A DNA stretch of 64,000 nucleotides from positions 8,471 through 72,470 of the forward strand of contig JANQTF010000300.1 of NCBI GenBank assembly GCA_030731845.1. The letters run 5' to 3'. The notes under the pieces are model-generated. The model was given only the letters and a program-made list of their open reading frames with translations. It was not told the DNA's origin and made no database searches. Positions 1-64,000 of this stretch are shown here, piece by piece. The translations under genes were made by a program, and so were the position numbers. How positions within the stretch are numbered: position 1 is the first letter of the stretch; every line of letters starts with the position of its first letter. This stretch comes from Bacteroidia bacterium (lineage in GTDB: Bacteria > Bacteroidota > Bacteroidia > J057).

Positions 1-614
1 AAATTGTAGGCCGAAATCATTTTCTCTTTCACCTGAAGCGGAAGCCGCTTGGTGCTGAGAATCGCGAAGAGAAAGTCGAAGAGATTGTCATGGGTGAGCA
101 CCATGGAGTCGTCGTCGTCCATCGATCCAAACAAGTTCAGGATCATTGGATTTTCGCTGCTCGGCACGCCTGCAAACTCGGGATTTTCCTTGTAGTTGTA
201 GTAGGCAAACTGGCAAGGCAATGCCTGAGATTCGAACGCGGCTTTGAGCAGATGATCTGGCGAGAGAGACATGTAAAAGTGAAAAGGAATCCGCGCCATT
301 TGTCCAAACATCGGGTGAGGAGCCTCTTCTTGAAAAGCTTCCTTCACATGGTCGGAGAGCAATTTTCTCCAGCCACGCTTTTGTGTGATGGCATCACCGA
401 GGTAAAACAGTTTTTCTTGTTCTCTGGGCACCTCCGTCTCTACTTCTTTAGAGAGCAAGGTTGTGAGCTTGTCATGAAGCGAATTGCCTTTCTCGTCCAG
501 GATTGCACCTGGACCTAGCACGATGATACATTCTTCGCGCTCAATCGAGGCGATAATTTCATTCCAATCATCCTCGGTCATGGTGCGAGGATTCATGTTC
601 TGGGTTGAAGCCAT
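1..614 (-). CDS. SIR2_2-like domain protein, N-terminal part (gene runs off the left edge)
   Basis: Absent from the ORF track because no stop lies in the window. Reverse complement from ATG 614..612 reads MASTQNMNPRTMTEDDWNEIIASIEREECIIVLGPGAILDEKG...FYMSLSPDHLLKAAFE...PMILNLFGSMDDDDSMVLTHDNLFDFLFAIL, open to base 1. The block order (hhhhGxG, a TTNYD-like block, a KLHGS-like block, then VLTxxDY-like) fits my recollection of the SIR2_2 fold. The His of the LHGS block is Phe here. Confidence 0.45.
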   Translation of the reverse strand, partial: MASTQNMNPRTMTEDDWNEIIASIEREECIIVLGPGAILDEKGNSLHDKLTTLLSKEVETEVPREQEKLFYLGDAITQKRGWRKLLSDHVKEAFQEEAPHPMFGQMARIPFHFYMSLSPDHLLKAAFESQALPCQFAYYNYKENPEFAGVPSSENPMILNLFGSMDDDDSMVLTHDNLFDFLFAILSTKRLPLQVKEKMISAYN

Positions 615-921
615 GATTCTAAATGGGGGGTTATGAAAAAGGAACAGAAGGGAGGACAAGGACGAATAGGCTTGATCAATAAGATCAAGCACTATATAAC
701 AACGATTTTCGTACCAAACTTCCTTCTCAGGGGCAATACTTCATGAATATAGACATAAATCTACAGATGGAAACCCTGAGCCAACCCAAACGTACACTTC
801 ACCGTTACAAAGGATGACTGTAACTCTTTTAGATATACTGTCAGCAGCCTCACCAGCCATTGCTCTTGACTATTAAACGCCCATCGTTTTTCCCTAGCCC
901 GGAAAAGCTGTAGCCAACCAT

Positions 922-952
922 AAAAAAGCCAACTCCATGAGTTGGTTTTTTT
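922..952 (-). terminator. Intrinsic terminator-like hairpin downstream of the 3-hydroxyanthranilate dioxygenase gene
   Basis: Stem CCAACTC (929-935) / GAGTTGG (939-945), flanked by an A-run on the left and a T-run on the right. It reads as hairpin plus U-tract on both strands. Confidence 0.6.
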
Positions 953-1030
953 ATGTGTCTATTCGACACCGTCATAGATCCGCAGGTTGTGACCTGACTG
1001 CTAGCTCAAGCTGTTTTTTATCCCCATAAA

Positions 1031-1561
1031 TCAGGCCTTCATTTTCTCAGGCACTGGCATCACGGTCCCACAGCTGCTGCAGGTTCTGAGGTCTTCCGAT
1101 GCATAAAAGTTTTGAATCGCGGCTTTTAGCTGAGTTTCAATGTTTTCCAGGACAAAATATTGATCGTGAAGCTTGTTGTTGCAGTTTCTGCAAAACCAGA
1201 GCAGGCCGTCCTTCATGCCTTCATCGCGGTTGCGCTCTATCACCAGGCCAATGGATCCGGCGCTTCGCTGTGGAGAGTGTGGCACCTTTGCTGGCAACAG
1301 AAATATCTCCCCTTCTTTAATCAGTATCGACACGGGTTTTCCATCTTCCTGAATCTTGAGGGTCATGTCCCCTTCCAGCATGTAGAAAAATTCCTCTGTC
1401 TCATTGTAGTGGTAATCGTCTCGCTGATTGGGCCCACCTACCACCATGATGATGAAGTTGTCGGTGCCTTGATACACCACTTTGTTGCCGACAGGCGGCT
1501 TGAGCAGATGGCGATGCTCTTCAATCCACTTATGAATATTGAGGACAGGATATGCAGGCAT
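1031..1561 (-). CDS. 3-hydroxyanthranilate 3,4-dioxygenase (cupin; kynurenine pathway to quinolinate)
   Basis: Translation [29 protein letters not shown]...[22 protein letters not shown]...[13 protein letters not shown], with C-terminal CRNC...CSSC cysteine pairs typical of bacterial 3-HAO. I chose the start at M42 of the track ORF (cat at 1559-1561) to drop an implausible N-terminal extension. Confidence 0.85.
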
Positions 1562-1709
1562 GAGGGAATGATTTGCGGGTAAAATTGCGTGAATGAATCC
1601 ATAAATTAGGCAGAGTGATCGGCAGATGCAATTTTTCTCTAGATCCCCCTTTCTCGATGAGCAAATGCTGCCTTGCCTGCACACATTTCTTCCCTCTGAC
1701 TATGTTGAC

Positions 1710-2396
1710 CTACGACACAGAACGAGGATTCTGAAGCCAGATCGCCCTCATTGCCGCCAAATGGCTCAGCATCACAATCGGCACTATGACCGATGGAAGC
1801 CAGGTGTAGGGAAAATCAATAAGCGCAAAGTGCTCAACCTCTTGTCCAAATTGCTGAAAGGGAGAAGGCGCTGACAAAATACCCCGCACCACAATATTCA
1901 GCAGCAGCCCAAGGCAGAGAATATTCCACAAAAACAACCAGGACCGACCGATGCGCCGATCTGCATAAAAGCTGAGTTGAACCATCACGGGCGCAGAGAG
2001 CCCTGCAAGAATATCAAGATTTCCGCCTTCCACACTCATCAGTTCCGGAATCCTGCCTTTTACATAGAGATACCAGAGAACAAACTCCACAGGCACCCTC
2101 ACCACATGGACCCAGGTAAGGGCCTGAAGATTCCATTTGTCCATCCATGCCCTCCCGGCAGGAAGCGCAAAGAGCAGGAAAATTGCCAGAAGCGGAGGGC
2201 CAGGCATCCACACAAATCGGGGAGGCATGGCCCCATCTACCGCATAAAATTCACTGTGCCCCAACCATGCCTGCAACGCCGCCCAGGCAAGAAATCCCAA
2301 CAGCAACCAAAGAGGGCGGGCACTGGCCCGGTATAGCTGCCATACAGAAAAACCTGCGGCTCCTATAAAAAGTAGGTCGATAAGGGTATCAAACAT
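1710..2396 (-). CDS. Polytopic integral membrane protein, unknown function
   Basis: 228-aa ORF with at least six hydrophobic segments (LLFIGAAGFSVW, LWLLLGFLAWAALQAW, PLLAIFLLFALPA and others). I recognise no catalytic motif. Confidence 0.6.
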   Translation of the reverse strand: MFDTLIDLLFIGAAGFSVWQLYRASARPLWLLLGFLAWAALQAWLGHSEFYAVDGAMPPRFVWMPGPPLLAIFLLFALPAGRAWMDKWNLQALTWVHVVRVPVEFVLWYLYVKGRIPELMSVEGGNLDILAGLSAPVMVQLSFYADRRIGRSWLFLWNILCLGLLLNIVVRGILSAPSPFQQFGQEVEHFALIDFPYTWLPSVIVPIVMLSHLAAMRAIWLQNPRSVS

Positions 2397-2491
2397 GGAG
2401 TTGCTGCTCAGGGCTTCTAAGTATTCCTAATGTCGGAATATTATTTCCCACTCACAATGCTTCCCATTGCTTTTTTATCCTCATCTTTTTC

Positions 2492-3415
2492 CTATTCGTT
2501 CGGTTCCTTTGAAGGCGCAAAGTCGCCCAGGGCATGGTGGTGACGAAGGTATCCTTCCAACGTGTTTCTTAGGAGAATGGAAACTGTCATGGGCCCTACG
2601 CCGCCAGGCACTGGCGTGATAAAGCTGGCTTTTTGTGATACTTCATCGAATGCGACATCGCCCACAAGCCGAAAACCTGCCTTCCGGGTGGGATCTTCTA
2701 CCCGATTGATCCCCACATCGATCACCACAGCGCCTTCTTTGATCATATCTGCGGTGATGAGGTTGGGCTTGCCTACGGCCACAATCACAATATCGGCCAG
2801 AGGACAGAGTTGCCGGAGCATTTCTGGCGGGGTGAATTTGTGGCAAAGCGTCACGGTAGCTTCGCCAGGCTGTCCTCCTCTCGACATCATGATGGAGGTA
2901 GGACGCCCCACAATGCGACTGCGGCCTACCACCACACAATGTTTTCCTTTGGTGGGGATGTTGTAGCGATCAAGCAACTCGAGAATACCCGAAGGCGTGG
3001 CAGGCATGAGGCAGGGAAAATTCAGCGTCATCAGCCCCACATTCACCGGGTGAAATCCATCTACATCCTTGCTAGGCAGAATGGTCTGGGTCACACGCTG
3101 TGGGGTGATGTGATCAGGCAGTGGCATCTGCACAATGATCCCATCCACATCGGGGTCATCGTTGAATCGGCGCACCTGATGGAGGAGTTCCTCCTCCGTG
3201 ATGGAAGCCGGCAAGCGCTTGAGCGTGGAGCTAAAGCCCACATATTCACAGGACTGGAGTTTGCCCTTGACATAGGTTCTGGAGGCAGGATCATCGCCAA
3301 CCAGAATCACGGCGAGGTGAGGCGGACGTTTACCTGAATCGAGGAGCCTTTGCACCTCTCGCCTAAGTTCGTCCTTGATGGTGAGAGAGACCATTTTGCC
3401 GTCTAGGAGCTCCAT
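2492..3415 (-). CDS. folD: Bifunctional 5,10-methylenetetrahydrofolate dehydrogenase / methenyl-THF cyclohydrolase
   Basis: MELLDGKMVSLTIKDELRREV...PHLAVILVGDDPASRTYVKGK...VVVGRSRIVGRP...ITPVPGGVGPMT are classical FolD blocks. Confidence 0.95.
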   Translation of the reverse strand: MELLDGKMVSLTIKDELRREVQRLLDSGKRPPHLAVILVGDDPASRTYVKGKLQSCEYVGFSSTLKRLPASITEEELLHQVRRFNDDPDVDGIIVQMPLPDHITPQRVTQTILPSKDVDGFHPVNVGLMTLNFPCLMPATPSGILELLDRYNIPTKGKHCVVVGRSRIVGRPTSIMMSRGGQPGEATVTLCHKFTPPEMLRQLCPLADIVIVAVGKPNLITADMIKEGAVVIDVGINRVEDPTRKAGFRLVGDVAFDEVSQKASFITPVPGGVGPMTVSILLRNTLEGYLRHHHALGDFAPSKEPNE

Positions 3416-3500
3416 AATGATGTGATCTGTTTTGCCCGCAAAGATACAAGAACTTTTTACCAGCCACCACCACGGATTCAGAAATCAATGGAATGGCTGT

Positions 3501-4412
3501 TTAGGGGCGCAGCAACTCATAGAGTACATCGAGCTTAGGGCTCAGGATGATCTCGGTGCGCCGATTTTTGCTGCGGCCTTCGGGGGTATCATTGGCAGCG
3601 ATGGGAAAAAATTCGCCTCTACCAGAAGCGGTGATCCGCTCAGCAGGGACCCCTTTTTTCATCAAAATACGAGAAACCGCAGTCGCACGAATGACGCTCA
3701 GGTCCCAGTTGTCATCAAATCGGGCGGTTTTGATCGGAATATTGTCGGTGTGCCCTTCGATCATGACCGAGATATCTGGTTTCTTGGCCAGCACTGCTGC
3801 CAATTGCTCCAGGGCAGTCACACCTTTGGGATCCACCGCAGCACTCCCGGATTTGAACAGCAGTTTTTCAGCCATAGACACATAGATTTTGCCGTTTCTA
3901 TTTTCTACGGTGAGCTCTTCGGCACTAAAGTTCACGAGGGCTTCTTCGATAGAGGCACGCAGGTTGTCGGTCGCCTCTTTTTGGCGATCGATTTGGTCGT
4001 TGAGTTCGTTGATCTTTTGAGTCTGGGTAGCGAGAAGCGCTTCTTTCTCTGCAAGCTCTTTCAACTTTTGAGTGAGGAGGGTTTGTGCGCGATCTATTTC
4101 AAGCTGCTTTTGCTGGAGTTCGGCAGATAGTTGCTGCTGATTGGAGCTGCTCGTTCGCTGAAGCGTAGCTTTCTCCTGGCTGATCTTTCTGATCTGAGTC
4201 CCAAGTTGGGCTGTGTCGGAAGTGAGGGTCGCTACCTGGGCTTTGAAACCCGCAAGCTGCGATTCCAATCCCGTGATAGAGGTATTTCTGGCTTTCACCA
4301 TTTGCTCAGTAGCCGCCAACTGGCTTTGACTGAGCTTGTATTTTTTAGAGGAAACACAGGAAGACACTAGCAAAGATGCCAAGATTATAAGAGCAAAAAT
4401 TCTAAGATTCAT
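3501..4412 (-). CDS. OmpA/MotB-domain lipoprotein with long coiled-coil linker
   Basis: Start at MNLRIFALIILASLLVSSC (lipobox; cat at 4410-4412). A Q/L/E-rich coiled coil follows. The C-terminal OmpA-like domain reads IEGHTDNIP...SVIRATAV...GRSKNRRTEI. The 413-aa track ORF is an upstream over-extension. Confidence 0.85.
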   Translation of the reverse strand: MNLRIFALIILASLLVSSCVSSKKYKLSQSQLAATEQMVKARNTSITGLESQLAGFKAQVATLTSDTAQLGTQIRKISQEKATLQRTSSSNQQQLSAELQQKQLEIDRAQTLLTQKLKELAEKEALLATQTQKINELNDQIDRQKEATDNLRASIEEALVNFSAEELTVENRNGKIYVSMAEKLLFKSGSAAVDPKGVTALEQLAAVLAKKPDISVMIEGHTDNIPIKTARFDDNWDLSVIRATAVSRILMKKGVPAERITASGRGEFFPIAANDTPEGRSKNRRTEIILSPKLDVLYELLRP

Positions 4413-4800
4413 GAGGAAAGGTGTTTGTTGAGTGTTGGAAAAATGATCTGTCTGCTCGTGCTTAGTCGAGTGAGACCATCTCAAAAGTACCTTGATTTTC
4501 ACAGACATTGCTGCACCCTTGACGGGCAGCTTCGCCCAAGAAAAAAAATTACCCCGAATCGGGCGTTTCTGCCGATCAAGCAGGAAAAATAAGGGAAACA
4601 GGGCAGCCCTGATTTCCTGCAATCCAGCGCTAGTGGCTGCATTTTCACAAAGGGAAAACCCCCTCGCGACGACCTGACAAAAAATGCACGAGCCATTAGT
4701 GACCTGATAACTTGTTTCTCTTCTCACTATTGGATTTTCCAAAAAAAATTGCGCATTTAGCGCATGAACCTATTTTCTCACACCAACAACTGCTAACATC

Positions 4801-5202
4801 ATGCTGAAAGAATTTAAATCATTTGTCATGAAGGGAAACATCCTTGATCTGGCCGTAGCCGTGATCATTGGAGGTGCCTTTGGAAAAATCGTGTCATCGT
4901 TTGTGAATGACATTCTCATGCCGCCAATCGGAATGGCGCTCGGTGGAGTCAACTTTACCGACCTTGTCGTTACCCTCAAAGAAGCTGTTATGGACGCCGC
5001 TGGAGAAGTGACCGCCCCTGCTGTCACCATGAACGTTGGGATTTTTGTTCAGGCGATCATCGACTTCCTGATTGTGGCATTCGTCATCTTCATGGTTGTC
5101 AAAGCCTATAACAACACCCAGAAGAAAGAAGAGGAAGCTCCGGCTGCTCCTTCCAATGAGGAAGTACTTCTGGCCGAAATTCGCGACCTGCTCAAGAAGT
5201 AA
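4801..5202 (+). CDS. mscL: Large-conductance mechanosensitive channel
   Basis: [44 protein letters not shown] is the canonical MscL N-terminus and TM1. Length is 133 aa. Confidence 0.95.
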
Positions 5203-5243
5203 TCTCAACGGTGACGCACTCTGTGCGCAACAAACATCTAATT

Positions 5244-5286
5244 GCGGTTTTCACAAGAGATACCTCTCGTGAAAACCGCTTTTTTA
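5244..5286 (+). terminator. Rho-independent terminator of mscL
   Basis: GCGGTTTTCAC...GTGAAAACCGC 11-bp stem followed by a T-run. Confidence 0.8.
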
Positions 5287-5503
5287 TGCTTCCATCCTAC
5301 TTCCTTGGTACCATCAAGGCATCAATTGACTCTCTTTCTTCGTTATAGATTCGAAAAAATGATCTGGAGGAATAAACGATTGGTCCGTAACTTCGTCTAT
5401 TGAGTATCTTGAGAGCTGCGGTTCACTAAAATGTCCGTCGCAGGCAGTATCTGATGCCTCCTCAAAAAGCTTTTGTGCCCTCATCCCTAAGGTTGTACCA
5501 TTT

Positions 5504-6583
5504 ATGGAGTTGACCCTGATTCGCCGCTGTGCCCTTCTGGTTTTACCTATGCTGCTCGTAGCATGTCGCCCTGATCCTGTTACGCCGGATCTTTATGAGG
5601 TGCCCGCCATCATTCAGCCCTATGTGGATGCATTTGAGATGGAAGCTGCCAAGCGCGGCATTGAACTCGATATTTCCAACCTTCAGGTGGAGTTTACCAC
5701 CGACCTCGACGACGGCAAAGGCAATGAAGCCGCCGGACTCTGTCACTTCCAAAGTGCCAGCAATCCTACACCCCGCATCGAGCTCGACACCACGTCTTTC
5801 AACTGGCAAAACAACCTCTACCACCGCGAGATCCTCGTCTTCCACGAGTTGGGCCACTGCATCCTCAATCGCCTGCATCGCGACAATGAGCTTCCCAATG
5901 GCAACATAGCCTCCATCATGCGTAGCACCGGAGAGCAGGTCTATGGAGGCATTCTTAACGGCTTCAAGCGCGATTATTATATCGACGAATTATTCGACGA
6001 AAACACCCCTGCACCAGATTGGGCCACCAATCAGCCAGCCTATAATTCTGCGAGCTATGGCGCAAACATCTTTATCGATGAATTTGTGGATAACCGCAAT
6101 AGCTGGCCTTTGGGCAACAGCACCAACAGCCGTACGGCCATTCAAGGCGGCGATTTTATTTTTGAATCGAAGTCTGAGACAAGCGCATTTTTCCTCACCA
6201 AAAATGTGCTCATCGACACCGACAAAGATTTCGAAATCGAAGCACGCATTAAACTCGCGAGTGGGGAGCGTCCGGCCTTACTCCAATGGGGTGGCAACGA
6301 CGGCAGCGATTTGTACTTCTTCGGATTTTCTCGTGACAGCTCAATTCTAGCAGGCAATTGGCAGGAAGGTCTTGTGCTAGGCCAGCAAAGTCCACGCGTG
6401 AAAGCAGATGATTACAATGTACTCACCATCCGAAAAACCGGAACCTTCTACCACATCTATCTCAACGGTGAGTATCAGGAAATTTTTGAATTTGAGCCAT
6501 TCTTTGGCAACAAGATCGCTTTCTACATCGGGCAGCAATCTACCATGCAGGTAGATTATCTCCGAATCAGAGAGCTGTTGTAG
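5504..6583 (+). CDS. Putative zinc-metalloprotease lipoprotein with C-terminal jelly-roll/lectin-like domain
   Basis: Lipoprotein signal (LPMLLVAC). HExxH motif in ILVFHELGHCILNRLH. The C-terminal ~170 aa are beta-rich (FEIEARIKL...YNVLTIRKTGTFYHIYLNG). Family not identified. Confidence 0.55.
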   Translation: MELTLIRRCALLVLPMLLVACRPDPVTPDLYEVPAIIQPYVDAFEMEAAKRGIELDISNLQVEFTTDLDDGKGNEAAGLCHFQSASNPTPRIELDTTSFNWQNNLYHREILVFHELGHCILNRLHRDNELPNGNIASIMRSTGEQVYGGILNGFKRDYYIDELFDENTPAPDWATNQPAYNSASYGANIFIDEFVDNRNSWPLGNSTNSRTAIQGGDFIFESKSETSAFFLTKNVLIDTDKDFEIEARIKLASGERPALLQWGGNDGSDLYFFGFSRDSSILAGNWQEGLVLGQQSPRVKADDYNVLTIRKTGTFYHIYLNGEYQEIFEFEPFFGNKIAFYIGQQSTMQVDYLRIRELL

Positions 6584-6586
6584 GGC

Positions 6587-7051
6587 TCAATCCCAGACAC
6601 ATTCGCACAAGACACGCCGCTTTTCGATGGGGAGCGGTGGTGGTAAGGGAGCTTCGTAGCCACGCGAGATGTCTTTATATTCTTCGCGGATAAATCGCTT
6701 CCGCTTGATGCCAAACTCTTGCTCCATGTAGGCCACCATATATGACAAGCGCTCTTCCAAGAGAAGGCGAGACGCCACATCATCTGGACCGGGTGGCACA
6801 TCGGGCATGAGCTTCACCTCCATTCGCTTGTATTTTTTCATCAAATAAGCGAGGTAGCGCAGCTCCTGTTCATAGCCAGATTCGAGCTGCATCGTGCCCG
6901 ACACAAAGTAAATAATCGGCAATTCGCAGGACCGGCTATCCGGGGTACGCTTCACACCAAAAATTTCTGGAATTCCCTGACCATACGTATTGGTTGTGGG
7001 ACTCGCACAAAGGGGCAGTGCGATCAGGAGGATTTTGAGCAAGGGGATCAT
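6587..7051 (-). CDS. Hypothetical secreted protein
   Basis: 154-aa ORF with signal peptide MIPLLKILLIALPLCASP. No recognisable domain. Divergent from the Mks-like operon. Confidence 0.5.
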   Translation of the reverse strand: MIPLLKILLIALPLCASPTTNTYGQGIPEIFGVKRTPDSRSCELPIIYFVSGTMQLESGYEQELRYLAYLMKKYKRMEVKLMPDVPPGPDDVASRLLLEERLSYMVAYMEQEFGIKRKRFIREEYKDISRGYEAPLPPPLPIEKRRVLCECVWD

Positions 7052-7227
7052 GTTCCTGTAGGCGTTTGGGGGTAATCAAACGAGTGCCGGGGGTATCGGC
7101 ATCACGAGATAAACGAATATCGAAAACCTTTTGGTATGAAAACAGCCCCACAATCAATAGAAGTGCATGATGAAGAATAAATGTAGAAAAAAGTGATCAA
7201 AAATGCTATTTATATTAGCAAAACCAT

Positions 7228-7235
7228 TATTTTTG
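7228..7235 (+). promoter_or_regulatory. Candidate Bacteroidota -7 promoter box (TAnnTTTG) for the Mks-like operon
   Basis: TATTTTTG at 7228-7235, 16 nt upstream of ATG 7251. The match to the TAnnTTTG consensus was made by eye only. Confidence 0.3.
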
Positions 7236-7250
7236 GAGAAAGCGAGTCAC

Positions 7251-7808
7251 ATGCGTATTCCTCCCCAAACATCGGATATCTTCACTTTCCTCAGCAAGGG
7301 CCATTTCATTAGCCTCAATAGCAAAGACCCCATGCAGACGCACCTCTACGAGGTCATCAGCAGCCATGAGGGCTCCTTGAGAGATTACTTCGCCGTCATC
7401 GACCTTCATCTCCATCGCGGCAATGGCTACTATTATTTTTCTCGGCCAGAACGGGGCGAGAGCCTGGAAGAGCGCATGGAAAAAGTCATGCGTCAACTCG
7501 ACCTGCTCAGCTTTTTGCTTGCCTACAACCCTCGATTTGGTCCAGGCCTCGGTTTTAGCGCAAAAGAAGTATGGGAACAATGCCAACGAAAACCCGATCT
7601 CATGAAGCGCCTCGACAAGCTGAGCCTCCGCCCTGCAGGGGCATCCTCCGAAGAAAAACTTCGTCAGGTTCTTCGCCTCCTAGAAAAAGACACCTTCCTC
7701 GAAGCTGATACCGATGGCCACTACCGTGTCCTTTCGGCATTCGATTACCTTCTACAACTCATCGACCGAATTGAACTCAGATATGATCAGCAATACAGCC
7801 TATCCTGA
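7251..7808 (+). CDS. MukE/MksE/JetB-like (DUF4194-like) tandem winged-helix protein
   Basis: 185 aa from ATG 7251 (the track ORF begins at 7203; that alternative start is possible). The block FLSKGHFISL...LRDYFAVIDLHLHRGNGYYYFSRPE and a second wHTH-like half (LRQVLRLLEKDTFLEADTDGHYRVLSAF) resemble the MksE/JetB family as I recall it. The gene overlaps the downstream SMC-like gene by 26 nt. Confidence 0.5.
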   Translation: MRIPPQTSDIFTFLSKGHFISLNSKDPMQTHLYEVISSHEGSLRDYFAVIDLHLHRGNGYYYFSRPERGESLEERMEKVMRQLDLLSFLLAYNPRFGPGLGFSAKEVWEQCQRKPDLMKRLDKLSLRPAGASSEEKLRQVLRLLEKDTFLEADTDGHYRVLSAFDYLLQLIDRIELRYDQQYSLS

Positions 7809-10665
7809 ATCTGCCTCAATCCCCTTGAAACTACTTAGCGCCACGCTCTTAGGGTTTGGTGCTCCGGTTACCTACGACCTCGATGATTCCCTCTTTCTCT
7901 CTGGCCCGGCAGGACAGGGCAAGGAGAAGTTACTCGCCCTCCTCACTCATTGGTATCTTCCTCAATCAGAGCCCTTCCTCGACACAGAAGACCAGACTCC
8001 TTATCTCCTATATCAATGGAGCAAAGCAGGGAAGGCTCTCTGCTCTGTGCATAGCGTAGCCAAAGGAGAATGCGTGGCTTTCCTCATCGAAGGCAGCATC
8101 GAATCGAGCTGGGGGAAAGGGGAAATCCTTCCGCCTCTTGCCGAGTGGATAGAGGCTTTGCAGGCAGAGGGGCGGCGCACGAGTCCCATCATGTGGGGCG
8201 AGCAGGAGTGGCTGTCATGGCTCAATGGAAGCAGCGCCACAAAACCCAAACGCAATACGCCTGAGTTCCTTCTTTCTCCGCACATTCATCCCCACATCTT
8301 GCAGGCACTCAGATATCGGCCCGAACCTACTCCCTTTGCCTGGCAAGCCTATTTGTCTGCTACTGTCAGAAGGCAAATAGACCTGGGAGAAGATGTGCAT
8401 AAACGTTTGTTAGCCTATCGACAACACAGGGTCGAGCTCCTCCGTGACGAAGAAGCAGCCATCTCCTTGCCACAGCTCAGGCAGTGGCAGAGCACCGCCA
8501 AAAGCCTTCATCAAGAGAAGGCATTCTTAATGTCTCAGTGCCCAGCCATTTACCAACAACATCTCCAGGAAGGCGAAATAGCCCGGCAAAATCATCAGGC
8601 TCAGAAAGCTCTTCTCCCCCTTCACGAAAAACTCGACAGCCTCTCCCTCAGACTGGGTTGGCTGGAGTGGCAGATCCAGGAGTCACAAGCCGGGACCGAT
8701 CAGCCAACAGGAGCGGGATCAGAGCCAGCCCTGTGGTGGCAGGCCCGCAAGCTCATCGAAGCGGAGCTTCGCAGCGCCCAGGCAGCACAGCTCAAAACGC
8801 TTCATCTGCTATCTCAGCCCTTTGATGATGCGGCATCTGAAGAGGAATCGAGCATCATTTTCCGGGTGAGGCAATTGGAAAAAGAATTGCCGGGAAAATT
8901 CGCTGCCTTGGAAAAATCACGCCTCCAACTCGATTGGATCCGAAAGGAAAAAGAAGCGGAGGCAGCAAGAATAGAGGCAACTCAACAGAAAGAACACTCA
9001 AGCCTAAAAGAGCTAAAAGAAGAATTAGAGGCAAAATTAAAAGACTTGACCGCCGAGGCCCGCCGGCCTCAAAACACGCTGCGCCATTGGCTGGACAAGA
9101 ATTACCCAGACTGGAAGCAAGGACCGGGAAAAGTCCTCGCGCCTGAATTGCTAGCTAGCCGAGGCATGTTTCCCAGTATTGATCGAATCAACGACCTCTT
9201 CTTTGGTGTTCGGCTCAATCTTGATGACCTCCCTGAGCCCGAGGCCATGTCTGCGGATCTGTTACCAGACCTCGAGGAGCAAGTGGCAGAGACCCAGAAG
9301 CTATTGTCAGAGTTTCAGATCCGGTGTCAGCATGAAGAAAAATTGCTACAGGCACGGTATCGACAGCGCACCCGCCCTGTGCAGAAAGACATACAGCAAG
9401 CAGAATATGAGCTGCAACAACATGAGCGCGAGCTCGGCCAACTACGGCAGCGCCACAAAGACCTTCGCCACCATCGGCGACAAACATGGGAACAAACCCG
9501 ATTCCTCTTGCAATATGATCTTAACTCACAGGACAAAGAGCTTGCAGCACTTCAGGAGCAACTCCACGATCTCGATCTGCAATGGCAAGCCTGGCTCAAT
9601 CAGGAGAATCCTACCTTGCTTTCCAGCGCCAAGCTTAGTTCTCTTCTTAGTAGCTGGAAAAAAGAGAAAAAGCAGTTGTTGACCGCATTGGCCGAGGCTG
9701 AAAAAGCGCAAGAACTAGCGCGCGTGCATGCCAGCGAGGTACTTGACCGCTGGCAACACCATGATCAGCTCCTGGAGAGCTGGATCAAGGCCAAGGTAAT
9801 GCCCCGCCCAGCCCCGCAATCGACGGCTGTCTCAGCGCTTGATACTGCAACCTGGATCAAGCGGTTTCGTCTGTGGGAATTGGAATCTGCTGCATCTAGG
9901 CGGGAAGGAGAAGCCTGGCAGGGGCGATTTCCATGGCTCGCCATATTTGATTCGGAAGAGGAAGACCCCCTTGAATCCCTCGAATCAGCGGCCATCGCGG
10001 CCCGCAAAGCAACGCTAGCCCAGGCATGGTTTCCCCAGCTCAAGGTCATCGCAGCAGAATCCCATGCCATCCTGAGCTTGGCACAAGACATAGAGCGACA
10101 CTGGCAAGCCTGGGCAAAGTTGTGGGAGCAGATTGCCCAGAATAGTCCATGGAAGTCATTTGCTCCTTCATTTTCTGTAATGAACACATCGATGATTCGA
10201 GCACTCGAGGCCATTCGCGACCTTTGTCACAACCATCAGCATGCCGTGGCAGGTCCCAGCCTTTTCAACCATCAGGATCCACAACAAACTCTGGTTCAAA
10301 CCCTTCATTTGCTCGATAATCTCTGGGAAGCAAACCAACATTGGCAACACCAGGCCATGAGCCTCGATCTGCCTGGAGCCGGGGCACATGGACTTTCGAC
10401 CCCAAACACCGAAACTTCAGCCATCAATATTGCCTATCACACTAGCTACTTGATGACCATGGGCCACTCCCTGCCCGGGCCAGTGATGCTTGCAGCAGCA
10501 GATGAAATGCCCATCGATGTAGTTTCGGAAATCTCCTCCTTCGCTGCCTGCCTGCTTAGCTCACAGTGGCCCCTTCCTGTTTCGGGGCGGCACTTTTGGG
10601 TCACAAATACAGACAAAGAGAAGACATGGGAGGCATTGCCGTTCGCGATCGGCAATGAGGGATAA
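7783..10665 (+). CDS. SMC/JetC/MksB-like coiled-coil protein with degenerate ABC-ATPase head
   Basis: N-terminal head block IPLKLLSATLLGFGAPVTYDLDDSLFLSGPAGQGKEKLLALL (Walker A is GxxGxGK followed by E, not S/T). Two long Q/E/L/R-rich coiled-coil stretches flank a non-helical hinge-like segment (DWKQGPGKVLAPELLASRGMFPSIDRINDLFFGVRLNL, near 9.1-9.25 kb). The C-terminal head has LSTPNTETSAINIAY in the signature position and VMLAAADEMPIDV as Walker B. Start taken at ATG 7783 (M24 of the track ORF). Confidence 0.6.
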   Translation: MISNTAYPESASIPLKLLSATLLGFGAPVTYDLDDSLFLSGPAGQGKEKLLALLTHWYLPQSEPFLDTEDQTPYLLYQWSKAGKALCSVHSVAKGECVAFLIEGSIESSWGKGEILPPLAEWIEALQAEGRRTSPIMWGEQEWLSWLNGSSATKPKRNTPEFLLSPHIHPHILQALRYRPEPTPFAWQAYLSATVRRQIDLGEDVHKRLLAYRQHRVELLRDEEAAISLPQLRQWQSTAKSLHQEKAFLMSQCPAIYQQHLQEGEIARQNHQAQKALLPLHEKLDSLSLRLGWLEWQIQESQAGTDQPTGAGSEPALWWQARKLIEAELRSAQAAQLKTLHLLSQPFDDAASEEESSIIFRVRQLEKELPGKFAALEKSRLQLDWIRKEKEAEAARIEATQQKEHSSLKELKEELEAKLKDLTAEARRPQNTLRHWLDKNYPDWKQGPGKVLAPELLASRGMFPSIDRINDLFFGVRLNLDDLPEPEAMSADLLPDLEEQVAETQKLLSEFQIRCQHEEKLLQARYRQRTRPVQKDIQQAEYELQQHERELGQLRQRHKDLRHHRRQTWEQTRFLLQYDLNSQDKELAALQEQLHDLDLQWQAWLNQENPTLLSSAKLSSLLSSWKKEKKQLLTALAEAEKAQELARVHASEVLDRWQHHDQLLESWIKAKVMPRPAPQSTAVSALDTATWIKRFRLWELESAASRREGEAWQGRFPWLAIFDSEEEDPLESLESAAIAARKATLAQAWFPQLKVIAAESHAILSLAQDIERHWQAWAKLWEQIAQNSPWKSFAPSFSVMNTSMIRALEAIRDLCHNHQHAVAGPSLFNHQDPQQTLVQTLHLLDNLWEANQHWQHQAMSLDLPGAGAHGLSTPNTETSAINIAYHTSYLMTMGHSLPGPVMLAAADEMPIDVVSEISSFAACLLSSQWPLPVSGRHFWVTNTDKEKTWEALPFAIGNEG

Positions 10666-10721
10666 ATCAGAGGCGTCAAATTTTGTATCTTTGACACCTA
10701 CTCTATCAACAATACCAGCTC

Positions 10722-11948
10722 ATGGCATCCGGTATCCGCATTTGGTGGCGAAAACAACAGTTGTCAAGAACCCTTGGCAGCTGCGACGAAGCTGGCTTGA
10801 TCAGGGCAGTAGAAATAGGGAATGCCGCGGCGATTTCCTCCCTGTTGGAGTTGGGAGTTTCGGCAGATGCGAGGGATGAAAAAGGTCGTCCGGCTCTGTG
10901 TGTAGCCGTGCGTCAGGGCGACACTGTAACCACTGCTCATTTGCTGAAACTTGGAGCTAATCTGGCCCTCACTGATCAGGAAGGCAGGACGGCCATCATG
11001 GAAGCGGTCATTCACGGCGATAAATATCTCCTTCAGCATTTGCTGGAGTACCATCCTGATATTAACAAGCGCAATGCACTTGGGGAAACAGCCCTGCTGA
11101 TCGCAGTGAAAGAGGGAAATACAACGCTGGGACGGATGCTTCTATCCGCTGGGGCAGAGGCAGATCTGGCCGACCGCAACGGAATCACGCCCCTGATGGC
11201 GGCGGTAGAAGACGCAAAAGTGGCCCTCGTGAAAAGCTTGCTCGAAGCAGGCGCCAATCCCGAGCAGCGAGATCTGGCCGGGCGAAATACCCTCGACAGA
11301 CCGAGTCTGTCTCCCCGCATTCAGAAAATGCTGCAAGAAGCAAGCAGCCCCTCGCCAGGTAAGTCGGCTGGCACGGAGCCCATGCTGCCAGACCTCTTAC
11401 ATCGATGGCTTGGCTCGGCTACCCAATTACTGGGAACCGAACATGCTGCCCTCGATGTCACAAACAAAGGGCAAGAACTCATCCAATTATTAGGAAGCAC
11501 ATTTAGGCTAACAGACCTGGAGCGCTCCGAGGAATGGCTCCAAGGCGGAGCCGGGATGCTCGTGCTGCTTATGCAGGAGGTGCAGCGAGGACTCAGCCAA
11601 CTTTCGCTTTCGACAAAAGAAGAAGAAGCCGCCGAAAGCTGGAAAAAGCTCGAACAATTGGTGCGGGGCATGGCCTCAGGGCTCACAGCACCTCAGGCAA
11701 ATATTTCATCGGGGCCTGAGCAGCACATTCACTTTCACCTTCCACCGATCAATCCGGAGGGCGCCCTGCCACCCGACAAAGCCCTGAATGAAGCAATCAC
11801 TTCAGGTGCAGCGCGTGCCGCCAGGATCCTTTCCGAGATGCGTACGGGAGAATCCACCGGAGAGCTCAGCATTCACCTCAATGAAGAAGAATCGCCCGTG
11901 ATCCTGAAGCCCTCAGCCGAAGATCCGCATTCCCCCTCTCAGGCATAA
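10722..11948 (+). CDS. Cytoplasmic ankyrin-repeat protein with uncharacterised C-terminal half
   Basis: About five consecutive ANK repeats (GRPALCVAVRQGDTVTTAHLLKLGANLALTDQEGRTAIMEAVIHGD...GETALLIAVKEGN...GITPLMAAVED...LLEAGANPEQRD). No signal peptide. I cannot assign residues ~200-408 to a family. Confidence 0.85.
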   Translation: MASGIRIWWRKQQLSRTLGSCDEAGLIRAVEIGNAAAISSLLELGVSADARDEKGRPALCVAVRQGDTVTTAHLLKLGANLALTDQEGRTAIMEAVIHGDKYLLQHLLEYHPDINKRNALGETALLIAVKEGNTTLGRMLLSAGAEADLADRNGITPLMAAVEDAKVALVKSLLEAGANPEQRDLAGRNTLDRPSLSPRIQKMLQEASSPSPGKSAGTEPMLPDLLHRWLGSATQLLGTEHAALDVTNKGQELIQLLGSTFRLTDLERSEEWLQGGAGMLVLLMQEVQRGLSQLSLSTKEEEAAESWKKLEQLVRGMASGLTAPQANISSGPEQHIHFHLPPINPEGALPPDKALNEAITSGAARAARILSEMRTGESTGELSIHLNEEESPVILKPSAEDPHSPSQA

Positions 11949-11960
11949 AAAGCCGCTTGA

Positions 11961-12644
11961 TCAAGCCTCCCGAACCAGGTATTTATCAAAAATTTCACCC
12001 AATTCGCTCTTTTTGTCCTCTTTATAAATCTCAGCATGAAAGCCATGGAGGTGCGTGAGCAAGGGAAGCAACTGCGCCAATTCGGCAGGTCCAAGGTTAC
12101 CCGCTACGATCTTAGAGACCTTCTCCATGTTCACCATCGCATGATCCACCACTTCGAGACCTTGCTCGGTGATGGCCACCTGTTTGGACCGGCCATCATT
12201 AGGGTCCGAAAAAGTAGCGATGAAGCCCTGCTTGCTCAGTCTTTTGAGGATCTCGATCCCAGAAGTGATCTCCAACATGTGCTGATTGGTGAGCTCTGAT
12301 TTGGTCATGCTTCCCTGATATTTGAGGGTAAGCAAAAAGGTGAAGTCATCCAGCGTAGAAAGCGGACTCCCTTCAAGCGCCTTTTTGGTGTAGTGCTTGG
12401 CATACCGAAACAAGAAAGTAAGCAATATCGTGAGGATATTGTCGGGCGTCATGCCGCTTTTTTCTTCCTTCGAACTAATAATTTCTGCCGAAGGCTCTGA
12501 AAATAACAGGTCCTGTTCCAGTTTATTTCGCTCAAGAAGCCAGTGAATAAAGCCGGGAAGGTGAACCTCATTGGCCGCTGCCTTTCCATCAAACTCAGCT
12601 ACTAACTCCATTAACTGCTTCAACAAGGGCAATGCTCGCTGCAT
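11961..12644 (-). CDS. MarR-family winged-helix regulator with extended N-terminus
   Basis: GSMTKSELTNQHMLEITSGIEILKRLSKQGFIATFSDPNDGRSKQVAITEQG is a typical MarR wHTH and wing. Divergent from a TonB-dependent receptor gene. Confidence 0.75.
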   Translation of the reverse strand: MQRALPLLKQLMELVAEFDGKAAANEVHLPGFIHWLLERNKLEQDLLFSEPSAEIISSKEEKSGMTPDNILTILLTFLFRYAKHYTKKALEGSPLSTLDDFTFLLTLKYQGSMTKSELTNQHMLEITSGIEILKRLSKQGFIATFSDPNDGRSKQVAITEQGLEVVDHAMVNMEKVSKIVAGNLGPAELAQLLPLLTHLHGFHAEIYKEDKKSELGEIFDKYLVREA

Positions 12645-12772
12645 ATTTATTCGTTTTCGTAACAGTTTACCAAAAATTTACCTCAATAACGAAACAAATT
12701 CAACCGGAATATGTTCAGCAATGGACCCAAGACATTCATCAACCTTCTTCCTTATATAATTGTTTGATAAAC

Positions 12773-15148
12773 ATGCGCGAGCTATTTCGACCCTTTTTGA
12801 TCTTATCAGCCATGCTGATCCTGGCCAATCTACTCCAGGCGCAAACCGGCACCGTGAGTGGCAGGGTGTATGACGAAAACAGCAATGCACCGCTCGAATT
12901 TGCAGCTGTTCAGCTGGTGGGGACGAACCTTGGTGCGTTTACAGATAGTCTTGGTCGATTTGCTATCACCCAGATTCCGCCCGGGCTTTATGATGTGCAA
13001 GCGAGCTATGGTGGCTACGAGAACCTTGTCGCGTATGAAGTTCAGGTGAGCAACAGCAAGCCCTATGTGTTAGAGCTTGGCATGAGGGAATCCACCATCA
13101 CCACCGATTCGGTGGACATAGTTGCTACGCCATTCAAGCGAATTGAGGAGTCGCCCTTGTCACTGCGCACCATTAGCACCAGTGAAATCAAGCGTAATCC
13201 TGGCGGAAACCGCGACATCTCCCGGGTGATTCAGTCCTTGCCGGGGGTGGCAAGCACGCCGAGCTTTAGGAATGACATTCTCATCCGCGGGGGGAGCCCC
13301 AACGAAAATAGATTTTATATAGACGGCATTGAGGTGCCCAACATCAATCACTTTGCTACGCAGGGCGCAAGTGGTGGCCCTGTAGGCTTGATCAATGTGG
13401 ATTTTATCGGCGAGGTTGATTTTTACTCTGGCGCTTTTCCCGCCAATCGTGGCAATGCACTCAGCTCTGTGTTTGAGTTTCGGCAGCGTGAGGCGCGCAA
13501 CGATCGCCTTGGCTTCACTGCCACCGTGGGCCCAAGCGACCTGGCCCTGACGGTGGAAGGCCCCACGGGCGAAAATTCTTCCTTCCTGTTTTCTGTGCGC
13601 AGATCGTATCTGGAGTTGTTGTTCAAAGCACTGGCGTTGCCATTTCTCCCAGCCTATAATGACTATCAGTACAAGCACAAAATCCGTCTGGGGCAGCGCC
13701 ACGAGATCAACATCATCAGCCTGGGAGCACTCGATGATTTTTCGCTCAACCTGGGGGCAGATAGCACTGCTGAGCAGCGATACATTCTCAATTACCTTCC
13801 TGTGCAGACCCAATGGAATTACACCATCGGAGCGACCTACAAGTATTTTGGCGATCGAGGCTTCTGGACGGTGGTGGCATCGCGCAACATGCTCAACAAC
13901 CGCACCTTCAAGTATCCCAACAATGATGAGAACCTCAGCCCTACCCTCGATTATATTTCTCAGGAAATCGAGAACAAAGCTCGGATAGAATATACTGCCC
14001 GCAAAAACGGCTGGAAGCTGAATGCCGGGGTGAATTACGAATTTGCCAAATACACCAACGACACCTATCAGGTATTACCCTTTGGGGTGGTAGATTTCGA
14101 GTCAAGCCTCGATTTTCATAAGTATGGCGCTTTTGCGCAAGTGAGCAAATCCTTGCTCAAGGATCGCCTGACCCTCTCTCTTGGCACCCGGATGGACGGC
14201 AATAGCTATTCGGAGGAAATGCAGAAGCTATGGAAACAATTTTCTCCAAGATTCTCAGCTTCCTATGCCATCACGCCCAAGCTCAGCGCCAATTTCAACA
14301 CCGGCATTTTCTATCAGCTTCCTCCCTACACTGTGCTGGGATATCGCGACACAGACACCGATGAATTGGTGAACAAAAACGTAAGCTACATCCGCAATCG
14401 TCACGTGGTGGCTGGATTTGCCTACGATGCCCCCAACAATGCCCGTATCTCGATCGAAGGGTATTACAAAACCTACGAAAACTACCCACTCCTGCTGCGC
14501 GATTCCATTTCGCTGGCCAATATCGGCGGAGACTTTGGCGTAGTGGGAAACGAGGCAGTGGCCTCTATCAATGAGGGCCGCACCTATGGCATGGAGATCC
14601 TGGTTCAACAGCGCTTCTACAAGGGCTTCTATGGCATTCTCGCCTATACCCTCGGCTGGAGTGAGTTTCAGGACAAAAACGGCGTTTTTGTGCCTTCATC
14701 CTGGGACAGTCGCCACATCGTGGCGCTCACAGCAGGCAAAAAATTCAAAGGAGACTGGGAACTCGGTGCCAAATGGCGATTTACGACTGGCTCGCCATTT
14801 ACCCCCAATGATCAGCTCCGCTCCAGCCTGCGAAGCAACTGGGATGTATCAGGCCTTGCTGTACCCGATTTCAATCTCCTCAATACGCAGCGACTCAACG
14901 ATTTCCATCAACTCGATCTGCGAATTGATAAAAAATGGTTTTTCCGAAACTGGAGCTTTAACCTCTTTCTCGATGTGCAAAATGTGTACTTCAACACCCT
15001 CCAAGGCCAGCCATTTGTGGATGTCGTGAGAGATGACAACCTGCAACCTGTGGTCGATCCCAACGACCCAAGTCGTTATCAAACATATTTGCTCGATAAT
15101 CAGTTTGGAATCGTGCAGCCTACCTTAGGCATCATTGTCACATACTAG
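12773..15148 (+). CDS. TonB-dependent outer-membrane receptor (CarboxypepD_reg N-domain + plug + barrel)
   Basis: Signal peptide MRELFRPFLILSAMLILANLLQAQ. GTVSGRVYDENSNAPLEFAAVQL is carboxypeptidase-regulatory-like. Plug motifs are RVIQSLPGV and IRGGSPNENRFYIDGIEV. The C-terminal residue is aromatic (VTY). Start at ATG 12773 instead of the longer track ORF. Confidence 0.9.
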   Translation: MRELFRPFLILSAMLILANLLQAQTGTVSGRVYDENSNAPLEFAAVQLVGTNLGAFTDSLGRFAITQIPPGLYDVQASYGGYENLVAYEVQVSNSKPYVLELGMRESTITTDSVDIVATPFKRIEESPLSLRTISTSEIKRNPGGNRDISRVIQSLPGVASTPSFRNDILIRGGSPNENRFYIDGIEVPNINHFATQGASGGPVGLINVDFIGEVDFYSGAFPANRGNALSSVFEFRQREARNDRLGFTATVGPSDLALTVEGPTGENSSFLFSVRRSYLELLFKALALPFLPAYNDYQYKHKIRLGQRHEINIISLGALDDFSLNLGADSTAEQRYILNYLPVQTQWNYTIGATYKYFGDRGFWTVVASRNMLNNRTFKYPNNDENLSPTLDYISQEIENKARIEYTARKNGWKLNAGVNYEFAKYTNDTYQVLPFGVVDFESSLDFHKYGAFAQVSKSLLKDRLTLSLGTRMDGNSYSEEMQKLWKQFSPRFSASYAITPKLSANFNTGIFYQLPPYTVLGYRDTDTDELVNKNVSYIRNRHVVAGFAYDAPNNARISIEGYYKTYENYPLLLRDSISLANIGGDFGVVGNEAVASINEGRTYGMEILVQQRFYKGFYGILAYTLGWSEFQDKNGVFVPSSWDSRHIVALTAGKKFKGDWELGAKWRFTTGSPFTPNDQLRSSLRSNWDVSGLAVPDFNLLNTQRLNDFHQLDLRIDKKWFFRNWSFNLFLDVQNVYFNTLQGQPFVDVVRDDNLQPVVDPNDPSRYQTYLLDNQFGIVQPTLGIIVTY

Positions 15149-15303
15149 GGCGATGCAGAGATCCAATCATGCGAAATACAGCACAACGTGTGCAGCTTTG
15201 GCAGATATTCCGCATTCGTTGAGATTCTGAATTGTCAACGGCAAAAAAATCAGCTATTTTCACCCCATCATCTCACTGCCAAGTAAGAAAAGGCCTATCC
15301 TGT

Positions 15304-16596
15304 ATGGGAGACTGGAGAACATATCAAAAAAACCTGCTGCCTGACATCCCCAATTTCCACAAAATTGAGGTGTATGAAAAGGAAGGAAAAGGGTATCAGG
15401 CACTTCGTGCCGTGTTGACCGACCCCAAATGGGATCGCAAGACTGTAGTCAACGAAGTGAAAGACGCCAACATTCGTGGCCGAGGAGGCGCTGGTTTCAA
15501 CGCTGGCCTGAAATGGTCATTTATGCCTCCAAAGCAGGAAGGCCTGCCGCGCTACCTCGCCTGCAATGGCGATGAGTCGGAGCCAGGCACTTGCAAAGAC
15601 CGTCGATTATTTGAGTATAATCCACACACCATCATCGAAGGCGCCATCATTGCCTGCTACGCGATGGAAATGGATGCTGCCTATATCTACATCCGCGGAG
15701 AATACGCCGACTGGATCGACATCATGCAGAATGCCCTCGATGAGGCTTATGCAAAAGGATATGCCGGCAAAAACATCATGGGTTCTGGGGTAGATATCGG
15801 CGTGTATCTGCACAAAGGTGCTGGTGCTTATATCTGTGGGGAAGAAACCTCCCTCATGGAGTCCCTCGAAGGAAAGCGACCTTACCCAAGATCCAAGCCG
15901 CCATTTCCAGCACAGGTGGGTCTGTGGGGCAAGCCCACCACGATCAACAATGTGGAGACCCTTGGCCATGTGCCCTATGTCATCCGCAATGGGTCTGAAT
16001 GGTACAAATCTATTGGCGCTGCCAATCAGCCTGGGCCTATGCTCTATGGCATTAGCGGCCATGTAAACAGGCCCGGCGTCTATGAGTTTCCTTCCGGGAT
16101 GCTCATCACCGATCTGATCTACACCGTAGCCGGCGGCATCAAGGGCGGCAAAAAACTCAAGGCCGTGGTGCCCGGAGGAAGTTCCGTGCCAGTGCTCACC
16201 GCCGAGATGATCGAAGGAATCACGATGGATGCAGACTCTCTGCGCACACGAGGCACGTTGCTCGGTACCGCAGGCATGTGCGTCCTCGACGAAACCACCG
16301 ACATGGTGAAGTTCCTGCTCAGGGTGTCTAAATTTTATGACCACGAATCTTGTGGGCAGTGCACCCCTTGCCGCGAAGGCACCGGATGGCTCGTGAAAAT
16401 CCTCAAGAAGATCGATTCGGGTCAGGGCACAATGAGAGACCTGGACATGCTCATTTCTCTCTGCGACAACATGGAAGGAAAAACGGTATGCGCCCTTGCC
16501 GATGCTGCTGCGTGGCCGGTGAGAAATACGCTTACCCGCTTCCGCTCAGAATTTGAAGCCAAAGTAAAACAGAGCACCTTCGCCATGGCGAGATAG
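15304..16596 (+). CDS. nuoF: NADH-quinone oxidoreductase subunit F (51-kDa FMN/NADH-binding subunit)
   Basis: RGRGGAGFNAGLKWSF, ACNGDESEPGTCKDR, GAGAYICGEETSLMESLEG and the ESCGQCTPCREG 4Fe-4S motif. Start at ATG 15304; the track ORF starts at a TTG at 15232. Confidence 0.9.
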   Translation: MGDWRTYQKNLLPDIPNFHKIEVYEKEGKGYQALRAVLTDPKWDRKTVVNEVKDANIRGRGGAGFNAGLKWSFMPPKQEGLPRYLACNGDESEPGTCKDRRLFEYNPHTIIEGAIIACYAMEMDAAYIYIRGEYADWIDIMQNALDEAYAKGYAGKNIMGSGVDIGVYLHKGAGAYICGEETSLMESLEGKRPYPRSKPPFPAQVGLWGKPTTINNVETLGHVPYVIRNGSEWYKSIGAANQPGPMLYGISGHVNRPGVYEFPSGMLITDLIYTVAGGIKGGKKLKAVVPGGSSVPVLTAEMIEGITMDADSLRTRGTLLGTAGMCVLDETTDMVKFLLRVSKFYDHESCGQCTPCREGTGWLVKILKKIDSGQGTMRDLDMLISLCDNMEGKTVCALADAAAWPVRNTLTRFRSEFEAKVKQSTFAMAR

Positions 16597-16626
16597 CCAA
16601 TGAAGGACCAACTCACGAATACTCAA

Positions 16627-16656
16627 TAGGCTGCCTCCTTAGGCAGCCTATTTTTT
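16627..16656 (+). terminator. Rho-independent terminator of nuoF
   Basis: TAGGCTGCC / GGCAGCCTA stem followed by TTTTTT. Confidence 0.8.
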
Positions 16657-16721
16657 ATGCCTCTGCATGGGCAAGTCAGGACAGAGAAAGTGGACAATCC
16701 GTCGGCGATGGGCCTAGCCCA

Positions 16722-16777
16722 TCGGAAAACAAAAAAGAACATGAGCCACCCCAAAACGCAGGGATGACTCATGTTCT
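16722..16777 (-). terminator. Terminator hairpin downstream of rpmF
   Basis: 10-bp stem AGAACATGAG (16736-16745) / CTCATGTTCT (16768-16777). On the minus strand it is followed by TTTTTTGTTTT. Confidence 0.65.
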
Positions 16778-16916
16778 TTGATGGCACATCGGAAATCCGA
16801 AACACAAAAACACCAATACTCACAGAATAAGCTGATGATCCACGGAGCCGATGGCTGATCCGCAGAGCGCTACTTGTGGGAGTATTGGTGCAAAAACGAA
16901 GGGAAAGGGAAGAAGA

Positions 16917-17102
16917 CTATGCTTCTTCTTTTCCTTCCATCACCTGCTGTCCGCGGTAGTAACCGCTTTGGACACACACACGGTGGTAGGGAGTCGCCTC
17001 ACCAGATTGTGGATCAATGTAGAAAGCCGTGGGCTTCAACTTGATGTGAGTTCTGCGCTTGTCGCGACGAGTCTTCGATATTTTCCGTTTAGGATGGGCC
17101 AT
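16917..17102 (-). CDS. rpmF: 50S ribosomal protein L32
   Basis: MAHPKRKISKTRRDKRRTH... is the canonical L32 N-terminus. Length is 61 aa. Confidence 0.95.
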   Translation of the reverse strand: MAHPKRKISKTRRDKRRTHIKLKPTAFYIDPQSGEATPYHRVCVQSGYYRGQQVMEGKEEA

Positions 17103-17133
17103 CGTTCAATGTATTATAAGGTGCAACCTGTGT

Positions 17134-17697
17134 TCAACTGTTTTCTTCTGAATCTTTGAGCTTTTTGAGTGCTTCCCAGCGCGGGTCGATGTCGTCTTCG
17201 CTTTCTTCTTTTGGAAGAGGCTTACCGTTGGCATCAAGTCCAAGCACCGCCAACACAGAAGGATCACAGATGTGAATTTTCTTGGAAGGTACTCGCCGCA
17301 GCGGGAGAGAAACATGGACAAAGTCGTAAAGATCCTGAGCAACCGGTATTTCCGAGTCTTCTTCGTTGATCTGAATCACTTCCGTATCCTCAAACTGCTG
17401 ATTGGGATCGTAGGAGTAAATGATCCTGTTAGTAGAATCGATGGGTTGGTCATAAGGCTCAAGACAGCGATCACACTCCACTTTCACATTGCCTTTGATA
17501 TGAAAGACTACATCAAAGTGTTGTGGATATCTCACGATCTCAAGTTCGGCTTTTACGTTGCCGTCTTGACTGAGTCCAAAATCAAAATGCTCAAAAAACG
17601 CGCGGTCAAGCGAAAAGGATTCGGCTTGCTTCCCTGGCACCAACATCGCGATGTCCAGAGAATATTGCTGCTCAAACGTCCTGTCAATTGCCATCAC
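17134..17697 (-). CDS. yceD: DUF177 / YceD-family protein (classically encoded upstream of rpmF)
   Basis: 187 aa with the CDRCLEPYDQPID motif and an acidic tail. Sits immediately upstream of rpmF, matching the conserved yceD-rpmF arrangement. Confidence 0.8.
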   Translation of the reverse strand: MMAIDRTFEQQYSLDIAMLVPGKQAESFSLDRAFFEHFDFGLSQDGNVKAELEIVRYPQHFDVVFHIKGNVKVECDRCLEPYDQPIDSTNRIIYSYDPNQQFEDTEVIQINEEDSEIPVAQDLYDFVHVSLPLRRVPSKKIHICDPSVLAVLGLDANGKPLPKEESEDDIDPRWEALKKLKDSEENS

Positions 17698-17751
17698 GCT
17701 CTATTCGGGTTGCAAAGATAGGAAAAAAGTTTTCACCTCCACCAGTTTCTT

Positions 17752-17787
17752 TCAAAAAAACCACAGGCCGCCACGAGTGGCGGCCTG
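17752..17787 (-). terminator. Strong minus-strand intrinsic terminator with no annotated gene upstream of it
   Basis: CAGGCCGCCAC / GTGGCGGCCTG stem (17764-17787). On the minus strand it is followed by TTTTTTT (A-run 17754-17760 on the plus strand). Confidence 0.6.
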
Positions 17788-18139
17788 AATGGTGCAAGAA
17801 GTGTGGAAGTGAATAAAAAAAGAAGTTGGAGGACTAAGTTACAAGCATAATATCAGTTTTCAAATGCCCGGATATTCCTAAAATTCCGTAACTTGATATT
17901 CATTGGAACCGCTATCAATCAGCGTGTTACCCATACCTTTTGGAAAGAGAACGTCATGCCATCATTTTTCAATTTCCTAACTTTCCCCTTACGTAAGCGT
18001 AAAACGCTACATGTAGCTTCCAGCATGACTGGATTTGCTTACATAGAAAAATGCATGCTTGGCCTCGTGAATCCACCTTTTTTGATACCCCATCACCGCA
18101 GGGTCGTTCCCTTTAGGAAGCCCGATCATTTTTGAGACA

Positions 18140-18646
18140 ATGCTTGTCAGAGAAAGTGTACTTGTACTGAACCAGGATTATCAGGCAATCGGTGTTTGCT
18201 CCGCCGAGAGAGCTTTCATCCTTGTCGTTTTGCAGAAAGCCGAAATGCTCTCTCATCATCCAATGAAGAAGCTGCGATCTGTCAACAAAGACTATAAGTT
18301 CCCTTCTATCATTCGACTGTATCGCTACGTCCATTTCCCCTACAAGCGCGTCAACCTTTCCCGACACAACGTATTTAAACGAGACAACAACCGCTGCGTG
18401 TACTGCGGTAGCAAAGATGCCCTCACCATTGATCACGTTCACCCAAAATCGCTCGGTGGCCGCGACTCCTGGGATAACCTCGTGACTGCCTGCCAAAAGT
18501 GTAACAGCCAAAAGGGCTCCCTCACTCCCGAACAAGCTGGGCTAAGCCTTCAGTACGAACCCTTTCGCCCCAGCTTTGTCATGTTTCTTAGTAGCTTCAA
18601 CGGGCAGGTGAGAGACGATTGGAAGCCATACCTGTATATGTCCTGA
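18140..18646 (+). CDS. HNH endonuclease-domain protein (stand-alone)
   Basis: RDNNRCVYCGSKDALTIDHVHPKSLGGRDSWDNLVTACQKCNSQKG is a complete HNH motif with CxxC...CxxC zinc ligands. Confidence 0.85.
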   Translation: MLVRESVLVLNQDYQAIGVCSAERAFILVVLQKAEMLSHHPMKKLRSVNKDYKFPSIIRLYRYVHFPYKRVNLSRHNVFKRDNNRCVYCGSKDALTIDHVHPKSLGGRDSWDNLVTACQKCNSQKGSLTPEQAGLSLQYEPFRPSFVMFLSSFNGQVRDDWKPYLYMS

Positions 18647-18825
18647 GCATAGCCTTGATTGCTCAAAACCGCTTTCAAGGTGTTGAACCATTGAGAGCAA
18701 GCGCGTCTTTGCTCGGGAACTCCCCTCGTTAACATTTTTTGACACAAAAAAAGACCATGCCCGAAGCGCGCATCTCCACTGGAAATGCTCCGCTTCAGAC
18801 ATGATCTTCCTCACGCACATAGCGC

Positions 18826-20406
18826 CTACAGCCTTGGGCCTGCTGCTATGATGTCTGCACCAGCGTGGGCGGCGTAGTTCTCAAAGTTTTTGATGAAGCG
18901 CTTGGCCAGATCGAGTGCTACCTTGTCATAGTCCTCTTCGTTGCGCCAGGTGTCGCGTGGATTGAGGATCGCATTAGGCACATCGGGACAGGTTTTCGGG
19001 ATGTCCAGGTTAAATAGGTCCAGAGTTTGATATTCCACATGATCCAACCTGCCGGTGAGGGCAGCTTTCACCATCGCACGGGTGTATGACAAGTCGATCC
19101 GGGAGCCTTTGCCATGTGGACCACCTGTCCAGCCTGTGTTGACGAGCCACACGTTGATATTGCCATCTCCGCTGCGTTGGTTCCCTTTTTTGAGTTTGTC
19201 TCCGAGTAGTTTGGCATATTCGGTCGGACGCAGTGGCAAAAAGGGTGCACCAAAACAAGTAGAGAAGGTTGCCTCCGGCTCGGTGACTCCCTCTTCTGTA
19301 CCTGCAATCTTAGCCGTGTAACCAGAGAGGAAATGATACATCGCTTGCTCAATGGTCAAGCGACTGATGGGAGGCAGCACCCCAAAAGCATCGCAGGTAA
19401 GGAAAAAGATATTCTCAGGAAGGTCGCCCCGAGAATTATACATGATGTTTTCGATGTGATAGATCGGATAGCTCACCCGTGTATTTTCCGTGATGGAGCC
19501 ATCTTCGTAGTTGACCGTGTTGGTATCTTCTTTAAAGGTCACATTCTCAAGCAGGGCACCAAACCTGATCGCACTAAAAATCTGGGGCTCTTTGGAGGCG
19601 GAGAGGTCAATGGTCTTGGCATAACAACCTCCCTCAAAGTTGAAGATACTTTCCTTGGACCAGCCATGTTCGTCGTCGCCCACAAGCCTACGCTCAGGGT
19701 CGTTGGAGAGGGTGGTTTTGCCTGTGCCGGAAAGCCCAAAAAACAGGGCCGTATCGCCGTTGGTACCTACGTTGGCAGAGCAGTGCATGGGCAGCACATT
19801 GTTGGCAGTGGGCAGCAGGAAGTTGAGGACAGAAAAGATGCCTTTTTTGATTTCGCCAGTGTAGGCGGTTCCACCGATGAGTACGGTTTTCTCGGTAAAG
19901 TTGATCACAGCAAAATTCTTCTGCCGAGTGCCATCGGTAGCAGGATCAGCCTCCATACCAGGAAAGGCATACACGGTCCAATCGGGGGTAAATCCAGCGA
20001 GCTCCTTGGTGTTGGGGCGAATAAACATGTTGTAAACAAAGAGATTCTGCCAGGGATACTCGGTAAGGACACGGATCTTGAGTCGATAATTGGGATTGGC
20101 GCAGGCAAACACATCTCTGGAGTAAAACTCCTGATTCTGCTCCATGTAGGTTTTCATTTTGGCCAGGAGCTTATCATAAGATTCCGGGCTGATCGGAATA
20201 TTTACCTGGCCCCAATCCACCAAAGACTCTGTGGTGGCATCTTTGACGATGAAGCGGTCTTTGGGTGAGCGCCCGGTGAAGGCACCGGTTTGCACCACAA
20301 GAGCGCCTGTGCTGGCGAGGTGCCCCTGATGGAGCAGAATTGTTTTTTCAACCAGTGAGGCAGGTGTGAGATTGGAAAGGGCTTTTTTGGCGATCACTTG
20401 TTCCAT
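18826..20406 (-). CDS. pckA: Phosphoenolpyruvate carboxykinase (ATP)
   Basis: FTGRSPKDRFIVKD, FFGLSGTGKTTLS (kinase-1a P-loop) and GDDEHGW. Length is 526 aa. Confidence 0.95.
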   Translation of the reverse strand: MEQVIAKKALSNLTPASLVEKTILLHQGHLASTGALVVQTGAFTGRSPKDRFIVKDATTESLVDWGQVNIPISPESYDKLLAKMKTYMEQNQEFYSRDVFACANPNYRLKIRVLTEYPWQNLFVYNMFIRPNTKELAGFTPDWTVYAFPGMEADPATDGTRQKNFAVINFTEKTVLIGGTAYTGEIKKGIFSVLNFLLPTANNVLPMHCSANVGTNGDTALFFGLSGTGKTTLSNDPERRLVGDDEHGWSKESIFNFEGGCYAKTIDLSASKEPQIFSAIRFGALLENVTFKEDTNTVNYEDGSITENTRVSYPIYHIENIMYNSRGDLPENIFFLTCDAFGVLPPISRLTIEQAMYHFLSGYTAKIAGTEEGVTEPEATFSTCFGAPFLPLRPTEYAKLLGDKLKKGNQRSGDGNINVWLVNTGWTGGPHGKGSRIDLSYTRAMVKAALTGRLDHVEYQTLDLFNLDIPKTCPDVPNAILNPRDTWRNEEDYDKVALDLAKRFIKNFENYAAHAGADIIAAGPRL

Positions 20407-20528
20407 GAAAGGTGAGGGTTGATTCCTGTGATGATCTCGTCAGGAGGTGCGTGGATATGTTGGGCGAAGAGAGGAAATTGAGGTTAATTCTTGGGCAAAA
20501 AGGCGGAAATCGCTTGTTACTCGCCTCG

Positions 20529-20561
20529 CTGCTTCCTGTTTTTCTAAAAAACAGGAAGCAG
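20529..20561. terminator. Perfect 15-bp palindromic hairpin between the DUF1266 gene and pckA
   Basis: CTGCTTCCTGTTTTT-cta-AAAAACAGGAAGCAG. Could terminate the upstream minus-strand gene. There is no separate U-tract beyond the T-run inside the stem. Confidence 0.45.
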
Positions 20562-20762
20562 GCAGACGATATGCCGCATTCCATTGTTCTGCCACAAAAG
20601 GAAACAAGATGAACCTAATTCAAGGGGTTCCGGCTCGGGTTCCCTGATGATTTTTAAACGCAAATAAAGAGGATTCTCTTCGGATAGCGAAATTTCGGAA
20701 AGCCATTGTCCTAAAAAGCTGTAGATAAAACACGAATTTAGGTAGCGGCTTGTCCCACAGGC

Positions 20763-21842
20763 TTAACGCTTGTATAGCGGGAGTGCCCAGTCGATTTCAC
20801 GCCATGGGCTTTGGGGAGATTCCCGTAGTTGCAGGAACGCCTTTCTCCACATTACGCCGTCTTTTTCTGTTTCAACGGTGGACCAGTATTCTCTCGCCAT
20901 CAAAAATGCCTCCCCGCATTCCTCCCAGGAGTCGTATCGGCTTTGCAAGACCTGACTCGCTCCGAGCATGGCATCCCAGGCTTCGTCTTCTTCCAGGAAT
21001 CCCGCCAGGTATCCAGCCCGGCAATTATCCAGATAGCGGAGATAATCCCAGGCTAGAAACCCCACATCGGTCAGAGACTGCCCCTTTTCGGCCACGAGCC
21101 GGAGCCGGCCTTTCATTTCTTCGATTTCATCGGGGGTTTGTGCCTCTTCCTGCCCGGTCTCCAACCGATGGATAAAGCCAGCTGTATATTCTTCAGTAAA
21201 GAGGCGAAATCGCTGAATTTCATCAAAAAATTCCGTCCGGTGCCCCGTCTCGATCAGCCAATCCTGCACCTCTTCCAGCTCTTCCGCGTCGTCCACTTCC
21301 CACTCATTTTTGAGCCATTTTTGCGCACGGCGCTCATTGGAGGAGCTGAGGCTTCTACCCGCTAGCGACGCTGAGTCGAGGCCACGCATAGCACCAGGCA
21401 AGGCAGCGGCAGCCAATGCCCACAGTTGAGGCGTGGAGATATCTCCCTGATCCGGCTCCTGATCTATGCTCCGCTTCTCCTTTTTTTTTCGGTTAAAAAG
21501 ACTCACGGTGGCCTTTCCTATCCCCTTTCTCACCAGACTAAACCGAAGCATGAGCCAAAACAACAGACACAGCAAGAGCACATATACCGTGAGGCTCACC
21601 CAGCCATATTGGCGATGAAAGCTCATCGCTGCAAACACCATCATGAACAACCCCGCCAACCAAAAACCACCAACCCGAAGGTAAAACCTCGGATCGGTGG
21701 CGCCTCGGACTTCCCCAGAACTTCCCAGGATGCGCTTTTTGCGCACTGCCCGATAGCCAATGATGAGCATGAGAAGGCCTAAGCCAGCGGGCCAAAATGG
21801 CGAGAGATTTTCCATGAGGAAAATGTACGAGGGATTGGGCAA
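20763..21842 (-). CDS. Membrane-anchored DUF1266-domain protein
   Basis: The N-terminus has ~3 TM segments. The C-terminal region GFLAWDYLRYLDNCRAGYLAGFLEEDEAWDAML...YDSWEECGEAFLMAREYW matches the DUF1266 (YbeU/YbeR-like) pattern as I recall it. Confidence 0.6.
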   Translation of the reverse strand: MPNPSYIFLMENLSPFWPAGLGLLMLIIGYRAVRKKRILGSSGEVRGATDPRFYLRVGGFWLAGLFMMVFAAMSFHRQYGWVSLTVYVLLLCLLFWLMLRFSLVRKGIGKATVSLFNRKKKEKRSIDQEPDQGDISTPQLWALAAAALPGAMRGLDSASLAGRSLSSSNERRAQKWLKNEWEVDDAEELEEVQDWLIETGHRTEFFDEIQRFRLFTEEYTAGFIHRLETGQEEAQTPDEIEEMKGRLRLVAEKGQSLTDVGFLAWDYLRYLDNCRAGYLAGFLEEDEAWDAMLGASQVLQSRYDSWEECGEAFLMAREYWSTVETEKDGVMWRKAFLQLRESPQSPWREIDWALPLYKR

Positions 21843-21856
21843 GGAAGCAACAGTCC

Positions 21857-22345
21857 TTAGCCACTATAGGTTAGTATGAAAATTCCGATCAAGGTAACAA
21901 CCACTAAAAACGGAACGACTCCCATGATCATTGCAGCCACGCTTCGCTTCCATGCACCGCTTCGATGATGTTTTCTCTGCTTCAAATTGGCAATAAATCC
22001 GCCAATAAATCCAAATCCGCATAAAATGGCCACTGGAACCAAAAAAGCCAAAGACCCAATAGTAGAGAGCGTAAGCAGACCAATTCCCAGTATCAACAAT
22101 CCGATACCAGAAGCCACAAAACTAATATCGCCAAGGGTCCTGCCTGGCACATCCTCCAAGGATTGATCATGCTTTGTTTTGTCATTCTCCCCTCGGGCAG
22201 GCAAAAAGCTTTCGCTTTCTACATTCGACACGCTTTGAAATGGCAAGGACGCTACATCTGTTTCAAATTGCCTACCCTTCAACCCTTGGTTAGGGTAACT
22301 CATGCAAATCATGAGCATAAGGCTTAAAAATGCATTAGGATTCAT
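21857..22345 (-). CDS. Small membrane protein, paralogue 1 (signal peptide + C-terminal multi-TM block, DUF4190-like)
   Basis: MNPNAFLSLMLMICM signal-like N-terminus, a polar linker, then GIGLLILGIGLLTLSTIGSLAFLVPVAILCGFGFIGGFIANL...MIMGVVPFLVVVTLIGIFIL. Confidence 0.55.
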   Translation of the reverse strand: MNPNAFLSLMLMICMSYPNQGLKGRQFETDVASLPFQSVSNVESESFLPARGENDKTKHDQSLEDVPGRTLGDISFVASGIGLLILGIGLLTLSTIGSLAFLVPVAILCGFGFIGGFIANLKQRKHHRSGAWKRSVAAMIMGVVPFLVVVTLIGIFILTYSG

Positions 22346-22369
22346 TTTTTAACAAGTTAGGTGAACAAA

Positions 22370-22840
22370 TCAAGCTCCAAACGACAGGATGAATAAACTG
22401 AGCAGGATAAGCGGCAAAGCCATAACTAATAAGGCTATTATACCGAGTTTCCTGTCATAAGAAGATCTGTCCCCATGGCTCTTAATGATTAAGACAATAG
22501 ACAAGAGGAAGGCTACCAAAAGCAGCGGTAATCCCAGTGTCTGAAGCACTATAACAATCAGGGAACCGATCCCAAACCATGGCAGGACGAGCAGAATACT
22601 ACCCACAATAGATAAAATCAAAGCAATCAATCCTTTCTGACCATCCTCCCACACAGACTTGAGTTTGCGGAAGAGACCCCGCTTCTGTGGCCTTTCTACA
22701 GGAAGCGCAGATACTTCGGATGACATTTCAACTACCGTTTGAGAGGCAGCAATACGACCAGACTCAGCACCCTGCAGCAATGGTGTGGCAAGTAGAAGGC
22801 AGAATAACAGGAGTATAACTTTTGAGATAGACATAGGCAT
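22370..22840 (-). CDS. Small membrane protein, paralogue 2
   Basis: Start at MPMSISKVILLLFCLLLATPLLQGA (cat 22838-22840). Same layout: polar linker, then LIALILSIVGSILLVLPWFGIGSLIVIVLQTLGLPLLLVAFLLSIVLII...IIALLVMALPLILLSLFIL. Confidence 0.55.
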   Translation of the reverse strand: MPMSISKVILLLFCLLLATPLLQGAESGRIAASQTVVEMSSEVSALPVERPQKRGLFRKLKSVWEDGQKGLIALILSIVGSILLVLPWFGIGSLIVIVLQTLGLPLLLVAFLLSIVLIIKSHGDRSSYDRKLGIIALLVMALPLILLSLFILSFGA

Positions 22841-23077
22841 GCGGTTAGAGTTGATGCAAGCGAACCGTCTGGGAAATGAGCCGGGCGGCCTCCTCTTCCG
22901 TTGTATGTCCACTAATCCAAAACTATCGGCTTGCGATGCCTTATCCTTATGGCTTTGCCATAAGTTGCCTTCATTTTTTTTGCAAAAAATGCGAAAAAAG
23001 ACTGCTCAAGGTATCAGACAAAGTCTTTTTTGCGAAAAATGCGAAGAGCTTCATACACCTTTCTCATTTTTTGCCAA

Positions 23078-23539
23078 TCACTGAAGATAAAAGCCCAACA
23101 AGATCAGCCCAACGAAGAGCAAGGGCAGAGCGCCCAATAGCAAGCCAGTGAGCCCAAATTTCCAGTCGCGGGAGCGCGGTTTTCCTTTCTGGGTCACGAG
23201 CGTGTAGATCGCCAGGCCAATTCCAGCAAGGATCAATGCCGTGCCCAACATCGCCAATATCTGTGGACCAGTCAGGAACAAGGTGAGCAGGAGCGTAGCG
23301 GAACCAAGACCTGAGGAGAGTAGAGCAATCAGCCCGGTGCGGCTCTCAGCGTTGGCATCGCGTTTCTGCCAAAACTTTCGCTTACTGACTTGCCGGGCAT
23401 CTTGATCCGCAAATCTCGAAGGTGTGGTTTCTCCAACGGAAGACAGGCCGGAAAAAGCCCTCATTTGGCTGGCTTGCGACAGCGGGGCCAAAAGAAGAAT
23501 GATGGACAAAACCAGAGAGAAACGAGTGATTGCATTCAT
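23078..23539 (-). CDS. Small membrane protein, paralogue 3
   Basis: Start at MNAITRFSLVLSIILLLAPLSQA (cat 23537-23539). Polar linker, then GLIALLSSGLGSATLLLTLFLTGPQILAMLGTALILAGIGLAIYTL...LTGLLLGALPLLFVGLILLGFYL. Confidence 0.55.
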   Translation of the reverse strand: MNAITRFSLVLSIILLLAPLSQASQMRAFSGLSSVGETTPSRFADQDARQVSKRKFWQKRDANAESRTGLIALLSSGLGSATLLLTLFLTGPQILAMLGTALILAGIGLAIYTLVTQKGKPRSRDWKFGLTGLLLGALPLLFVGLILLGFYLQ

Positions 23540-23628
23540 ATCAGAATCTATTTGTTGACATGTTTCCCTTACAAGAAACGCATTCGCCAGAAAAGTTTCA
23601 TCATTCATTTTTATTCTACCTTTGCCCC

Positions 23629-24930
23629 ATGAAGCGGGTTCTTCTCATTACGTACTATTGGCCGCCGAGCGGCGGAGCAGGTGTGCAGCGCGTGCTGAAA
23701 TTGGTCAAATACCTGAGAGAGTTTGGCTGGGAGCCGGTGGTCTTCACCGCCAAAGATGCTGCCTACCCCATCGTAGATGAAAGCCTGCTCCAAGATGTGC
23801 CCGATGACCAGGAAGTCTGGAAAGGAGACATTTGGGAACCCTACGAAGTGTATAAGCGCTTCACAGGTCAGGGAAAAAAAGAGCAGGTCTATTCTGGTTT
23901 CATGAATGAAGAAAAAGGCATGAGCCTCACCCAGAAGCTCTCGATCTGGTTGCGCGGCAACTTCTTCATTCCCGATGCCCGTGCTTTTTGGATTAAGCCA
24001 GCGACCCACTTCTTGGTTGACAAGCTGAAAACAGAAAAAATTGACGCCATCATTTCCTCGGGGCCGCCACACACGGCACACATGATTGCGCGCAACCTAC
24101 ACAGAAAAACGGGCCTGCCATGGATCGCAGACTTTCGCGACCCCTGGACCAATATCGACTTTTACGATCAGCTTATGCTCAGCTCATGGGCAGATCGCCG
24201 ACATCGCAAGATGGAAGCATCTGTGGTCAACGAATGCACCAAACTCAGCACCGTCACCTGGACCTGGGCCGATGAATTTCGGCAACTGGGTGCCTCCTCC
24301 GTCGAGGTCATCACCAACGGATTTGACGAGGAAGATTTTCCCGATACGCCTCCCGATCCAGAACCCGGCTTCGTATTCAACTACATCGGTTTTCTCAACG
24401 ACGACCGAAATAGCCCTCTTCTCTGGGAAGCTTTTGGAGAATTAATTCAGGAGATTCCAGCCATGAGCGAGGTATTGAAACTGCGCTTTGTCGGGAAAAC
24501 AGATCACGTGGTATTTCGGGATCTCGAGAAAAATGGCTTGCTCGACCTCGCCGAGCGCATCGACTATGTGCCACACGCCACTGCTCTGACCTATCTCACC
24601 CAGGCACGGCACCTCATTCTCCTGATCAACGATGTGCGCAATGCCATGGGCCACATTCCCGGAAAAACCTACGAATATCTCGGTTCTCGAAGGCCGATCC
24701 TTTGCATTGGGCCCGAGAGTAGCGACTCCGCACGGGTGATTCGCCAGTGTGAGGCGGGTGAGGTCTGTGATTTTGCCAACAAGGAGAAAATGAAGAAAAT
24801 CATCCTGGCATGGTATCAACAATACCGAAAAGGGGACCCTATGACATGCCTGGGGGATATTTCACCCTTCACCAGAAAATCTACTACACAGAAAATGGCC
24901 AAAGCCCTCGACTCCTTATTACTTCAATAG
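23629..24930 (+). CDS. Glycosyltransferase (GT-B fold, GT4-like)
   Basis: MKRVLLITYYWPPSGGAGVQRVLKLVKYL is typical of GT4-like enzymes. The C-terminal half has a Rossmann-like block. Start at ATG 23629. Confidence 0.65.
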   Translation: MKRVLLITYYWPPSGGAGVQRVLKLVKYLREFGWEPVVFTAKDAAYPIVDESLLQDVPDDQEVWKGDIWEPYEVYKRFTGQGKKEQVYSGFMNEEKGMSLTQKLSIWLRGNFFIPDARAFWIKPATHFLVDKLKTEKIDAIISSGPPHTAHMIARNLHRKTGLPWIADFRDPWTNIDFYDQLMLSSWADRRHRKMEASVVNECTKLSTVTWTWADEFRQLGASSVEVITNGFDEEDFPDTPPDPEPGFVFNYIGFLNDDRNSPLLWEAFGELIQEIPAMSEVLKLRFVGKTDHVVFRDLEKNGLLDLAERIDYVPHATALTYLTQARHLILLINDVRNAMGHIPGKTYEYLGSRRPILCIGPESSDSARVIRQCEAGEVCDFANKEKMKKIILAWYQQYRKGDPMTCLGDISPFTRKSTTQKMAKALDSLLLQ

Positions 24931-25602
24931 AATTCCGCTTCCAAATACGAACTGCCCGCCAAAGAAACCGCGTAGCCGTCCTACGCTAGCATCCCAGATA
25001 TAGGTGTCCAGAGAGGGAAAGGTGGCAGGCGAAAAAGCAACCATCCAGGAGAGGCGCATGCCTGCGCTGATCGTGAACCGATCGGCAATCACACGTTGGG
25101 CACCAATGGTATATGACAGAAGCGCTGCCTGAAAATGGCCAAGGTTTTCTCTGCCGTCTGGGTAATATTGTTGATCCAGGTCTTTTACCCGATATTCTAC
25201 AAAAGACACCCCAAACCGATGAAATGGCCCCAAGGGTGGGACGTTGCCTTTTCTGGCAAAGGTGTAGGCCCGAATATCCAGCCCAATTTGCAAGCCCTGC
25301 ATCTGCATCCTTCCGGCTGAGGAAGTCGTGGCGTAAGGACGCCCGACCACAAATCCCTGCACATGTCCCCCAATGGCAAGGCCGCGCGTCACTACCCGCT
25401 CCCCCTGCAAGCCAAATTGAGTATTGATGCGGATGGGTTGCTCGTTTTGGAGGGTCTGCCAAAGGTTGGGGAATACGCCCAGCTCCACTCCCAGCACACT
25501 GCGATGCCCCAGATAGCCTGCCACCTGTGCATCAGCTTCCGAGCAGAAAAATAATAGCAGAAAAACGCCACAACATTTCAGGATTCCCAGATGGCTAGCC
25601 AT
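24919..25602 (-). CDS. Hypothetical secreted protein, possibly outer-membrane beta-barrel
   Basis: Signal peptide MASHLGILKCCGVFLLLFFCSEADAQ. Alternating G/aromatic-rich strands and a C-terminal F-containing end (FVFGSGILLK). Overlaps the convergent glycosyltransferase gene by 12 nt. Confidence 0.45.
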   Translation of the reverse strand: MASHLGILKCCGVFLLLFFCSEADAQVAGYLGHRSVLGVELGVFPNLWQTLQNEQPIRINTQFGLQGERVVTRGLAIGGHVQGFVVGRPYATTSSAGRMQMQGLQIGLDIRAYTFARKGNVPPLGPFHRFGVSFVEYRVKDLDQQYYPDGRENLGHFQAALLSYTIGAQRVIADRFTISAGMRLSWMVAFSPATFPSLDTYIWDASVGRLRGFFGGQFVFGSGILLK

Positions 25603-25672
25603 CGAGGAGGTAGATAGAGAAAAATGGAGTGACTGAGTCATAAGGACAATCTACAAAGAAGAGAAAACATCC

Positions 25673-26158
25673 TTATTCAACTTTCATCAATAAGGCTACG
25701 GCTTGGGCGATCATGCTCTCCCCACGGCCCACAGCATCGGTCTTCTCGTGGGTGGTAGCTTTGATGGAAATAACCTCCACATCGGTCTCTAGCAACTCGG
25801 CAATCACGGCCTGCATCGCAGGGATGTGAGGATTGAGCTTGGGTTGCTCAGCAATCACGGTGCTGTCGAGATTACCGAGTCGGTAGCCTTTGGCTTTCAC
25901 CAGTGCATAGGTGTCGCGCAGCAACACTTTGCTATCGGCATTGTGATATCGGGGATCGGTATCGGGAAAATGAAACCCAATATCCCGGAGATTGAGCGCC
26001 CCAAGCAAAGCATCGCAGATGGCGTGGAGCAGCACATCGGCATCAGAATGCCCCAGAAGCCCCCTCTCGTAGTCGATGCGAATTCCTCCCAGAATCAGGT
26101 CGCGACCTTCGACGAGCTTGTGGGTGTCATAGCCAAATCCAATTCGAAAAGGGAGCAT
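25673..26158 (-). CDS. ispF: 2-C-methyl-D-erythritol 2,4-cyclodiphosphate synthase
   Basis: [51 protein letters not shown] is the canonical IspF motif. Confidence 0.95.
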
Positions 26159-26232
26159 AGCAAACAAAATGAGCTGTAGAACCAGAGGTAAAAGATAGCA
26201 TTCATCAGGGAAAACACAGAGCCTGACCAGAC

Positions 26233-26850
26233 TTATTTCACACGCCAGGGCTTGAAAAAAGCTTCATCGGCATAGGCGAGCAGCTCTTTGTCTCCTAAAG
26301 AATCGCCGTAGGCGATCACCCGTGCAGGGCGCTTGCCGCCAAGCCAGGCCTGCAAGCGCAGGACCTTCTCTGGCCCGTGGCAGTTGTTTCCTGTAAGTTT
26401 TCCGGTGAATATCCCGTTTGAATATTCGCCAACAGACCCCAGCACAGGGATTTGCCGATTACTGGCCCATGGCTTTACCCACAGCTCCAGCGAAGCCGTG
26501 ATCAGGAGCAACTCATGGCCCGATGCCTTATGGGCATCAATGGCAGCCAACCCGCCGGGTCTCAGGATTGTTGGCAGCACTTCCTCGCAAAATCGCTGCG
26601 CATATCGCTCCAACTCTTCTATGGATCTTCCGCCCAGAAAAGCAGACATAAAGGCTTCTTTCGCTCGCACATTCGACACCAACCTGAACTTGAAACCCAA
26701 GAGCAAAGGCGCTAGCCTCAGCAACCCAAGCGCATAATTACGTGGACCCACCACATAGTGGCAAAACGCCAACATGCTGTCTTGCGTGGTGAGGGTGCCG
26801 TCAAAATCGAAAACCGCCAGCGTATCAGGCGCTTGGGTCGAGGACATCAT
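26233..26850 (-). CDS. HAD-IB family hydrolase (phosphoserine-phosphatase-like)
   Basis: [15 protein letters not shown] (motif I), LITASLE (motif II) and [12 protein letters not shown] (motif IV). Start at MMSSTQ (26850) avoids overlap with the upstream kinase gene. Confidence 0.75.
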
Positions 26851-26860
26851 CAGGAGGTTC

Positions 26861-27778
26861 CTAAGTGAGATCGAAATTAGCCAGGCGAACAAATTGATTC
26901 ACCCGGGTCTCAATCACCTCTGGGCTCAACCCAAGCAGGCGCTCTGGTCCAAATTTTTCTACACAGAATGAAGCCAGGGCACTGCCATAGACCACGGCAC
27001 GCTTTAAGTTGTCGAAACTCACATCGCCGGTTTTCGCAACATGGCCGATGAAGCCACCCGCGAATGTGTCGCCTGCGCCAGTGGGGTCAAATACTTCTTC
27101 CAATGGAAGGCCAGGAGCAGAAAACACCTCATCCTGATGAAAGAGGAGGGCACCGTGTTCGCCTTTTTTGATCACCGCAAACTTCGGGCCCATGCTCATG
27201 ATTTTTTTAGCAGCACGCTTGAGAGAATATTCGCCTGTGAGTTGGCGCGCCTCTTCGTCATTGATGATGAGCACATCCACCATCGCAATGGTTTGATGCA
27301 GGCTGTCGAGAGCGATATCCATCCAAAAGTTCATCGTATCCATGGCGATGAGCTTGGGGCGCTTGTCGAGGCGCTCGATCACGAGGCGCTGCACATCTGG
27401 AGAGAGGTTGCCGAGCAGGAGATATTCACAGCCTTGGTAGGATGCAGGCACGATGGGATCAAATGTTCCCAGCACATTGAGCTCGGTGACGAGGGTGTCG
27501 CGCGAGTTCATATCATTGTGATACTTACCCGACCAAAAGAAAGACTTTTCGTCTGTTTTGATCTGCACGCCTTCGAGGTTGATCTCATGGTCGCGCATGA
27601 TTTGGATGTCGCTTTCGGCAAAGTCGTATCCTACCACCGAAATGGTCTGGACAGGGTGCGTGAAATAGGAAGAGGCCAATGCGATGTAGGTGGCGGCACC
27701 ACCAAGAACACGCTCTGTTTTTCCAAAAGGGGTCTCAATGGCGTCATAAGCCATTGATCCAACTACTACCAGGCTCAT
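26861..27778 (-). CDS. PfkB-family carbohydrate/nucleoside kinase
   Basis: N-terminal GGAATY... di-Gly region and C-terminal DPTGAGDTFAGGF, the PfkB signature 2. Confidence 0.85.
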   Translation of the reverse strand: MSLVVVGSMAYDAIETPFGKTERVLGGAATYIALASSYFTHPVQTISVVGYDFAESDIQIMRDHEINLEGVQIKTDEKSFFWSGKYHNDMNSRDTLVTELNVLGTFDPIVPASYQGCEYLLLGNLSPDVQRLVIERLDKRPKLIAMDTMNFWMDIALDSLHQTIAMVDVLIINDEEARQLTGEYSLKRAAKKIMSMGPKFAVIKKGEHGALLFHQDEVFSAPGLPLEEVFDPTGAGDTFAGGFIGHVAKTGDVSFDNLKRAVVYGSALASFCVEKFGPERLLGLSPEVIETRVNQFVRLANFDLT

Positions 27779-27903
27779 ATTCAGGTTTTTTTAGATCGGT
27801 GGCAAAAATAAGGGAAATATTGGGAAGTGGGGGGATAAACAAAAAAGGCCTGCCAATTGGCAGACCTTCTTGTATGATATCAAGTGATCTAGTCTTATTC
27901 AGC

Positions 27904-29208
27904 TTATTCTGCATACACCATGATGGTGCTCAGGAGCTGAATATCTTTGGGGTTGCTGTAGTCGTACTGGGCAATGCCATCTTTTCCAACAAACATCAGA
28001 ACGCCGTCGAGTGCAATCACATCGTAGCCATTCATGTCAGGGAAATGAGCAAGCTCCTTACGACCTACCTCAGAAGGAGTAGATGCGTCAAAAATCTTGA
28101 GGCCCTGATCACCATCGGCGATGAAGAGGAGATCGCCATCAATGCCAACTCCGTGTGGGTTGTACATAGAGAAGGTGTTGAGCAATCTTGGGTATGATGG
28201 ATTGGAGATGTCCACGACATCAAGCTGATTGTTCCAGAAAGGACCACAAGGAGAGTCTTGGCTGTTGCGAAGGGTCACATAGGCGATGCCATTCTCAGCA
28301 GTTACAGGGTCACAAGCACGGTTATGCTCAAATGTGCTCATGTACTGAGGATTGGTCGGATCGTCGGCGCTGTAGATAGACATACCACCGGTAGAACCAA
28401 TCAGGAGAAGGTTATCGAGAGAGGTGATCATCTCAGCAACACCGAAGAAACCGCTCAGGCTCTGTGTTCCGGCAGCCAAAGGCTGATCGCAACTTGTTAC
28501 ATTATACACATCGAGCTCACTGGGTCCTACGATGTAGAGATAATCGTTGAGCACAGTGAAGCGAGACATAGAGCCACTTTTGCCGGGTACGGCAGGGTTC
28601 ACGGTACGGGTGTTGTTGCTGCCAGACTGCACATCCCAGGTATTGTCCACCTGATTTTGCTGCCAGAGGTTAGGCACACCCACCTGACAATCGTACTTGT
28701 CTTCGCGAATTTCCTCTTTCCACTTCACGATCACGCCTTGAGAAGGGTCGGCCTGGTATCCACGATACTCTGCCATGTAGGGGAAAGCATTTTCGATGCG
28801 GTTGACAAGTCTTGGTGAGCTTGGGTCGCTCATGTCAAACACCAGCATATCGGTGCTGGAGTCGAGGTAGAGCATGTCGCAGTTCATGGAGAGGTCATAG
28901 TTTCCCGGAACATTGAGGAAGGCGAGTGACTGTGGATTCTTTGGGTTTTTGTTGTCATAGATGTGAACCCCTTCGCCAAGTTCATTGACCAGGAGAATGG
29001 CATCTTTTGTGTAAATTTTGCCTGGAGAAACCACGTTGCGAGGAGACACAACACCGACGGAGTTCACAAACTCATCTTGAGACATGTAGATGGGTTCGTA
29101 CACTGCATGTTTGTAGGTAAGGTCGCAGGAGTCTTCCACACATCCACTGAGTCCCAGTGCGAGGAAGGCCATGGCGGCCAACATTGAGGATCTTAGGTTT
29201 ACCTTCAT
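27904..29208 (-). CDS. LVIVD-repeat beta-propeller lipoprotein
   Basis: Lipobox LALGLSGC. Repeated units of the type YLYIVGPSELDVYNV, LLLIGSTGGMSIYS, LDVVDISNPSYP and LLFIADGDQGLKIFD. Confidence 0.7.
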   Translation of the reverse strand: MKVNLRSSMLAAMAFLALGLSGCVEDSCDLTYKHAVYEPIYMSQDEFVNSVGVVSPRNVVSPGKIYTKDAILLVNELGEGVHIYDNKNPKNPQSLAFLNVPGNYDLSMNCDMLYLDSSTDMLVFDMSDPSSPRLVNRIENAFPYMAEYRGYQADPSQGVIVKWKEEIREDKYDCQVGVPNLWQQNQVDNTWDVQSGSNNTRTVNPAVPGKSGSMSRFTVLNDYLYIVGPSELDVYNVTSCDQPLAAGTQSLSGFFGVAEMITSLDNLLLIGSTGGMSIYSADDPTNPQYMSTFEHNRACDPVTAENGIAYVTLRNSQDSPCGPFWNNQLDVVDISNPSYPRLLNTFSMYNPHGVGIDGDLLFIADGDQGLKIFDASTPSEVGRKELAHFPDMNGYDVIALDGVLMFVGKDGIAQYDYSNPKDIQLLSTIMVYAE

Positions 29209-29402
29209 GATAAATAGGATTTTGCTGTTGATTTGTTTGTTGTAAAAAAGTTTGTTTGAAGCTGCTCCTGTGTTTGTCGCAGCGTTTACACCATCGAAGA
29301 CGTCATTATGATTGAAAACGCTGGTCGGGGAGTCGGATTTTCGCTGTTAATATTGAAATATCGCAAATCCCCGTTTCTATCGCAATTTATTGATCTGTAT
29401 CC

Positions 29403-30200
29403 ATGCGAGAAAAGTCAAAAATCATCCCCCTTATCGGGTTTCTGATATTCATCCTAATGTTGCCGGCTTCGCTACAGGCCCAAATGAAGACATTAGAAGA
29501 AGATGTGGTCTATCTGAAGAATGGCAGCATGATTCGGGGCACGATCACAGAGCAGGTACCTGGCGAGTCTGTGACCATCCAAACCTTTGATGGAACTGTT
29601 TTTCATTTCCCCACCACGGCGATCGATCGGGTAGCGCTTGAGCCATCCCGATACACAAGAATCAAAGTAGCGTATAATGGCAAGGTAGTTCCGGTTCTTT
29701 ACCCAACTTCTCCGGGATGGTATAGAGGAAACGCAGTGAGCATTGCGGGCAACAATACCAACAGCAATCTTCATATAGCCATCAGGTATGGCTACCGCTG
29801 GAAGCATTGGCTCCAAACGGGCGTCATTACGGGTATGGATCCTTATCAGGCGGGGCTGATTCTGCCTTTTCAGGCAGAGCTGCGAGGAGATTTATTTCCC
29901 AAACCAATCACGCCGCACTACTTCATGCAAGGAGGATATGGCCTGGCAGCCAACCGGGGCCCCAATCACCGGGTGTTTAATGGGGGGCTCACCTACCATG
30001 TGGGTGGAGGCCTTACCTTTAGAACGCGCAGAAAATATGACCTTCAGTTTTCTTTGGGGTATAAATGGCTCCATACTTATCAGGAATTTGAAGAAACGCC
30101 CCCATGGGTCTGGACTCAGCCTAATCCTCCAGAAGCAGTTCTGGTGAGCGGCACGCGAAACTATCGCAGAATCACCTTCACCTTCGGCACCAATTTCTGA
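29403..30200 (+). CDS. Secreted protein, tandem paralogue A (small N-domain + G/Y-rich probable beta-barrel)
   Basis: Signal peptide IPLIGFLIFILMLPASLQAQ. N-domain VVYLKNGSMIRGTITEQVPGESVTIQTFDGTVFHFPTTAIDRV. C-terminal F. Confidence 0.55.
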   Translation: MREKSKIIPLIGFLIFILMLPASLQAQMKTLEEDVVYLKNGSMIRGTITEQVPGESVTIQTFDGTVFHFPTTAIDRVALEPSRYTRIKVAYNGKVVPVLYPTSPGWYRGNAVSIAGNNTNSNLHIAIRYGYRWKHWLQTGVITGMDPYQAGLILPFQAELRGDLFPKPITPHYFMQGGYGLAANRGPNHRVFNGGLTYHVGGGLTFRTRRKYDLQFSLGYKWLHTYQEFEETPPWVWTQPNPPEAVLVSGTRNYRRITFTFGTNF

Positions 30201-30231
30201 CATCGCTCACCATTTAACCGGATCATTCACC

Positions 30232-31011
30232 GTGAAGTCTTCCACTTTTCTATCCATCCTCTTTTGTGTCGCGATGCTTGTGAGCACTCCCTCTGCATGG
30301 GCACAATCCACCACAGCCCGGGAAGCAAAAATTCTGATGCGCGACGGCACAGAGTATAAAGGAGATATTCTTCAGCAAATTCCCGACTCCATCGTCACCA
30401 TCGAGATGGTAGGGGGCAGCATTCTCGTGCTTGCTCAAAGAGACATAGCCGAGATCGTGCCCGTGCCGCACCGATATCGCTCCATCAAGTATTACACCAA
30501 CAGAAACCGCAAACTCGTCCAGGTAAAAACACATGGATTTGTGAACCAGGTATCCGCAGAGTTTTATCCACGCGAATCGCAATGGGGAGGTACTGCCCTT
30601 GGCGCTGGTCTTCATTATTCGCTCAATTATCGGTTTTCTTACCTGTTGGGCGTCGGGGCGGGCGTAGGCATCGAAGGGTATGACGGAGGGGCAGCCATGC
30701 CGATCTTTGCCAATATCACCGGCGATCTCACCCCCGGACGAGTGACTCCTACCTATTTTGGCAAAGTGGGCTATGCCGCGGGCGTAGCTTCAGGCTGGCG
30801 AAATGTAAATTTTCAGGGAGGCCTCATGACCGAAGCTGGCATTGGAATCAAATATCGCACTCGCAGCAACATAGAGTGGGTCATTGGTCTGGGCTATCGC
30901 CGCCAACCCGTAACTGAGTTTCCTGACCCCCGGTGGTTCGGACAAGATCTCCCCCTGAGCATTCGCACAATCCATCAGGGAATCGCCTGGCACTACTCCA
31001 TGCTGTTTTAA
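30232..31011 (+). CDS. Secreted protein, tandem paralogue B
   Basis: GTG start. Signal peptide MKSSTFLSILFCVAMLVSTPSAWAQ. N-domain KILMRDGTEYKGDILQQIPDSIVTIEMVGGSILVLAQRDIAEIV aligns with paralogue A. C-terminal F. Confidence 0.55.
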   Translation: MKSSTFLSILFCVAMLVSTPSAWAQSTTAREAKILMRDGTEYKGDILQQIPDSIVTIEMVGGSILVLAQRDIAEIVPVPHRYRSIKYYTNRNRKLVQVKTHGFVNQVSAEFYPRESQWGGTALGAGLHYSLNYRFSYLLGVGAGVGIEGYDGGAAMPIFANITGDLTPGRVTPTYFGKVGYAAGVASGWRNVNFQGGLMTEAGIGIKYRTRSNIEWVIGLGYRRQPVTEFPDPRWFGQDLPLSIRTIHQGIAWHYSMLF

Positions 31012-31127
31012 TTCACGCATCCCAGCTCTCATTCGTCGGGAGAAAAGCGTTACTGGAAGACTCTATGCAGGACTTTTAAACATTCCTGCGTATTTTCCCA
31101 ATTCAATCTGATTCCAGTAATTCGCTC

Positions 31128-33266
31128 ATGAAAAAAATCACTCTCGCTTTTCTCGCGATCGTCATGCTGCTGCCGGGCTTGCAGGCCAAAGAAGGCATGT
31201 GGATTCCCATCCTCCTTGGCACCCTCAACGAAGCCGACATGCAGTCCATGGGGATGCGCCTCACCGCAGAAGACATTTATTCCGCCAACAAGTCCTCCCT
31301 CAAAGATGCCATCGTGAAGTTTGGCAGTGGGTGCACCGGCGAGATCGTCTCCGCCGATGGGCTCCTCTTCACCAACCACCACTGTGGCTATAGCCAGATT
31401 CAGTCGCACTCTTCTTTGGAAAACGACTACCTCACAGACGGGTTTTGGGCCATGAATCGCTCCCAAGAGCTATCCAATCCCGGCCTGAGCGTCACCTTCA
31501 TCGTGCGGATCGAAGACGTGAGCGCTGCCATTCTCAATGGCCTCGATGCCGATCTCACAGAAGCTGAAAGAGCCCAAAAAATCGAAATGCGCATCCAGGA
31601 AGTGGGAGACGCCGCGGTCCAGGGCACTCACTACGAATATGAGATCAAGCCATTTTATTATGGCAACGAATACTACCTCTTCGTGCTCGAAAAATACCTC
31701 GACGTGCGCCTCGTAGGAGCTCCGCCTTCCTCCATCGGCAAGTATGGTTTCGACACCGACAACTGGGTGTGGCCTCGCCACACAGGAGACTTCTCCGTGT
31801 TTCGCGTCTATAGCGGTCCCGACGGCAAGCCCGCCGAATATTCTGAAGAGAACATTCCCCTCAAGCCCAAGCACTATTTTCCTGTTTCGCTCAAAGGCGT
31901 GGAGCAAGATGACTTCACCATGGTCTATGGTTTCCCCGCGCGCACACAAGAATATCTCCCTTCTTTTGGGGTAGAAATGGTGATGAATGTAACCGACCCG
32001 ATTCGCATCAAAGCACGTGACGAGCGCCTCCGCGTCATTGACCGCGAAATGGCTGCTTCGCCCCTCGTCAAAATCCAATATGCGTCCAAGCAGAGCGGCA
32101 TCAGCAACGGCTGGAAAAAGTGGAAAGGCGAAATCAGAGGCCTCGAAAGAGACGACGCAATCGCCAAAAAGGAAGCCTATGAGCAGGAGTTCATGGCCCT
32201 GGTCAATAGCCGAGCGGACTGGAAAATGGCTTATGGCTCCCTCCTCTCCGACTACGCTGAGTTGTACAAACAAGTGAGGCCACTCACAGTCGCCGTAGAG
32301 TATTTTGGCGAAACGGGCTACGCACTGGAATTCATTCGGGTAAGTCAGAAAATGCTGGAAGCGACCAGAAGTTGGTCGAGCGACGAGACTGAGCAGGCAG
32401 CAGCCAAAGAAAAACTGCGAACCTTCTCTCAGAACTTCTTCAAAAACTATTATGCCCCCATCGACAAAGAGCTCACAGGCAGTCTCCTCGAAATGTATCA
32501 CGATGATGTGCCCACGAGCTATCGCCCCACCATCCTCAACACCATCGAGGAAGAATATAACGGCGACTATGCTTCCTACGCCAATTGGCTATTTGCCAAC
32601 TCTGCCTTCATGAACCAGGCAAAGCTTGAGGCCCTGATCGACAACTTTGACCCCGCTGCCGTGCAAAGCGATCCTGCATTTGAGCTCATGATGAGCTTTT
32701 TTCAGGCATATTCCGCTGTCTATGGTCAATACGATGACCTCGAAACGCGCATCGAAGCCCTGCACCGCACCTACATGAAGGCGCAGCGAGAAGTTTTCGC
32801 GGACAAGACCTTCTACCCAGATGCCAACTTCACCCTCCGCGTGTCTTATGGCAAAGCCGAAGGGATGAAGCCTGAAGATGGCGTGACCTACAAGTACTAC
32901 ACCACCCTCGACGGCGTCGTGGAAAAATACATCCCCGGCGACCGGGAGTTTGATTTGCCCCAAAAGCTCATCACCCTCAACGAAGATCGTGACTATGGCC
33001 GCTATGGAAAAAATGGCGAATTGCGGGTCGCATTTCTCGCCTCCAATCACACCTCCGGCGGCAACTCCGGCAGTCCCGTGATCAACGGCGACGGGCAGCT
33101 CGTGGGCATCAACTTTGACCGCGGCTGGGAAGGCACCATGAGCGACATCAACTACGACATCAACCAATGCCGCAACATCTCGGTGGACATTCGCTACGTG
33201 CTTTTTGTGATCGACAAATTTGCCGGTGCCTCTTACTTGATCGACGAGATGACCCTGGTTGAATAA
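31128..33266 (+). CDS. S46-family dipeptidyl-peptidase (DPP7/DPP11-like)
   Basis: Mature N-terminus KEGMWIP, catalytic His block FTNHHCGY and catalytic Ser block GGNSGSPVINGDGQLVGINFD. Length is 712 aa. Confidence 0.9.
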   Translation: MKKITLAFLAIVMLLPGLQAKEGMWIPILLGTLNEADMQSMGMRLTAEDIYSANKSSLKDAIVKFGSGCTGEIVSADGLLFTNHHCGYSQIQSHSSLENDYLTDGFWAMNRSQELSNPGLSVTFIVRIEDVSAAILNGLDADLTEAERAQKIEMRIQEVGDAAVQGTHYEYEIKPFYYGNEYYLFVLEKYLDVRLVGAPPSSIGKYGFDTDNWVWPRHTGDFSVFRVYSGPDGKPAEYSEENIPLKPKHYFPVSLKGVEQDDFTMVYGFPARTQEYLPSFGVEMVMNVTDPIRIKARDERLRVIDREMAASPLVKIQYASKQSGISNGWKKWKGEIRGLERDDAIAKKEAYEQEFMALVNSRADWKMAYGSLLSDYAELYKQVRPLTVAVEYFGETGYALEFIRVSQKMLEATRSWSSDETEQAAAKEKLRTFSQNFFKNYYAPIDKELTGSLLEMYHDDVPTSYRPTILNTIEEEYNGDYASYANWLFANSAFMNQAKLEALIDNFDPAAVQSDPAFELMMSFFQAYSAVYGQYDDLETRIEALHRTYMKAQREVFADKTFYPDANFTLRVSYGKAEGMKPEDGVTYKYYTTLDGVVEKYIPGDREFDLPQKLITLNEDRDYGRYGKNGELRVAFLASNHTSGGNSGSPVINGDGQLVGINFDRGWEGTMSDINYDINQCRNISVDIRYVLFVIDKFAGASYLIDEMTLVE

Positions 33267-33367
33267 CAAGTTTACACCGCTCAGATAGTAGAAGATGTAG
33301 AGGCAGCAGTCCAAACCGGGCGGCTGCCTCTGTCTTTTTTGCGTAGATTCACCCAACGCATTCGTCT

Positions 33368-34792
33368 ATGAACCCCACACCGCAGCAATATTGGGAAGCC
33401 GGAAAATACGCCTTCGATCAGGGCGAATATGCCATTGCAGCCCGCTGTTTTGGCGCGACCATTCATGGCGGCTTGTCTGAGGTGAATGTGTGGAATAATT
33501 TCGGATGCGCACTCGTGCTCAGCGGCGAACTCGACCGGGCTCGGTGGGCCTTTCGCGAGGCACTCAGCCTCAACAGCCACGCGGGATTTGTGTGGAACAA
33601 CTACGGCCGCCTGCTGCTGCGCACCCAGGAATGGCGCTCCGCCGCCGATGCCTTTGCCAACGCACAGGGAGAAGATCCCGCTAGCATCGTAGCCGCCGAA
33701 GCCTTTGCCTGGCTCAAAGAAGGCAGTGTGCAGCGGGCCGCCACCATCATTGAGCGGCACCTGGAAACCCATGCACCCGACGACAAACTGGAGCTCCTGC
33801 TTCTCGAAGCCTACCTCAAAACCGGAGATCGGAAACGCGCATTCGACCTACTCAAAAAAGCTAATCCTGCCGATTTAGGGCCTGAGAAGCGATTGCTACT
33901 CGCCTCCTTGCTCATTGAGCAGGGAAATGCAGCAGAAGCACTGCCCCTGCTGGCAGAGACAGCTCATCGGCCTGGCCTCGCTACACGAGCCACCTACCTC
34001 AGGCTCCTGGCACTGCTCCTCAGCGGCGACACCGAGGCCGTGGCCCTGGCACTTTCGAACGCGGTACTTCCTCCAGATCAGACAGCTCGCCTGCGAGCCT
34101 GGCTCGCCATGGCAGAAGCCCGCCATGAGGATGCGGTGGCTTTGTGGGAAGATCTCGTGGCGCAGATGCCACATGCACAGCTCCCGGTCTGGGGGCTGGT
34201 GCAAGCGCTGCACCTGTCTGGCAATACCGAAAAATGGCAACTGGCCCTCCGTGATTTTTTGGAAAAATATCCCGACCACAGCCCCGCCGTCTGGATGCAG
34301 ATTCAGCATTGGAAAGCCGTTCCTTGCTCCCACAAAGAAATGGGGAAATGGCTCGACAAGATGGTATTGCTTCGGGGCAAGTGGGCAGAGGCCCGAATCG
34401 AGCGCGGGTTTTTCACACTGTCGAGAGGCATGGCAGAGCAGGCCATCGCCGATTTTCAGCGGGCGACGCGTTCGAGCCCAGATTCCTACGATGCCTGGCT
34501 GGGACTGGGCCTTGCCTATCAGGAAGCAGAGAAGGAAAAATTGAGCCTGGAGGCTTTTCAGCAATTGGCGACGCGATACCCGCAAGAGGCTGCGGCCTGG
34601 TGGAACCTGGCGTTGGCGGCAAGCTCGGCTGAGCAATGGCGCATCGCCGTAGAGGCGATCAGCAACTATTTGACCTTTCGGCCCGAGGATCTGACAGCCT
34701 ATGGCATTCGGGCAGAAGCCCTATTTGCCCTTGGCAGGGTGAGAGATGCTGGCGAAGATTGGCGCCGCGCCGGAGACGTGCGCAGAGGGTAG
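33368..34792 (+). CDS. Tetratricopeptide-repeat protein
   Basis: Repeated A/L/Y-rich 34-aa units throughout, for example YDAWLGLGLAYQEAEKEKLSLEAFQQLATRYPQEAAAWWNLALA. Confidence 0.75.
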   Translation: MNPTPQQYWEAGKYAFDQGEYAIAARCFGATIHGGLSEVNVWNNFGCALVLSGELDRARWAFREALSLNSHAGFVWNNYGRLLLRTQEWRSAADAFANAQGEDPASIVAAEAFAWLKEGSVQRAATIIERHLETHAPDDKLELLLLEAYLKTGDRKRAFDLLKKANPADLGPEKRLLLASLLIEQGNAAEALPLLAETAHRPGLATRATYLRLLALLLSGDTEAVALALSNAVLPPDQTARLRAWLAMAEARHEDAVALWEDLVAQMPHAQLPVWGLVQALHLSGNTEKWQLALRDFLEKYPDHSPAVWMQIQHWKAVPCSHKEMGKWLDKMVLLRGKWAEARIERGFFTLSRGMAEQAIADFQRATRSSPDSYDAWLGLGLAYQEAEKEKLSLEAFQQLATRYPQEAAAWWNLALAASSAEQWRIAVEAISNYLTFRPEDLTAYGIRAEALFALGRVRDAGEDWRRAGDVRRG

Positions 34793-34795
34793 TGC

Positions 34796-35512
34796 TTATT
34801 TCCCATCAAAATCTGCCCGCCAGTTTTTCAACACTTTTTCTGATACCTGGGGGCTAGCCTGCCCAAGAGAATGAAGCCTTGTGAGCACGTATTCAAAAAA
34901 AGGATAGGGAGTCGGGTGAGAGAAAATGGCCATGATGATGGCAGGATCTGGCTTCCAGGCCGGGAACTGGCGATGTAGCTCTTCCTGATATCGCTTGAAC
35001 CCCAGTGGCGGCAACTTGTGCAGCTCCGGCTCAAAGTCCGACTGGGCGAAAAAACTGTCGAGATCGGTGAGCCGGGCTTCGAGTGGCTGTTCGGTCACCA
35101 CGATCAAGGACAGGTTGGGAATGAGAAAAAAGCGATTGAGGGTCGCGAAAAATGCTTCGCCGTATCCGTAGCTTTCTCCGCGCTCCACAGCATCAAAGTG
35201 ATGCAAAATCAGGCAGAGCTTTCCACCGTGAAGCTGGAGTGCATCCACCCATTCCTCAAAATCCTGGGCGGGCTCCTCAAAGCCAAGGGCCTGGCTGATT
35301 CCTTTCACAAACCCATCGGCTCCATTCACAAACTCGCGCATATCCACCTGAAGAATTCGCAGGTCGGCAACTTCCATGCCCATGAGATCATCGAGAAGGC
35401 GGGAGACGCCGTCGGCCTCGCGGCCTGCGAGATTGAGCACAGCCCCCTGCGTGAGTTGTTGGGCAAGACGACGGGTGAAGACCGGACGAAGCAGATGAGC
35501 CGTGTGAGCCAT
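34796..35512 (-). CDS. Hypothetical protein with degenerate P-loop NTPase-like motifs
   Basis: Start at MAHTAHLL (cat 35510-35512). LNLAGREADGVSRLL sits where a Walker A would be (GxxxxG-V-S, Lys replaced by Val). KLCLILHHFD is Walker-B-like. Confidence 0.4.
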   Translation of the reverse strand: MAHTAHLLRPVFTRRLAQQLTQGAVLNLAGREADGVSRLLDDLMGMEVADLRILQVDMREFVNGADGFVKGISQALGFEEPAQDFEEWVDALQLHGGKLCLILHHFDAVERGESYGYGEAFFATLNRFFLIPNLSLIVVTEQPLEARLTDLDSFFAQSDFEPELHKLPPLGFKRYQEELHRQFPAWKPDPAIIMAIFSHPTPYPFFEYVLTRLHSLGQASPQVSEKVLKNWRADFDGK

Positions 35513-35653
35513 GGCGAAAAAGATGGATAAATTTTGACAAAGATAGATAAACAAAAAACCACAGAAAGCGGGAAGATGTTCGCCTTGGCTGCTGCGAATG
35601 CTTCTCTGCTTTCTGTGGTGAATCAGCGAGTGTTGCGACTGGGGGCTCCGGCC

Positions 35654-37015
35654 TTATTCAGGCAGAAGGCTGCCTGTGATTTGGAGCAGGGCTAGCTCGC
35701 TGAGCTTGGCATCATAGCCTGCCTCGTTGAGGCGATTTTCTGCGAGGAGCAGGTTCACCTGGGCATCGCGAAAGGAGATGCTTGTGGCTTGTCCAAGCTC
35801 GAAGCGCTCCTTGGTGCGCTCAAAGTTTTCGCTCGCCGCCTGCACTGAGAGCTGCTGGAGCCGCAAGATCTCGATGTTGTTGCGATAGGTATAATACGCA
35901 TTTCGCAGATCGCGAAGCGCCTGTTGCTGTGCTTGCGATACCTGCAAATTGCTCTTGGCAACACCGATTTCGGCTTTCTGAATTCCGTTGCTAATCCGGC
36001 TACCACTGTAGATCGGCACATTTACCGATACGCCGCCGGCAAATCCATAGCTGAAAATTCTGGGAGCAAAGCTGAATGGACCGTTGTTGGCATAATTTAG
36101 CCCATACGAGCCATTCACACTTACCGTTGGGTAGTGACCAGACTCTGCAATGTTGAGGGAAAGTTGTGACAGCTGTCGGCTTTGCTCTGCTGTGCGGATA
36201 GACGCGTTGTTTGACTTTACAAGACCTTCCAATTCATCTATCTCTGGAACCTCGCCAAACTCTACGTTGAGGTCAACCTGTGTTTCTTCATCGAGATCAG
36301 ATCCGATGAGGTAGTTCAGGCTCCGGCGGGCATTTTCCAGGCTCATGCTGGTGGTTACCAGATTCACCGAGTCGGTGTTCACATCTACCTGGGCATTGAG
36401 CACAGCAAGCGAGGTGGCCACGCCAAACTCTGCCTGATTTTGCACAAAAGCCAATCTCTCTTTTGATTGGACCAGGTTCTGCTGCTGAAGGAGATAGCTT
36501 TTCTCCAGCCTGGCCAGTTGATAGTAGGCGTTGGCAACGGAGAGAATATTGATTTCTACCAAGGTGCGGGTTTGCTCCTTGGTGAGATCAGCACTGGCAG
36601 CGAGAAGCTGATAACGGCGGGTGTTTGCCATACCATTATACACGGTCCAGTTGAGGTTAAGGCCCAGGTTGGCAGAAGACGTCTCTACGCCATTGGCACT
36701 TACTTTCTCAATGATGGCAGCACCAGTTGTGGGATCCGTGCCGGCAACCACATCTACCTCCGCATTGTTGTTGTTGTAGTTGGCACCACCTTGGAGAGCG
36801 AGGGTAGGAAGCAACCCGGCATTCCCGCGATAGACATCGGACTCAGCGCTTTGTATGTCGTACTGATTGATCCGGATGGCGTAGTTGTACTGAAGTGAAT
36901 TGGCAATAGCCTGATCCAAACTTAGTAGCTCTTGTGCGCTTGCATTCCCCATTCCTCCGAAAAGAGAAATGGCAAGAAGACTCAGGCAGATGATGGAAAA
37001 TTGTGTATGTCTCAT
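35654..37015 (-). CDS. TolC-family outer-membrane efflux protein
   Basis: Signal peptide, then LSLDQAIANSLQYNYAIRINQYDIQSAESDVYRGNAGLLP and a duplicated alpha/beta repeat structure. Last gene of the efflux operon. Confidence 0.9.
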   Translation of the reverse strand: MRHTQFSIICLSLLAISLFGGMGNASAQELLSLDQAIANSLQYNYAIRINQYDIQSAESDVYRGNAGLLPTLALQGGANYNNNNAEVDVVAGTDPTTGAAIIEKVSANGVETSSANLGLNLNWTVYNGMANTRRYQLLAASADLTKEQTRTLVEINILSVANAYYQLARLEKSYLLQQQNLVQSKERLAFVQNQAEFGVATSLAVLNAQVDVNTDSVNLVTTSMSLENARRSLNYLIGSDLDEETQVDLNVEFGEVPEIDELEGLVKSNNASIRTAEQSRQLSQLSLNIAESGHYPTVSVNGSYGLNYANNGPFSFAPRIFSYGFAGGVSVNVPIYSGSRISNGIQKAEIGVAKSNLQVSQAQQQALRDLRNAYYTYRNNIEILRLQQLSVQAASENFERTKERFELGQATSISFRDAQVNLLLAENRLNEAGYDAKLSELALLQITGSLLPE

Positions 37016-37031
37016 GAGCAGATGGGTCAGA

Positions 37032-40000
37032 TTATCCAAAAATATTGGGGATGTTTGCAAGAAACAGCAGAAGGCCGATCAAGGCCGCCGTTCCAAGGGT
37101 CCACAGAGCAAAGTACTTCTTCCGATCTTCGAGGGCAGGCTCCATGGAGGTCGCGTCTGGCTTTTCTCCTTCCCACAACCACACGATTCCTCGCTTGTAC
37201 CAATTGAGCATGATGAGCAAAGAAGGAAGCGTAACCAATACGAGCAAGGTGGAAACCGCCAACCCAAAAGCGATGGTGATCGCCATAGGAATCAGGAACT
37301 GCGCCTGAAGACTTTTCTCCAAAATCAGCGGTGCCAATCCAGCGATGGTGGTGACCGAGGTCAAAACAATCGGGCGAAAGCGGCTGGAGGAAGCGTCAAA
37401 TAGCGCTTCGCGGAATGATTTCCCCTCCTTGATGAGCATATTAAATTGACTCACCAATACCAATGCATCATTGACCATGATTCCGATGAGTGCAAGCACC
37501 CCCAATCCAGATAAAATAAAGCTGAAGGGTTTGCCGAGCATCCAGTGACCGAAGAACACGCCGATCAGAGCAAATGGGATGATCGCGAGCACAGCGACGG
37601 TCTGGTTCACGGAGCGGAAAGTGAGCATGATCAGCACGACGAAAATGAGCAGTACCACCGGGCCAACCTTGGCCACAGAAGCCTGTGTCTTGGCATTGTC
37701 TCTCACCTGTCCTTCCATCGAGTAATACACGTTGGGATACAAGGCGAGTACTTCGGGAAGCAGCCGATTTTCAATTTCGGTGAGCACATCGTTGGTAGAG
37801 ACATCAGCCGAGGCGGCATCTGCCTGCACACGAATCTCGCGCTTGCCGTCGAGGTGGTTGATGGCGATCACGCCACGAGTGGGAGCGATGTTGGCGATTT
37901 CATATAGTGGATATGACTCGCCATTGGCGGTGCGGATGCGCATGTCTTCGAGGTCACCGATAGAAGCCCGGTCGGATTCGGAGTAGCGAATCCAGATTCT
38001 CACTTCGTCTTCCCCACGCTGGAGTCGCTGCACTTCGGCGCCAAAGAATCCCTGACGCACTTGCCCAACCACGGTCTGCAAATTGAGGCCAAGCATAAGG
38101 GCCTTGTCCTTGAGGGTGATGTTGAGCTCGCGCAGCCCGCTTTGGTTATTATCGACCACGTTTCTGAGGTCTGAAAACTCATTGAGGCTGTCTTTGAGGG
38201 TTTCTACGGCTTTTTCCAGTTCGCTGAGGTTGCTGGAAAAAAGTGCGATAGAGACGGCCTTGCCAAAGGGGCTAGCCAGGGTATAGCTCACTTCTTCAGC
38301 ACCGAGAATGATGCCGGCCTCTTTCTTGATGGAGTCGGCAATAGAAAGCGAAGAAGCCTGGGGCGGATATTGCTGCCTGGTTTCGCTGTCAATCAGGTTG
38401 ATGAGGATATTTCCTTCGTAGGTGGTTCCCGCCTGATTTTTGTTGACGATTTTCACAACGTCCAACCCGTCAGGGCGACGGGCTTTGAGGCGATCATTTA
38501 CCCTCCAAGCGGCATCTTCGATCTCATTCATCCATTTTCTGGTCACCTCTTCTGGGGTTCCTGCTGGCATTTTGATGTTGGCCGTGATGTAGTCCCCTTC
38601 GATTACCGGAAAAATGGTGGTTTTCAGAAGCCCACCAGTGATGAGTGAGAAGGAAATAAAGAGCAGCGCCAACGGAATCGCCAGGCCCAAGGGCGGAAAC
38701 TTGAAAATGATTCGCAGTTGGGGCTCATAGAGCTTTACCCGCATCCATTCCATGAAGTTGCTCAGCACGGTCTGGATTTTATCTACGATGGTATTGGTCT
38801 TGTTTTCCTCGCGGGTAAGTGCCTTGGAGTGCGCTACGTGTGCAGGCAAAATCAACGCTCCCTCTAACAGGGAAAAACCTAGTGTGAGAATAACGACAAG
38901 CGCCACATCCTTGAAAAAGTCTCCGGTGATCCCGTCAAGGAAAAAGAACATCCCGAAAGCAACCATGGTGGTGAGAATCGCAGAAGTCACGGCTGGAAGC
39001 ACTTCCATGGTGCCGTCTATCGCTGCTTCAATCGGGTCTTTGCCCCTTTCCCAATGAGAAAAAATATTTTCGCTGATCACGATCCCGTCATCCACAAGAA
39101 TACCAATCACGAGGATCATGCCGAAGAGCGACAAAACGTTGATCTGTAGCCCAACCATTGCGCCTATCATAAACATCCCAGCAAACGAAACTGGAATGGC
39201 CAGGGCAACCCAAAAAGCGAGGCGCAACTGAAGAAACATAGCCAGCAAAACCACCACGAGAACCATACCGATCAGGCCATTGGCGCTGAGCAGGTCGATC
39301 CGCTGACGCAGCAGGATAGATCCATCGTTGATAACGGTAGCCTGCACATCGGCGTGAGATTCGTTGAATTCTGCGACATAGGTGTTTACCTTATCGGCGA
39401 TGGTGAGGAGGTCTTCATCAATGGTGTTACTCACACTGATCGAAACAGAGGGATTGCCATTGACGGTAGATCCGCTGGGGTTGTCGGCAAACTGATCGCG
39501 CACCTCGGCAATCTGGTAGAGATATACCTGCCGACCGTCGGGCTTAGTGGCTATCACGAGATCGCGAATGGCACTGGCATAATACTCTTTGGAGCGGGTT
39601 CTGATCAGGATTTCTTCGTCTTCTCCTTTGATGGTGCCACCGGTGAGCTCGAGGTTGGCGCTGGCTACAGCTCTGCTTACCTGATCAAAGGTAATGTCAA
39701 AGGTGCGGAGGTCATTTTCTTTCACGCGAATCTCGATTTCCTCATCCGGAAAGCCACTGAGGCTAACTTTGGAAATACCCGGCTGCCCGAGCAGATCAGA
39801 CTCTACCGAGCGGGCGTATCGCTTGAGTGTTTTGAGGTCCACATCGCCACTAATGGCAAAGTTGAGTGCTACGGTGAGAAACTCCTGCTTGAACACAACG
39901 GGCGGCTCAAGGTTGGCGGGAAAAGAGTTGATCTGATCCACGGCGTTTTTCACATCCTGTAGCAGGAGGTCAATGTCGTATCCACGCTTGATCTCAACGG

Positions 40001-40277
40001 TGACCACTCCCGAGTTTTCCCGCGATACAGATGATACGCGGTCTATGCCCGTGAGGCCTTTGAGATTGTCCTCAATCTTGTTGATAACCCCTTCTTCGAT
40101 TTCCTCGGGTGAGGCACCAGGGTACACAAGCTGCACAGCCAGGAGTTTGGTTTCTGTTTCAGGAAAGAAGGTGCTCTTCATGTTGTTGAGCCCCAGGAAT
40201 CCCAAAATCAAGATAACCACCATCAAGATATTCCCGGTGATGGGGTATTTGATGAAATAGGTAATGAGTTGTTTCAT
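37032..40277 (-). CDS. RND-family efflux transporter permease (AcrB/HAE1-like)
   Basis: 1081 aa. MKQLITYFIKYPITGNILMVVILILG N-terminus and 12-TM pseudo-repeat topology with two large periplasmic loops. Confidence 0.95.
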   Translation of the reverse strand: MKQLITYFIKYPITGNILMVVILILGFLGLNNMKSTFFPETETKLLAVQLVYPGASPEEIEEGVINKIEDNLKGLTGIDRVSSVSRENSGVVTVEIKRGYDIDLLLQDVKNAVDQINSFPANLEPPVVFKQEFLTVALNFAISGDVDLKTLKRYARSVESDLLGQPGISKVSLSGFPDEEIEIRVKENDLRTFDITFDQVSRAVASANLELTGGTIKGEDEEILIRTRSKEYYASAIRDLVIATKPDGRQVYLYQIAEVRDQFADNPSGSTVNGNPSVSISVSNTIDEDLLTIADKVNTYVAEFNESHADVQATVINDGSILLRQRIDLLSANGLIGMVLVVVLLAMFLQLRLAFWVALAIPVSFAGMFMIGAMVGLQINVLSLFGMILVIGILVDDGIVISENIFSHWERGKDPIEAAIDGTMEVLPAVTSAILTTMVAFGMFFFLDGITGDFFKDVALVVILTLGFSLLEGALILPAHVAHSKALTREENKTNTIVDKIQTVLSNFMEWMRVKLYEPQLRIIFKFPPLGLAIPLALLFISFSLITGGLLKTTIFPVIEGDYITANIKMPAGTPEEVTRKWMNEIEDAAWRVNDRLKARRPDGLDVVKIVNKNQAGTTYEGNILINLIDSETRQQYPPQASSLSIADSIKKEAGIILGAEEVSYTLASPFGKAVSIALFSSNLSELEKAVETLKDSLNEFSDLRNVVDNNQSGLRELNITLKDKALMLGLNLQTVVGQVRQGFFGAEVQRLQRGEDEVRIWIRYSESDRASIGDLEDMRIRTANGESYPLYEIANIAPTRGVIAINHLDGKREIRVQADAASADVSTNDVLTEIENRLLPEVLALYPNVYYSMEGQVRDNAKTQASVAKVGPVVLLIFVVLIMLTFRSVNQTVAVLAIIPFALIGVFFGHWMLGKPFSFILSGLGVLALIGIMVNDALVLVSQFNMLIKEGKSFREALFDASSSRFRPIVLTSVTTIAGLAPLILEKSLQAQFLIPMAITIAFGLAVSTLLVLVTLPSLLIMLNWYKRGIVWLWEGEKPDATSMEPALEDRKKYFALWTLGTAALIGLLLFLANIPNIFG

Positions 40278-40298
40278 TCTAAGATGGGTTGTTTCGGG

Positions 40299-41465
40299 CT
40301 ATTCGGCTTCAAAAACAGAGACTGACATGCCATCATAGGCATTCGGAATGGCCTGATTGACCAACCATGCACGATCTTGCAAACCGCGCACAAGCACAAT
40401 GTCATCGGAGTACTGAATGGGCTCCACCGATACTTGCTTGAGGGTAGCCCCCTGCAAAAACTTCTCGGAATCGGAAGACGAGGTGGCCGCATCAGAAGGC
40501 ATGGCCACAAACACGCTGTTGTCATCCATCAGCAGTTTGCGGTCGATGGCAAACACATCCTTGAGCGCTGCTCCGGCTACGGTACCATTGAGGTACATTC
40601 CCTCCTTGAGGCCATTGCCACTCACACCGATAAACACGCGAATGGTCTGCGTTTGCGGGTCAATGACATCAGAGATTCTGAGGACTTTTCCGGACCATTT
40701 GCCGCCGATATCGTCAGAACGGAGATCTACCTGACTGCCAATGGCGAGATAGGGAAGGTCACGGAGAGAGACAGAAGCTTCCACTTCATAGGAGTTGGTG
40801 TTAAAAAACTCTCCGAGCTTTTGCCCAACTCTCACGAGGGTTCCCTCTGTGATGTTGCTTTGAGATACCTTGCCACTGAAAGGGGCATAAATAAAGTACT
40901 TGGCCTGCCGGGCCTCTTGGCTCCTGATGGAGTAAAAGAGGTTATAGATGTTTTTGGCCGTGAGGAAATAGCGCTCTTTGTCTGTAGCAGGAGTCGGCAT
41001 TTCGGGGAGCGCCTTGTCGAGGTCAATGCTATCGAGATAAGCAATCCATCGGGGGAAACTCTCAGGATAATCTGACTTCAGATCAGGAAGCAACACCGTG
41101 ATTTGATTCATCAGAGAACTCTTTTGCGCCCTTAGGTTCATGGCAAACTCGCGGTCGGCCATGTTGATGAGCACTTGTCCTTTGTTGAAATAGACCCCTT
41201 CTTTGAACGGCTTGCCACCACTACGGTAGGTGCCACCCACTTCAGAGAAAATTTCAACTTTGTCACGTGCTACGAGCCTGCCATTCACCTCCACATTGGC
41301 AGGATAGGTGCCGTTTTTCACGGGCAGATAGGATACCTGTGTCACAGAAGCGATAGCGGGTAGCTTGGGTGCAGGTTGCTTCTGCGAAGAAACCCTGCTC
41401 GAGATCCCGATGCCTCCGGCGACGATCAGGAGAAATAATACGAGCGAAACGATTGCCGATCTCAT
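40299..41465 (-). CDS. RND efflux periplasmic adaptor (membrane fusion protein)
   Basis: N-terminal anchor, lipoyl-like and beta-barrel blocks (APFSGKVSQSNITEGTLVRVGQKLGEF). Position is immediately upstream of the RND pump gene. Confidence 0.85.
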   Translation of the reverse strand: MRSAIVSLVLFLLIVAGGIGISSRVSSQKQPAPKLPAIASVTQVSYLPVKNGTYPANVEVNGRLVARDKVEIFSEVGGTYRSGGKPFKEGVYFNKGQVLINMADREFAMNLRAQKSSLMNQITVLLPDLKSDYPESFPRWIAYLDSIDLDKALPEMPTPATDKERYFLTAKNIYNLFYSIRSQEARQAKYFIYAPFSGKVSQSNITEGTLVRVGQKLGEFFNTNSYEVEASVSLRDLPYLAIGSQVDLRSDDIGGKWSGKVLRISDVIDPQTQTIRVFIGVSGNGLKEGMYLNGTVAGAALKDVFAIDRKLLMDDNSVFVAMPSDAATSSSDSEKFLQGATLKQVSVEPIQYSDDIVLVRGLQDRAWLVNQAIPNAYDGMSVSVFEAE

Positions 41466-41519
41466 GTATAAAGTAATTGCGTTGAAGGTTCGGTTACAGT
41501 TGTAACTATATGAAAAACA

Positions 41520-41972
41520 CTATAAGTGCTGCTTTACATTTGTCAATATCCTACGTAAGATGCCCTGACACTGGGCCAGTTCTTCCTCTGGAATGTCTGC
41601 GAGGGCTTCCCGATGCGTTTCCTGTGCCATAGGCATCAGCGTGGCTTCGAGTTCTTTTCCTGCTTTGGTGAGGTAAATGAGTTTGTTCCTGCGGTCGTTC
41701 TGATCAGGAACGCGCAAGACGTAATTTAGCTCTTCCAGATTGTCGATGGCGCGGGTTACGGCGGTTTTGTGCCGCCCAGCGATCTGGCCAAGCTTGGCCT
41801 GATTTTGCCCATCTTCCTGCCAGAGGTGAACAAGCACAATCCAATGCTCCATGTTCATCTCATATCCCGCATTTCGCATTCGCTCGGTAAGAGATTTGGC
41901 CATGGCTTTTCCAATCATCCCGATAAGGCTGGCGAAGGATCGGCTCGGTGTAAAGGATGTATTTTGCTCCAT
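41520..41972 (-). CDS. MarR-family transcriptional regulator of the efflux operon
   Basis: Start at MEQNTSF (cat 41970-41972). WIVLVHLWQEDGQNQAKLGQIAGRHKTAVTRAIDNLEELNYVLRVPDQNDRRNKLIYLTKAG is a canonical MarR wHTH. Confidence 0.85.
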   Translation of the reverse strand: MEQNTSFTPSRSFASLIGMIGKAMAKSLTERMRNAGYEMNMEHWIVLVHLWQEDGQNQAKLGQIAGRHKTAVTRAIDNLEELNYVLRVPDQNDRRNKLIYLTKAGKELEATLMPMAQETHREALADIPEEELAQCQGILRRILTNVKQHL

Positions 41973-42040
41973 TTTTTGGTTACGAGCGTAACTAACGGGC
42001 GAACATCGTAAAAGTTTACCAGAAATGAATAAATTTCTGT

Positions 42041-42070
42041 TAAATAAAAACCCCGTGACAATGTCACGGG
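42041..42070 (-). terminator. Minus-strand intrinsic terminator ~395 nt downstream of the NlpC/P60 gene stop
   Basis: CCCCGTGAC / GTCACGGGG stem (42050-42070). On the minus strand it is followed by TTTTTATTT. Confidence 0.65.
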
Positions 42071-42464
42071 GTTTGTCTATGAGGAACCTGCACAAACACC
42101 AGAGGTTAATGAAACCCCAAGTAAGACATGGATGAAGACGCCAGAGCATCTCGGTAATCCGCTTTGCCAGTAAACTGAACGCTCCCGAAGGAGTGCGGCC
42201 CGCCCTCGATCTTCCGAGCTTATCTCCAAAGGTTAATAACTGTAAGTTTCAAAAACAGCTGTTGGTGCCTATGCAGGAAGTCTTATGCTAATCTGATGAT
42301 GTTGTAACGGTAAAGGAGCTGGATTGTTGAAAAATGATGGGAAATATGAACCAACGCTCAATTCCCCGACAACGATTTCTCCTCCGCTGCTTTTCTTCTC
42401 ACAGAATCAGAAGCAAGGTACATCATCCTCTCCATAAGGTCAATCATGAGCTCTTGCATTCTTC

Positions 42465-42917
42465 TTACATTCTACGAACCGAGACAAAGCGATCTCGATA
42501 ATACTGCAACTGAAATATCTTTTCTTTCACAACGCCCCTGCGGCAGGCGTGAACCACAATCACCTCCTGGCCAGCTTCTGCCACCACAATGCCTACATGC
42601 CCGATGCTTGCACTGTTTCTTCCTTTAAAAAAAATCAAATCCCCGGGCAGTGTTTCTTCCAGCTCTACTTTTTCCCCTTGTAGTGCCTGAGAGCGGCTAT
42701 CTCGTGGAATGCTGAGCCCAGCCAGCTCAAACACGTAGCTCGTGAGCCCGGAGCAATCGAAGCCCTCGGGGCTTCTGCCCGCTGTGCGATAGCGAGAACC
42801 AACCAGAGATTCGGCAATCTCCACAACGGTCCCCTCTGCCTGCACATGATCACTGGGCGACCAAACCCAGCTAATCAAGATCATCGCAGCTACTCCCCAT
42901 GCAACTTTATATTTCAT
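42465..42917 (-). CDS. NlpC/P60 (C40) cell-wall peptidase
   Basis: GFDCSGLTSYVF (catalytic Cys) and IGHVGIVV (His). Signal-anchor MKYKVAWGVAAMILISWVW. Confidence 0.85.
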   Translation of the reverse strand: MKYKVAWGVAAMILISWVWSPSDHVQAEGTVVEIAESLVGSRYRTAGRSPEGFDCSGLTSYVFELAGLSIPRDSRSQALQGEKVELEETLPGDLIFFKGRNSASIGHVGIVVAEAGQEVIVVHACRRGVVKEKIFQLQYYRDRFVSVRRM

Positions 42918-43056
42918 ATTCCGCTTTCTCTTACCTGTAACGATGACATAGTGACTCCCATTATAAGGAATCGTCACACATGACGATTTCCCACCTTCAT
43001 TTGGCAGATTTTGTATCTTCCTGTTTAGCTACCAACGCTTACATAAACCTATAACA

Positions 43057-43560
43057 ATGTTTAACACGATGAAAGGGACCAATCTGTTCACCCTCGCGAG
43101 GATATGCGTCCTCACCCTTATGGTGGGGCTTCTGCCTCTGGGGCTATCGGCTCAACAAGCCGACGGCTGCATTGGATTTTGGAAAACCGTGGATGACGAA
43201 ACCAAAGAAGTCAAATCTGTTGTCCAGATCTACAAATCCGGCAATAAGTATCAAGGCAAAGTAGTCAAGCTCTATCGATTGCCGGGAGAAGACCCCAATC
43301 CCATCTGTGATCTCTGCGACGAGGACGATTCCCGCTATAACAAGCCCGTGCTGGGCATGGTTGTTTTGACTGATCTGGAGTGGGATGCCAGCGACAATGA
43401 ATGGGACGATGGCGAGATCCTTGACCCCCAAAACGGCAGTGTGTATGACTGCTATATCACCCTCGAAGGCAAAGACAAGATGAAAGTGCGGGGTTTCCTC
43501 GGGCTTTCCTTATTGGGTCGCACCCAGTATTGGTATCGGGTAGAAGATCCCAACAAATAA
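43057..43560 (+). CDS. DUF2147-domain secreted protein
   Basis: GFWKTVDDETKEVKSVVQIY...GKVVKL...ILDPQNGSVYDCYITLEGKDKMKVRGFLG...GRTQYWYRV matches the DUF2147 pattern. Confidence 0.75.
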   Translation: MFNTMKGTNLFTLARICVLTLMVGLLPLGLSAQQADGCIGFWKTVDDETKEVKSVVQIYKSGNKYQGKVVKLYRLPGEDPNPICDLCDEDDSRYNKPVLGMVVLTDLEWDASDNEWDDGEILDPQNGSVYDCYITLEGKDKMKVRGFLGLSLLGRTQYWYRVEDPNK

Positions 43561-43727
43561 TCAAAGAATCATCCTTCCCCTTCTTATCTGGCCTTATGTT
43601 ATGAGGGAGAAAGCAGGTTGTATTCTCGATTTTCCTAACACCGCGCCAGAGGAGATTCTCCTTCGGCGTGGTTGTTTTCTAAAAAACTTGTATTGACTTT
43701 TGCCTCATAGCTCCGTAGATAGTACTG

Positions 43728-44381
43728 ATGGAGAACAAGCAGCTGTATGTGTTCGATTTTGATGGAACCATCGCCGATTCGGTGCCGGCTGCCCTCCGCA
43801 TTATCAATGATCTCGGGGCAGAATATCGTCTCCCAAAAGTAGATCCGCAGATCATCGCAGAGCTCAAACACAAGAGCATCAAAGAGCTGCTCCACATGTC
43901 GGGCCTTACCTGGGTTCAGATTCCCGGCTTTCTACGCAAAGCCAGGCTTGGGTTTAGGAAAATGATCGACGACGTCAAGCCCATCGAGGGAATGCCAGCG
44001 CTTATTCATCATCTTGTAGAATCCAATGCCAGGCTCGGTATCCTTACTTCCAATCGCGAAGACAATGTCAGGGATTTTTTACAGAAGCACGATCTCGAGC
44101 AATTTGATTTCGTAGAATGTTCCACCTCCCTATTCGGAAAAGCCAACAAACTTCGTAGAATCAAGAGAATGACAGGCATTCCTTTTCAGTCCATGGCGAT
44201 GATCGGAGATGAAGTGCGAGACGTAGAGGCAGCAAAAAAAGTCGGCGTCACCTCTGTTGCAGTTACCTGGGGATTTAATTCCCCTGAGCTACTGCAAACC
44301 AGTCACCCCGACCACCTTGTATCCTCCACAGAGGGCCTCGATCATCTGCTGCGCTTCTCTTCCAGTGCTGGCGCGAGATAG
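43728..44381 (+). CDS. HAD-superfamily hydrolase (phosphoglycolate-phosphatase-like)
   Basis: LYVFDFDGTIADS (motif I), ILTSN (motif II) and IGDEVRDVEAA (motif IV). Confidence 0.8.
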   Translation: MENKQLYVFDFDGTIADSVPAALRIINDLGAEYRLPKVDPQIIAELKHKSIKELLHMSGLTWVQIPGFLRKARLGFRKMIDDVKPIEGMPALIHHLVESNARLGILTSNREDNVRDFLQKHDLEQFDFVECSTSLFGKANKLRRIKRMTGIPFQSMAMIGDEVRDVEAAKKVGVTSVAVTWGFNSPELLQTSHPDHLVSSTEGLDHLLRFSSSAGAR

Positions 44382-45337
44382 GCGCCATTCTGCTTGAGTT
44401 GATCCAGCATATCCACGACCATCTCGGGCAGAGAATAAGATTCCTGCCAGCCCCAGTCCTCTCTAGCCGCCGAGTCGTCGATGGAGCCGGGCCAACTGTC
44501 GGCTATTTTTTGTCGAAAGTCGGGCAGATAGGTCATCTCAAAATCGGGCAGGAGCCGCTTGATTTCGGCATAGATCTCCTCTGGCGCAAAGCTCATTCCA
44601 CTCAGGTTATACGAAGACCGATTTTTGATCAACGTGCCAGGCGCCTCCATCAGTGAAATTGTAGCTTTGATCGCATCTGGCATATACATCATCGGCAGAC
44701 GTGTGCCCACTTGCAGAAAACAGCGATATGCCTCGCCACGCAGCGCATGATGAAAAATATCGACCGCATAGTCAGTGGTGCCGCCACCGGGCTTGCCACG
44801 GTAGCTGATCAGGCCGGGATATCGAATGCTGCGAACGTCCACGCCATATTTTTCAAAATAATATTCACACCATCGCTCTCCTGCCTGCTTGGAGATGCCA
44901 TAAACCGTATTCGGCTCCATCACGGTTCGCTGAGGCGTGTTTTCCTTGGGAGAAGTAGGGCCAAAAACAGCAATGGAGCTTGGCCAAAACAGGCGTTGGG
45001 CCTCGGTGTGCCTTACTGTTTCCAGGCTATTCATCAGGCTCTCCATGTTGATTTTCCAGGCCATCTGCGGATCCTGCTCTCCTTTGGCAGAGAGAATCGC
45101 GGCAAGGTTATAAATGGTATGGACCTTGTGTTGGCGCACCGCTTCCATCTGAGCTTCGCGGTCAAGCGCATCGAGCATCAGATATGGTCCGCTGCCATGA
45201 GCTGGCGCCGGGCGAATGTCGGCGGCAATGACCTTGTCGCTTCCGTATCGGAGGCGAAGGGCATGTACCAGATCACTACCGATCTGGCCTAATGCGCCGA
45301 TCACCAGGATCGTGCCGGTAGAAGATTGATTATCCAT
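44342..45337 (-). CDS. NAD-dependent epimerase/dehydratase-family enzyme, L-threonine 3-dehydrogenase-like (extended SDR)
   Basis: ILVIGALGQIGSDLVHALRLRYGSDKVIAADIR Rossmann motif and YGISK (YxxxK). The TDH subtype is my inference from the N-terminal pattern only. Confidence 0.7.
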   Translation of the reverse strand: MDNQSSTGTILVIGALGQIGSDLVHALRLRYGSDKVIAADIRPAPAHGSGPYLMLDALDREAQMEAVRQHKVHTIYNLAAILSAKGEQDPQMAWKINMESLMNSLETVRHTEAQRLFWPSSIAVFGPTSPKENTPQRTVMEPNTVYGISKQAGERWCEYYFEKYGVDVRSIRYPGLISYRGKPGGGTTDYAVDIFHHALRGEAYRCFLQVGTRLPMMYMPDAIKATISLMEAPGTLIKNRSSYNLSGMSFAPEEIYAEIKRLLPDFEMTYLPDFRQKIADSWPGSIDDSAAREDWGWQESYSLPEMVVDMLDQLKQNGAYLAPALEEKRSR

Positions 45338-45563
45338 GTGGGCGGGATTTCTCGTGGGCGATTTAACCCGAAATCTGGTCTATATTCTTTAGAAATACAA
45401 CCAGATTTTTCCCACAGTCGGTCAATGGCACACCTGGGTGCGAAACTTATTCCCATTCCTCTTTCCCTTCCTTAGCCTTGGGTGTGAAAGAGTCAAGGCA
45501 TAGTTGTATTTTGAAAAAACAAATTATCCACGACTTTTATGATTCAGTTTCAGCAAGTTATTT

Positions 45564-48500
45564 ATGAAATACACAACGATGCTTTCATTTTTGCAAAGGA
45601 TCCTCCTCCTTGGCTGGGGATGCCTCCTCCCGGCATTCGGACAAGTTTCTTATCAGGCGTCCTATCATCAGGGTGCAGGAAATCCCGGTGGCCTCAACCA
45701 GGAAACTGACTTTAATACCGTGGGCTGGAGCGAGCTCATGGGCGGAAGCCTGCTGAGCAACCAATGGTCCAACCCAGGAAATATTCCGTTCAATTTTGAA
45801 TTTTTTGGGCAGCAGGTTTCCTTTTTCCGCGTAAGTGCCAACGGGCTTGTCACCTTTGACATGACCCCCTCTGCCCCTCCGGGCAATAATAGTCTCCTCC
45901 CCTCAGCACTGGTACCCGATAGCACAATTGTCTGCTTCTGGGACCAATTCACCATTTCGCCTCCTACGGGCAGCAACGACAAGGTTCAGACCAAGATATT
46001 TGGTACTGCCCCCAATAGGCAGCTCTGGATTCGCTGGGAATCGTATGAATGGGGTGCTTGTAGTTTTGCCTATCTGGCCGTTGTTCTGAATGAAGGAAGC
46101 AACAAAATCCACCTCGTGGATCTGTATAGCAGCACCAATGCCAGCCTCGTCAGTGCCACAGTTGGGATCCAGGCCAACGCGGGATTTGCCGTGAGTGCGG
46201 CTCACAACGTGCCGCTTTCGGGAGCCGGGTCTGGCAATAGCGACAATAGCTACTACACCTTTACGCCCTATCTCATTGAGCCTTATGATATGCAAGCCGT
46301 TGGCATCACGGCTCCGGCAGGCGATGGCTGCGGTCTTGGTCAGGAGTCTGTTTCGATTAAGCTAAGCAATGTGGGATTATTCACGGCCACTGGCATGACA
46401 GCGAGATTGTCTGTGGATGGAGGAAGTTTTTCCGCGCCTGAGCTGATTCCGGGCAGCCTGGCTCCCGGCGATACCATTTCATTTACCTTCGCCACCAAAG
46501 CCAATCTTTCCAGCATTGGCTCTCATTCTCTCAAGGTGGTATTGTCAGTAGCAGGCGACAACAACCCCCTGAATGACACGATGAGAACCTCCCTGAGCAA
46601 CCTGGTGAGTGTAAGCACTTTTCCTTATCAGGAGAATTTTGAGAATGGCAGTGGCGGATGGACACCCGGCGGCACCAACTCTTCCTGGGCCATGGGCTAT
46701 GCCAATAACCCCACGATACAAGGAGCTCCTTCGGGCGTAAATGCATGGATCACCGGGCGCACAGGCACCTACAACAGCAATGAAAACTCGTGGGTCATGA
46801 GCCCTTGTTTTGACCTGACCACGCTCGGACCACAGGCGGTGATCTCGATGAATATCTGGTGGGAAAGTGAATACAGTTGGGACGGCGCCGTGCTTCAATC
46901 CTCTATAGACGGAGGCCTCAGTTGGCAGCGAGTTGGAAAATTTGGAGACGGGAGTAACTGGTATAATGACAACACGATCAACAGCTTGCCCGGCGGGCAG
47001 CCCCATGGCTGGTCCGGCCAAAGTGCCGGAGGCACCGGATCAGGGGGCTGGGTGCGTGCCCAGGCCAAATTGGGTTCTGCCCTCCTTGGCGAGCCCAAAG
47101 TGCTTTTCCGCTTTGCCTTCAGCTCAGATGGCTCCAGCAACCTCGATGGCTTTGCCTTCGACGATGTCACCATTGGCAATGCCCCGGTGATCAACCTTGG
47201 CAACAACGCCTTCTTCTGCAATGGCCATCAACTCGATGCCGGAGCAGCAAATGCCACCAATAGCATCAAGTGGTCAACAGGAGCCACTACCCAAAAAATC
47301 ACCCTCCTCAACGCTACCCAAGGTGCCATCATCGACTCTATGGTCACCGTTTCCGTCACCGATTCCAAAGGTCTTGTAGGGCACGATACCATCATTTTTT
47401 CCATGACATTGCCTCCCACAGCTCAGATTGTGGACGTGACCAAAGTCGCTTGTTTTGGCGAATCTACGGGAGCCATTGATCTCAACATGGCAGGCGGAGC
47501 CTCGCCTTTCACCTACGCCTGGTCCAATGGCGCTTCGGTTCAGGACCCCACAAATTTGCCCAAAGGCACATATAGCGGTGAGGTCATCGACATCAACGGC
47601 TGCAAAGCATTTATCCCCTCCGTCACCGTGACAGAAAACCCCAAACTCTCACCTAGTGCCAACATCGAGTCCGTGCTTTGCCACGGCGACAGTACAGGCT
47701 CTGTGCAGCTAGGCGCAAGTGGCGGCGTAGGACCATATCAGTATCTTTGGACTGACGGAAGCACCAATTCTTTTCGCAGCCAATTGGCCTTTGGCACCTA
47801 CGCTGTGGTGGTGACCGACAGCAAAGGGTGTCAGAAAAATCTCGAAGCAGAAGTCACCCAACCCGAACCACTGGCGCTTTCAGCACAAATTGCTACAGAC
47901 GCCAATTGCATCGACTCATTTGATGGAAAGATTGACCTCACTTTCGACGGAGGGACCACTCCTTACAGCTATTTCTGGGACCATGGCAGCAATGAAGAAG
48001 ACCCGACGGACCTGGCACCAGGCAGCTACTCAGGCTATGTGCTTGACTCCAACAACTGCTTTTTCCAGTTGCCAGCCTTCGCCATTTCCTATAGCGACTC
48101 TATTCCTGAGGCTGGATTTGGCTTCGGCATGGCCGGCGCACAGGTAGGATTTAAGGATAGTTCACAAAGGGCTGCCAGCTACTTCTGGGATTTTGGCGAC
48201 GGACAAAGCAGCACCGACCCGCAACCAGGGCACTTGTATGAAGAAAATGGAATATTTACCGTGACACAGATTGTGAGTAATGCTTGTGGGAGTGACACAA
48301 TTACCCGGGAGGTCAATATTATCTCCGCCTCCCTCCAAAGTGAGTTGAACGTTTCGGTGCAATTGTATCCCAACCCGAGCAAAGGCAGCTTTGAGATCAG
48401 TCTCGGCGCCACGTGGGCCGGAAAGGGCATCATCGCGGTTCACAATATCAATGGGCAGGAGGTGTGGTCTGATACCCGAATCCTCAGTCCCGGGATAAAA

Positions 48501-48599
48501 ATTGAGGTTACGCTGCCGCAGACACTTTCCAAAGGCCTTTACCTCGTGTCAGTGAAGCTAGGTGATCAGATGATCATGAAGAAGCTGGAGCTGAGATAG
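45564..48599 (+). CDS. Large T9SS-secreted surface protein (MAM-like region, SprB repeats, PKD domain, Por C-terminal sorting domain)
   Basis: Signal peptide present. Four units of the type CFGESTGAIDLNMAGGASPFTYAWSNG...GTYSGEVIDINGC are SprB repeats. FWDFGDGQSSTDPQPGHLYEENGIFTVTQIV is a PKD domain. The C-terminal VQLYPNPSKGSFEI...GLYLVSVKLGDQMIMKKLEL is the T9SS CTD. Confidence 0.85.
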   Translation: MKYTTMLSFLQRILLLGWGCLLPAFGQVSYQASYHQGAGNPGGLNQETDFNTVGWSELMGGSLLSNQWSNPGNIPFNFEFFGQQVSFFRVSANGLVTFDMTPSAPPGNNSLLPSALVPDSTIVCFWDQFTISPPTGSNDKVQTKIFGTAPNRQLWIRWESYEWGACSFAYLAVVLNEGSNKIHLVDLYSSTNASLVSATVGIQANAGFAVSAAHNVPLSGAGSGNSDNSYYTFTPYLIEPYDMQAVGITAPAGDGCGLGQESVSIKLSNVGLFTATGMTARLSVDGGSFSAPELIPGSLAPGDTISFTFATKANLSSIGSHSLKVVLSVAGDNNPLNDTMRTSLSNLVSVSTFPYQENFENGSGGWTPGGTNSSWAMGYANNPTIQGAPSGVNAWITGRTGTYNSNENSWVMSPCFDLTTLGPQAVISMNIWWESEYSWDGAVLQSSIDGGLSWQRVGKFGDGSNWYNDNTINSLPGGQPHGWSGQSAGGTGSGGWVRAQAKLGSALLGEPKVLFRFAFSSDGSSNLDGFAFDDVTIGNAPVINLGNNAFFCNGHQLDAGAANATNSIKWSTGATTQKITLLNATQGAIIDSMVTVSVTDSKGLVGHDTIIFSMTLPPTAQIVDVTKVACFGESTGAIDLNMAGGASPFTYAWSNGASVQDPTNLPKGTYSGEVIDINGCKAFIPSVTVTENPKLSPSANIESVLCHGDSTGSVQLGASGGVGPYQYLWTDGSTNSFRSQLAFGTYAVVVTDSKGCQKNLEAEVTQPEPLALSAQIATDANCIDSFDGKIDLTFDGGTTPYSYFWDHGSNEEDPTDLAPGSYSGYVLDSNNCFFQLPAFAISYSDSIPEAGFGFGMAGAQVGFKDSSQRAASYFWDFGDGQSSTDPQPGHLYEENGIFTVTQIVSNACGSDTITREVNIISASLQSELNVSVQLYPNPSKGSFEISLGATWAGKGIIAVHNINGQEVWSDTRILSPGIKIEVTLPQTLSKGLYLVSVKLGDQMIMKKLELR

Positions 48600-48656
48600 G
48601 AAATCAAGAAGAAGGCGAGCCTCATCAGGATCGCACAGCGAATAGATAGCTAAGAC

Positions 48657-48700
48657 AAAACCTGAGTCATCCTATCTGAATGGGATAACTCAGGTTTTTT
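48657..48700 (+). terminator. Rho-independent terminator of the T9SS surface-protein gene
   Basis: AACCTGAGT...ACTCAGGTT stem followed by a T-run. Confidence 0.8.
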
Positions 48701-48771
48701 GGGCAAAAGTCATGATTGAGCTAATTGATTGGTGTAATTCATGCAAATTAAGCCAACAAACTGGCCTAATT

Positions 48772-48878
48772 CAGATCTCGATACGAATAGATTTTGCGCT
48801 CCTACATAAAGTCATACTTTACGTTAAAAATTTTGACATAAAATTACCCTTATTGTTTGGGAAAGCCAGCAGCGATGC
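48772..48878 (-). pseudogene. Remnant of the 5' end plus upstream region of a DUF4143 ATPase gene (copy of 52931-53031)
   Basis: 48808-48878 aligns with the sequence upstream of the ATPase-3 start. 48807..48772 reads ATG TAG GAG CGC AAA ATC TAT... (M * E R K I Y) against MYERKIY in ATPase 3, so it is a nonsense-disrupted 12-codon stub. Confidence 0.75.
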
Positions 48879-48950
48879 GGTATCGACAGGTGCGGGCAGT
48901 TTTGGGGAGCTGTATGGTGGGTGGAAAGAGTAAACTAGTAGCAGCACATC
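48866..48950. repeat. Conserved non-coding element E, copy A (adjacent to palindrome A)
   Basis: Aligns with 50408-50506. Shared AGCAGYGATGCG start, invariant 18-mer GTTTTGGGGAGCTGTATG (48899-48916 = 50441-50458) and shared AGAGTAAA. Copy B carries a 15-nt insertion. Confidence 0.7.
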
Positions 48951-48981
48951 CGCAGATTGAAAATCTGATTTTCAATCTGCG
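48951..48981. repeat. Palindrome A (14-bp arms) 14 nt downstream of the ATPase-1 stop
   Basis: CGCAGATTGAAAAT-ctg-ATTTTCAATCTGCG. Confidence 0.9.
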
Positions 48982-48994
48982 AATTATCTCAGTC

Positions 48995-50125
48995 TTACGC
49001 CCCTACAAATTCAAAAAAATTTTGCCGGTGCACCACCGCCGGATCACTTCCGGGATAGGCAGCCAGAAAGGCTTTGGGTATCTGAGCGGAGGTTTCCGGG
49101 TTCCACTTAAACTCAAAGGCAGACAGTTTGCCACCGTAATCTTCGATGTAATCAATCTCCTGGCGGGAAGTGGTGCGCCAGAAATACATATTGGGCCCAT
49201 AGCCTGAATACAGGTTTCGTTTTCGCCGCTCCACTATCAGGAAGTTTTCCCACAGCGCACCCTTATCCTGTCGCAGGGCCATGGGATTGAAGTTCCGGAT
49301 AATGGCATTCCGGATACCGGTGTCATAAAAATAGATTTTCCGGCCCTTTTTGATTTCGTTTCGAGCATTCCGGCTCAGGGAAGGCAGCCTGAATACCACG
49401 AATGACTGCTCCAGTAAATCAATGTAGCGCTCTACGGTGGCAGGGTCTGCCCCGACGATCTGCGCCACTTCATGGTATTGTACTTCCTGCCCTAACTGTA
49501 AGGCAAGCGCCTGCAGAATTTTAACAATCAGACTCGGCTTTTTCAGTTGATCCAGCATCAGCAAGTCCTTGTACATCAGGCCCTCACTCAGGTCAGTCAA
49601 AAGGCGTACAGCTCCTTCAACCCCGCCTGTTACCACTTCAGGATAGTAACCATAAATCAGGCGTTGTTCGAGCAGGGCATGCTCTGTCAGTCGCCCGTGG
49701 TAAGCCTGCATTTCGGCGAAGGAGAGGGGCAGCAGGGTAAAGTCGTACTTGCGGCCCGTGAGGCTTTCCTTGGTTTGAGCAGCTATGTCCAGCGATGAAG
49801 ATCCTGTTACCAGCAGATGCACCTCTGGAAAATGGTCTGTGATCAGTTTAAGGGTCAGGCCTGCATTGGTCAGCCGCTGGGCTTCATCCACCACCATTAC
49901 CTTGTAGTTTCCAATCAGGGGTTTAAGTTGGGCAAGAGAGATGCCGCTGAGTGCCTCCCTGATGGCTGGGTCGTCGCCGGTAAGCCACAACACAGGTTGT
50001 TCGAGCCCATTTGCCAGCCGGGTAACAAGGGTTGTTTTGCCAACCTGCCTTGGGCCTGTGAGCACTATGGCTTTTTTGGGACTGATAAACGGCTGGATTT
50101 GTCCTTCGAGGAGTCTTGGAATCAT
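48995..50125 (-). CDS. AAA_14 + DUF4143 ATPase, paralogue 1
   Basis: Walker A GPRQVGKTT, Walker B VMVVDEAQ, a central wHTH-like region, and C-terminal RQEIDYIED...SAFEFKWN (D...ExK, PD-(D/E)xK-like). Confidence 0.85.
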   Translation of the reverse strand: MIPRLLEGQIQPFISPKKAIVLTGPRQVGKTTLVTRLANGLEQPVLWLTGDDPAIREALSGISLAQLKPLIGNYKVMVVDEAQRLTNAGLTLKLITDHFPEVHLLVTGSSSLDIAAQTKESLTGRKYDFTLLPLSFAEMQAYHGRLTEHALLEQRLIYGYYPEVVTGGVEGAVRLLTDLSEGLMYKDLLMLDQLKKPSLIVKILQALALQLGQEVQYHEVAQIVGADPATVERYIDLLEQSFVVFRLPSLSRNARNEIKKGRKIYFYDTGIRNAIIRNFNPMALRQDKGALWENFLIVERRKRNLYSGYGPNMYFWRTTSRQEIDYIEDYGGKLSAFEFKWNPETSAQIPKAFLAAYPGSDPAVVHRQNFFEFVGA

Positions 50126-50150
50126 CTCCTAAAATACACCCAGTTGAGGC

Positions 50151-50204
50151 CAAATCGAAAAATTCATTCATTTTTTTCGATTTGAATCGAAAAATTCATT
50201 CATT
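50151..50204. promoter_or_regulatory. Inverted plus direct repeat cluster upstream of ATPase 1
   Basis: 12-bp perfect inverted repeat CAAATCGAAAAA (50151-50162) / TTTTTCGATTTG (50173-50184). 20-nt direct repeat AATCGAAAAATTCATTCATT at 50153-50172 and 50185-50204. Lies 26 nt upstream of start codon 50125. Confidence 0.4.
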
Positions 50205-50344
50205 ATTTCCGATTAGGTCCTGTGCGAAAAATACCCCGGACCAGAGGGCCAATTCATAACACGATCATCTCGCCACCAGATGTTCAGGAGAACCGTCCTC
50301 CTTCTTCGCCCAATTGGGCACTTTCCCTCCATCCAAAACACACG

Positions 50345-50395
50345 CCCTCCCCACACAAAACCCGCAAACTCGCTGCGTGGCGGGTAGCGGTAATC
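50345..50395 (-). pseudogene. Remnant of the 3' end of an ATPase-3-like gene
   Basis: The reverse complement encodes YRYPPRSEFAGFVWGG against GRYPPRSEFMDFIWGG at the C-terminus of ATPase 3. The 24-nt string AACTCGCTGCGTGGCGGGTAGCGG is shared with 51815-51840. Confidence 0.6.
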
Positions 50396-50407
50396 CGGGC
50401 ACTCACA

Positions 50408-50506
50408 GCAGCAGTGATGCGTTGCCGATCAGTTCGGGCTGTTTTGGGGAGCTGTATGATGGCGGAGGTGAATGGTGTGGGGAAGAGTAAAATGGCGGCC
50501 GCATGC
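50408..50506. repeat. Conserved non-coding element E, copy B
   Basis: See copy A. Lies between the 3' remnant and palindrome B. Confidence 0.7.
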
Positions 50507-50539
50507 CCGCAGATTGAAAATCTAACTTTCAATCTGCGG
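50507..50539. repeat. Palindrome B (13-bp arms) overlapping the ATPase-2 stop codon
   Basis: CCGCAGATTGAAA-atctaac-TTTCAATCTGCGG. The right arm encodes the last residues PQIE and the stop codon lies in the loop. Confidence 0.9.
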
Positions 50540-51706
50540 AAAAGATGCAAGATACTCCGGAAATCCTCTCCACCCCACTACCTTGCCCTGGCTGCGAGCC
50601 TGTTGCAGGTCACCGCCATAGATGAGGGCGGTTTCGGCGGTGTCAAGGCCGGAAATTCCTGCGAAAAATGCCAGATTATGGAAAAAATCAGGCTGTATGG
50701 TCTGCCCTGATTTGATTTCGAATGGGTGCAAGTGGCCACCGGTGTCAAACAGCAGATCAATTTCATGCCCGCTGCGGTCGCGCCAGAAATACAGCGGCAT
50801 GCGGATACCACGGTTGTAAAAACTTTTGAGCGCCTCCACGATCACAAAGTTTTCAAATAAGGCACCCCGCGCATAGTGGGTCTCCAACTCACCAACCGTG
50901 CGAATACCCAGCAGGTAGCAGGCCAGGCCCGTGTCGTAAAAATAAACCTTGGGCGTCTTGACGAGTTGCTTATTGAAATTACGGAAGTAAGGCGGCAGGG
51001 TGAAGGCGATGAAGCTGGTCTCCAGCAGAGAAAACCATTTTTTCACTGTCGGGTGAGAAAGCCCGGCCTCGGTGGCAATGGCACTCTGGTTGAACAACTG
51101 CCCTACCCGCCCGGCGGTGAGCCGGGTGAAGAGCTGAAATTGTTGTAGGTCGCTGACCTGGATCAGTTGGCGTAAATCCCGCTCTACGTAAGTTTGTAAA
51201 TAGCTGGAAAAGAACAGATTAAGATCTACCCCCTGATCAAAAATCCTGGGGTACCCTCCGTTGAGAATCAGCTGCCAGGCAGATGTTGTGGCAAAATCGG
51301 TAGGCTGGAGTTCGTGAAAGCTAAGAGGCAGCAAATAGAATATTGCCACCCTGCCTGCGAGGCTTTGGGTGATACGCTCCATGAGCAGAAAATTCTGCGA
51401 GCCGCTCAGCACAAAAGCCCCGTTTTGCTTCTGTTCATCCACCAGAACCTGGATGTAGGAAAACAGCAAGGGCGCATACTGGGCTTCATCAATCACCATC
51501 CCGTTAGGACCCTGGGCAAGAAAGCCGCGAGGGTCATTGAGGGCAAATGATCTCGTTTCGGGGTCTTCAAGGTTGGCGTAGAAGTATCCGGGAAAAAGCT
51601 GGCGGCACAGGGTTGTCTTGCCCGATTGCCTTGGCCCTGTCACGCTCACCACAGGCATTTGGGTGGCTGCATCGCGGATTCGGGTCGCCAAATGTCGTTG
51701 AATCAT
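50522..51706 (-). CDS. AAA_14 + DUF4143 ATPase, paralogue 2
   Basis: Walker A GPRQSGKTT, Walker B GMVIDEAQ, and C-terminal GHEIDLLFD...HPFEIKSG. Confidence 0.85.
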   Translation of the reverse strand: MIQRHLATRIRDAATQMPVVSVTGPRQSGKTTLCRQLFPGYFYANLEDPETRSFALNDPRGFLAQGPNGMVIDEAQYAPLLFSYIQVLVDEQKQNGAFVLSGSQNFLLMERITQSLAGRVAIFYLLPLSFHELQPTDFATTSAWQLILNGGYPRIFDQGVDLNLFFSSYLQTYVERDLRQLIQVSDLQQFQLFTRLTAGRVGQLFNQSAIATEAGLSHPTVKKWFSLLETSFIAFTLPPYFRNFNKQLVKTPKVYFYDTGLACYLLGIRTVGELETHYARGALFENFVIVEALKSFYNRGIRMPLYFWRDRSGHEIDLLFDTGGHLHPFEIKSGQTIQPDFFHNLAFFAGISGLDTAETALIYGGDLQQARSQGKVVGWRGFPEYLASFPQIES

Positions 51707-51720
51707 ACAGCAAGATAGGC

Positions 51721-51767
51721 AAATGATCCGCAGATTGAAAATTGGATTTTCAATCTGCGGATCATTT
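51721..51767. repeat. Palindrome C (perfect 22-bp arms) in the 72-nt gap between ATPase 3 and ATPase 2
   Basis: AAATGATCCGCAGATTGAAAAT-tgg-ATTTTCAATCTGCGGATCATTT. Confidence 0.9.
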
Positions 51768-51778
51768 CTCCGCCAAGC

Positions 51779-52960
51779 TCACCCCACCATGCCGCCCCAG
51801 ATAAAGTCCATGAACTCGCTGCGTGGCGGGTAGCGGCCAATCAGCTGGGTCTCCTGGAGGCCCAGAGAAGTGGCGCGGGCCACCAAAACGGATGAGTCAG
51901 AGGGAGTGGGGGTTTCTTTGACCTCAATGGCGGTCTGCCGGTCCAGAATAAAATCTATTTCCTGACCCGTTTTGAGCTGAAAATAGCTGAGCGAACCCAG
52001 TCGCATGAGCTGGAGCGCGATGGCATTCTCAAACAAAGCCCCGCTGCTGACCTGCGCCAGTTGGCTGATCAAGCCTGTATCTGCCAGATACATCTTCGGC
52101 TGCACGGCAATCGCCCGGTCTGTGTTGGCGGAGTAAGGCTTGATCAGATGCAAAAAATAGGTCCGCTCCAGCAGATGCAGATAGTCTTTGACCTTGTGGC
52201 GGCTGATCCCGATCAAGGAGGCCAGCTTGGTATAATCCAATCGGCTCCCAATTCGGGACGCTAGCAAGCTCACCAGGCGGTACAGGTCATCTATCGCAGT
52301 GTAGTCAGACAAGAGCTTGACATCCAGCTCGATATATGAATTCAAAACATCTTTCAGGAGGCGTACTTTTTTGTCTGCCGTACCTGCCAGCACCACATCA
52401 GGGAAGCCGCCATACTGGATAAACTCCTCGTAGTGTGCCGTGTATTGCGCATAGAGCGACTGCCGGTAGGGCTTCAGCCGGAAGGCTTGCAGGGGGCTGC
52501 TGTCTATCTCCTTGAAAGTCAAAAATTCCTGAAAGTCAAGGGGATACATGTCGAAAATCTGCTTTCTGCCCGCCAGACTTTCGGTGATGCGGTTGCGCAG
52601 GTAATAGGAGCTGGAGCCTGAGATGATGAATTTGACCGAAAAATGATCGTGGTAATATTTGATAAATGAGACCGCATCCGGAACCAGTTGCACCTCGTCG
52701 AGTGCGATGACTGCAGGCTGGCTGAAGTCGATTCCTTTGATTTCGAGATCTGTTTGAATCTCACTAAAGTTGTTCTGTGTGAAAATGGCCCTGTCCTCAA
52801 TTCGTTCGAGATCGAGGTAAAGCTTGTTGTCATGGGGCGTCTGGTCGAGGAGATAGCGGAGTGCTGTGGTTTTCCCTACGCGGCGCATGCCCGTGATAAC
52901 GCTCACTTCTTTCTCAGCGAGATGGCTGAGCAGATCAGGATAGATTTTGCGCTCATACAT
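51779..52960 (-). CDS. AAA_14 + DUF4143 ATPase, paralogue 3
   Basis: Walker A GMRRVGKTT, Walker B VIALDEVQ, and C-terminal GQEIDFILD...TAIEVKET. Confidence 0.85.
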   Translation of the reverse strand: MYERKIYPDLLSHLAEKEVSVITGMRRVGKTTALRYLLDQTPHDNKLYLDLERIEDRAIFTQNNFSEIQTDLEIKGIDFSQPAVIALDEVQLVPDAVSFIKYYHDHFSVKFIISGSSSYYLRNRITESLAGRKQIFDMYPLDFQEFLTFKEIDSSPLQAFRLKPYRQSLYAQYTAHYEEFIQYGGFPDVVLAGTADKKVRLLKDVLNSYIELDVKLLSDYTAIDDLYRLVSLLASRIGSRLDYTKLASLIGISRHKVKDYLHLLERTYFLHLIKPYSANTDRAIAVQPKMYLADTGLISQLAQVSSGALFENAIALQLMRLGSLSYFQLKTGQEIDFILDRQTAIEVKETPTPSDSSVLVARATSLGLQETQLIGRYPPRSEFMDFIWGGMVG

Positions 52961-53038
52961 AAAGTGATACTTTACGTTAAAATTCCTGACATAAAGTTAC
53001 ACTTAATGCTTGAAAAAGCCAGCAGCGATGCTGTGTTG

Positions 53039-53316
53039 AGTCGCATGAGCTGGAGCGCGATGGCATTCTCAAACAGAGCCCCGCTGCTGACCTGCGCCAG
53101 TTGGCTGATCAAGCCTGTATCGGCCAGATACATCTTCGGCTGCACGGCAATCGCCCGGTCTGTGTTGGCGGAGTAAGGCTTGATCAGATGCAAAAAATAG
53201 GTCCGCTCCAGCAGATGCAGATAGTCTTTGACCTTGTGGCGGCTGATCCCGATCAGGGAGGCAGTTTGGTATCATCCAGTCGGCTCCCAATTCGGGACGC
53301 CAGCAGGCTCACCAGC
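53039..53316 (-). pseudogene. Internal fragment of ATPase 3, duplicated just upstream of the intact gene
   Basis: Near-identical by eye to 51999-52287 (offset 1040). It has a few substitutions and a 1-nt deletion (GGCCAGCTTGG versus GGCAGTTTGG). It encodes ...HLIKPYSANTDRAIAVQPKMYLADTGLISQLAQVSSGALFENAIALQLMRL, which equals residues ~225-320 of ATPase 3. Confidence 0.85.
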
Positions 53317-53459
53317 CAGTGCGGGTCAAAGGCCTATTTGGATAAATAAGGAAGAGGGAGCCTGGAGAGCATTCCCTCCAGCTCGTCGGCTAGCCTTTCA
53401 TGCAACTTTTTTGATCTTCTTCGTTCAATAATCACACCCTTCACAAGAACCCGGTGACT

Positions 53460-55418
53460 ATGCACGCATTCCTCAGACCCCTTCTTTCTTTCCTGATCCT
53501 GACAAGTTCTTTTCTCGCAATGGCCCAAGACAAGCCCAAGGATTACGGAATCAGCTCAAAAAAAGCACTCGAATTTTATCTGGAGGGGCAGCAGCAATCG
53601 CAGTGGCGGGCCTACCGCGAGGCCGCCAAGGCCTACGAAGAAGCGATCAACATTGAGCCTGAGTTTGCACAAGCGCATCTTCAACTCGGGATTACGGCTT
53701 TTTTGCTCGATAAGTCAGATGTTGCCGTGACCTATCTCACCAAAGCGCGCGAATTGCGCCCGGAGGAGTATCCGGCATTGGAATACTACCTCGGCCTCGC
53801 CGAATTTGACCAGGAACACTATGCCGAGGCCGCTGCTGCATTTGCCACCTATCTCGATCAAAAGTCGGGCAGAAAGGTGGATATAGAAAAGGCTCAAAGC
53901 CTCCTCAAGCATTCGCTTTTTGCCGCCGAGGCGATCCAGCATCCGGTAGATTTTGAACCCGAAAACCTCGGCCCCGCCATCAACACCCAGTATCACGAAT
54001 ACCTGCCCTATCTCACCGCCGACAACGGCATGTTGCTCTTTACCAGCCGCCGGCCAGAGAGCATCGGCGGATATCAGGCCATGCTCCGCGATTTTTCTGA
54101 AGATTTTTTCTATTCCGTGCCAGGAGAAAATGGCGAATGGCTCCCTGCCGAAAACCTGGGCACGCCCATCAACTCTGCCGAAAACGAAGGCGCAGCGGCT
54201 ATGAGTCAGGATGGCCGGGTGATCATTTTCACGGCTTGCAACCTGCCCGGAGGCGTTGGCAACTGCGATTTGTATGCCTCCTTTCGGCAAGACAAAGGCT
54301 GGTCAGAGCCACAAAACCTCGGGCCACAGGTGAACAGCGAAGGCTGGGATTCGCAGCCATGCCTCTCTCATGATGGCAAAACCCTCTACTTCTCCTCCGC
54401 CCGCCCAAACGGACAAGGCGCGCGCGACCTCTGGTACAGCACCTGGGATGGCCAAAAATGGGGCCCCGCCAAAAATCTCGGAGGGCCTGTCAATTCGCCC
54501 GGCAACGAAGATTCTCCTTTCCTCCACGCCGATGGGCTCACGCTCTATTTTTCCTCCGATTACCATCCCGGCTTCGGCTCTCAGGACCTTTTTGTGAGCT
54601 ATCGGCAGGAAGGTGGCGCCTGGAGCGACCCAATCAACCTTGGCTATCCGCTCAACACCTCGGCCGATGAGAGCAATATCTTCGTAGCGACCAATGGCCG
54701 CGAGGGCTATATCAACTCCGACCGCGACGGTGGGCTCGGGGGCAGCGATCTATACCGCTTTGTGATGCCAGAGGAAGTCAGACCCGAAATTTCCACCTTC
54801 CTGCGTGGGGTGGTCAAGGACAGCGTCACAAAAGCGCCTGTATTTGCCGCCATTGAGGTGATCGACATCGAAACCAATGATACCCTTCGCAATGTCAGGT
54901 CAGGAAAAAGTGATGGCAAATTTCTCATGAGCCTGCCCGGTGGCCGCGACTATATTGCCTATGTGCAGGCGCCCAACTACCTTTTCACCAGCCAAAAATT
55001 CTCGCTCAAAACCTTGCAGGAGGAAACCTATTTCGATCTGACCATCCTGATGAAGCCCCTGGAAAGCGGCATGCAGATCGTGTTGCCCAATATTTTCTAT
55101 GAAACGGGGAGTTGGCAGCTTACCGCGGGCTCTGGTCCCGAACTCCGCACCATGGCCCAGTTTCTCACGCGAAACCCGAGGATTTCCATTGAAATACAGG
55201 GACACACCGACGATGTGGGCAGCGACCGCGACAACCTGAGCCTGAGTCAAAAGAGAGCGGAATCTGTGAAAAATGCCCTGATTGAATTGGGGATTGATCC
55301 CGGAAGATTACAGGCCAAAGGGTATGGAGAGACAACCCCTGTTGCCGACAACGGCACCGAAGCCGGCAGAGCATCCAACCGCCGCACCGAGATGAAAATC
55401 ACCGATGCTGGACGATAG
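53460..55418 (+). CDS. TPR + TolB-like (PD40/WD40-like) beta-propeller + OmpA-domain protein
   Basis: Signal peptide MHAFLRPLLSFLILTSSFLAMAQ and N-terminal TPRs. Repeated PINS..NEG.P..S.DG..LYF units form the propeller. The C-terminal IEIQGHTDDVGS...NLSLSQKRAESV...NRRTEMKI is the OmpA domain. Confidence 0.85.
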   Translation: MHAFLRPLLSFLILTSSFLAMAQDKPKDYGISSKKALEFYLEGQQQSQWRAYREAAKAYEEAINIEPEFAQAHLQLGITAFLLDKSDVAVTYLTKARELRPEEYPALEYYLGLAEFDQEHYAEAAAAFATYLDQKSGRKVDIEKAQSLLKHSLFAAEAIQHPVDFEPENLGPAINTQYHEYLPYLTADNGMLLFTSRRPESIGGYQAMLRDFSEDFFYSVPGENGEWLPAENLGTPINSAENEGAAAMSQDGRVIIFTACNLPGGVGNCDLYASFRQDKGWSEPQNLGPQVNSEGWDSQPCLSHDGKTLYFSSARPNGQGARDLWYSTWDGQKWGPAKNLGGPVNSPGNEDSPFLHADGLTLYFSSDYHPGFGSQDLFVSYRQEGGAWSDPINLGYPLNTSADESNIFVATNGREGYINSDRDGGLGGSDLYRFVMPEEVRPEISTFLRGVVKDSVTKAPVFAAIEVIDIETNDTLRNVRSGKSDGKFLMSLPGGRDYIAYVQAPNYLFTSQKFSLKTLQEETYFDLTILMKPLESGMQIVLPNIFYETGSWQLTAGSGPELRTMAQFLTRNPRISIEIQGHTDDVGSDRDNLSLSQKRAESVKNALIELGIDPGRLQAKGYGETTPVADNGTEAGRASNRRTEMKITDAGR

Positions 55419-55432
55419 CTCGATGGTCGCAA

Positions 55433-55900
55433 CTATCCATTTTCCCAGGACCGGAGCAGCATGAGCGCCTCGCTGATGTGTGGACCGATCTGTAGCTGAG
55501 AAGCAAAATGGTACCGCACGATGCCATCCTTATCAATAAGGAAGGTTTCTCGCCCGGGCAGAAGGCCAAACAAGGATTTCTTTACCCCATAGGAATCGGC
55601 AGCCTTGCTATTTGGATCGGAGAGCAGATGAAAAGGCAACCTTCGACTGCTGGCAAACTGCTGATGAGACTTGATAGAATCAGCACTCACACCGATCACC
55701 TCAGCTCCAGCAGCCACAAAGTCTTCATAGCTATCCCGAAATCCACAGGCTTCCTTGGTGCAGCCGGGGGTTTCGTCTTTGGGGTAGAAATACAAGACAA
55801 CGTGCTTTTTGCCGATAAAATCGGTGATATTCACGATTTCTCCATCCTGATTAGGAAGGGAAAAGTGAGGGGCTGCTGTTCCAATTTGGGGGCGATTCAT
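55433..55900 (-). CDS. bcp: Thioredoxin-dependent peroxiredoxin (Bcp type)
   Basis: APHFSLPNQDGEIVNITDFIGKKHVVLYFYPKDETPGCTKEAC contains the PxxxTxxC peroxidatic motif. Start at MNRPQIG (cat 55898-55900). Confidence 0.85.
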   Translation of the reverse strand: MNRPQIGTAAPHFSLPNQDGEIVNITDFIGKKHVVLYFYPKDETPGCTKEACGFRDSYEDFVAAGAEVIGVSADSIKSHQQFASSRRLPFHLLSDPNSKAADSYGVKKSLFGLLPGRETFLIDKDGIVRYHFASQLQIGPHISEALMLLRSWENG

Positions 55901-56107
55901 GTGCTGACAAAATTGATTGGTTGTTGAAATAAACAATAATTTTAACTGAGGGTGCGTAAAGCATAGGTGTTTTTTGTCCAATCTGCGGCTTTCCTCGTCT
56001 CGAAAACATCAACGCAACATTGATTTCATGATGGATAATCATTTATCACCGCGATTTGTTGGGCTTTTTAATGTATTTTTCATTTACGAATCCAAAACCC
56101 AATCTGC

Positions 56108-56926
56108 ATGTTTCAATCATTACGAAGTATATTCTCTCTGGCCGTCATCCTAATGGCTGGATTTTCGCTTTCAGCGCAGGTTTGCACCCCTGACGTCCAA
56201 TATGTGGAAGTAGGCCTGTATCCCGACTCCTTGCCAAATGGCACGATCGGCTTTGCCTACGAGCAAGTGATCCATGTGGTGATCCCGCAGGACACGAATG
56301 TCACCCTTGCCCCGTTTGGCGTGTTGCAAGTGGACCTATGTAGCCTCAAGCTCGACTCTATTCCCAACCTGCCAGCTGGCATGACCTATGAATGCAACAC
56401 TGCCGACTGCACCTGGGAGATTGATCATACTGCGGGGGTGATCAATCGCGCTTGTGTCACCCTCACGGGCACGCCCACCGAAGCGGTATCGCCAGACGAT
56501 AGCATCGTGGTGTATGCCTCCGTGACACCGGGAGCCTTCAATGCCACAAGCGGCAATTGTGATCCACTCACCATTGCCCTGCCCAGCAATCTTACCACCA
56601 TTGTGTACAAAACGGCCCTCAAGCTCGAAGATGCCAATACGGCGATTCGCAAAGGACTCATTACCCTTGGTCTGACTGTGTCTCCCAATCCAAGTCATGG
56701 CGAAAGCGCTGTCATCCGCTATAGCCTCCCACAGCCTGACGCCGTGTCTATTCGCCTGATCAACTCGCAAGGACAGGTTCTCAACAGTCTGGCAATGGGA
56801 TATCAGCAAGCCGGACCACAGGAAGTCGCTCTGCCGCAGCAAGATTTGCCAGCAGGGGTGTACTTCCTAGAAGTGAGCACTCAATCTGGGCAGATCCGCC
56901 AGACAAGCACCTGGATCAGGCAGTAA
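56108..56926 (+). CDS. T9SS-secreted protein (Por C-terminal sorting domain), unknown N-domain
   Basis: Signal peptide present. C-terminal LTVSPNPSHGESAVIRYSLPQPDAVSIRLINSQGQVL...GVYFLEVSTQSGQIRQ. Confidence 0.7.
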   Translation: MFQSLRSIFSLAVILMAGFSLSAQVCTPDVQYVEVGLYPDSLPNGTIGFAYEQVIHVVIPQDTNVTLAPFGVLQVDLCSLKLDSIPNLPAGMTYECNTADCTWEIDHTAGVINRACVTLTGTPTEAVSPDDSIVVYASVTPGAFNATSGNCDPLTIALPSNLTTIVYKTALKLEDANTAIRKGLITLGLTVSPNPSHGESAVIRYSLPQPDAVSIRLINSQGQVLNSLAMGYQQAGPQEVALPQQDLPAGVYFLEVSTQSGQIRQTSTWIRQ

Positions 56927-57011
56927 TTACTCTGCCGCCTACAAAGACCTTGACACCCGGCGACAGTACCTGTCGCTGGGTTTTTTGCCCCTCCTCTCCC
57001 ATCGATCTACT

Positions 57012-59372
57012 ATGACTCGCCTTCCTCTGCTTTTCGCCCTTGTGCTACTAGGGCTATTGCTGCCTGCTCAGGCGCAACATACGCTCACTGGAAAGATCAC
57101 AGATCTTTCTTCTGGAGAACCGCTCGTAGGTGCCGCCATTGCCATTCCCGCCCTCAACATTGGCACATTTTCTCAGGAAGATGGAAGCTACTCTCTCTCC
57201 TTCGAATCCAGTCCTAGCCTCTCCGTCCGGGTCAGTTTTTCCGGATACATCGCACAAACCCAAGATATCAATGTTGAAGGAACCACGACCTCGCTTGATA
57301 TAGCCTTGAGCTCGGGTGAATTCACCACCAATGACGTGGTGATCACCGCCACCAAAGGCTTTGGGCAGCGCCAAGCTGATGTGACGGTGTCCATCTCTGT
57401 GGTGAAGCCACAGAGCATTGACCTGCAAGCCACGCCCAACATCAGCCGGGTGATCAACCAGATTCCTGGGGTGGACAATCAAGACGGGCAGATCAACATT
57501 CGGGGAAGCTCGGGCTATGCCTATGGCGTAGGGAGCCGTGTGATGGTGACCCTCGACGGGTTGCCCCTGCTCACAGGCGACGCAGGCACAGCAGCCCTCG
57601 ACCTCATTCCTGTGGACAACATTGCTCAGGTAGAAGTGATGAAAGGAGCCAGCTCAGTTTTGTATGGCTCAGCTGCGCTAGGTGGCGTGATCAACGTGAT
57701 CACCGCCGACCCGGGCGCAACGCCCAAAACCAGAATCCGGACCCGTGCCGGATTTTATGGCACCCCCAGCAACAAGGCCATCGACTGGGATGGCGACAAA
57801 AACGCGTGGTTTGCCTCCACCCATATTTTCCACTCCCGTCAAATCGGTGCGCTCGACCTTACCCTTCAAACCGATTTCATCAAAGATCAGGGATATCGGC
57901 AAGGGACAGATACCGAGCGCTTTCGCGGCCTCATCATGACCAAGTATCACCCCAAAAACATCCCCGGCCTTACCTTCGGGGTCAATGTGAGCGGACGGGT
58001 GGATTCCAGCGGGGCGATGCTCTACTGGCGCAGCTATTTTCCTGATACCACAGAGGTAAATGGAGAAACGGTGGTCTCGGGCGGCGCGCTCACCCCGACC
58101 CAAGATGCGGGCGGCTATCGCAGGCAGATCAGCTCCTACCTTGCCGTGGACCCCGTGATCAAATATCTCGCGCCCAATGGCAACTTGTTCTGGTATCGCG
58201 GGCGGGTGCTACGCAACACCAACAGGAACAACTCCGGCCAATCAAACACCAACTACATTTCCTACAACGACTTTCTGTTTCAGCGCACCCTCGCCAAGCG
58301 GATCAATTGGGTCACGGGCGCTACTTATTCCTTTGCCGTGGCAAATGGAGACAGCATTTATGGGGGGCGACACCCCGGCACCTCCCTTGGGGTATATACC
58401 CAACTCGACGGCAAGTTTGGCAAATTGACCACAAGCCTCGGCTTTCGTTATGAAACGGTGAAGATCGATACGCTTGATCGGGAATCGCGGCCCGTGATGC
58501 GCGCCGGCCTCAATTATGAGCTATGGCCCGGAGCCAACCTAAGAAGCTCATTTGGGCAAGCCTTTCGCGTGCCTACCGTGGCAGAGCGCTACGCCAACAC
58601 AGCGGGCGGTGGTATCATCATTCAGCCCAATCCCGAGATTCGATCAGAATCTGGCTACTCGCTCGAAGCTGGCTTCCGACAGGGATATCAGTTTGGAAAC
58701 ACCAAAAACAAAGGCGCAGGCTATCTTGACATCGCCATTTTTCAGATGGACTATAACGACATGGTGGAGTTTGGCGCAACAGGATTCACAGCTGCGGGCG
58801 GCACATTTTCGTCGGTAAATGTGTCTCGTGCACGCATCAACGGGGTGGAGATCACCACGCTCAATACTTTCAACTTTGGCAAATGGATGCTGAATGTCTC
58901 AGGTGGAATCACGCTTCTTGACCCGATGAACCTCAACGCGGCTGATTCTGCCAATCAGATCAATCTGGAGCAATACGAATATCCACGGCAGTTGATCTCT
59001 GCGATTATCGACCTCACCAACCCGAACTTGTCAGACCAACCCTCTACGCTAAAATATCGCCCTAGGCAATTGTTTCGGGCAAGCAGCTCGGTGGGCTATG
59101 GCCGCTTTGGCATCACGGGTAATGTGCGCTACCGCAGCTTCATCGAGACGATCGACCAATATTTATTTTTGGTGGTGGATGACCTCTCTACCTTTCGCCA
59201 AAAACACCCCAACGGCGAGTGGACCCTCGACCTGATTGCTTCCTACAACCTCAATGAAAACAGTCAGCTTTCCCTCACGGTGGACAATGTCACCAACACC
59301 GAATACCTCGTGGTGCCCGGCTATCTCGCTGCGCAGCGGAGCTTTACGTTGCAGTATCTGATCAAGTTTTAG
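57012..59372 (+). CDS. TonB-dependent outer-membrane receptor
   Basis: Signal peptide. LTGKITDLSSGEPLVGAAIAI is CarboxypepD_reg-like. Plug motifs are NISRVINQIPGV, IRGSSGY and VTLDGLPL. The C-terminal residue is F. Confidence 0.9.
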   Translation: MTRLPLLFALVLLGLLLPAQAQHTLTGKITDLSSGEPLVGAAIAIPALNIGTFSQEDGSYSLSFESSPSLSVRVSFSGYIAQTQDINVEGTTTSLDIALSSGEFTTNDVVITATKGFGQRQADVTVSISVVKPQSIDLQATPNISRVINQIPGVDNQDGQINIRGSSGYAYGVGSRVMVTLDGLPLLTGDAGTAALDLIPVDNIAQVEVMKGASSVLYGSAALGGVINVITADPGATPKTRIRTRAGFYGTPSNKAIDWDGDKNAWFASTHIFHSRQIGALDLTLQTDFIKDQGYRQGTDTERFRGLIMTKYHPKNIPGLTFGVNVSGRVDSSGAMLYWRSYFPDTTEVNGETVVSGGALTPTQDAGGYRRQISSYLAVDPVIKYLAPNGNLFWYRGRVLRNTNRNNSGQSNTNYISYNDFLFQRTLAKRINWVTGATYSFAVANGDSIYGGRHPGTSLGVYTQLDGKFGKLTTSLGFRYETVKIDTLDRESRPVMRAGLNYELWPGANLRSSFGQAFRVPTVAERYANTAGGGIIIQPNPEIRSESGYSLEAGFRQGYQFGNTKNKGAGYLDIAIFQMDYNDMVEFGATGFTAAGGTFSSVNVSRARINGVEITTLNTFNFGKWMLNVSGGITLLDPMNLNAADSANQINLEQYEYPRQLISAIIDLTNPNLSDQPSTLKYRPRQLFRASSSVGYGRFGITGNVRYRSFIETIDQYLFLVVDDLSTFRQKHPNGEWTLDLIASYNLNENSQLSLTVDNVTNTEYLVVPGYLAAQRSFTLQYLIKF

Positions 59373-59591
59373 GAAATGGGGGTTCCCAACTCTCACAAGA
59401 GTCATTCCTGCATAGAGGAATGACTCTTTTCTTTTGCGAAACAGGGGACATACGGATAGAAGAAAGGATGAACGATACTGGGCTGGCTTCATTCCTCCAA
59501 ATCCTCTGCTTCACATTTGTGCATTTCTGCCCCTAAGCCTGTACCTTTGCTGCCTGATTCACCGATATTCTCCTTTTATCCCTTTCCTTAT

Positions 59592-60542
59592 ATGCAGGCG
59601 ATCACAGAAACCCACTTTTCCTTTGCCGGGCAGCGCGACATCTACCGTGGCAAAGTGCGCGACGTGTACAACATCTCTGAGAAGTATCTCGTGATTGTGG
59701 CTTCAGATCGCATCTCGGCTTTCGACTATATTTTGCCCAGGCCGATTCCTTTTAAAGGGCAGGTGCTGAATCAGGTGTCAAAGTATTTTTTTGATGCGGT
59801 GAAGGACAAAGTGCCTACGCACGTGGTGTCCACGCCCGACCCAAGTGTGACCATCGGATTGAAGTGCAAACCGATTCCGATTGAGGTAGTGGTGCGCGGC
59901 TACCTTTCTGGCCACGCGTGGCGCACCTATCATTCTGGTCTGCGGGAGCTGTGTGGAGTGACTTTGCCCGAAGGACTGAAGGAAGCCGACAAATTGCCCG
60001 AGCCGATCATCACGCCTGCGACCAAATCGAGCATTGGGCACGATGAAGATATTTCTGAGCGTGAAATCCTCAAGTCTGGTATTCTGGATGCTACGGAATG
60101 GGGCCAAATCAAGCACTACGCCCTCACTTTGTACCAAATCGGTACCGAAATGGCCGCCAAGCAGGGCCTGATCCTTGTGGATACCAAGTATGAATTTGGC
60201 ATCTACGACGATGATATCTACCTCATCGACGAGGTGCACACGCCCGATAGTTCTCGCTATTTCTACTCGGAGGGATATGAGGAGCGCCAAGCCAAAGGCG
60301 AGCATCAAAAGCATCTTTCGAAAGAATTTGTGCGCGAGTGGCTCATGGAAAACGGATTCCAGGGCCTCGACGGGCAGACGATGCCCGAGATGTCAGATGA
60401 ATTTGTGCAGCAGGTGAGCCATCGCTACATCGAACTGTATGAGCAGCTCACCGGGCAGACCTTTGTGCCCGCTGATACGAGCGACATTATGAACCGGATC
60501 GACAAGAATGTGAGCGCAGCGCTGGAAGAATTGTTGGGATAG
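59592..60542 (+). CDS. purC: Phosphoribosylaminoimidazole-succinocarboxamide (SAICAR) synthase, long form
   Basis: YRGKVRDVY...LVIVASDRISAFD...LILVDTKYEFG. Start at ATG 59592. Confidence 0.9.
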   Translation: MQAITETHFSFAGQRDIYRGKVRDVYNISEKYLVIVASDRISAFDYILPRPIPFKGQVLNQVSKYFFDAVKDKVPTHVVSTPDPSVTIGLKCKPIPIEVVVRGYLSGHAWRTYHSGLRELCGVTLPEGLKEADKLPEPIITPATKSSIGHDEDISEREILKSGILDATEWGQIKHYALTLYQIGTEMAAKQGLILVDTKYEFGIYDDDIYLIDEVHTPDSSRYFYSEGYEERQAKGEHQKHLSKEFVREWLMENGFQGLDGQTMPEMSDEFVQQVSHRYIELYEQLTGQTFVPADTSDIMNRIDKNVSAALEELLG

Positions 60543-60658
60543 CGCGTTGGGCAAAGTCAGAACATACCGCCTGGGAGGATCATTCGTGGAATATCTATGG
60601 CATGAAGGCGAGACCGCATAAGCAGCCTCGCCATTCATGGCCTGAATCACCCTAAAAG

Positions 60659-61540
60659 TTATGCGATTTTCTCTTCCTTTTTGACGTGAAGCATGTGCCA
60701 GGGCTCAAGCTCAGGGTAGTTGAGGGTGAGGATCGGAATCTCGAGGTGATTCACGAGAGATTCGGTCAAGCTACCTGTGAAGATCCTTTTAACGAGGCTT
60801 TTGCCGAAATGAGCCACCGTGACCAAATCAGCATTTAGTTTGTTGGCAAGGCTGCTAATCCCCATTTCAATGTTGTAGTCTCCCACCTCATGAATGAAAC
60901 AGGGCAATGCCCAACACTGCTCTTCAAATGCTTCCATTTTCTTGCGCACTTCCCGGGTTTCTCCAAAAGAAGGAGAAGTGGCAATGCTGACCAAATGAAT
61001 ATGTGAGCCGAAGTGGCGGCCAAATTGTATGAGTTGCTGAAACGGAATATTAGCTTCTTCGCTGAAGTCAGAGGCGAAGATGATGTTTTTGAATTCATCT
61101 TTAACGAGGGGATGCTTCACGACCATGACAGGCCTTTGGGCATGGCGCACGATCTTTTGGGCATTTGAGCCAAAGAGGTATTCTTTCATTCCGTCTGCTC
61201 CACTGCTGCCCATGACGATGAGATAGATGTCTTCTGATTCGATGTAACGAGACACCACATCGATAAGATCGCCATGGGAGTAAGAGGTGACGATGCGCAC
61301 CGGGACGCCACGATATCGCTCCCGGAGCTCCTGAAATTGTTTCCGTGTTTCCTGGATTCTGGCAAATGACTCAGGGAAATCCATCTTCTCCTTTTCGGAA
61401 AGCTGATCCCAAAGGGGGTGAACGTGAACACGTGTGTAGAAATGAACCTCAGCGCTCGTCTTTCTTGCGATCGAAATAGCTGCGTCGGCTGCGTAGAGGG
61501 CGCAGTCAGAGAAATCAGTAGGAACCAGTATCTTTTTCAT
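60659..61540 (-). CDS. Universal stress protein, tandem UspA domains
   Basis: MKKILVPTDFSDCALYAADAAI... and a second repeat IIFASDFSEE...; also GSSGADGMKEYLFGSNAQKIVRHAQRPVMVV. Confidence 0.85.
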   Translation of the reverse strand: MKKILVPTDFSDCALYAADAAISIARKTSAEVHFYTRVHVHPLWDQLSEKEKMDFPESFARIQETRKQFQELRERYRGVPVRIVTSYSHGDLIDVVSRYIESEDIYLIVMGSSGADGMKEYLFGSNAQKIVRHAQRPVMVVKHPLVKDEFKNIIFASDFSEEANIPFQQLIQFGRHFGSHIHLVSIATSPSFGETREVRKKMEAFEEQCWALPCFIHEVGDYNIEMGISSLANKLNADLVTVAHFGKSLVKRIFTGSLTESLVNHLEIPILTLNYPELEPWHMLHVKKEEKIA

Positions 61541-61802
61541 CGGATCTTCAATTGATATGGAGGCAAGTTTGGAATCTTGAGTTTCAAATAAGATGATATG
61601 GGTTCTGATGCAGAATGACTTTTATCAGGCAAGGCAGCTTGACCACTGTGTTGAATATTCGTGTAGGTTTTTTGAAGGTTCGTAATAGGGCAGGGCAGCT
61701 AATCCGGGATTTCTCCCGTATATAAATCGAGATATCTTACAAACAGGGTTTTTAGGTAAAAAATGACTGCTCATCGACACGAAAAATCGATGAAGTGCGT
61801 GT

Positions 61803-64000
61803 ATGTTCATGTCTCCTCACTGTCTTCTCTCTATGCTTCAATCTATTCAGATCATACTTCAAAAACTGTGGTACTCATTGCCTATTCGCCTGTTGGTGAG
61901 GCAATTGCATAGCCACAAGCTCTTGTTGCTGATCTGGATTTTTTTATTGGCAATACTTTCAGGCGGAATCAGCGAATCATTTGGTGGTCCATATCTTTTT
62001 TTGGAGCCTGAATATCTGGGACTAGAAAATTTCTGGAGCACCTTTTTGGTGGGAAGTGCCCTGGGCTCTTTCATTTTTGCCTACACGATCACTTTTTATA
62101 TCAATGAGAGCTATCGCTTTCATTTTATCGGGTTTTGTAAGCATCCCTTCTTTTTGTTGGCATATAATAATTTCATCGTGCCTGGCAGCTTACTAGCTGC
62201 TTATTTCTACCAGTTCCTTTCCTATCATCACTCCATGGCCACAGAAAACTCCTGGCACGTATTTGAGCTCACGATGGGGCTTATCGTTGGGATTCTTGTG
62301 GTGTTTGCCATTTCTGCCAGCTATTTTTTTGCCGAAACCTCTTTTTTCACCCGATTTGGAAAGAAACTGGAAAAGGAGATTGAAAAGAAAAAACCCGACC
62401 GCAGCCGCTGGGTGATCCTGGGCAAAGCCCGTGAGTCGATCCGGAGCAATCAGCGAGCTGATTATTATCTCGAATTTCCTTTTCGCATCAAAAAGGTGAC
62501 GGGTCCTGACAAAGCCCGCTTGCGAGAACTCATTGCAGTGCTCAATCAGCACCACGGGAAGCTCCTCTTGCTTCAGGTCGTCACATTTGCCCTTGTAGCC
62601 TTTTTGGGGTTAATGGAAGACAATCCTCTTTTCCAAATTCCAGCGGGAGCTAGTTTTTTGCTGCTGCTTTCCTTCCTCATGATGGCCATTGGTGCGGCCA
62701 CCTTCTGGTTTCGCAAGGCGGGCTTGCTCGCTTTGTCCATCGTGTTTGGGGTCATCTATTTTTATGGCGACATGGATTGGCTCAAAGAGCAGCACTACGT
62801 GGCTGGCATCGACTACACTGCTGCACCGGTAGAATATAGCATGGAGCATCTCGCCACCCTGCAAAATGATTCCATTCATCAGCAGGATAGGGCCGCGACC
62901 CTGGCCTACCTTAACAATTGGAAGGCGCGTTATCAGGAAAAATATGGGCAAGATGTGAAGCCCAGGGCCGTGTTTGTCTCCGCTTCGGGCGGTGGGCTGC
63001 GCTCAGCATTCTGGACATTCAGCATCATGCAGTATCTCGACAGCCTGAGCAGTGGCCGCATGACAGACGAAATCCGCCTGTTTACAGGTGCTTCCGGCGG
63101 CATGTTTGGCTTGTCTTACTTCCGGGAATTGCAGATGCAGCGGGCCATGGGGCATGAGATCAATATTCAGGACCGGACATATCGGGAGAATATGTCTAAG
63201 GACCTTCTCAACCGTATTTTCTTCCGCATGTTTTCTGACTTGATTTTGCCCTCGCGCAAAGTCATGATCGATGATCAGAAGATGACCAAAGAGGCTGGTT
63301 ATTCGTTCGACAGGCAAGTGGCCAAAAACCTGCCAGAGCTGGCCCATCGTCGGCTGGGAGATTATGCCAGGCCAGAGGCCGAGGGAGTCATCGCCCCTCT
63401 GATCCTCGCTCCCTCCATCATCAATCAGGGACGAAAACTCTTTATCTCCAGTCAGCCTGTATCCTATCTGGCCAATCCGGGAGACATTACCGCCTACTAT
63501 CAGTATCGGCCCGATGGCGTTGAATTTCGGCGCATGTTTGCCAACCATCGCCCTGACAGCCTCTACTTCGTCTCTGCCCTTCGGATGAATGCCACTTTTC
63601 CGGTTGTCATGCCGGTGGTCTCCCTTCCCTCCACTCCTACCATGCAGGTGATGGATGCCGGAGCCCTCGATAATTTTGGCACACAAACCGCAGTCAAGTA
63701 TCTGTTTGAATTTCGGGAGTGGTTTGAAGAAAACACAGACGGCATCGTCCTGCTGCAAATCCGGGACTCAGACAGGGAAGAGCCCATCGATGAAGTACAA
63801 GATCAGGGCATCCTGAGCAAGCTCTCTACGCCGATTGGCGGCGGCTACAAGTCGATGCTCGAAGCCAAGGACCTCGCCAATGACCATCTGCTTCAATACA
63901 TGAAAGAGTGGTACTTTGGCCCGATGGAGGTCATTTCATTCGAGTATCCTATCGAACGATTGGAGCAACCTGCCTCGCTCAGCTGGCACCTCACCCGGCG
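61803..64000 (+). CDS. Patatin-like phospholipase with N-terminal polytopic membrane domain (3' end beyond window)
   Basis: Not in the ORF track because there is no stop in the window. The frame is open from the stop at 61791-61793 to base 64000. The N-terminal ~330 aa hold about six TM segments. Then come VFVSASGGGLRSAF (oxyanion GGGxR), TGASGGM (GxSxG) and VMDAGALDNFG (catalytic Asp). The first in-frame ATG is at 61803; 61833 is an alternative. Confidence 0.8.
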   Translation, partial: MFMSPHCLLSMLQSIQIILQKLWYSLPIRLLVRQLHSHKLLLLIWIFLLAILSGGISESFGGPYLFLEPEYLGLENFWSTFLVGSALGSFIFAYTITFYINESYRFHFIGFCKHPFFLLAYNNFIVPGSLLAAYFYQFLSYHHSMATENSWHVFELTMGLIVGILVVFAISASYFFAETSFFTRFGKKLEKEIEKKKPDRSRWVILGKARESIRSNQRADYYLEFPFRIKKVTGPDKARLRELIAVLNQHHGKLLLLQVVTFALVAFLGLMEDNPLFQIPAGASFLLLLSFLMMAIGAATFWFRKAGLLALSIVFGVIYFYGDMDWLKEQHYVAGIDYTAAPVEYSMEHLATLQNDSIHQQDRAATLAYLNNWKARYQEKYGQDVKPRAVFVSASGGGLRSAFWTFSIMQYLDSLSSGRMTDEIRLFTGASGGMFGLSYFRELQMQRAMGHEINIQDRTYRENMSKDLLNRIFFRMFSDLILPSRKVMIDDQKMTKEAGYSFDRQVAKNLPELAHRRLGDYARPEAEGVIAPLILAPSIINQGRKLFISSQPVSYLANPGDITAYYQYRPDGVEFRRMFANHRPDSLYFVSALRMNATFPVVMPVVSLPSTPTMQVMDAGALDNFGTQTAVKYLFEFREWFEENTDGIVLLQIRDSDREEPIDEVQDQGILSKLSTPIGGGYKSMLEAKDLANDHLLQYMKEWYFGPMEVISFEYPIERLEQPASLSWHLTR

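Follow-up and report, generated by a model that had tools for sequence, protein, structure and literature searches.

What is left for an SMC-KITE core to do once ATP turnover and kleisin are gone? Every characterised SMC complex that we know of is a ring that ATP drives and a kleisin closes, and it is binding to this kleisin that defines a KITE subunit. The locus described here, three genes in one direction at positions 7251-11948 of the window (the whole 64-kb stretch of Bacteroidia DNA that was analysed), belongs to a lineage in which kleisin, nuclease and catalytic motifs are gone, yet the KITE subunit and the hinge, arms and head fold of the SMC-like protein are under purifying selection. 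It also raises the question of how defence or condensin machines are repurposed in evolution. The literature searched names the trio in no paper, in agreement with the earlier note on this DNA, which could not place the combination in any described condensin-like or anti-plasmid system. There is good support for descent of the locus, by reduction, from the DUF3584/PF21980 branch that the MukBEF-MksBEF-Wadjet family has in Bacteroidota. Our preferred reading, to which we give a probability of about 0.55, is that of a repurposed, non-motor, hinge-dimerised SMC-KITE scaffold with an ankyrin adaptor.

The three co-directional reading frames, their 26-nt overlap (7783-7808, genes 1 and 2) and the 56-nt spacer before gene 3 are as first described (Table 1). 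The closed layout also holds, but the term 'operon' may be too strong for it, because gene 3 probably has a promoter-like box of its own in the spacer. The -7 box upstream of gene 1 lies at an equal distance in five of seven orthologous loci, and the pattern TAnnTTTG has a frequency of only 0.23 per kb per strand over the whole window. In the spacer, which differs among the loci and ranges in length from 42 to 102 nt, the core AAA..T.GTAyCTT is invariant in all six loci compared. The box upstream of gene 1 is of the published Bacteroidota -7 type and is a putative promoter element on that ground; the -7-like spacer box is likewise putative, and could be a separate promoter for gene 3. A scan for sigma-70 promoters and terminators gave counts equal to the shuffled expectation and was uninformative.

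Table 1. Features of the three-gene locus and its flanks; positions are those of the window.
Feature	Positions	Strand	Remarks
Left neighbour	6587-7051		Divergent; encodes a signal-peptide protein
Gene 1, MksE-like KITE subunit	7203/7251-7808	+	Two candidate ATGs, start 7251 preferred; 185 aa; best conserved of the three
Upstream block GCTATTTATATTAGCAAAACCATTATTTTTGG	7205-7236	+	Conserved; contains the -7 box
Putative -7 box, Bacteroidota type, TATTTTTG	7228-7235	+	15 nt 5' of gene 1 ATG
Gene 2, shortened MksB/JetC homolog, DUF3584 lineage	7783-10665	+	960 aa; eroded ATPase motifs; another ATG upstream at 7714
Deviant P-loop GPAGQGKE	7903-7926	+	aa 41-48; Walker A Ser/Thr replaced by Glu
Hinge-equivalent core	9061-9234	+	aa 427-484; RRPxNTLRxWLxKNYPDW..GPGK...RINDLFFG
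C-head landmark GPSLFNHQDPQQT	10252-10290	+	Common to all DUF3584 tiers
Family-specific C-terminal tail WPLPVSGRHFWV...WEALPFA	10567-10647	+	aa 929-955 of gene 2
Spacer block CAAATTTTGTATCTTTGA	10677-10694	+	Conserved; between genes 2 and 3
Putative -7-like box TATCTTTG	10686-10693	+	Inside the spacer block
Gene 3, ankyrin-repeat protein	10722-11948	+	408 aa; N-terminal helix, five ankyrin repeats, conserved helical C-terminal half
Gene 3 ankyrin repeats	10788-11291	+	Five; aa ~23-190
Gene 3 C-terminal half	11307-11945	+	aa 196-408; helical, conserved
QEVQRG	11574-11591	+	Invariant motif in gene 3 C-terminal half
QHIHFHLP	11721-11744	+	Invariant motif in gene 3 C-terminal half
Right neighbour, MarR family	11961-12644	-	PF01047; convergent, 12-nt gap to gene 3

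Gene 1 had been put at 185-201 aa. The shorter form stands; the true start is 7251, because the N-terminus MRIPPQTSDIF is conserved in six orthologs, and the alternative ATG at 7203 is covered by the conserved promoter-like block. Membership of the MksE/KITE family is well supported and, by profile, clear: PF21980 (MksE) matches over the full length (E=1.4e-32, profile positions 1-161 of 163), which bears out the first impression of a MukE/MksE/JetB-like protein. A weak echo of JetB is heard in the matches to DUF4194 (E=0.005) and PADLOC JetB1 (E=0.011), both below threshold, and a single-sequence search of the PDB gave no match. The protein is 41% identical to MksE from a DUF3584 locus of the F-E-B type; its own orthologs are 60-72% identical, with pN=0.06 in the closest pair.

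Is gene 2 an SMC protein? Single-sequence searches of Pfam, NCBIfam, PADLOC and the PDB returned no head-domain match. The Pfam model DUF3584 (PF12128) clears its gathering threshold (37.2 bits; threshold 31), though only over the central positions 488-759 of 1191, and the family profile finds only a marginal ABC P-loop match in the PDB (E=0.07). Full-length homology needed profile-profile comparison: against 20 canonical DUF3584 proteins, hhalign gives a probability of 100% (E=2.4e-40, query 14-930, template 6-1183), in an alignment that covers both head halves, both arms and the hinge. In Foldseek the AF2 model has MukB (9gm6_B, 1.5e-10) and JetC (9qe0_B, 1e-9) at the top, with Rad50 and Smc5/6 also among the matches. 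The AF2 secondary-structure layout fits an N-terminal head half, an antiparallel coiled coil, a hinge and a C-terminal head half; around the P-loop, pLDDT of the head is below 50. The 'full SMC/JetC layout' that had been claimed is borne out as architecture and fails as to the ATPase motifs, which are eroded.

The family is small, with only seven gene 2 homologs among 5.8e9 clustered proteins, and in its alignment Trp, Pro and Gly are invariant at many places. Relative to canonical DUF3584 proteins the two arm strands have matched deletions (~96 aa and ~90 aa). The best-conserved segment is the hinge-equivalent core. It contains columns that never vary within the family, its counterpart in canonical DUF3584 reads WLEKNYPDW..IGKV..LFYGI, and it shows the lowest pN among gene 2 regions (0.14 in the closest pair). 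The C-terminal tail is modelled by AF2 with low confidence and is present in 10/10 tier-1 proteins as against 0/17 tier-2/3 relatives. It is found only where gene 3 is present, and is a candidate docking site for the ankyrin protein.

Could such a protein still work as a motor? The P-loop G..G.GKE occurs in all eight family members in which the N-terminus is present, and aligns to G.nG.GK[ST] of canonical DUF3584. At the signature position STPNT stands against GSGGT, and the Walker B residues DE align to AA; at both positions the columns differ among orthologs. The C-head landmark, upstream of both positions, persists, G.SLF..Q being seen in tiers 1-3. Erosion is graded, as the DUF3584 proteins nearest to the trio family already are without signature motif and catalytic Glu. 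Taken at face value, the gene 2 motifs predict that ATP binding and hydrolysis with head engagement have been lost; the GKE P-loop might yet bind nucleotide. Because the motifs are eroded, Mks/Wadjet-like motor action is not to be assumed, and the label 'ATP-binding protein' given to gene 2 by annotation pipelines is probably misleading.

Are kleisin and nuclease truly gone from the locus? In the window and the trio flanks, the best match to a profile of the F-position (kleisin-position) family has E=0.36; in a leave-one-out control the profile recovered the divergent F protein of locus L014 at 2.3e-11. The F-position family has no PDB or Pfam match, and its kleisin identity is given by gene position and size only. 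None of the three trio proteins matches Toprim/JetD. Within the window and flanks, then, the earlier note was right that neither a kleisin nor a Toprim gene is present, and the slot after gene 2, that of the nuclease, is held by gene 3. A 359-aa reading frame at 5504-6583 was considered as a displaced kleisin and rejected: it has a lipoprotein-type signal and a HELGH motif, is absent from the second synteny context and gives no F profile match.

Canonical Bacteroidota relatives have the gene order F-E-B or F-E-B-G, where G is a Toprim protein. Parabacteroides distasonis is of the F-E-B type, as is the partly eroded locus L014. Persicobacter pPP6 carries F-E-B-G. So does L017, where GKST, GSDGTD and MMDEIG are all intact and the fourth gene is Toprim-like. 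Further reduced are L013, an E-B doublet with neither an F gene nor a third gene, and two stand-alone relatives that are even more eroded than gene 2 (L012 and L018). A metagenome scan with the MksE alignment found one locus only, the canonical four-gene relative. A seemingly parallel case, L019, combines MksE, a P-loop-less DUF3584 protein and a TPR protein; it was set aside and is not used as evidence, because its TPR protein is encoded 278 nt downstream and carries a transmembrane segment, and because the case stands alone.

Gene 3 encodes a protein of two unlike halves. The ankyrin part matches Ank_2 (E=9e-25), and AF2 models its five repeat helix pairs with pLDDT ~90; in Foldseek the model finds DARPins and ankyrins (E~1e-9), all of them generic ankyrin proteins. 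The C-terminal half, with five predicted helices at pLDDT <50, is conserved (pN=0.18 in the closest pair), and neither a PDB profile search nor Foldseek found a family or known fold for it. The large homolog search with this half returned no match, not even to itself, though the protein is in the collection. Matches of its profile to Protein A in the PDB (E=2e-8) are due to chance: that value arises because a 34-residue similarity is summed over five tandem Z-domains, each with an i-E of 4-8.

Does the ankyrin protein take the place of the kleisin? A KITE subunit normally requires a kleisin, and yet MksE is the best-conserved subunit here; a partner in a kleisin-like role is therefore to be expected. 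On this reading gene 3 would use its N-terminal helix and helical C-terminal half to grip the SMC-like heads at neck and cap and to keep the MksE dimer in place, and the ring would be closed with an alpha-solenoid instead of the kleisin middle region. The invariable adjacency of gene 3 to gene 2 is consistent with this, as is the co-occurrence of gene 3 with the new conserved gene 2 tail, and a C-terminal half that is helical, conserved and of low confidence when modelled alone would fit folding on a partner. The sequence of gene 3 lends the idea no support, however. Its hhalign probability is 0.06-0.1% against the F-position family and 0.06% against the DUF7281/JetD-like fourth protein of L017, so that derivation from an F- or G-position protein was rejected (~0.1%), and no winged-helix domain is predicted in the AF2 model. 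Gene 3 also sits in the nuclease slot rather than the kleisin slot, and a gated ring may be purposeless where ATP-dependent head engagement is apparently lost. The surrogate role put forward in the earlier note is, on balance, unlikely.

The trio is present in every related locus found, about nine, in two different chromosomal contexts and confined to Bacteroidia/Bacteroidota MAGs or metagenomes. Orthologs of all three genes occur in each, well beyond what chance reading frames would give, which answers the question of co-conservation that had been posed. Might gene 3 nonetheless be a conserved neighbour of unrelated function, the working unit being MksE and a degenerate MksB as in L013? The promoter-like box in the spacer would fit, as would the E-B doublets without a third gene in related lineages, and no domain link between gene 3 and SMC systems is detectable. 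Yet gene 3 lies directly 3' of gene 2 wherever the locus sequence is long enough to show it, including the second context, where all other neighbours are different; the gene 2 tail is restricted to loci with gene 3; and gene 3 orthologs are as rare as those of gene 2 (clusters of 1-2 members). We regard an unrelated neighbour as distinctly improbable.

A decaying, functionless remnant of a lost Mks/Wadjet system is another reading that must be weighed, since two genes and the catalytic motifs are gone, gene 2 is split by a frameshift in one locus (L005) and the solo relatives are more eroded still. Selection speaks strongly against it. For all genes and sub-regions, heads included, pN (0.06-0.46) is far below pS (0.76-0.85), which is saturated at synonymous sites, so that exact dN/dS is not computable. 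Reading frames are intact in at least eight loci, and the matched arm deletions, the invariant Trp, Pro and Gly residues and the conserved promoter-like blocks likewise do not fit decay, which we find scarcely credible. All parts of the trio are under purifying selection, and inheritance is vertical, in ordinary chromosomal contexts.

The same contexts bear on whether the trio belongs to an active anti-plasmid system of the Wadjet/MksBEFG type, with kleisin and nuclease encoded elsewhere in the genome and the ankyrin protein as accessory sensor or effector. The lineage does derive from Wadjet-like four-gene systems, and the ankyrin part resembles modules in candidate defence proteins (PADLOC PDC-M72A, E=6e-30). 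That match spans only the generic repeats, and therefore gives no evidence that the trio belongs to this candidate system; assignment of gene 3 to it was rejected. Against an active system are the eroded catalytic motifs of the SMC-like subunit and the PADLOC results, in which no Jet model matched gene 2 and gene 1 reached only E~0.01. Chromosomal position is stable though orthologs are only 36-40% identical, the surrounding neighbourhood is that of a housekeeping Bacteroidota chromosome, in which no defence island was found, and no close relatives of the trio were found on plasmids or phages. We judge an active system of this type improbable. A chromosomal housekeeping or regulatory role is more likely than plasmid restriction.

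How might the scaffold that we prefer have come about? The lineage has kept the KITE gene, translationally coupled to the SMC-like gene, and an SMC-like protein whose hinge is conserved, whose arms are shortened in step with each other and whose heads retain their secondary-structure elements. Gone are the F and G genes and, in the SMC-like protein, the signature motif, the acidic pair of Walker B and the Ser/Thr of Walker A, where Glu now stands. Gained are an ankyrin protein that is always encoded next door and, at the C-terminus of the SMC-like protein, a conserved tail. The resulting complex would no longer be an ATP-driven, loop-extruding nuclease. Instead, a hinge-dimerised coiled-coil scaffold would carry MksE dimers, and the ankyrin adaptor would dock on the SMC-like subunit, with the ...WEALPF tail or the adaptor's C-terminal helices as possible contacts, and thereby connect the scaffold with some other protein or with DNA-associated targets.

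Among known systems, Wadjet/MksBEFG/EptABCD (JetABCD) shares with the trio an MksE/JetB-type KITE subunit, an SMC-like subunit of MukB/JetC fold and DUF3584-type sequence (PADLOC describes JetC1 as 'DUF3584 domain; MukB-like') and the order E then B, with genes overlapping or abutting. In the Wadjet-like canonical relatives from Bacteroidota the product of a fourth gene ends in a JetD-like Toprim tail, whereas in the trio the fourth-gene slot has gone to an ankyrin protein. The trio further differs by lacking the JetA/MksF kleisin gene and the JetD/MksG nuclease gene, by the loss of signature motif, Walker B and the Ser/Thr of Walker A, by arms that are ~90 aa shorter per strand, and by a stable chromosomal context with no defence island. 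The MukBEF/MksBEF condensins, including the DUF3584 sets of three genes in Shewanella (Sama_0592-0594) and P. distasonis (F-E-B), have a homologous SMC-KITE core and a similarly housekeeping-like context. A Shewanella study (bioRxiv 10.1101/072470) found mutants in the DUF3584 gene to be sensitive to cisplatin and this gene to be cofit with the two that lie upstream of it. These condensins keep a kleisin-position gene and, in canonical members, intact ATPase motifs, neither of which the trio has; the trio in turn adds an ankyrin protein that they lack.

The nearest relatives of gene 2 outside its family are partly eroded DUF3584 proteins (P0021-P0033) from metagenome loci of Bacteroidota type, L013 and L014 among them (E=1e-25 to 1e-16). 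As in gene 2, signature motif and catalytic Glu are already gone, and L013 shares with the trio the absence of an F gene; unlike gene 2, they keep GK[ST] and full-length arms (1149-1189 aa) and have no ...ALPF tail, and no ankyrin gene accompanies them. DUF3584 proteins offer a motif series, from canonical through loss of catalytic Glu and signature to GKE and finally loss of the P-loop, and a parallel series of gene sets, from F-E-B-G through F-E-B and E-B to a solo gene. Both are natural intermediates for comparison.

That an SMC complex can do without one of its canonical subunits and still persist has a precedent in the binary Smc-ScpA complexes of archaea, which have no KITE subunit (PMC7055376). 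There the KITE was lost and kleisin and ATPase were kept; in the trio it is the kleisin that was lost and the KITE that was kept. The HAWKs of eukaryotic cohesin and condensin also join an alpha-solenoid repeat protein to an SMC-family core. The resemblance is one in kind only, between HEAT repeats and ankyrin repeats that share no homology, and the trio, known here from its genes, is without a kleisin. It is tempting, if rather doubtful, to see in the trio the first non-motor, kleisin-less complex of SMC-KITE descent, a prokaryotic, separately evolved analogue of the HAWK type, in which the ankyrin protein would take over the kleisin's part as bridge and adaptor, and the SMC arm and hinge would serve as a passive scaffold that organises DNA or protein.

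The MksE-like KITE gene and the SMC-like gene of the trio (genes 1 and 2) form a pair that is, with a probability of roughly 85% for identity and degeneracy jointly, a degenerate derivative of Wadjet/Mks ancestry. The trio has lost the kleisin and nuclease genes, the ATPase motifs are eroded, the hinge, arm and head fold is kept, and an ankyrin gene (gene 3) is obligately adjacent at a stable chromosomal site. The layout described in the earlier note stands: the three open reading frames are co-directional, genes 1 and 2 overlap by 26 nt, genes 2 and 3 are separated by 56 nt, the left neighbour is divergent, and a MarR-family gene, convergent, follows gene 3 after 12 nt.

Features of the trio and its immediate surroundings (window positions)
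Feature	Position	Strand	Description
Predicted lipoprotein gene	5504-6583		359 aa; HELGH metalloprotease-like motif; no Pfam match
Left neighbour, divergent	6587-7051		154 aa; signal-peptide-like N-terminus; no Pfam match
Conserved block 5' of gene 1	7205-7236		predicted promoter
Gene 1, MksE-like	7251-7808 (alternative ATG 7203)	+	185 aa (201 aa from 7203)
Gene 2, SMC-like	7783-10665	+	960 aa
Conserved block in gene 2/gene 3 spacer	10677-10694		18 nt; predicted promoter
Gene 3, ankyrin protein	10722-11948	+	408 aa
C-terminal half of gene 3	11307-11945		200 aa
MarR-family gene, convergent	11961-12644	-	227 aa; PF01047/HTH_27

Where does gene 1 begin? Ortholog alignment places the start at 7251 (MRIPPQTSDIF...). 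The ATG at 7203 falls within the region of a conserved non-coding block that ends in TATTTTTG, 15 nt 5' of the gene 1 ATG, and is present in 5/7 loci; this overlap makes the 201-aa reading unlikely. The second block carries TAyCTTnn with the core AAA..T.GTAyCTT in all six loci compared (the window, L001, L002, L009, L010 and L011), and the rest of the spacer is variable. The Bacteroidota -7 promoter consensus is TAnnTTTG. Both blocks fit it and are predicted promoters; the second suggests that gene 3 may also be transcribed on its own.

Gene 1 is of the MksE/KITE type, as the earlier note proposed, matching Pfam MksE (PF21980) across the entire model (E=1.4e-32), with only a sub-threshold echo of DUF4194/JetB. 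Gene 2 is less readily placed. Searched as a single sequence, it hits DUF3584 (PF12128) in the central part only (37 bits, profile positions 488-759) and has no match in NCBIfam, PADLOC or the PDB. Only 7 homologs are found among 5.8 billion clustered proteins, and an exhaustive profile search, clustered at 50%, yields about seven representatives of the family and two tiers beyond it. When the family profile is aligned by hhalign to one of 20 canonical DUF3584 proteins, the probability is 100% at E=2.4e-40, and the 906 aligned columns (query 14-930, template 6-1183) show that the homology takes in the two head halves, the two arms and the hinge. The AlphaFold2 model (pLDDT 70.6) starts with beta-strands plus a helix and ends in a mixed alpha/beta region; between these, two long helices flank a non-helical centre. 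In the PDB it most resembles MukB (1.5e-10) and Wadjet-II JetC (1e-9), then Rad50 and Smc5/6. The SMC layout recognized earlier is thus borne out by element order, end-to-end alignment and fold.

The catalytic motifs have fared differently from the fold. In the hhalign columns the canonical Walker A, G.nG.GK[ST], is GPAGxGKE in all eight family members that include the N-terminus; the signature GS.GTD is STPNTE in the window and variable in orthologs; and Walker B, hhhhDE, falls in variable columns, AA in the window. The window protein's own 'DE' is unconserved and three residues off register. Gene 2 lacks the Walker B acid, the signature motif and the hydroxyl that would coordinate Mg; it is therefore unlikely to engage its heads or extrude loops by means of ATP, and with no nuclease plasmid cleavage is unlikely as well. 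Twelve of the 20 proteins in the DUF3584 set are fully canonical; the seven scoring nearest the trio family keep GK[ST], with signature and catalytic Glu gone (LDN, IDQ, LDD, LDQ); and the proteins of another tier, 980-1050 aa long, lack the P-loop altogether. Judged from these sequences, motif erosion is graded across the lineage. Two full-length DUF3584 proteins (P0022 and P0029, alignment A4) carry a natural Asp-Gln at Walker B (IDQ, LDQ), the same change as in laboratory 'EQ' hydrolysis-deficient SMC mutants; their signature motif is also gone.

Other parts are retained. The hinge block RRPxNTLRxWLxKNYPDW..GPGK..RINDLFFG, common to DUF3584, is the most conserved segment of gene 2, and the C-head landmark G.SLF..Q persists. 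Compared with a canonical member, the ascending arm is shorter by ~96 aa and the descending arm by ~90 aa, as expected for an antiparallel coiled coil shortened in register. The C-terminus bears a new tail that is invariant in the family, P.x[VI]xGxH.W...[ED]ALPF; it occurs in 10/10 family members and 0/17 relatives.

This lineage also exists in canonical form. Locus L017 encodes a 398-aa helical protein, MksE, a 1231-aa DUF3584 protein (GKST, GSDGTD, MMDEIG) and a 296-aa DUF7281 protein that has Toprim-like motifs and matches JetD weakly. Cultured Bacteroidota carry three- and four-gene versions. The same four genes lie on Persicobacter psychrovividus plasmid pPP6 (L021, 54026-60310) beside relaxase and toxin-antitoxin genes, and the locus of P0042 is likewise a four-gene set; Parabacteroides distasonis NZ_OY725754.1 (L020, 46326-51756) has the first three in a housekeeping context. 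Annotation of the L020 and L021 genes goes no further than 'hypothetical protein' and 'ATP-binding protein', and PADLOC barely recognizes them (JetC1 N-terminus ~1e-4, JetD tail ~1e-4). Partly reduced loci include L014 (SMC partly eroded, first gene kept), an MksE-MksB doublet between genes for secreted proteins (L013, 5462-9549) and solo DUF3584 genes without a P-loop (L012, 5728-8667; L018, 747-3731); doublet and solo genes suggest repeated reductive evolution. In L019 (5430-11839) an MksE gene is followed by a P-loop-less relative (984 aa) and, after 278 nt, an 868-aa protein that combines a transmembrane segment with TPR repeats at its C-terminus, which could be a second pairing of degenerate SMC and repeat protein, or coincidence.

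The first-position proteins are one family (pairwise E=4e-6), putatively kleisins by gene position and size only. A profile from three members recovers the fourth, 22% identical to the alignment reference L017, at 2.3e-11, but the best ORF in the 64-kb window and all trio flanks reaches only E=0.36. The kleisin-position gene is therefore locally absent, in agreement with the earlier note.

Every locus with a gene 2 homolog has the MksE gene directly 5' (26-nt overlap to 1-nt gap) and the ankyrin gene 3' at 42-102 nt (L001, L002/L003/L004, L005, L007+L008, L009, L010, L011, L015/L016). In L005 (5125-7979) gene 2 is interrupted, by a frameshift or an assembly error, and reads as two overlapping ORFs (5125-5619, 5502-7979); genes 1 and 3 are intact. 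All records that carry a taxonomic label are Bacteroidia/Bacteroidota MAGs. Two synteny contexts occur. In (a) the trio lies between a 355-aa lipoprotein gene plus a divergent 154-aa gene and a group of MarR, TonB-dependent receptor and NuoF-like genes; in (b) it lies between aminotransferase and DUF1905 genes and a group of GNAT, acyltransferase and flavin reductase genes. Compared by size and position only, L001, L010 and L015 have genes of like size (355 aa; 154-161 aa) in the same places and orientations beside the trio. The divergent gene is 225 aa in L009, and the pair is missing from context (b) (L002, L011). The convergent MarR-family gene recurs after gene 3 in three other context (a) loci (L001, L009, L010) and was not found in (b); its winged helix occupies only residues ~98-165, after an N-terminal extension of ~95 aa without family match.

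Could the trio be a split yet active defence system? The eroded motifs disfavour this, as do a stable housekeeping context and the finding of no close relatives on plasmids or phages; around the trio the window shows the usual content of a Bacteroidota chromosome (SprB/T9SS tail, AcrB, S46 peptidase, PEPCK, TonB receptors). A functionless relic is disfavoured too. Synonymous sites are saturated among orthologs (pS 0.76-0.85) at pN of 0.06-0.46, which indicates purifying selection on every part; closest-pair pN is 0.06 for MksE, 0.25, 0.14 and 0.18 for the gene 2 N-head, hinge and C-head, and 0.14 and 0.18 for the ankyrin part and C-terminal half of gene 3. The matched arm deletions also speak against a relic. 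Chance adjacency of gene 3 fits poorly with its presence in both contexts and the co-occurring family-specific gene 2 tail.

Gene 3 is indeed an ankyrin-repeat protein, with five repeats after a helix modelled by AlphaFold2 at pLDDT ~90. Its C-terminal half, without family assignment, has five predicted helices whose packing is not confident, and carries the invariant motifs QE.QRG and QH.H.H.P; gene 3 shows no relationship to first- or fourth-position proteins of canonical loci. A large homolog search with this half gave zero matches, source protein included, though exact look-up finds the protein in the collection; this looks like a word-index limitation.

How might the three proteins act together? 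Most economically, gene 2 would be a hinge-dimerised coiled-coil scaffold still carrying MksE dimers, and the ankyrin protein a dedicated adaptor for it. Ankyrin grooves commonly bind extended peptides, so the conserved, poorly ordered ...WEALPF tail of gene 2 is a candidate dock for the groove. The C-terminal half of gene 3 might act like a kleisin by contacting MksE or the heads, or might instead be a small metal-binding effector. The kleisin surrogate of the earlier note is possible, with no positive sequence evidence. The scaffold/adaptor mechanism in its specifics is tentative and judged less likely than not.

Only about 9 loci carry the trio, all of them uncultured, and this rarity makes it less tractable for now. 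The trio forms part of a wider series of reductions in the Bacteroidota DUF3584 lineage, a series that is itself undescribed. The earlier note could not place the combination in any described system, and the searched literature holds no link between ankyrin proteins and Mks, Wadjet or MukBEF, and describes no kleisin-less or ATPase-eroded derivatives. The one paper there that mentions DUF3584 is the fitness study by Price et al. (bioRxiv 10.1101/072470), which describes it as SMC-like and cofit with the two genes upstream of it.

Follow-up and report, generated by a model that had tools for sequence, protein, structure and literature searches.

The question raised by this locus is whether an SMC-like protein whose ATPase head departs from the consensus at its catalytic motifs still works as an ATPase, is being lost, or has been put to another use. 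The window (the whole stretch of DNA analysed, 64,000 nucleotides from a Bacteroidia bacterium) carries the gene for this MksB/MukB-type protein of 960 amino acids at positions 7783 to 10665; this and all other features of the window described here lie on the forward strand. The enclosing ORF runs from 7714 to 10665 and translates into 983 amino acids, and the start at 7783 is backed by the called gene and by the alignment of orthologues.

Fold and family of the SMC-like protein

The AF2 model of the protein (mean pLDDT 78.8) has strands and helices at residues 15–180 and 800–955 and long helices at residues 184–427 and 493–800, so that its predicted architecture is that of the SMC superfamily, i.e. 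an N- and C-terminal ABC-type head, an antiparallel coiled coil, and a central hinge. When this model was used as a Foldseek query, the best matches were MukB (E = 6e-14) and JetC (E = 1.5e-11), with further matches to Smc5/6, condensin, and Rad50, which bears out the description of the protein as SMC-like in the initial annotation. An hhalign comparison with 21 canonical DUF3584-type MksB proteins gave a probability of 100 and an E-value of 5e-46 over 915 columns. It is this profile–profile comparison that establishes kinship over the full length, as the Pfam DUF3584 (PF12128) match, which exceeds its gathering threshold of 31 bits with a score of 37, spans only residues 402–684 of the 983-residue translation, that is, the hinge and the adjoining arms, to which the single-sequence and Pfam matches to DUF3584 relatives are confined. 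The Pfam SMC_N model did not detect the protein, and the protein itself gave no sequence-level match to MukB. We conclude that it is a descendant of the DUF3584 branch of MksB. The host genome also encodes a canonical Smc of 1190 amino acids; no second MksB was found in this genome, and there is thus no back-up copy.

The two coiled-coil arms, each of about 250–300 residues, flank a hinge at about residues 427–492 (positions 9061 to 9258; RRPxNTxRHW...GPGK...SRGMFP...RINDLFFG). A hinge-like insert had been proposed at 9.08–9.25 kb, and the AF2 model agrees with this in that residues 428–492 (about nucleotides 9064–9258) are non-helical between the long helical arms. With a mean identity of 61% among orthologues, the hinge is, together with the P-loop segment, one of the two most conserved parts of the protein. 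Further conserved segments are a post-hinge helix (HEEKLLxxRYxQxxRPxQKxIQQAEYxLQ, residues 517–545, positions 9331 to 9417; mean identity 58%), with a run of invariant columns from H517 to Q545, and the C-terminal strands (GxHxWVT...WEALPFA, residues 935–955, positions 10585 to 10647; mean identity 57%), which AF2 predicts at residues 936–943 and 948–954 and in which G935, H937, W939, and A951–F954 are invariant. Overall, dozens of residues are invariant, including those of the P-loop, the hinge, and 16 Trp.

The ATPase motifs are degenerate at their true positions

At the Walker A site (residues 41–48, positions 7903 to 7926), the protein reads GPAGQGKE, in which Glu replaces the Mg-binding Ser/Thr, and hhalign aligns this segment to the Walker A motif (GxxGxGKS/T) of canonical MksB relatives; the position homologous to GxxxxGK[ST] thus holds the substituted motif noted in the initial annotation. 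GxxGxGKE is invariant in 10 of 10 orthologues that include the N-terminus, and the strand-loop-helix around it has the highest mean pairwise identity of all segments (64%). Its strict conservation shows that the P-loop still serves some purpose. In principle, the Glu next to the P-loop Lys could be a Mg2+ ligand.

The signature (C-) motif is represented by the remnant LSTPN (residues 871–875, positions 10393 to 10407), followed by AINIAY at residues 880–885, as had been read from the translation. The segment GLSTPNTE aligns to the signature gSxGtd of canonical MksB in hhalign, and at this site MukB has LSTGE and the canonical relatives have GSxGTD. The Ser-x-Gly of the signature was found in none of the 12 orthologues: no Gly occurs in any of them, and the Ser column is variable, the columns reading TxN, HxE, ExH, QxH, SxR, or SxH. 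The Walker B remnant, VMLAAADE (residues 901–908, positions 10483 to 10506), had been taken as retained. However, the canonical Asp-Glu falls on A904–A905 both in hhalign and when about 80 relatives are aligned independently with L-INS-i, and D907–E908 lies three residues downstream of these columns. At D907, 11 of the 12 orthologues have an acidic residue, whereas the column of E908 reads E/H/K/K/R/N/Q/G/Q/A/G/F, with Glu solely in this strain; the canonical columns themselves read AA, TL, PE, PS, DG, NG, or PD, and hence the orthologues share neither hhhhDE with its catalytic Glu nor any conserved acid pair.

The canonical C-head profile aligns to residues 1252–1462 of MukB (E = 8e-6) and pairs gSeGtd with LSTGE and hcllDE with LFLDE of MukB. 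Thus hhalign places the Walker A and the signature where they were read, and L-INS-i and the anchoring to MukB agree for the signature, so that these are genuine motif sites and the resemblance is not due to chance. The motif reading therefore stands in all but the Walker B. Every orthologue shares the degeneracy, and none with canonical motifs, which would have spoken against the initial interpretation, was found; the degenerate head is a family-wide property and not strain-specific decay. The stretch from the signature to the Walker B has an identity of 28%, which makes it the least conserved part of the protein, as free to vary as the arms.

Head decay in four stages

Placed among its relatives, the window protein represents stage 3 of a head decay that is seen in four stages across an uncultured Bacteroidia family. 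In stage 1, the heads are fully canonical (K[ST], SxG, and DE; 37 relatives outside the orthologues). In stage 2, found in related genera, Walker A is intact and the Walker B reads D-Q/D/N/H; in each of the 11 relatives of the same tree group (44 rows, SH-aLRT 93) whose Walker A is intact, the Walker B Asp either precedes Q, D, N, or H or is missing. Stage 3 is the GKE P-loop of this genus, and in stage 4, in neighbouring lineages, the P-loop is gone entirely (23 relatives). The SMC-like proteins of the sister lineages without a P-loop are still full-length and MksE is still present, and for this reason the lineage as a whole would seem not to need ATP.

Selection and evolutionary rate

The initial annotation had left room for a decaying gene. 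We found that dN/dS is about 0.10 in all regions of the gene and that pN/pS is 0.15–0.36 in both halves of the head, values which indicate that the gene is under purifying selection and not decaying. Ten lineages with no more than 31–40% identity to one another have intact ORFs of 929–968 amino acids; one orthologue, in a metagenome-assembled genome (L015), is split by a frameshift. Compared with its neighbours, the gene evolves at a much higher rate. In near-identical neighbourhoods, in which flanking proteins are 96–99% identical, the SMC-like protein is 70–75% identical, and divergence at 4-fold sites is 0.55–0.57 as against 0.22–0.42 in the flanks. Within the genus, protein identity is 34–40% for the SMC-like protein and 42–49% for the ankyrin-repeat protein encoded downstream of it, compared with 60–78% for neighbouring genes. 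Relaxed constraint or conflict, and not a stable structural role, could be the reason for this difference.

Partner genes

Directly upstream lies a gene for an MksE-like KITE subunit (positions 7251 to 7808; Pfam MksE PF21980, E = 1.4e-32), which is present in a single copy in the genome. Its ORF opens at 7203, but the orthologues begin at M17, at position 7251, and align from residue 17 with 60–69% identity. The 3' end of mksE overlaps the SMC-like gene by 26 nucleotides, and this arrangement is kept in every orthologous locus that reaches upstream of the SMC-like gene. Downstream, 56 nucleotides past the stop codon, starts a genus-specific gene for an ankyrin-repeat protein of 408 amino acids (Ank; positions 10722 to 11948; Pfam Ank_2, E = 9e-25), whose repeats reach to about residue 190–210 (pLDDT above 90 in AF2) and are followed by an orphan C-terminal region (pLDDT below 50). 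This C-terminal region is confined to the present gene architecture (10 clusters) and contains a near-invariant linear motif, PEQHIHFHLPP (positions 11715 to 11747), in which Q334, H335, H337, H339, and P341 are invariant. The trio of MksE, SMC-like, and Ank genes is kept in every read locus that extends past the SMC-like gene, in one case between different flanks.

The cassette contains no mksF, and the genome as a whole lacks DUF3375. A candidate third subunit, P0134 (356 amino acids), is encoded unlinked on contig C75. In related genera a homologue of its gene (hhalign probability 95, E = 3e-8) lies upstream of mksE-mksB, the order there being candidate MksF, MksE, MksB. Among the family genomes, 25 of the 26 that have an MksB-like gene also carry such a candidate, as do 5 of the 25 that lack one (Fisher p = 1e-8, uncorrected for phylogeny). 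Searches of Pfam, PDB, and PADLOC did not link P0134 to MukF or JetA, and it is from gene position and co-occurrence that we consider it a candidate kleisin MksF.

Discussion

To our knowledge, every characterised SMC complex (Smc–ScpAB, MukBEF, MksBEF, Wadjet, cohesin, condensin, Smc5/6, and Rad50) needs ATP binding, head engagement, and hydrolysis. Because the head motifs are lost, the canonical SMC cycle, in which ATP is sandwiched by two heads and hydrolysed with the aid of the Walker B Glu, would be impossible for the window protein. We consider it most probable (about 0.6) that the protein is an SMC-derived scaffold that is incompetent for hydrolysis and whose P-loop may still bind a ligand. 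The ATPase would have been dismantled stepwise in this lineage: the catalytic Glu of Walker B would have gone first and the signature motif second, followed by the P-loop, which survives as the invariant GxxGxGKE in this genus and has been lost in neighbouring lineages. The protein would most likely act, presumably in connection with DNA, as a scaffold or tether that dimerises through its hinge and is no motor, with its heads serving as putative docking modules for an MksE dimer, the candidate MksF-like subunit, and Ank. The P-loop would probably still hold nucleotide or phosphate, not as fuel but as a cofactor with a structural or allosteric part to play.

It could be argued that the ATPase is rewired and active, perhaps as a slow, switch-type SMC, with E48 as the Mg2+ ligand or catalytic base and the acid at 907 as the Walker B Asp. 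The invariant P-loop in the most conserved segment of the protein, the near-constant acid at 907, and a head fold predicted with fair confidence would be in keeping with this, but the Ser-x-Gly needed for ATP-sandwich head engagement is missing from all orthologues, the residue after the acid is unconserved, constraint is weakest in the stretch between signature and Walker B, and sister lineages dispense with the P-loop while keeping full-length proteins and MksE; we therefore regard an active enzyme as unlikely. Still less can be said for the gene being a remnant of an MksBEF operon that has no function and is in the course of being lost, which we find hardly credible: degenerate catalytic motifs, an operon without mksF, fast protein evolution, and the frameshift in L015 are what one would expect of a relic, whereas intact ORFs in 10 such divergent lineages, a dN/dS of about 0.1 throughout, dozens of invariant residues, and conserved translational coupling with mksE are not.

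The fast evolution of the SMC-like and Ank proteins would also suit a conflict or defence system derived from Wadjet, in which rapid change comes from recognising invaders or from being their target and an ATPase-dead SMC is the sensor or scaffold for an effector. Like Wadjet, the locus has a KITE–SMC pair with a fourth gene after the SMC gene, and JetC figures among the best matches to the fold. The ankyrin repeats match the PADLOC candidate model PDC-M72A. This match is, however, limited to generic ankyrin repeats; the cassette has no nuclease or other effector gene and, unlike the anti-plasmid system Wadjet (JetABCD, also MksBEFG or EptABCD), has the ankyrin-repeat gene in place of the JetD/MksG Toprim nuclease. 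PADLOC found no JetA, JetC, or JetD in the cassette and JetB only at E = 0.011. Further, the cassette occupies a fixed chromosomal site, as most orthologous loci are at a single syntenic position with housekeeping-type neighbours and no signs of mobile elements, so that a defence role seems improbable to us, about as much so as a rewired ATPase. Very improbable is a "poison head", i.e. a regulatory paralogue that binds and damps the canonical Smc–ScpAB of this genome in the manner of Caenorhabditis elegans SMCL-1, a negative regulator of condensins predicted to bind ATP without hydrolysing it (PMC5373644). A canonical Smc is indeed at hand, but SMCL-1, which acts on other SMCs, is a short head-only protein without hinge or coils and has a canonical Walker A, whereas the window protein has arms, a highly conserved hinge, its own KITE partner, and a non-canonical Walker A. 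MukB/MksB-type heads are moreover very distant from Smc heads, as the failure of SMC_N to detect the protein illustrates.

The closest systems known are MksBEF condensins whose MksB is of the DUF3584 type; an example is the Shewanella trio Sama_0592–0594, described as an "smc-like chromosome partitioning protein" (bioRxiv 10.1101/072470). The window protein shares with such MksB proteins the overall architecture, the homology over 915 columns, the hinge motif WLExxYPxW..GK...L.P...R.N.LFFGI, and an MksE partner directly upstream. It differs in being about 200 residues shorter, in having Glu for the Walker A Ser/Thr, and in lacking the signature and the catalytic Glu; its candidate mksF is unlinked, and the ankyrin-repeat gene has been added downstream. 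Pseudomonas aeruginosa MksBEF is a further example of an MksBEF condensin. Function of MukB requires its ATPase. E. coli MukBEF (9gm6, 7nyw) provides the best structural match to our AF2 model, and in LSTPN the remains of an LSTGE-like motif can still be made out; however, the hinge of the window protein is much smaller and the ATPase of MukB is canonical. Heterodimeric ABC transporters (e.g. TAP1, CFTR NBD1) have a degenerate site that binds ATP without hydrolysis, in which a residue other than Glu follows the Walker B Asp and the signature is degenerate, features reminiscent of the window protein. Unlike these transporters, in which the second, consensus site is active, an MksB homodimer would have both sites dead.

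More tentatively, it is possible, if less likely than not to hold in full, that a whole Bacteroidia lineage of MukB/MksB-type SMC complexes gave up ATP hydrolysis and yet stayed functional, as passive or ligand-gated tethers that do not extrude loops as motors. A record of the passage from motor to scaffold would then be kept in the four stages, with Ank and its disordered tail recruited in this genus as a new head- or cargo-binding subunit. If so, this would show that the SMC architecture can do useful work without ATP (such as bridging, tethering, or scaffolding), and the family would offer natural separation-of-function variants, including the Walker B D-Q that is the change made in laboratory "EQ" mutants.

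Some of the stage 2 and stage 4 relatives have near-complete genomes in 3–5 contigs and may be cultured isolates, in which case the question of ATP independence would be open to bench work.

The SMC-like protein has an MksB-derived fold and a degenerate ATPase head

The SMC-like open reading frame extends from 7714 to 10665 on the forward strand and starts at its second Met codon (7783), on which the publicly called gene and all orthologues agree, giving a protein of 960 amino acids. This protein is nearly invisible to sequence searches alone. Pfam returned DUF3584 only, covering the central part of the sequence (37 bits); a direct sequence search of the PDB gave nothing but coiled-coil noise (e.g. 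apolipoprotein A-I); a Pfam SMC_N scan of the genome picked up the real Smc (1190 amino acids) but missed the SMC-like gene; an NCBIfam search with the gene yielded no match; and PADLOC made no Wadjet assignment. We built an AlphaFold2 model on 12 orthologues (mean pLDDT 78.8), in which both termini form the head, two long helical arms are seen, and residues 428-492 are non-helical. The Foldseek neighbours of the model were MukB (E 6e-14), Wadjet JetC, Smc5/6, condensin, and Rad50. Further, hhalign comparison of the family with 21 canonical DUF3584-type MksB proteins gave a probability of 100 and an E-value of 5e-46 over 915 columns. We conclude that the SMC fold of this protein is derived from MksB.

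The motif strings read in the initial annotation are all found in the translation, namely GPAGQGKE (residues 41-48, nucleotides 7903-7926), LSTPN (residues 871-875, nucleotides 10393-10407), followed by AINIAY (residues 880-885), and VMLAAADE (residues 901-908, nucleotides 10483-10506). In hhalign alignments, GPAGQGKE pairs with the Walker A motif (GxxGxGKS/T) of canonical DUF3584-type MksB, and GLSTPNTE pairs with its gSxGtd. The canonical C-terminal head profile in turn matches residues 1252-1462 of MukB (E 8e-6), with gSeGtd falling on LSTGE and hcllDEvgklD on LFLDEAARLD; as an internal control, a deposited hydrolysis-deficient MukB variant reads LDQ at the Walker B site of this alignment. 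The profile alignments to canonical MksB and MukB therefore bear out the initial assignment of Walker A and the signature. The same annotation had called Walker B retained, but the canonical Asp-Glu falls on Ala-904 and Ala-905, both by hhalign and in an L-INS-i alignment of ~80 relatives used as an independent check of the motif columns; Asp-907 and Glu-908 lie three residues later.

The degeneracy is family-wide in a gene under purifying selection

Twelve orthologue clusters (31-40% identity) were recovered from 5.8 billion proteins by word-indexed search, and exhaustive profile searching of 1.84 billion representatives recovered 7 that belong to the family, after which the E-values jump from 1e-293 to 1e-29. 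The full-length family, referred to here as the GKE family for the Glu that follows its P-loop Lys, is restricted, in GTDB terms, to the uncultured Bacteroidia genus from which the window comes, and its genomes are metagenome assemblies without exception. GxxGxGKE is present in 10/10 members with an N-terminus and the signature Gly in 0/12. The canonical D-E columns read AA, TL, PE, PS, DG, NG, or PD; the column of Asp-907 is acidic in 11 of the 12 members, and that of Glu-908 reads E/H/K/K/R/N/Q/G/Q/A/G/F. The ATPase motifs are thus homologous yet degenerate family-wide, and orthologues with canonical motifs, which the initial annotation had said would point to strain-specific decay, were looked for among the orthologues and not found. 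One orthologue (L015:5125-7979, identical to L042 on contig C81 of G030, a metagenome-assembled genome) is broken into 164- and 825-amino acid ORFs in different frames, either by a real frameshift or by an assembly error.

The SMC-like gene is not decaying. In two fairly close orthologue pairs, its dN/dS was ~0.10, a value that is approximate because dS is near saturation, and pN/pS was 0.15-0.36 in each half of the head and 0.11-0.16 in the hinge. Purifying selection is focused on the P-loop, the hinge, and the C-terminal strands: mean pairwise identity is 64% for the P-loop strand-loop-helix, 61% for the hinge, 58% for the post-hinge helix, 57% for the C-terminal strands, 29-36% for the arms, and 28% for the signature-to-Walker-B stretch. 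Selection therefore keeps the P-loop and frees the parts that serve engagement and catalysis.

Head decay in the wider lineage

In other genera of the bacterial family that includes the window's genus, the gene for an MksB-like protein of 1000-1215 amino acids adjoins an MksE gene. We classed ~80 relatives by their motif columns into fully canonical heads (stage i, K[ST]/SxG/DE, n = 37), heads with Walker A kept and a Walker B Asp that is absent or precedes Q, D, N, or H (stage ii, n = 11), the GKE family (stage iii, n = 10), and heads with no P-loop at all (stage iv, n = 23). Stage ii includes two natural D-Q proteins, equivalent to the laboratory EQ change, and some of its members retain the signature. 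In a maximum-likelihood tree, stages ii-iv form one 44-row group (SH-aLRT 93), within which the GKE family forms a clade with 100% support. The catalytic Glu was clearly lost before the signature, and the signature before the P-loop. The free tree places the GKE clade among P-loop-less lineages; we did not adopt this nesting, as a single P-loop-less clade was not rejected by the AU test (p = 0.21); the P-loop may therefore have been lost once or several times. We note that MksB proteins of related genera (L028:6370-9939, with a natural D-Q, L029:6579-10034, and relatives) combine a canonical Walker A with D-Q, D-D, D-N, or D-H at Walker B and, judging by these motifs, are natural counterparts of laboratory hydrolysis-deficient "EQ" SMC mutants.

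Candidate partners of the SMC-like protein

The gene for an MksE-family KITE protein (Pfam PF21980, E 1.4e-32) precedes the SMC-like gene; its ORF runs from 7203 to 7808, with a likely start at 7251, and its last 26 nt overlap the beginning of the SMC-like gene. The ankyrin gene (10722-11948) encodes repeats to about residues 190-210 and then an unassignable C-terminal region of ~200 amino acids. In the AlphaFold2 model of this protein, the repeats are confident and the C-terminal 200 residues have pLDDT < 50. That region, which contains a near-invariant PEQHIHFHLPP, was found in this architecture only (10 clusters), and its distribution is that of the GKE family. MksE, the SMC-like protein, and the ankyrin protein are encoded together in every orthologous locus that reaches beyond the SMC-like gene, including one with otherwise unrelated flanks. 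MksE is conserved and translationally coupled, and the ankyrin protein is co-inherited. A literature search on MksE and ankyrin gave no relevant paper. The N terminus of the ankyrin protein (10722-10790) is a conserved helix, MASxLxTWWKKxxLxRKAGGC, that contains Trp and is strongly basic, and a nearly invariant Cys lies ahead of the repeats.

There is no kleisin gene in the cassette, and DUF3375 was not found in the genome. A stand-alone 356-amino acid gene on contig C75 of the same genome (G000; minus strand, about 38.1-39.2 kb, L049:6136-7206) is homologous to a gene that four related loci carry directly ahead of mksE-mksB (hhalign probability 95, E 3e-8, 298 columns). Homologues occur in 25/26 genomes of the bacterial family with an MksB-like gene versus 5/25 without (Fisher p 1e-8, not phylogeny-corrected), and three of these five exceptions are assemblies ≤87% complete. 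Similarity to MukF, JetA, or ScpA was detected neither for the gene nor for a profile of 18 candidate third subunits compared with PDB and Pfam. We regard the gene as a candidate unlinked MksF-like third subunit; it lies between a small ORF that has no annotation and an mgtE-like gene. The label "kleisin-less" is not justified for this system. We also rejected the idea that kleisin loss tracks head decay: a canonical-head locus (L034) likewise has no adjacent third gene, its upstream ORF being an epimerase; at a further locus (L036, the MksB-like protein of which has no P-loop), the ORF upstream encodes an APP1 phosphatase and not MksF; and an unlinked candidate third subunit is present in almost all these genomes.

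Possible function of the SMC-like protein

In SMC/ABC enzymes, the catalytic base is the Glu of Walker B, Mg2+ is coordinated by the Ser/Thr of Walker A, and the Ser-x-Gly of the signature contacts ATP held by the other head. Because all three are absent, we infer that the SMC-like protein would be incapable of the engage-hydrolyse cycle behind SMC motors; an ATPase that is still active through a rewired active site seems unlikely. We favor a hinge-dimerised scaffold or tether with heads that would serve as docking sites for MksE, the candidate MksF-like subunit, and the ankyrin protein; its conserved P-loop may hold a nucleotide or phosphate ligand that would act as a cofactor or switch. In Shewanella, the phenotype associated with a DUF3584 protein was sensitivity to cisplatin. 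That the protein is instead a conflict-driven sensor we consider improbable to a similar degree as a rewired ATPase.

A literature search on SMC-like proteins and pseudo-ATPases found no papers, and one on MukB-like or SMC-like proteins with Walker B and the catalytic glutamate found no bacterial precedent, its sole relevant match being Caenorhabditis elegans SMCL-1. This naturally hydrolysis-dead SMC-family protein is the closest published precedent but, unlike the SMC-like protein, has no arms or hinge (PMC5373644), and it is very improbable that the SMC-like protein is an SMCL-1-like regulator of Smc. A scaffold or tether remains our preferred reading.

Divergence and neighborhood of the locus

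In two locus pairs (L050/L013 and L051/L014), the flanking genes show 96-99% protein identity and a 4-fold-site divergence of 0.22-0.42; the corresponding values for the SMC-like gene are 70-75% and 0.55-0.57. Its 4-fold-site divergence is two to four times that of its immediate neighbors, and its dN more than ten times theirs. This hot spot is limited to the SMC-like gene; in one partial comparison, the ankyrin gene had raised dN and flank-like 4-fold divergence. Possible causes are recombinational allele exchange, balancing or diversifying selection, and weaker codon-usage constraint.

Upstream of mksE lie a predicted 359-amino acid lipoprotein with a HELGH metalloprotease-like motif (5504-6583, plus strand) and a 154-amino acid ORF with no Pfam match (6587-7051, minus strand), and synteny of both is kept at most of the orthologous loci. 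Across the genus, the lipoprotein shows 75-78% identity, a conservation far above that of the SMC-like gene. The Bacteroidota -7 promoter consensus is TAnnTTTG, and TATTTTTG at 7228-7235 fits it. The orthologue-supported mksE start, the ATG at 7251, follows 16 nt downstream, which suggests a very short mksE leader.

Follow-up and report, generated by a model that had tools for sequence, protein, structure and literature searches.

A palindrome beside PDC-S01 ATPase–nuclease genes is a predicted operator-type recognition site of one protein subfamily

Introduction

A palindrome that occurs three times among three ATPase–nuclease genes in a 64,000-nucleotide stretch of Bacteroidia bacterium DNA (hereafter, the window) is, in our reading, the predicted cognate recognition site, of the operator type, of A2-type PDC-S01 proteins. 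We put the probability of this reading at about 0.55, and the operator role would probably be autoregulatory. We infer three things: the site would work as double-stranded DNA, its binder would be the ATPase itself, and binding would repress transcription. The palindromes (PAL1–3) had been noticed in a sequence-only reading of the window, which framed them as following each of the three ATPase genes; the comparisons reported here tie them instead to the 5′ end of genes of the A2-type subfamily, whose start codons lie a constant distance away.

PDC-S01 is made up of an ATPase and a PD-(D/E)xK domain (PMC12988326). It is reported to be the fourth most common prokaryotic defence candidate, with tens of thousands of copies, and neither a validated activity nor a ligand is known for it (PMC12988326; bioRxiv 10.1101/2024.09.26.614923). 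One study that tested a PDC-S01 representative reported protection by four candidate systems, and the representative was not one of them (bioRxiv 10.1101/2024.09.26.614923). The literature that we searched on COG1373, AAA_14, and DUF4143 describes no cis-element.

Results

The three palindromes lie where the sequence-only reading had placed them (Table 1), and they are far above chance: with two mismatches or fewer allowed, the window contains 6 half-site matches against 0.89 expected, and 6 was reached in 0 of 100 shuffles. PAL1 has 14-nt arms (CGCAGATTGAAAAT/ATTTTCAATCTGCG) with no mismatch around a 3-nt loop, and it lies 13–14 nt past the stop codon of ATPase 1. The single arm mismatch of PAL2 is a G.T on the minus strand; the TAG stop codon of ATPase 2 falls inside its loop, and one of its arms codes for ...PQIES*. 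PAL3, whose 22-nt arms have no mismatch, occupies the 72-nt gap between the ATPase 3 stop (51779) and the ATPase 2 start (51706), at 12–20 nt from the former and 14 nt from the ATG of the latter (23 nt if counted from the 29-nt core). Because ATPases 1, 2, and 3 are all on the minus strand, PAL3 both trails ATPase 3 and precedes ATPase 2, and it stands after ATPase 3 because ATPase 2 comes next. A scan for terminators consisting of a stem plus a T-tract called none of the three window copies, in agreement with the earlier remark that they have no clear U-tract; the stems are AT-rich, without the GC-rich stem and T/U tract of a Rho-independent terminator. A search of Rfam with the palindrome returned no family, the sole match being a sub-threshold microRNA-hairpin.

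Table 1. Positions of the palindromes, genes, and gene fragments in the window
Feature	Position	Strand	Description
PAL1	48951-48981 (feature entry 48948..48984)	unstranded	core 48952-48980
PAL2	50507-50539 (feature entry 50507..50540)	unstranded	core 50509-50537; predicted duplicate, at the 3′ end, of A2's site
PAL3	51721..51767	unstranded	core GCAGATT-N15-AATCTGC at 51730-51758; predicted 5′ site of ATPase 2
ATPase 1 (A1)	48995..50125	-	376 aa; PDC-S01 paralogue, 31% identical to A2
ATPase 2 (A2)	50522..51706	-	394 aa; AAA+ ATPase, winged helix, and PD-(D/E)xK nuclease; PADLOC PDC-S01
ATPase 3 (A3)	51779..52960	-	393 aa; PDC-S01 paralogue, 27% identical to A2
A1 upstream element	50151..50214	unstranded	CAAATCGAAAAA (50151-50162) / TTTTTCGATTTG (50173-50184)
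A3 upstream imperfect inverted repeat	52969..52997	-	ACTTTATGT ... ACGTAAAGT as read on the minus strand; lies 8 nt upstream of A3
X	48867..48950	unstranded	~85 nt; adjoins PAL1; ~81% identical to X′; contains the 18-mer GTTTTGGGGAGCTGTATG
X′	50395..50506	unstranded	adjoins PAL2; part of the 1.39-kb unit
Dead A3-type stub	48780..48886	-	promoter region and first codons; second codon now TAG
A3-type remnant	50346..50390	-	last ~15 codons (RYPPRSEF...)
A3-type internal fragment	53039..53385	-	53039-53262 is a 99% copy of 51999-52222

The three ATPases are as diverged as had been proposed (26–31% pairwise identity). A1, A2, and A3 match the PADLOC PDC-S01 HMMs (E values of 1e-151, 4e-101, and 3e-62, respectively) and pass the curated cut-offs for Pfam AAA_14 (PF13173) and DUF4143 (PF13635). 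The Walker A and B residues (G29-K30-T31 and D73-E74) and the PD-(D/E)xK catalytic residues (E315/D317 and E330-x-K332) are intact and invariant in the alignment. A structure model of A2 built on a 63-sequence alignment is confident (pLDDT 93.8), is consistent with an intact nuclease fold, and places a winged-helix-like unit of three helices plus a beta-hairpin (residues ~185–257) between the AAA+ and nuclease folds. The model is closest in fold to winged-helix-bearing proteins of the AAA+/STAND type, among them Orc1/Cdc6 on origin DNA; a sequence search found no solved structure, and a search of NCBIfam gave nothing useful.

The source genome (G000) carries 11 DUF4143 paralogues with pairwise identities of 22–46%, and it contains four copies of PAL, three in the window and one on contig C67. 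PAL was not found at the other eight paralogues, several of which have upstream palindromes of their own that differ from it; that diverged DUF4143 genes have a 3′ feature in common is not borne out. PAL is present in 8 of 52 genomes of the family (1–5 copies each) and in none of 400 further genomes from the phylum, and a search of ~185,000 species genomes gave only 7 contigs that have it. A high-copy REP-like repeat, which the sequence-only reading had named as the contrary case, is ruled out by these genome-wide counts, PAL being tied to the starts of A2-type genes. Matches to plasmid or phage elements were at chance level only. The only perfectly symmetric sites of the PAL architecture in the whole source genome are the four PALs and the putative operator of paralogue p6, against 0.3 expected.

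Among relatives and metagenomes, the GCAGATT-N15-AATCTGC core lies 20–25 nt before the ATG in 13 of 14 distinct A2-type genes and 10 nt before it in the remaining one. The 14 encoded proteins are just 44–49% identical to A2, their contigs span 38–67% G+C, and the genes upstream are unrelated. Inverted GCAAATT-like half-sites occur in 48 of 63 distinct A2-like upstream regions, compared with 44 of 1890 shuffles, and the spacer is exactly 15 nt in 42 of the 48 pairs (2 of 44 in the shuffles); the right half-site ends ~5 or ~22–24 nt before the ATG. The site comprises two inverted 7-bp half-sites (GCAGATT/AATCTGC) that are 15 bp apart and 22 bp from centre to centre (about two helical turns), and the inner block between them is usually symmetric (GAAAAT nnn ATTTTC). 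The spacing is retained even where the spacer is not self-complementary (L142, L154, L117, and L134) and where 7–11 central bases are unable to pair, which points away from an RNA hairpin and towards a symmetric protein that reads the site as DNA. The earlier preference for a sequence-specific role over an ordinary terminator is supported. No Shine-Dalgarno sequence lies between the site and the start codon; with 23 nt from the core of PAL3 to the A2 ATG, the site would overlap the A2 promoter and give autoregulation. The putative promoter was assigned by eye from two consensus motifs, the Bacteroidetes TAnnTTTG -7 box and the sigma-70-like TATCCT, and this counts as a point against the operator reading. 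Palindrome identity does not simply track protein identity, because L074 (70%) has an altered site and proteins of 44–49% identity keep PAL, a mismatch that is resolved if all of the sites are variants of one architecture.

Paralogues within one genome bear different variants of the site, and the variants of the family-wide site are single-copy. Perfect inverted repeats are found upstream of 5 of the 11 paralogues of the source genome (0.05 expected), and in other families of the class they precede 10 of 31 genes, compared with 0 of 31 control windows. The half-sites of many paralogues are similar (GCAAATT-like), and the start of the predicted recognition helix tracks the inner block: (S/T)-H-x-T is found with GA(A/G), D-x-K-T with nGG, S-V-N-T with TGCA, and S-Y-Q-T with AGA. 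In a tree from which the winged-helix domain was left out, the pairings turn up in more than one clade, and one switch falls within the well-supported A2 clade; the correlation is partly phylogenetic, and in one exception (L039) a Q is accompanied by an unchanged operator. The element upstream of A1 is a 12-nt inverted repeat inside two 30-nt direct repeats, 25 nt before the A1 start, and its arms, with a different loop, are kept at the A1-like gene of another genome, G023. The repeat upstream of A3 is kept at the A3-like gene of G023 as ACTTTACGT-N11-ACGTAAAGT.

About a third of the genes have the site at both ends, and many family members have the 5′ copy only. The 3′ copies reproduce the gene's own variant, shared imperfections included (L114, L124, L073, L037, and A2), and an overlap of the 3′ copy with the stop codon like that of PAL2 is also seen in G023 and G048. 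PAL3 is the predicted 5′ site of A2, and PAL2, the palindrome that follows A2, would be a duplicate of that same site at the 3′ end, in a bracket arrangement that recurs. The palindrome that follows A1 appears to be a junction or relic: PAL1 is homologous to contig C42 of G023 (G023:C42) on its A1 side, and its X side is homologous both to G023:C24 and to the PAL2 flank. The C67 copy lies within an extra ~230 nt that is missing at the syntenic site of G023, and it and PAL1 resemble relics or recombination joints.

The A2 unit (1.39 kb, including X′) is 94% identical to G023:C24, where its context is different, whereas the orthologous flanking proteins of the two genomes are only 59–75% identical. 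The two genomes also differ in the order of A1, A2, and A3, and their homology breaks at PAL3 and PAL1. The comparison points to one clear recent transfer of the A2 unit between genomes; the transferred unit reaches ~115 nt past PAL2 on one side. No target-site duplication was seen at the unit, and a search of three congeners for an empty site for the whole tract was uninformative, as synteny is broken there. In relatives, palindromes remain beside deleted A2-type genes, and the relics that we examined are imprecise internal deletions that leave a few terminal codons (G015, G023:C42, and the A3 stubs).

The module of palindrome and gene lies directly behind the stop codons of unrelated genes. 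A co-directional upstream gene usually abuts the 5′ copy, and a divergent upstream ORF faces three 5′ copies. Eight solo copies lie between convergent genes, nine between co-directional genes, and one between divergent genes; this placement is like that of terminators and is a point against an operator. Palindromy often extends 3–9 bp beyond the 29-nt core, and once 25 bp, with sequences that differ between copies; 26 of 42 copies have an extension of at least 3 bp, and the outer parts of Bacteroidia copies resemble terminators composed of an A-tract, a GC-stem, and a T-tract. A minimal operator model needs no such extension, and a hairpin or terminator role does. As a strand-specific test for G.U pairs, the single-arm differences are too few and mutually contradictory.

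Discussion

We propose that the protein would bind the site of its own gene as a symmetric dimer or oligomer, with the winged-helix domain making the contact. Solo sites, as PAL1 and the C67 copy would be, would then have been left after rearrangement or loss of A2-type genes. Among the options raised by the sequence-only reading, protein binding, as a predicted site, is the best supported; a cassette boundary gains some support from the homology breakpoints at the palindromes, and an RNA-processing signal and a small mobile palindrome are supported least.

In the cassette reading, which is compatible with an operator and which we consider a minority possibility, a small mobile unit (site, gene, site) would have the palindromes as its att-like ends. 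ATPase genes would be inserted, excised, and shuffled through recombination at these ends, carried out by the encoded nuclease–ATPase or by host functions, and the solo palindromes would be leftovers of excision. The bracketing of genes by near-identical copies of their own variant, the transfer of the A2 unit into a different context, the breaks in homology and gene order, the start of the module directly after unrelated stop codons, and the extra sequence around the C67 copy relative to G023 all fit this reading. However, the unit carries no recombinase or transposase gene and shows no target-site duplication, paralogues of the same genome are too diverged to be recent copies, the relics that we examined are not clean site-by-site excisions, the transferred unit runs beyond PAL2, and many members have only the 5′ copy. 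A wider proposal, which we consider unlikely, is that PDC-S01 is a self-contained unit whose protein recognizes the bracketing palindromes for more than autoregulation: they would mark the ends of a cassette that can be excised and move horizontally, or they would serve as a "self" reference from which a sequence-directed nuclease takes its specificity, with paralogue variants preventing cross-talk. If that were true, one of the most common unexplained gene families of prokaryotes would become a sequence-programmed DNA-targeting system.

A role as an RNA-level or single-strand hairpin, either a bidirectional terminator or insulator against read-through or a signal that stabilizes or processes mRNA ends, with sequence conservation being secondary, seems quite unlikely to us. 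It would account for the long perfect stems, the self-complementary extensions of varying sequence, the A- and T-tracts that flank several Bacteroidia copies, the mirror changes of both arms in L022, L049, L038, and L015, and the orientation of the genes beside solo and 5′ copies. It does not explain why spacing is kept where the centre cannot pair, or why half-sites that a terminator does not need are conserved across contigs of such different G+C; the window copies lack a T-tract, fail the terminator scan, and match no Rfam family, single-arm differences give no consistent sense-strand G.U (L018 and L037 go the wrong way), and three 5′ copies have a divergent ORF upstream. That the site is a DNA operator read by a separate, trans-acting host transcription factor is improbable, somewhat more so than the hairpin. 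The geometry implies a symmetric DNA-binding protein without identifying which, and one factor could read several paralogues, as their half-sites are similar; however, in unrelated neighbourhoods and in very different lineages no gene but the ATPase is always found with the site, and the variants differ among paralogues of one genome and co-vary with helix residues. A MITE- or REP-like palindrome that spread recently and lies near ATPase genes by chance is very improbable: near-identical copies do occur in different contexts, and some have the core at the tip of outer stems that look like terminators, but copies are few per genome and rare beyond the family, the distance to the ATPase start is fixed, PAL is one variant of a family-wide site whose variants are single-copy, and gene deletion can be shown as the origin of solo copies.

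Autoregulatory palindromic operators are known for winged-helix and HTH proteins, plasmid Rep proteins have an inverted-repeat operator, and archaeal Orc1/Cdc6 has ORB inverted repeats beside its own gene. As in these autoregulatory operators and the Orc1/Cdc6–ORB system, PAL consists of inverted half-sites with fixed helical spacing just upstream of a gene for an AAA+ plus winged-helix protein, in a paralogue-specific variant with which recognition-helix residues co-vary. Unlike Orc1/Cdc6 and Rep, A2 also has an intact PD-(D/E)xK nuclease, and PAL is long (29-bp core, up to 47 bp palindromic) and often duplicated at the 3′ end. The domain make-up of A1–A3 is that of PDC-S01, a single-gene phage-defence candidate of PADLOC (AAA_14 plus DUF4143; COG1373). 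Integron attC sites and the pdif modules of Acinetobacter are short recombination sites that bound genes; in attC the base is conserved and the centre variable. The window likewise has single genes between copies of a short, partly palindromic site, with shuffled order and homology breaks at the sites. In contrast to attC, PAL is conserved in its half-sites and spacing and is tied to one protein subfamily, and its copies, read directly, share no R''/R' core sites (RYYYAAC / GTTRRRY); nor was an integrase or Xer setting noticed. REP/BIME elements are also short intergenic palindromes, some at gene 3′ ends, but number tens to hundreds per genome rather than 1–5, and PAL has a position fixed to one gene family. 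Like Rho-independent bidirectional terminators, PAL copies form stem-loops between genes, several with A-/T-tracts in Bacteroidia, and solo copies avoid divergent intergenic regions; unlike in those terminators, the stem sequence is AT-rich and kept across distant lineages, with constant spacing without pairing.

If the operator reading is right, PAL-type sites would be a first experimental handle on the DNA bound by PDC-S01 proteins, and their half-sites, fixed spacing, and paralogue variants that track winged-helix residues would offer a cheap entry to PDC-S01 ligands. Operators and their relics would also account for long perfect and "orphan" palindromes in Bacteroidia genomes, and caution is warranted before such palindromes are taken for terminators or mobile repeats.

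The sequence X is not present at the A1-side palindrome of G023:C42, and in G023 the counterpart of X′ forms the 3′ end of an ORF on the plus strand whose sequence is YD-repeat-like. We considered X as a conserved small ORF and rejected this, because the substitutions from copy to copy are mostly non-synonymous in an alignment read by eye; we therefore treat X as a hitch-hiking fragment of the neighbouring ORF of G023:C24.

Palindromes in the ATPase tract

Three palindromes (PAL1, PAL2, and PAL3) accompany the three AAA_14+DUF4143 ATPase genes A1, A2, and A3 at the positions reported by the sequence-only reading (see the table). The window contains six half-site matches where 0.89 are expected, and none of 100 shuffles reached six. 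The three proteins share pairwise identities of only 26–31%. Because the genes are read from right to left, PAL3 lies both 3' of A3 and directly 5' of A2. On either side of the tract are genes for a 1011-aa SprB-repeat/PKD protein with a type IX secretion sorting domain (45564-48599) and a TPR/PD40/OmpA-family protein (53454-55418); in three congeners the two neighbors occupy separate contigs, which places a synteny break at the tract.

Features of the tract and of related loci in the same genome (window positions unless a contig, C, is named)
Feature	Position	Description
PAL1	48951-48981	Perfect 14-nt arms, loop CTG
PAL2	50507-50539	Arms with one mismatch; A2 stop codon inside loop
PAL3	51721-51767	Perfect 22-nt arms
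A1	48995-50125	Minus strand; AAA_14+DUF4143
A2	50522-51706	Minus strand; AAA_14+DUF4143
A3	51779-52960	Minus strand; AAA_14+DUF4143
A1 upstream element	50151-50214	Two 30-nt direct repeats, each partly palindromic
X / X'	48867-48950 and 50395-50506	Adjoin PAL1 / PAL2; invariant 18-mer GTTTTGGGGAGCTGTATG
A3-type stub	48780-48886	Dead; promoter and first codons, TAG at codon 2
A3-type remnant	50346-50390	Dead; last ~15 codons
A3-type internal fragment	53039-53385	Dead; 53039-53262 99% identical to 51999-52222
Fourth palindrome copy	C67:2045-2089	19-nt arms, 7-nt loop
p5 upstream palindrome	C2:9715-9759	22-nt arms; GAATATT-N15-AATATTC, fits N15 architecture
p6 upstream palindrome	C358:8644-8682	16-nt arms; GTAAATT-N15-AATTTAC, fits N15 architecture
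p8 upstream palindrome	C262:2088-2133	23-nt arms; no obvious fit to N15 architecture
p7 upstream repeats	C14:19748-19830	Iteron-like; direct repeat TTTACCATGAAAATTTAAA in three exact copies at 32-nt spacing, in place of a palindrome

The palindrome is linked to the starts of A2-type genes

A relaxed pattern search recovered 19 metagenome contigs. In these contigs and in the relatives, a 29-nt core, GCAGATTGAAA-N7-TTTCAATCTGC, sits just 5' of the start codon. The genes concerned are DUF4143 genes of a single kind, with an A2-like N-terminus (...TGPRQSGKTTL) in the product. The distance from the end of the core to the ATG was 20–25 nt in 13 of 14 distinct cases and 10 nt in the remaining one. 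The core is almost unchanged across contigs of 38 to 67% G+C whose linked proteins are only 44–49% identical to A2. The upstream neighbor, which often ends merely 7–38 nt before the palindrome, varies from case to case (2OG oxygenase, sigma-54 activator, ABC transporter, response regulator, and others). As it is different every time, the palindrome and the ATPase gene form an autonomous module. One metagenome contig (MKWU01000604.1, 3613-3694 of locus L037) carries two tandem palindromes 53 nt apart 5' of a single A2-type gene; the second is a variant, GCAATTTG...CAATTTGC, and a third copy follows the stop codon.

The window's genome (5.26 Mb, 390 contigs) holds a single further copy, on contig C67. 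It encodes 11 full-length DUF4143 paralogues, and no palindrome-like sequence follows the stop codons of the eight that lie outside the tract. The proposal that the palindrome marks the 3' ends of diverged ATPase genes therefore fails, the association being with A2-type starts; a sequence-specific site, probably protein-bound and with some boundary behavior, is the part of the sequence-only reading that is supported. Of 52 genomes in the family, 8 carry the palindrome, with 1–5 copies each (a reversed control pattern gave no matches); none of 400 other genomes sampled evenly across the phylum does, and a search of ~185,000 species genomes gave only 7 contigs, every one of them from uncultured Bacteroidia. 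No Rfam family matched it, and matches in plasmid and phage collections were at chance level only. A dispersed repeat is ruled out by the four copies in the genome and the narrow taxonomic range.

A conserved half-site architecture

Genomes of the order and metagenomes supplied 63 distinct regions upstream of A2-like genes for comparison. In 48 of them, GCAAATT-like half-sites form an inverted pair, compared with 44 of 1890 shuffles, and the spacer was exactly 15 nt in 42 of the 48, compared with 2 of the 44. The palindrome of the window, GCAGATT-N15-AATCTGC, is one variant; others have GCAAATT, ACAAATT, GCTAATT, GTAAATT, or GATAATT, and paralogues within a single genome bear differing variants. 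Changes are mirrored in both halves; loci L074 and L116 (TCCAAATTAAAAAT), for example, agree with the palindrome in 10 of 14 positions. Between the right half-site and the start codon lie either ~5 nt or ~22–24 nt. The 15 nt spacing is kept despite unpairable central bases in L142 (AGAA atcgaac TTCT), L154 (TGG gagtcgggt CCA), L117 (CAA cattcaata TTG), and L134. We infer that conserved half-sites at a constant spacing of about two helical turns, with any spacer, would be a requirement of a symmetric DNA-binding protein and not of an RNA hairpin. Across the window's genome, sites of this architecture show perfect symmetry only at the four palindrome copies and the putative p6 operator, where 0.3 such sites are expected.

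Other paralogues in this genome (p5 to p8) have their own distinct single-copy palindromes or repeats at the equivalent upstream place. Those of p5, p6, and p8 are perfect and 39–46 nt long, among the longest in the genome when A-tract/T-tract terminators are excluded. Within the A1 element, a perfect inverted repeat with 12-nt arms (CAAATCGAAAAA/TTTTTCGATTTG) lies 25 nt 5' of the start; its arms are identical 5' of an A1-like gene (~72% identical to A1) on contig C42 of the relative G023, and the loop differs. Perfect inverted repeats with arms of at least 12 nt occur at 43 per Mb in the genome, and the eleven 100-nt windows upstream of the paralogues contained 5 such repeats where ~0.05 are expected. 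In other families of the class, such a repeat lay at most 28 nt from the start in 10 of 31 DUF4143 genes and in 0 of 31 control windows.

The ATPase-nuclease and its predicted recognition helix

PADLOC files A1, A2, and A3 under PDC-S01, a single-gene phage-defense candidate. This unvalidated candidate, an ATPase fused to a PD-(D/E)xK domain, is described as very common, ranking fourth across prokaryotes (PMC12988326); in one E. coli test, four candidates gave protection and the PDC-S01 representative was not one of them (bioRxiv 10.1101/2024.09.26.614923). DUF4143 itself is catalogued among PD-(D/E)XK folds, as a domain of unknown function (PMC3424549). In an alignment of 63 homologues, the Walker A and B motifs and an E315/D317...E330-x-K332 motif were invariant. 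An AlphaFold model of A2 from this alignment (pLDDT 93.8, pTM 0.92) predicts an AAA+ core followed by a unit of three helices and a beta-hairpin (~185-257), with a nuclease-type sheet after it. The best Foldseek matches fell into two groups: AAA+/STAND proteins in which a winged helix follows the ATPase (PABY2304, NLR/Apaf-1-type proteins, and origin-bound Orc1/Cdc6, with DnaA, RuvB, and MuB also matching), and Can2/Cdn1, which matched the nuclease part.

The residues that open the predicted recognition helix (A2 216-221) vary with the inner block of the putative operator. (S/T)-H-x-T occurs with GA(A/G) in all types carrying the palindrome and in L127 and L128, D-x-K-T with nGG (7/7), S-V-N-T with TGCA (2/2), and S-Y-Q-T with AGA (2/2). 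These pairings fall in separate clades of a tree built without the winged-helix-like domain. Within the well-supported A2 clade, an H-to-Q switch coincides with a change from GCAGATT-GAAAA to (C/A)CAAATT-(A/C)AA; L039 is an exception, having Q and yet an unchanged site. The co-variation supports, short of proof, direct read-out of the site by the gene's own product.

Duplicates, relics, and breakpoints

Some genes are bracketed by two copies of their own site variant: A2 in the window's genome and in relatives G023 and G048, where the 3' palindrome overlaps the stop codon, and also L114, L124, L073, and L037. The bracketing copies are near-identical, shared imperfections included, so PAL2 is the 3' duplicate of the A2 site.

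Solo palindromes can be relics of A2-type or A3-type genes. The palindrome of G015 precedes a ~24-nt leader, to which the last 13 codons (NGQVRSWNHLPG*) of an A2-type gene are directly joined; G014 has this gene intact. G023 contig C42 retains the last ~30 codons of an A2-type gene (LAYGGDLNQSRSQGRVLG...), flanked by an A3-like stop and a degenerate 3' palindrome. L017 and L022 contain A3-type stubs with internal deletions that end at a palindrome, and in L050 the palindrome is joined to the C-terminal third of an A2-like gene. There (metagenome contig WNGA01042373.1, 283-2214) the copy falls within an open frame of 643 aa, which matches the C-terminal part of A2-like proteins over its last ~110 residues; the arrangement resembles a scar left at the palindrome by fusion or truncation. 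The C67 copy lies in an ordinary spacer with no ATPase gene; on one side is a gene for an aconitase-like protein, followed by a classic terminator of its own, and on the other a gene for a secreted protein. The copy is inside ~230 nt of extra spacer missing from the syntenic site of G023, and the stretch that follows (GGAGATTTTTGGTCGTGGCGTCTGCCTCTAG) bears a faint resemblance to the leader and last codons of the G015 relic.

PAL1 is a junction: homology of the A1 side to G023 contig C42 begins exactly at the palindrome, and the other side (X) is homologous to the PAL2 flank and to G023 contig C24, not to C42. The 1.39-kb unit X'-PAL2-A2-PAL3 is 94% identical to C24, with homology ending ~8 nt past PAL3, whereas orthologous proteins flanking the unit are only 59–75% identical. 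The unit has thus moved recently, with palindromes marking the breakpoints. The counterpart of X in C24 (L013 4420-4540) is the 3' end of a plus-strand ORF with YD-repeat-like sequence (...SYDAAGNRIQRR...), and X in the window resembles a fragment that traveled with the A2 unit. In C24, a ~25-nt direct repeat (...GGA(C/T)CAGCCCTGCACGCCGCAG..., L013 ~4335-4360 and ~5830-5855) stands on either side of the A2 unit, and its plus frame reads DQPCTPQ; the repeat may represent a target duplication or a pair of paralogous ORF segments. In the window, the three dead A3-type pieces lie around the intact genes, and the 99% identity between 53039-53262, in the internal fragment, and 51999-52222 suggests recent duplication or gene conversion.

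A proposed operator and its alternatives

The best explanation of the palindrome is that it is the cognate, probably autoregulatory, putative DNA operator of the A2-type PDC-S01 ATPase-nuclease, which would account for its tie to a single gene subfamily, its constant distance from the start codon, the half-site spacing that stays fixed without pairing, the paralogue-specific variants, and the winged helix that co-varies with the site. The extra copies would be duplicates and relics of the operator within a recombination-scarred array. Palindromes acting as cassette boundaries or recombination sites would explain the brackets, breakpoints, and transfer, but no recombinase accompanies the unit, and we found no target duplications and no clean excision products; such a role may coexist with an operator.

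A function as terminator is disfavored by the window copies, which have no T-tracts and were not called by a terminator scan. The operator by itself, however, leaves two features unexplained. Self-complementary extensions of at least 3 bp beyond the core occur in 26 of 42 copies, with differing sequences, and the outer extensions in Bacteroidia resemble A-tract/GC-stem/T-tract terminators. Solo copies have a terminator-like placement (8 convergent, 9 co-directional, and 1 divergent). Because the module is packed tightly behind upstream genes, a double role as operator and read-through barrier is plausible.

An operator is an ordinary kind of element. We found no earlier description of one for the PDC-S01 family in the literature open to search, and it makes the DNA specificity of a very abundant, unexplained gene family directly testable.

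By eye, A2-type starts have no Shine-Dalgarno sequence. L016 and L018 have a TAnnTTTG-like box 3–4 nt before the ATG, and high-G+C contigs have a TATCCT box ~10 nt before it, both of which, also judged by eye, we take to be promoter elements. Together these features suggest short or absent leaders, which would center the site near -37.
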